The notes: generated by a model not told the origin, from the sequence alone. 13,962 nucleotides of DNA from Paraphysomonas bandaiensis (GCA_965644295.1 CBFFRP010000047.1:1-13962); one strand, 5' to 3'; shown: positions 1-13,962, counted from the stretch's first letter. Translations and numbers: made by a program.

Positions 1-647
1 ATAAATTGACATCTATATATAATATAGCATTACATTATTATATTCTATATTTAAATTAGAATTCAAGGTTTTATGAGTTTTTGCTTAAAGCTTCGCCATT
101 ATATCACTACAACTACATTCCAGAGCTTTAAGCATTGCCATTAGACATTATTATAAAAAAGTCATATAGATAACAAAGTAGATTTAATAAGTAGTTTTAA
201 TGGTAGAATCCCGGGGTTTTATAACCTTTACAAATTTAAATTATTTTTCATTTTAATTTTTCCCTCTCTCTATATCTACTATTAAATCTACTTATTAAAT
301 CTACTTTGTTATCTATATTACTTTTTATTATAACAATATAAATAATATATAAAGTTATTAATTTTATTTAAGAATATAAATAATATATAAAGTAATTATA
401 ACTTATTAATAATAAGTTATAAGTTAAACTTACAAAGAGAAGGAATTACAACCGAAGGTTGTAATTGGAAACACTCGAAGAGAAGAGGCCCCTTGAGGGG
501 CATGTGGGGTAGAAAAGAGGCCCCCCTCGTCCCCGCCTCCCCGTTTTTTTGCCCATAACATCAATAATAAGTAAAGTATAGCTAAACTTATTATCTTATT
601 ATTATTTTTGCTTGCAATATATTGCGATATATTGTTGGCTGGCCCTG
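1..647. mobile_element. Right end of a second, hAT-related TIR element with very AT-rich interior; left end outside the window
   Basis: 625-647 CGATATATTGTTGGCTGGCCCTG aligns without gaps to the right TIR of the complete hAT at 7293-7315 (CAATATATTGTTCCCTATCCCTG), 18/23 identical, with the same CCCTG terminus. It is immediately preceded by the same subterminal palindrome CAATATATTG (615-624). Interior 301-420 is only 11/120 G+C. Predicted TSD would be ACTGCACT (648-655), which cannot be verified here. Confidence 0.6.
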
Positions 648-673
648 ACTGCACTTGTCTGACTTTGTGGCAG

Positions 674-981
674 ACGTCGTCAATGAAGCTTTTTCCAGCA
701 GCCCGGGGAATGGTGTAATTTGTTTCAGTTTTAGAATGAACACAATCGAACACAATGTACATGCTTAAAGTCCAAGAGTAATTTTGAATATTTAAGCGTA
801 TAGTTTGTACGTTTGTACCGCTTGTTATGAAATGTATATGCGCACTCAAATTGATGGTATTAAAAATATTCCACTTAATTGACTTTAAGTCAGAAATTAA
901 GCAAGTCGTAATCAATTATTATTATTTGCTGTCTCATTTTTAATTAATTGATACACGCAGCTCTGCTGCTGTATTCTGTGA
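674..981 (+). CDS. Partial gene: last two exons (674-714, 961-981) of a putative prenylated protein ending ...VVNEAFSSSPGNGLCCCIL*
   Basis: Acceptor CTGAC-tttgtggcAG ends at 673, with the same branch-to-AG spacing as CTAAC-ttatatacAG in the cyclophilin intron. Donor GTAATT at 715, acceptor acgcAG at 960. The phase-0 join gives a C-terminal CaaX motif (CCIL) then TGA at 979-981. Upstream exons are not visible. Confidence 0.5.
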
Positions 982-1275
982 ACTGGAAGTGATTCGAAGC
1001 ACGGAGAGCTCACCACTCACTATACCTAGCAACGTGACCAGAAATCACCAGGGCCTGTACACTCTAACTGTGATCTTACACACTGTGAAACTAAACACTT
1101 AGGTATCTTAGTCCAAATATATATTTTCATTTTTATGAATCGGTACACTTGATTAACATGTGTTTTAATCAAGAAGTTTAGGACACTAGCACAGGTCAAA
1201 ACAATCACATGATAAATTAAACCCAATCCATTCATGCAAAAGACATCAGGGTATTTATCCATTCTTCAATGCAAT

Positions 1276-3061
1276 CTATATCAGATAGGTCTGGATAGAG
1301 TGAGCCGGTACGGTATTGATAAGCTCACCGTCGACGCCATCAATCGTGAGGTTCATCATCTGCAGAGCATCACATTACTGTCACTAAAAGCACGCACACA
1401 ACACCACAGCTACCTCAAAATGAAGCAGAGTATATGCAACTCACGCACTCACATATGTATTATTTATCATATATACACTACGTACTTTTACTACTTTCTT
1501 ACCTTGTCTTCCCCTCCACAATTCATCACAATAACCACAATGTCATGCTCTAGATCTTCCACTGACCATGAAGTTACATGGAGAGTGCTTTCGTCACACC
1601 CACCATAAGGCCACTGACAGTCCTCATATGTTGATTGCACATCAGCAGCGGAGTACACCTCGTGGTATACTCGCTCGGCTCCAGGAGGAAGATATCGAGA
1701 AAAGTGACCAAGATAGTAGTATTGGGGATGGTAGTAGACATTGAGTCCATCCTCAGAAGCTATAATAGCTGCATCACAGAAATTATCGACGTGGTTCGGG
1801 CCACCTGTTGAATCGAGTAAAATATTCCAATCGGTCCATCCAGCACTGCCTGACTCAAGATCTCCAATGATATCATACCCATAACCCTCCCCTTTGGACC
1901 AAGTACCATTGACAAGCCATGCCTACATATACAGCCCATGAGATATATAACGCAAACAGGTAGTCATCGAATATGGCGAAATACAAATTCTTCTTCACAT
2001 ATTGCTACACGTTTATTCGATTTAGGGCAAAACACAGAGCATGAATAACTCTTGGGTACCTCATCTGAGGCATCGTCCTCGAGAACAGTAAGCTCGTAAC
2101 ACGCCTCCGAAGGAAGTAGGATTGTTTCGGGATACTTCCCATAAACTGCAGCAACATTCGCGAAGCAACTACCTGAGTACCAGTGAAATGCAATGCCATC
2201 GATATATCGAGATGATGGACTTGACTCAGAAAGTAAGGTGTCTGCCCAGTCAGATATGTGGTCCTTGTTGTGGTCAAATCCGAATATTTTGACATCAGGG
2301 TGGTCTTGCTGCAGCACAGGGCCTAGATAACCACCAACAAATTCACTCATTTCAGAGGCTGTATACAGACATGACTCCCACGTCTGAGATGCCTCAGGCT
2401 CATTCTGTACGGTGACTCCCCATATAGGTACATTCTGGTTCTTATACGCCGTGATCCATTTGGAGTAATAGGATGCCCAAGACGGACGATACTGGTCAAG
2501 TAGAGACCCTCCATAGAGCATATCGTTATTATCTTTCATCCACGCTGGCGGGCTCCAGGGTGATCCAAACAAAAGCAAGTTCGGATTAGAGGCCAATGCG
2601 TCGTGAATCAGAGGTAGAGATAAGTTCTGATCGTACGTAACAGCAGTGTCAAAATAGTTCAAGTTTACATCATCCGCCACGTCATCAAAAGTGTAAACAT
2701 CCACACTAAAATCACAAGAGTGAATAGGCAGCCTTCCAGTGGTATACTTCAGTCCTGACTCGCTGTAGTAAGCGTCAATCACCTCCTTCTTGAGGTCTTT
2801 AGTGAGTGTCTTATAGACAGTAGCGGACGACTGCGTTAAGGCGCCTCCGAACCCCAGTATCTTCTGATACCTCTTAGAGGGGTCGACATGGACCGATATG
2901 AGGTCAGATGATGAGGGTATAGAGGAGGAGGAGAAGAACAGAGGCCTCTGTTGAGTGAGACGATCCTCTGTGGACTGGCAGGTCTGAACCCAATCAACAG
3001 ACACAGAGAGGGAGAGAGAGAGAGAGAGGAAGGTTAACAGAGGGAAGAGAGACTCCTGCAT
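1276..3061 (-). CDS. GBA: Glycoside hydrolase family 30 (glucosylceramidase-like), ~501 aa, 3 exons: 3061-2060, 1922-1503, 1359-1276
   Basis: GH30 motifs: YQKILGFGGALT, RLPIHSCDFS, GSPWSPPAWMK, TVQNEP (acid/base Glu), AFHWY, PSEAC (nucleophile Glu); exon 2 has GWTDWNILLDSTGGPNH and YYLGHFSRY; exon 3 has PAHSIQTY*. Introns 1923-2059 and 1360-1502 are GT-AG and phase 0. ATG at 3061 is preferred over 3232 because it starts a signal-peptide-like MQESLFPLLTFLSLSLSLSVS. The symbol denotes family homology, not proven orthology. Confidence 0.92.
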
Positions 3062-3667
3062 GAGGCTTATGAGAGAGAGGAACGGCACTGGACCACTTGA
3101 CAGAACTATCTGTACATACACTCCACGAACTGTCAGTGTGCATGTCGGATCCACAGTACAGTGCAGTACTTCGTGCCATCGCACACATGAATATGTAGTC
3201 CCTGTATTTCCTGTATGACAAGATATGTACATATCAATTTTACCGATTTTTGCTCATTGTTTAAAAAGTTCACTTTTTATTGAAAAAACGATGACTTTTC
3301 AATGAAATAAACAATGAGCCAAATCGAATTGGACCACGAAATACACTGTATAAATGGTAATACAGCGTATTCTGATCCTGCAGCAGTAGTGCAGTGTATA
3401 CCGCTGTATATGGGGTATACGATGCATATACAGTCACTCAACTGATCAACATACACAGTATACACTGCTGTATACCCTGTTCGTATATAACGACCCACTC
3501 CTGTGTGTATGTAGTGCAGCGTGCAGCACGTGCATATGCATTGAGTCCAGGAGACCGTCACGAGACATGAGAGTGAGAGGGGTGCAGTGCCATCATATCA
3601 GCTCACATGATCTGATCCGACGTATATATATATCAGGTAGAATTACCAGACCCTCACCAACCAAGAG
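3062..3667. promoter_or_regulatory. Divergent (head-to-head) intergenic/promoter region between GH30 and cyclophilin
   Basis: Inferred only from the opposite orientation of the two start codons (3061 minus, 3668 plus). No specific promoter element was identified. Confidence 0.5.
3157..3350. mobile_element. Possible degenerate Tc1/mariner-type MITE or fold-back relic
   Basis: Termini TACAGTGcagTACTTCGTG (3157-3175) and CACGAAATACACTGTA (3335-3350) are imperfect inverted repeats with TA-CAGTG...CACTG-TA ends. Nested IRs: GCTCATTGTTTA (3252-3263)/TAAACAATGAGC (3308-3319) and ATTGAAAA (3279-3286)/TTTTCAAT (3296-3303). Confidence 0.35.
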
Positions 3668-4653
3668 ATGATGGCCTGCAGCCGTATGCTGTGTTTGTTG
3701 ATAGTCCTTGAAGCTCTCGGCTGTGCACTTGCTGACCCCCCTTCCACTGCAACCAAAGTGCACGTATGTCGTATCACTCCATCAACAGTTGAAGTATCTA
3801 ACTTATATACAGTGCAGTACAACCAAAGGTGATTTTTCTCTCGCTGTATACCCTGAATGGGCCCCACTGGGAGCTGCTCGATTCCTTGAATTAGTTGAGG
3901 ACGGCTTCTATACCGGTATTACACTATAGTTATACTTTCCCTCCATAATGTATGCATTTAGATATTGCATTATATCGATGCGTGGATAAGTTTTTGGTCC
4001 AATTCGGCATAACAGAGAACCCAGAAAAGAAGCATTGGCATTTCAAAACCATTGAAGACGATCCTAACCTTCATAAGGGTATCAAGAAGCACTACCTTTC
4101 ATTTGCAGGAGGGGGAGCCAATACACGCTCGACCCAACTGTTTATAGCGTTTGAAGATTTAGATTTCTTGGGAAAAGCCCCGTGGGAAGTACCGTTTGGG
4201 GAAGTGATCGATGGTGGCTCGGTAGTAGATAGTTTTTATAAAGGCAACGGTGACATCCCACCGTTTGGTAAAGGACCTGACCAGCAGATGATTCATAAGC
4301 AAGGGAATGCTTATATACGCCAGAATTTCCCACACACAGACTTTATTCGCTCTTGCTATGTGGAAGTTCCCGCTGCACATCCCAAGCAACCCGCGAATGA
4401 ACCTATCCAGCCCGACACAAGAACAGGCACAGAAAAGCGCCACAACGAAATCATCGACAAGGTTCATAGCTCCCATTCTGAAAGCGATCTGCTGACATCG
4501 TTTCTTAGGAAGCAAACAGCAGGAGAGAATTCTAGTCGTCCGTCCAATGAACTCTCTGCTCTCTTCGCAGTAGTATTTTTATTAGTTGCAATTGCGGTAT
4601 TGTGTTGTCTTTACCAGTTTAAGTCTATACCATCATCAGGAAAATCGTTGTGA
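3668..4653 (+). CDS. Cyclophilin-type peptidyl-prolyl cis-trans isomerase with signal peptide and C-terminal transmembrane helix, ~296 aa, 3 exons: 3668-3763, 3813-3915, 3962-4653
   Basis: Spliced sequence reads MMACSRMLCLLIVLEALGCALA-DPPSTATKVH/CSTTKGDF..WAPLGAARFLELVEDGFYT/DIALYRCVDKFLVQFGI..LSFAGGGANTRSTQLFI..PFGEVIDG, which are cyclophilin fold motifs. Introns 3764-3812 (49 bp, phase 0) and 3916-3961 (46 bp, phase 1) are GT-AG. Hydrophobic LFAVVFLLVAIAVLCCLY lies near the C-terminus. Confidence 0.9.
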
Positions 4654-4895
4654 TATAATATTCTCCGGAGTTTTTATTTGTGATAAAGTGGTGTAAGTCA
4701 TTGTCGTGTAACTCATTGACTATGCGTTTATCCATTATTCGACGAATGTGTAATAGTTAGCCGCCTGGTTAGTGGCCTGGTAACTATAATCTGTAATGTA
4801 CAGTAGAAGCGAAGAAGCACATGGTTCGAACTTTCGAACTATAGTATTCACATGGGAATACGTACACTAATAATAAATTGATTCAACGTACATTA

Positions 4896-4903
4896 ATCTA
4901 CAT
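4896..4903. repeat. Left 8-bp target site duplication ATCTACAT of the hAT element
   Basis: An identical 8-mer lies at 7316-7323, directly outside the right TIR. Confidence 0.95.
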
Positions 4904-5049
4904 CAGGGATAGGGAACAATATATTGTATTGCAATATATTGTACAATATATTGCAATATATTGTAAAATATATTGATTGGTGGACTGGTCAAATATTCCA
5001 TCAATAGTGTTTCTGTTAATAGAGCTCACAATACTATTGCAATATATTG
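4904..5049. repeat. Left TIR plus subterminal array of palindromic CAATATATTG units
   Basis: Exact copies at 4917, 4932, 4944, 4954 and 5040; variants at 4966 (AAATATATTG) and 5029 (CAATACTATTG). Confidence 0.9.
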
Positions 5050-5280
5050 CAATCAATATTATGATAGTCATATAAGAGAAGATCCTCAACTGTATGGTGC
5101 AAAATATACGCCTCTGTATACAAATATCCGGAAAATAAGAAAAAAAGCCTATTTTTGATGTTATTTTCTATTTTTTATGTATCGCCAGCTCAAACAGCAC
5201 TCTACACCTCTCCACATGTATGTACAGTACTTCTCTTAATATAGTATATATATCCTATAGTGACAAGAAGAGACAACTGA

Positions 5281-7074
5281 ATGATGAGTGCATACAAGAG
5301 TAGGGACATTTACCGCTGTTTTTGGAGTCCGGTCGAAGGTGTCCCGAACAAACACGAGTGTAAAATCTGCGGACGTAAACGACAACAGAATATTCGGAAT
5401 GGATACAACAATCTAAAGGATCACACTTTCTCTCATGATGTGTGGGAGGAGACATTGAAGAGGTATTTACGGGCTGTCTGCACCAATGGTCCCATGGATG
5501 CTTTTGTTCTGCAGCCTTCAGACAAGGCGAAAACAATTTATGAGTGGGTGGAGTGCATTGTCGAGGAAAATCTTCCATTAAATTTCTGTGAGAAGAAATT
5601 AACTAGAAATAAGACTTCTTTGGGTAAGATAACTACAAAAACACTGAAAAAATATATGAGACTGTTGGAACTGAAGCTACGTGATATGATTAAAGATATA
5701 TTACCACCAACATTTGGTCTAGTCATGGACGGTTGGACGTCGGACTCCCACCACTACAGTGCAATATTTGCAACCTTTTGCGACCGAACCAATACTCCGA
5801 ATTTGTTATTGTTGTCTTGTAATGTGCAAGAGGATATTGATGACAACACTGTTTTCGATGAAGATCTACCTGATGAAGAGAAATTCTACGGATTCACTGC
5901 TGCGGATTGGTTTGATACTATCGTAGAAGTTCTCAATAAATTTGGAGTTGAGGTTAACGCTGACAATGTTTGCGACATTGTTGAGTTTTATCTTGGAGAT
6001 AACTGTGCTACAAACAGAAAATTGGCTACTGATTCTGGTAACACCGTATTACTTGTGTGAAATTGTCGAATGTTATAATATATATTAGGTGTACCCCTAG
6101 TTGGATGTGCATCTCACCGACTAAATCTCGCTGTCAATGAACTCATTGGCAGCAAAGAGAAGAGGAATAACCAAGGAGATGTGACAAGATCTGACGAAGG
6201 CATTAGGCCTCTTATTCGCAAAGTAGACCTACTAATGGGGAAGTTGAAGCAGATTAAGAATGCTGCATTGCTACGTGGCCAAACCAGTCTGCTACCAGAA
6301 AGGGTAAATGTCACAAGATGGTCTTCTATGTTTCAGGTTCTCGTAAAGTGGATGCGTATAAAAGATCATGTATTAAAAATTGAAGACTTACCGCTTGCAG
6401 TTACTGATATGATTCCTACTCCTCGACAGAATACCGAAATAATCGCCCTTGTAGACGACCTGAGGAAGTTTGAAAGCGTCTCGAAATTGCTTCAAACTGG
6501 AGGATCAAGTCAAGTGAATCTTTATGAATGCCGGAACATATTTGATGGCTTATTGAGGGACTTTAGGCCAAAGTATCCACTATCTGCTTTACAGAAAAAC
6601 AGTCCCATTGTTAATGATCCGAATTTCGAGAATGGAATTGCAAAACTCCAAGCAGGCGAAGAATTGGACTTGACAAGATCTGAGAAAGATGCTGTTAGAA
6701 TATATCTCCGTTCAGACAGTGATTATTGCAACAATACAGAGGATGATGAAGCTGAAGTTGGCTATGCGGAAAAAATTCTTCAATCAGCTCAAAAACTTAA
6801 GAAGCGAAAAGTTGAAATATCTAAGTACAGGTGCACGAGTCATGTAGTATGTACTTCCAATACGTGTGAACGCCTGTTCAGCGCAGCAAAACTGATTATA
6901 TCAGTGTTGCGCAAACGTATGCATCCTACTACACTTAATATGCTGTTGTTTCTGAAAGCTAACCGACAGTTGTGGCCGGATGCAAGCATATTTCAATCAA
7001 TATTGAATGAATATGGTGATGATGATGTCACCGATGATGGCTCAGAGGATGAGTATGAGGAAACTTTTAATTAG
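5281..7074 (+). CDS. hAT transposase (BED-type zinc finger, DDE catalytic domain, C-terminal dimerisation domain), ~580 aa, 2 exons: 5281-6037, 6089-7074
   Basis: N-terminal FW..CKIC..GYNNLKDH..SH (BED-like); MDGWT (first Asp), GDN (second Asp), GCASHRLNLAV (CxxH), TRWSS, CERLFS (catalytic Glu) and LLFLKAN. A 51-bp GT-AG intron at 6038-6088 (phase 1) joins the two track ORFs in frame as ...LATDSGVPLVGCASH... Confidence 0.95.
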
Positions 7075-7178
7075 TTAAGAGTAGTGGGTTTGATTATCAA
7101 GTGACCTTAGACCTTATAAAATATGGCAAGTACTAAAAATGAAAACTACGGATGTGTTTACTTACTGATTAGTCATAC

Positions 7179-7315
7179 TAATATATTGCAATATATTGTA
7201 CAATATATTGCAATATATTGCAATAGTATTGTAGGGCCGGTTTAAAAAATCCATCAATACTATTGATGGAACGCTACCTAACAATAGTATTGCAATATAT
7301 TGTTCCCTATCCCTG
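7179..7315. repeat. Right subterminal CAATATATTG array plus right TIR
   Basis: Exact copies at 7189, 7201, 7211 and 7293; variants CAATAGTATTG at 7221 and 7282; palindrome TCCATCAATA-C-TATTGATGGA at 7250-7270. Confidence 0.9.
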
Positions 7316-7323
7316 ATCTACAT
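7316..7323. repeat. Right 8-bp target site duplication ATCTACAT
   Basis: Identical to 4896-4903. Confidence 0.95.
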
Positions 7324-7637
7324 GAATATCTCTGGCGTTGGGGATGCGACCAATATAACAACAATAACTTATATTATGTGATCATCAATACTAAATCCAA
7401 TATGCATCGTTTAAGAGCAATCTGTGACTTTATGTCGAAAATAACATCACAAAATTGCTGTATATGTAAAACAAATGATGCATACATACTACAAAGTAGC
7501 ACACGTAATGTCAAAACACCCACGAGAGAAGATTCCTGCACATGCAACATTTAAAGAAGCCCACGTATGGAAAACATTGTCACACACATATTTACGCAGT
7601 ACAGGAACATCAGCAAACTCATACAACACATGAAAAC

Positions 7638-9443
7638 TCACCCCACAATATCTATTTCCGACTCATCTTCGTCGTCATCACTGGAACTCTCCTCTTCTTC
7701 ATTATCTGCATTGAATATGCTATCCCGATCTGTAGTAACACTACGTGTACTCGTTTCACTCTCGCGTTCTCGACTCTCCTCACATGAACCTGTCGATGAG
7801 GGTTCCATGGATTCGTTATCACGGCCTTGCTCTACATCACGATTAGTCCCAGCGGCAGTAGAGCTAGTTTCCGAACGCGTAGTACAAGACAAACTGATGC
7901 TGTCACGAACGGTGTAAAACTCACCTTCGGATACTGTACAAAAATTATCCAACTAAAATCACAGTGCACTACATACCCGTTGATACAATATCCGGGACCG
8001 TTGTTTGCAATGGTTTAACATCACTTTTAACTTCCTGTTGATCTGGTTTTCCTTCGCTACTGGTGGTAAAAGTTTTTGCATTTTGATTGGGACCGTCTTG
8101 TACATCACGACCTATGGGTCTCGTACGGCTGATCATTTTTCCGTCTGTCTTGTCAATTACACAAGGTCCTCGCGCAGCGCGGCGTTGTCGATGGCCCAGC
8201 AGTGGTTCTTTAGCGCCATCTCTGTCTTTGATGTTTAGATCAGGTCGAGACTCATAGAGTAATGCTTTGTCTTCTCGACTCAGTCGGCGGTAACGGTACA
8301 CCGTGCGCTTGTCTTTTGATATGTCTGCATTTGTTTTTTCTGCATTCTCGAACATAACCGTTTTCTCTTTGAAACTGCGATTCAGGTTTGTATCTGCAGA
8401 TACACCTACGCAGAACCCTAGACCCATCCATTGCATTGCCCGTAGAAAGGAACGATTTAGATGAGGATCCTTAGTTTAAAAAGTAAATCAGAGCTTGTAA
8501 AGGAATGCAAAAAAATACAGTGTTTGTAGAACTACATAAAAATAATTACATGCAAACATATTCGACATGAAAGTGATTGCGGATGAAAGTGATAACATTC
8601 TAAATATCTCTTTAATTCCAAGCATACCTGCATTCCAAACACAAGAAAATTGAAAAATCCAGTGGTGTACAGCAGAATGCGCGACAGAACTTCCAATAGA
8701 GGGCTGTGAATACCACTTATCTCAAGAATATAAAACACAATAGTCGGCGCCCAGCATAACATACAAACTACAATATAGTGGTACATTACGCGCTTCCTGC
8801 GTTTACGCACACTACGCGGAAAAGCTCGTGACGACATTCGCTTCCTCACTTGAAAAAAGGCATAGACATTAATCGAGAATCCGATAGCTATCGGAATAAG
8901 TTCGGTGAACATAACTTCGTACCATTTACCGAGCTTTTCATAGTCCGGTTCACATCCTAGACTATGCTCCCCAGTGTGTTGTTTTATAATAGCTAATAGG
9001 GCTCCAGGCATTGCAAATATATAGACAAAGCTTACGTAAGCGTAGTCGTAGTATCGTGACTCCTCAACCTCCGTAAGCCATTTTCTTTTGCTGACAGCTT
9101 GAACAGCTTCAAACGCAATGACACAAGTCCACAATAAGCTGGATATCCTCGACAGTGTCACGAGAGGGCTGCATACATAACACACCCCCACAGGCACTTT
9201 CCCCGGCTCCCCATAATCACCCTCAAACACCCAAAACAGAGCCTGGATAAAACTCGCACTAAACCATACGCAGTCAGCCAGTGCAAGATTAAGAATCAAT
9301 CTAGCAGCTCTCGGCTTAGATGAGGATGTCTTGACTAAACAATATGACAATATTACAATCAACGAGCCAAGCAAAGACAGAGCACTGCACAGGGCCGTGC
9401 CAAATGTATCAAGCCTAGTGACCAGATTATCCGAGAGTTTCAT
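7638..9443 (-). CDS. Seven-transmembrane GPCR-like protein (cAMP-receptor/GCR1-like) with long charged C-tail, ~534 aa, exons 9443-8628, 8469-7977, 7933-7638
   Basis: Seven hydrophobic segments with family-like motifs SLLGSLIVILSY, RLILNLALAD, C...SSLLWTCVIA, CWAP and GFFNFLVFG. Introns 8470-8627 (phase 0, joins FGMQ/DPHLNRSF) and 7934-7976 (phase 1, joins IVST/VSEGEF) are GT-AG and link three track ORFs. An in-frame TGA two codons upstream fixes the ATG at 9443. A possible extra intron (GTGAGT donor at 7641, acceptor at 7536) would change the C-terminus to ...IVGNLLSWVF*. Confidence 0.85.
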
Positions 9444-9536
9444 TTCTCACTCGGAGCTGGTCAAAGCAACATACTAACACACTGATGATACCATAACATC
9501 ATACCATAAATAATATACATATCAACACATTCAGAT

Positions 9537-9752
9537 ATACATACATACATACATACATACATACATACATACATACATACATACATACATACATACATAC
9601 ATACATACATACATACATACATACATACATACATACATACATACATACATACATACATACATACATACATACATACATACATACATACATACATACATAC
9701 ATACATACATACATACATACATACATACATACATACATACATACATACATAC

Positions 9753-9783
<31 letters not shown>

Positions 9784-9815
9784 CATACACACACATACAT
9801 ACATACGTACATACA

Positions 9816-9845
<30 letters not shown>
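9537..9845. repeat. (ATAC)n / (TATG)n tetranucleotide microsatellite, ~77 units
   Basis: Directly visible: 54 uninterrupted units at 9537-9752, then interruptions near 9753, 9789-9795 and 9807. Confidence 0.99.
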
Positions 9846-9850
<5 letters not shown>

Positions 9851-9864
9851 TCAGTAGAGTACCT

Positions 9865-11611
9865 ATAACGAAAGAAAATCGGCCCCCTCAAAAAAATCGG
9901 CCCCCCTTTTCATCATCCATTTTCCCACCCCCCCTTGAACTGATATGCACATACACACATGACATTAACTCCAACACCACAACTAACCACAACATACACC
10001 AATACAATCAGACACATACACGCTCTCTTTACAATGGAGTATGTCAACATTATATGCAGTCATTTTCACCATCACACCCTGTGTCTCGAGTGATTAGACA
10101 GAGGAGCCCTGTGTCCTCAGGATGGCTATTGATCGCTATATGCAGAGCAGTGGGATACATTAACCACTACTGAGACTCTATATGCGACTTACTACTGCAG
10201 AAAAAGTGTTTGGAGAGGTGAGAGGGTGTGGGAGGGTCACGTATCATCTCTGTGGCTTGGATTCTGTGCCGGTCAGTATTTGTCCATAAAGAGGAGGGGT
10301 CCATACAGTGCACATCAGGTCATACATTCACCAGAAATTTGAAATGCGCCAAAATAATAGGCCATATCGATGGATGGAGGGCATTGATATGGCATATCAA
10401 CCAATTTGATTAGATTTAAGTGCACCGCTGCCGTCCGTAGAAATTATGTGGATATGCTACCTTGTCACCATCCGAGTCAGCTTATCAGTGTCGGAACCGA
10501 CTTATCGAATGGAAGATAAGCGATATTTATTTGGTAGAAAGAGATTTGGCACTTTATGGGCTTCCTTGTGCGTTGTACAATGATTAATGTTGCAAATACC
10601 CTTGACTAGCTTGTTGGTTGCAGACACCCCATGTTAGGGTGCTGTAGGGTCACAGCAAGCAGTGTTCACTCATGTCATATATGTAGGATACCTAATATAT
10701 TGCACTCATTCAGCTTTATTGGGGTCTTGTTACATCTACAATGCCATTGTTGCCATAGTTGTCGATTTAAATGGGCTTTACGGCGAGTGCAGCTGATGAT
10801 TGTTGAAAGTCTATACATGTCTAGTCTTTGTTGGCTATTCTCAAGACTTTGTCCCGAACTATCTCTCCACGCGACTTGTGTGAATGTGTATGTTTTATGT
10901 CTATACATATATATTACCTTTGTATGTACTTTATATGCACATGTGTGTACTACGTTTCCCTTATGTTTACTAGGTTTATATGGGTGTACGTGGTTTATTA
11001 TATATATTACCTACAATGCTTCATATAAGCGTCAGTGTTCGAATATATGTACTCTTGACTTATGTATGCATATACGAGCGTTCTGAATGTATGTGTATCT
11101 GTGTGTTGTCATGTAGATATTTATAATAATATGATATCGTTATAGTCGATGTGAACTTGCTTGTATAAGTACTAGTCATAGTAAAGTAGCTATATATATA
11201 TGTAGATCTTAAATACAACGATTGGCAGTATGTGGTTACAAGAAGTATAGGTATAAGGTATAAGTTAGCTTATCACACAAGTGTCTAAATCTAAACTACG
11301 AAGGAGTACAGTAGCTGATTTATATTGACAGAAGTAGTGTACTATTCCAAGTTATATGTGGGCTAGCATCGAGGTATTAGCTGGAATAATTACATGCATA
11401 ACAAGACAGTATACTATCAAACCACACATATACCGGCATGAATTTATAAGCAAATATTAGAATATTAGTCAAGTGGTTATGGTTATCTAGTTTCAAAATA
11501 GCAATCAATAGACGATAACAACCTAGGAATTATAAGCACACTATCAGTACTCTCGCCACTAAACAGATTAGTTGGGAATATGTGCGAACAATAGCATACA
11601 ACTACGCAATG
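9865..11611 (+). repeat. Left arm (>=1747 bp) of a long inverted repeat
   Basis: Reverse complement of 12180-13962. Mirror-image ORFs in the track (10228..10413 vs 13414..13599; 10631..11086 vs 12708..13196) confirm the symmetry. Confidence 0.98.
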
Positions 11612-12179
11612 GTACAACGAACTATTGAATGTCCTTAAATCGAATTAGTCATTTTAAGTTCAAGTGCTCCTGGTTTTAGGAGCAGCTAGAACTGATAGAG
11701 CATGTACAATTTGTCTCCGCCTATCAAAGTAATATCAGCTCTACGTTTCGATTAAGACTCTGATTTTCTTTTTAAAGTGTCAAGTTCTTTCATTTGTTGC
11801 TCTTTACAGCGCATCTTCTGCCTTTTTTATTCTTTTCCTTTCTGCTTTATAGCTGTTGCTGTCTTGAAACCTTTATACGAATATTTTCTTCATCCACATG
11901 TATTCTATAATGAACTTAAGATCTCCAGCAGCCATCTCCGCTTTGTATCTTTCAACAACTACTTCATGATTAACACTCTTTGACTAAAGTTCAACATGCG
12001 TGAGATTATTATGACAAATGATGGTAGTACCAGGTTTAATACCACCCTCAACCAACTCTCTATGTGCTGCGCGACAACGAAGTGTGACATAAACGAAAAC
12101 ACAAGAAATTCAGTCAAACATTACATCTACCACTTCATCCAGTATTATCACTGAAAACGTAATACTTAAACCATTAAAA
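11612..12179 (-). pseudogene. Unique spacer of the inverted repeat; possible decayed gene fragment
   Basis: Minus frame 12064-11876 reads HRELVEGGIKPGTTIICHNNLTHVEL*SKSVNHEVVVERYKAEMAAGDLKFIIEYMWMKKIFV with one stop. It is preceded by an intron-like GTAATG...cgcgcAG (12124-12067) and followed by K/E/R-rich broken frames. No family was recognised. Confidence 0.3.
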
Positions 12180-13962
12180 CATTGCGTAGTTGTATGCTAT
12201 TGTTCGCACATATTCCCAACTAATCTGTTTAGTGGCGAGAGTACTGATAGTGTGCTTATAATTCCTAGGTTGTTATCGTCTATTGATTGCTATTTTGAAA
12301 CTAGATAACCATAACCACTTGACTAATATTCTAATATTTGCTTATAAATTCATGCCGGTATATGTGTGGTTTGATAGTGTACTGTCTTGTTATGCATGTA
12401 ATTATTCCAGCTAATACCTCGATGCTAGCCCACATATAACTTGGAATAGTACACTACTTCTGTCAATATAAATCAGCTACTGTACTCCTTCGTAGTTTAG
12501 ATTTAGACACTTGTGTGATAAGCTAACTTATACCTTATACCTATACTTCTTGTAAACACATACTGCCAATCGTTGTATTTAAGATCTACATATATATATA
12601 GCTACTTTACTATGACTAGTACTTATACAAGCAAGTTCACATCGACTATAACGATATCATATTATTATTATAAATATCTACATGACAACACACAGATACA
12701 CATACATTCAGAACGCTCGTATATATATGCATACAAAAACACACAGGTAACATATTCTCATACATAAGTCAAGAGTACATATATTCGAACACTGACGCTT
12801 ATATGAAGCATTGTAGGTAATATATATAATAAACCTCGTACACCCATATAAACCTAGTAAACATAAGGGAAACGTAGTACACACATGTGCATATAAAGTA
12901 CATACAAAGGTAATATATATGTATAGACATAAAACATACACATTCACACAAGTCGCGTGGAGAGATAGTTCGGGACAAAGTCTTGAGAATAGCCAACAAA
13001 GACTAGACATGTATAGACTTTCAACAATCATCAGCTGCACTCGCCGTAAAGCCCATTTAAATCGACAACTATGGCAACAATGGCATTGTAGATGTAACAA
13101 GACCCCAATAAAGCTGAATGAGTGCAATATATTAGGTATCCTACATATATGACATGAGTGAACACTGCTTGCTGTGACCCTACAGCACCCTAACATGGGG
13201 TGTCTGCAACCAACAAGCTAGTCAAGGGTATTTGCAACATTAATCATTGTACAACGCACAAGGAAGCCCATAAAGTGCCAAATCTCTTTCTACCAAATAA
13301 ATATCGCTTATCTTCCATTCGATAAGTCGGTTCCGACACTGATAAGCTGACTCGGATGGTGACAAGGTAGCATATCCACATAATTTCTACGGACGGCAGC
13401 GGTGCACTTAAATCTAATCAAATTGGTTGATATGCCATATCAATGCCCTCCATCCATCGATATGGCCTATTATTTTGGCGCATTTCAAATTTCTGGTGAA
13501 TGTATGACCTGATGTGCACTGTATGGACCCCTCCTCTTTATGGACAAATACTGACCGGCACAGAATCCAAGCCACAGAGATGATACGTGACCCTCCCACA
13601 CCCTCTCACCTCTCCAAACACTTTTTCTGCAGTAGTAAGTCGCATATAGAGTCTCAGTAGTGGTTAATGTATCCCACTGCTCTGCATATAGCGATCAATA
13701 GCCATCCTGAGGACACAGGGCTCCTCTGTCTAATCACTCGAGACACAGGGTGTGATGGTGAAAATGACTGCATATAATGTTGACATACTCCATTGTAAAG
13801 AGAGCGTGTATGTGTCTGATTGTATTGGTGTATGTTGTGGTTAGTTGTGGTGTTGGAGTTAATGTCATGTGTGTATGTGCATATCAGTTCAAGGGGGGGG
13901 GGGAAAATGGATGATGAAAAGGGGGGCCGATTTTTTTGAGGGGGCCGATTTTCTTTCGTTAT
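12180..13962 (-). repeat. Right arm (>=1783 bp, truncated by the window end) of the long inverted repeat
   Basis: Matches 9865-11611 except for at least 4 substitutions (left positions 9927, 10991, 11235, 11412) and 3 indels totalling 36 bp (29+4+3) present only in this arm. Confidence 0.98.

Follow-up and report, generated by a model that had tools for sequence, protein, structure and literature searches.

A repeated, protein-less fold-back with 1.75-kb inverted arms, probably a non-autonomous mobile element, in a protist contig and in marine metagenomes

The right-hand end of the window (the whole stretch of DNA that was analyzed, 13,962 nt) is occupied by a fold-back of ~4.1 kb that is probably one copy of a repeated, protein-less fold-back mobile element, a non-autonomous class II element moved in trans. 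The unit consists of two inverted arms of ~1.75 kb and a middle of 568 nt. It recurs in marine metagenomes, has a sharp outer end, lies in at least two flanking contexts and is without coding capacity, which together suggest cut-and-paste mobility and mobilization in trans. With terminal inverted repeats (TIRs) that make up most of the element, a short middle, no coding capacity and a fixed end with different flanks, it shares the main features of fold-back-type elements; TIRs composed of internal tandem subrepeats, as in classical FB, Galileo and Tetris, are not among its features. It represents a new family within a type of element that is already known, the fold-back.

A repeat search of the window, pairwise alignment of the arms and comparison with other contigs gave the following features.

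9862..11611, plus strand, left arm (terminal inverted repeat), running from outer to inner end; repeat search, pairwise alignment and contig comparison
9865-11611 (1747 nt), plus strand, left arm as paired in the window alone; repeat search and pairwise alignment
9872-9887 and 9890-9905, plus strand, 16-nt subterminal direct repeats AARAAAATCGGCCCCC, two units, ~8 nt from the tip
10631..11086, plus strand, 151-aa ORF in the left arm, not a gene
11612..12179, no strand, spacer or middle domain, 568 nt, unique, non-coding, 35.6% GC
12180..13962 (1783 nt), minus strand, right arm (terminal inverted repeat); repeat search and pairwise alignment
12708-13196, minus strand, 162-aa ORF in the right arm, mirror of the 151-aa ORF
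13922-13937 and 13940-13955, mirror images of the AARAAAATCGGCCCCC repeats at the right-arm end

The initial annotation had described two inverted arms (9865-11611 and 12180 to at least 13962) with an identity above 99%, sharp inner boundaries and a spacer of 568 bp, and both the repeat search and the pairwise alignment agree with this description. The arms are identical at 1742 of 1747 aligned bases and differ by 5 substitutions and 2 indels (33 nt and 3 nt), both of the latter being insertions in the right arm of the window relative to the left. Identity is thus 99.7% over aligned bases and 97.7% when indel columns are counted. The arms account for 86% of the fold-back unit. Past the sequence ...CGCAATG at their inner ends, the left and right continuations diverge immediately and are unrelated. 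Self-comparison of the spacer revealed no internal symmetry, and the spacer contains no tandem repeats. An inverted repeat of 1.7 kb cannot be a product of chance, and the presence of the inverted repeat in the window is confirmed. The outer boundary within the window is fixed only by the window end, where position 13962 pairs with 9865, and the right arm is cut there ~3 nt (or up to ~20 nt) before the terminus of the element. TRF found no tandem array in the arms, the only internal repeat being the 16-nt unit present twice near each tip. The paired AARAAAATCGGCCCCC repeats are candidate protein-binding sites, as judged from their sequence and position; one of the other copies described below (L002) has a single unit instead of two.

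The absence of a transposase and of any credible protein, also noted in the initial annotation, holds in the searches carried out. No Pfam match was obtained at E<=10 with all stop-to-stop frames of at least 53 aa from arm and spacer, and no Rfam family (E<=1) or tRNA (ARAGORN) was found in the arms or the spacer when the window was searched. Rfam returned only sub-threshold matches to miRNA models, located on a microsatellite and on the subterminal repeats of a hAT-type transposon elsewhere in the window. The only sizeable ORF is the 151/162-aa arm ORF, which is rich in Cys, His and Leu and tracks TG/CA-rich DNA. Alignment of 10 copies of this ORF showed 6, 6, and 4 variable sites at codon positions 1, 2, and 3, respectively, with 11 non-synonymous and 4 synonymous changes. 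Among 15 members of its protein cluster, at least 4 have a frame-shifted C-terminal part, 2 read past the usual stop and 2 do not have a stretch of 11 residues. By this pattern of variation, the arm ORF is without coding constraint and not a gene. A comparison of L001 with the window had given the arm ORF as better conserved than its flanks, and this was rejected by the 10-sequence alignment. Exact look-ups of the left-arm ORF, three spacer ORFs and nine further arm ORFs returned no record. A 55-aa spacer ORF was grouped by clustering with a Mycobacterium dephospho-CoA kinase, an assignment that was rejected because BLASTP shows no similarity.

A palindrome at the end of a contig is a classic assembly artefact, and independent sequence was therefore sought. 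An exact look-up traced the right-arm ORF of 162 aa to a Tara Oceans contig; at 90% identity, its cluster has 19 members, all unnamed, from ENA and Logan assemblies. The element is present in at least 8 samples and about 21 contigs. Eight marine metagenome contigs (L001-L008) from at least 8 samples were compared with the window, and all match its fold-back sequence at about 98-99%. Those with a stated type are all metagenomic, and the contigs may derive from more than one species. Contig L002 (Tara ERR868432, 2442 nt) runs from the outer end of an arm through the left arm and all 568 nt of the spacer into 134 nt of the right arm, and its spacer is 98.1% identical to that of the window. The two arms of L002 differ by an 18-nt indel within their overlap; they can be told apart and are therefore two distinct arms, not one graph path walked twice. 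The left junction is also crossed by L001, which reaches 85 nt past it, and the right junction by L003, L004, and L008 (349, 31, and 530 nt, respectively). Contig L006 ends precisely at the inner arm end, as expected of a branch point. All 8 of the observed inner-arm ends (two each in the window and L002, one each in L001, L003, L004, and L008) run into the spacer and into nothing else. Since junctions and spacer recur in independent assemblies, the fold-back is real DNA.

Outside the fold-back, the window resembles eukaryotic nuclear DNA and contains the following features.

1964-3232, minus strand, GH30 glucosylceramidase-like ORF
3952-4653, cyclophilin-like ORF
4904-7315, hAT-type transposon bounded by an 8-bp duplication
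8532-9443, minus strand, 7TM receptor ORF, its start ~420 bp from the fold-back, which lies upstream of it
9537..9849, no strand, (ATAC)n microsatellite of ~79 units between the receptor ORF and the left terminus, not part of the element

The transposase-like frame of the hAT element is split once. Unnamed sequences from metagenomes and transcriptomes are related at 70-76% to the GH30 segment, whose best named relative, at 50%, is from the pelagophyte Aureoumbra. The left arm of the fold-back adjoins the (ATAC)n microsatellite, which forms the left flank of the window copy. Outer flanks are retained in three contigs (L003, L004, and L005), and these were compared with the window, one flank per copy. 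The four copies are alike only from position 9862 of the window (CCTATAACG...) inward, a common homology boundary that lies ~3 nt outside the arm end at 9865 as defined from the window. The flanks of L004 (95 nt) and L005 (129 nt) match neither one another nor the window at any position. No target-site duplication (TSD) was seen in this set, in which the window stops within the right arm and each contig has at most one flank. The outer flank of L003 is only 12 nt long and represents a possible further locus, too short to count. Because one insertion has two flanks, the three unrelated flanks indicate at least two insertion loci. Homology in the other copies stops at the outer arm end, so the symmetry does not continue there into neighboring genes, and the repeated unit is the fold-back itself.

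The exact tip of the element is uncertain within a few bases. The motif TGTAYTCC just outside 9862 is common to L003, L004, and L005. Beyond 9862, ~18 nt are common to L004 and L005, L003 agrees at about 10 of 14 positions, and the window copy is without these bases or has diverged, so that the bases common to the three other copies extend 8-18 nt outside 9862. Either the left tip of the window copy is damaged, or the outer bases may reflect a target preference. Word searches for more flanks used two ORFs spanning the outer terminus; one yielded a single extra protein, which stops at the terminus, and the other gave nothing. The neighboring host genes are not in the same collection, in which an exact look-up of the receptor ORF was empty and the best GH30 match was 76%. 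The wide recovery of the element compared with these genes fits a multi-copy or widely spread repeat in low-coverage metagenomes.

Copies differ by 0.2-1.9% in substitutions, and the two arms of the window by 0.29%. The spacer is as conserved as the arms, with 98.1-98.9% identity in three other contigs. Contig L001 joins the left edge of the spacer yet carries the right-arm alleles of the window, including the 33-nt insertion, and L003 joins the right edge yet is without this insertion. That an arm allele, for example the 33-nt indel, can be on the left arm in one copy and on the right arm in another suggests that the arms are kept alike by exchange, both between arms and between copies. All of these sequences are metagenome assemblies in which some mixing of copies by the assembler is possible, and the 0.29% difference between the arms of the window could mix variants of several copies.

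The proposed mechanism is that a transposase encoded elsewhere would move the element in trans by cut-and-paste. Such a trans-acting transposase would recognize the tips and perhaps also the paired 16-nt subterminal repeats, and the arms would stay alike via exchange between arms and between copies. A long palindrome of this kind can, as a property of its sequence, fold into hairpin or cruciform DNA, and would form a hairpin RNA if transcribed. None of the 8 inner junctions belongs to a transposase-bearing relative with the same termini. Neither the inner nor the outer arm end was matched in exact scans of the JGI metagenome contigs, a collection without this organism, or of IMG/VR (0 matches each); exact scans miss diverged relatives.

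Several other explanations of the fold-back have been considered. It could be an assembly artefact, either a chimeric fold-back or a head-to-head join of two haplotypes at the end of a contig. The repeat does lie at the very end of the window, where the right arm is cut, its arms differ at an allelic level (0.29%), and right-arm alleles are found on L001, which meets the spacer at its left edge. However, independent assemblies from other samples and assemblers (L002, L003, L004, and L008) contain the two junctions and the complete spacer, and L002 carries two distinguishable arms on one contig, which makes an artefact extremely improbable. The initial annotation had named misassembly as what would undo its reading, and a contig spanning both junctions speaks against it. 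The same annotation had offered the center of a larger chromosomal palindrome as one candidate. A locus-specific palindromic inversion duplication, possibly such a center and not mobile, would agree with a symmetry that in the window is limited solely by the window end and with the fact that only the left flank of the window copy is seen. This candidate is contradicted by the other copies, in which homology ends at the same outer point (L003, L004, and L005); neither of the two long flanks resembles the other or the microsatellite/receptor flank, and the element has been recovered far more widely than the neighboring genes of the host. A locus-specific palindrome is accordingly highly improbable. 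Another candidate of the annotation was either a novel non-autonomous element with giant TIRs or an internally deleted Polinton or virophage remnant. The former part agrees with a unit that recurs, has a sharp outer end and differing flanks, and is non-coding. Terminal repeats of Polinton/virophage-type elements do reach such arm lengths, and the arms are within that range; an internally deleted Polinton/Maverick, virophage or virus-like integrant with only its terminal repeats left is nevertheless scarcely credible, as there are no traces of pPolB, integrase, capsid, protease or ATPase (Pfam, E<=10, frames of at least 53 aa), neither arm end occurs in IMG/VR by exact scans, and no copy with a larger interior is present among the 8 junctions.

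Two further explanations are somewhat less remote, and both are still unlikely. One is a composite: an independent repeat of 1.75 kb (a solo LTR or another element), present as two copies in inverted orientation, would have trapped the 568 nt, and the whole would then have spread by duplication. The arm starts with TG... and ends with ...CA three bases before the arm-arm identity ends, in three copies, and the TGG with which the spacer begins, one base past this CA, faintly resembles a primer-binding site; the reading of TGG in this position as primer-binding-site-like is an assumption taken from LTR elements in general. Against this origin, all 8 inner-arm ends continue into the spacer, never into a different interior, and the two sides of the spacer differ, so they do not form a pair of identical primer-binding sites. 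A DIRS-like element would need a segment of the spacer that matches the outer ends of the arm, and there is none; no traces of gag, pol, RT, integrase or recombinase (YR) were found with Pfam, and the arms are inverted, not direct. The other explanation is an endogenous hairpin-RNA locus, a further candidate of the initial annotation, that generates siRNAs and is kept for that function; a hairpin-RNA role as such would be compatible with a mobile element. Long inverted repeats, when transcribed, yield hairpin dsRNA, as in the case of Mu killer in maize. The near-perfect complementarity over 1.75 kb, the 568-nt loop and the conservation of the unit at 98-99% across samples would suit such a locus. 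On the other hand, several loci with differing flanks are the behavior of a transposon, and arms and spacer are conserved to the same degree, which does not exceed the level expected for young copies, so that a locus retained for its RNA may be regarded as doubtful. Overall, a non-autonomous fold-back element remains the preferred reading.

The recovery of the unit from independent assemblies means that a contig-terminal palindrome that resembles an artefact is a genuine repeated element of a marine eukaryote. Its termini, junctions and spacer provide a defined probe for counting copies and insertion sites in Tara Oceans reads. Long palindromes also interrupt assemblies and can promote inversions, and are therefore relevant to the quality of metagenome-assembled protist genomes. 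Beyond these points and its bearing on the origins of the fold-back form, discussed below, the element is an ordinary class of repeat. It is very unlikely that the unit is more than a dead passenger of an ordinary transposase, namely a widespread ocean-protist element with the hairpin as its functional part, either as a conserved source of hairpin-derived small RNAs policing a transposon family or in a hairpin- or palindrome-dependent spread without a TIR transposase of any known superfamily.

Among known systems, Mu killer of maize is likewise a long inverted duplication of transposon sequence able to fold into hairpin RNA, but it consists of one rearranged locus that descends from a known autonomous element, whereas here the fold-back itself is the repeated unit. 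Long-TIR class II elements such as Mutator-like elements and Polinton/Maverick resemble the present element in their inverted termini, which measure hundreds to thousands of bases. What defines them, however, is their proteins together with the length of the TSD, and no trace of such a protein is present here. It has also been noted that TIR length does not define or classify a superfamily (PMC3573991, PMC4079207) and that most fold-back elements belong to the Mutator-like superfamily (PMC4079207), which is recognized by a 9-11-bp TSD and a MULE transposase.

Published non-autonomous fold-back or '2-TIR' elements match the architecture described here (PMC3573991, PMC4079207, PMC3169594). The non-autonomous '2-TIR' copies of Galileo, a member of the P superfamily in Drosophila, consist almost only of two long inverted arms and a short non-coding center (PMC3573991). 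The Galileo copies with the longest TIRs are those that have no transposase, and sequence is exchanged between arms and between copies (PMC3573991), so that long arms, a short non-coding center and exchange between arms and copies (here suggested by the arm alleles) are likenesses between the two. The TIRs of Galileo reach up to about 1.25 kb, the maximum being in Drosophila mojavensis, often with internal tandem repeats, and its TSD is 7 bp (PMC3573991). In contrast, the arms here are ~1.75 kb long without internal tandem repeats, the host is a marine protist and not an insect, and there is no sequence similarity; Galileo is known with its 7-bp TSD and P-like transposase, and the present element from its arms, spacer and single flanks. 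In FB of Drosophila melanogaster, Tetris (PMC4079207) and Tm1 of root-knot nematodes (PMC3169594), most copies are also non-autonomous and a transposase partner has often not been found. Their TIRs are modular, made of arrays of short tandem repeats, and their TSDs are 8-10 bp (Mutator-like), whereas the arms here are complex and unique apart from the 16-nt unit present twice. The fold-back form has been reported to evolve recurrently, by transposase loss combined with TIR elongation (PMC4079207, PMC3573991). With 1.75-kb arms that exceed the 1.25-kb maximum of Galileo (PMC3573991) and without the classical tandem-repeat build, the present element adds a further case for independent origins of the fold-back form in different transposon lineages.

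The outer end of the homology shared among copies of the fold-back lies at window position 9862, and the flanks of three marine metagenome contigs carrying such copies (L003, L004 and L005) remain alike beyond it. Immediately outside this common boundary, L004:78-98 and L005:112-132 have about 16 of 18 nucleotides in common (CTCRCTCT..TGTATT), and the L003 flank has about 10 of 14 nucleotides in common with them. The window copy does not share this likeness. Judged from this likeness in sequence, the true tip of the fold-back may lie up to 18 nucleotides farther out, in which case the left tip in the window would be degenerate. Alternatively, the nucleotides common to the three flanks could reflect a target preference, instead of forming part of the tip. 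The features of the window and of the related contig L002 are as follows.

Window 156-326: small hairpin-like inverted repeat with two 52-nt arms that are 94% complementary and separated by 67 nt
Window 323-398: 38-nt tandem duplication, following the hairpin-like repeat
Window 1964-3232, minus strand: GH30 ORF
Window 4904-7315: hAT-type transposon
Window 9537-9849: (ATAC)n microsatellite with roughly 79 units, between the receptor gene start and the fold-back
L002:2116-2280, minus strand: 55-aa ORF in the fold-back spacer, encoding protein P0138

Sub-threshold Rfam matches to mir-297, mir-1277 and mir-3149 at 9537-9849 are artefacts of the (ATAC)n repeat. P0138 was placed in the same "90%" cluster as P0139, a 403-aa Mycobacterium dephospho-CoA kinase; BLASTP detected zero similarity between the two, and their shared cluster is a quirk of how the collection groups sequences, not biology. 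In the gene calls recorded at L003:1-564 and L004:2-592, stops fall in frame when table 11 is applied. Two requested genes from these records were also flagged because the translation does not give the query. A different genetic code, or coordinates that had been shifted, may have been in use in the source pipelines.

The hairpin-like repeat, in a stretch of 23% GC, may be a MITE. Splicing of the GH30 gene is probable, since its ORF matches only positions 1-266 of the 348-position profile and about 120 non-homologous residues precede the matching part. The nearest relatives of this ORF (70-76%) are all environmental sequences, suggesting sparse sampling of the host lineage. The hAT-type transposon has terminal inverted repeats beginning CAGGGATAGGGAAC, many subterminal CAATATATTG motifs and a perfect 8-bp flanking duplication, ATCTACAT (4896-4903 and 7316-7323). 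A single interruption, either an intron or a break, divides the transposase-like reading frame into two ORFs, and the only match is a weak one to the hAT dimerisation domain (E 9.5e-4, below the Pfam cut-off). This hAT-type transposon and the fold-back have unrelated termini.
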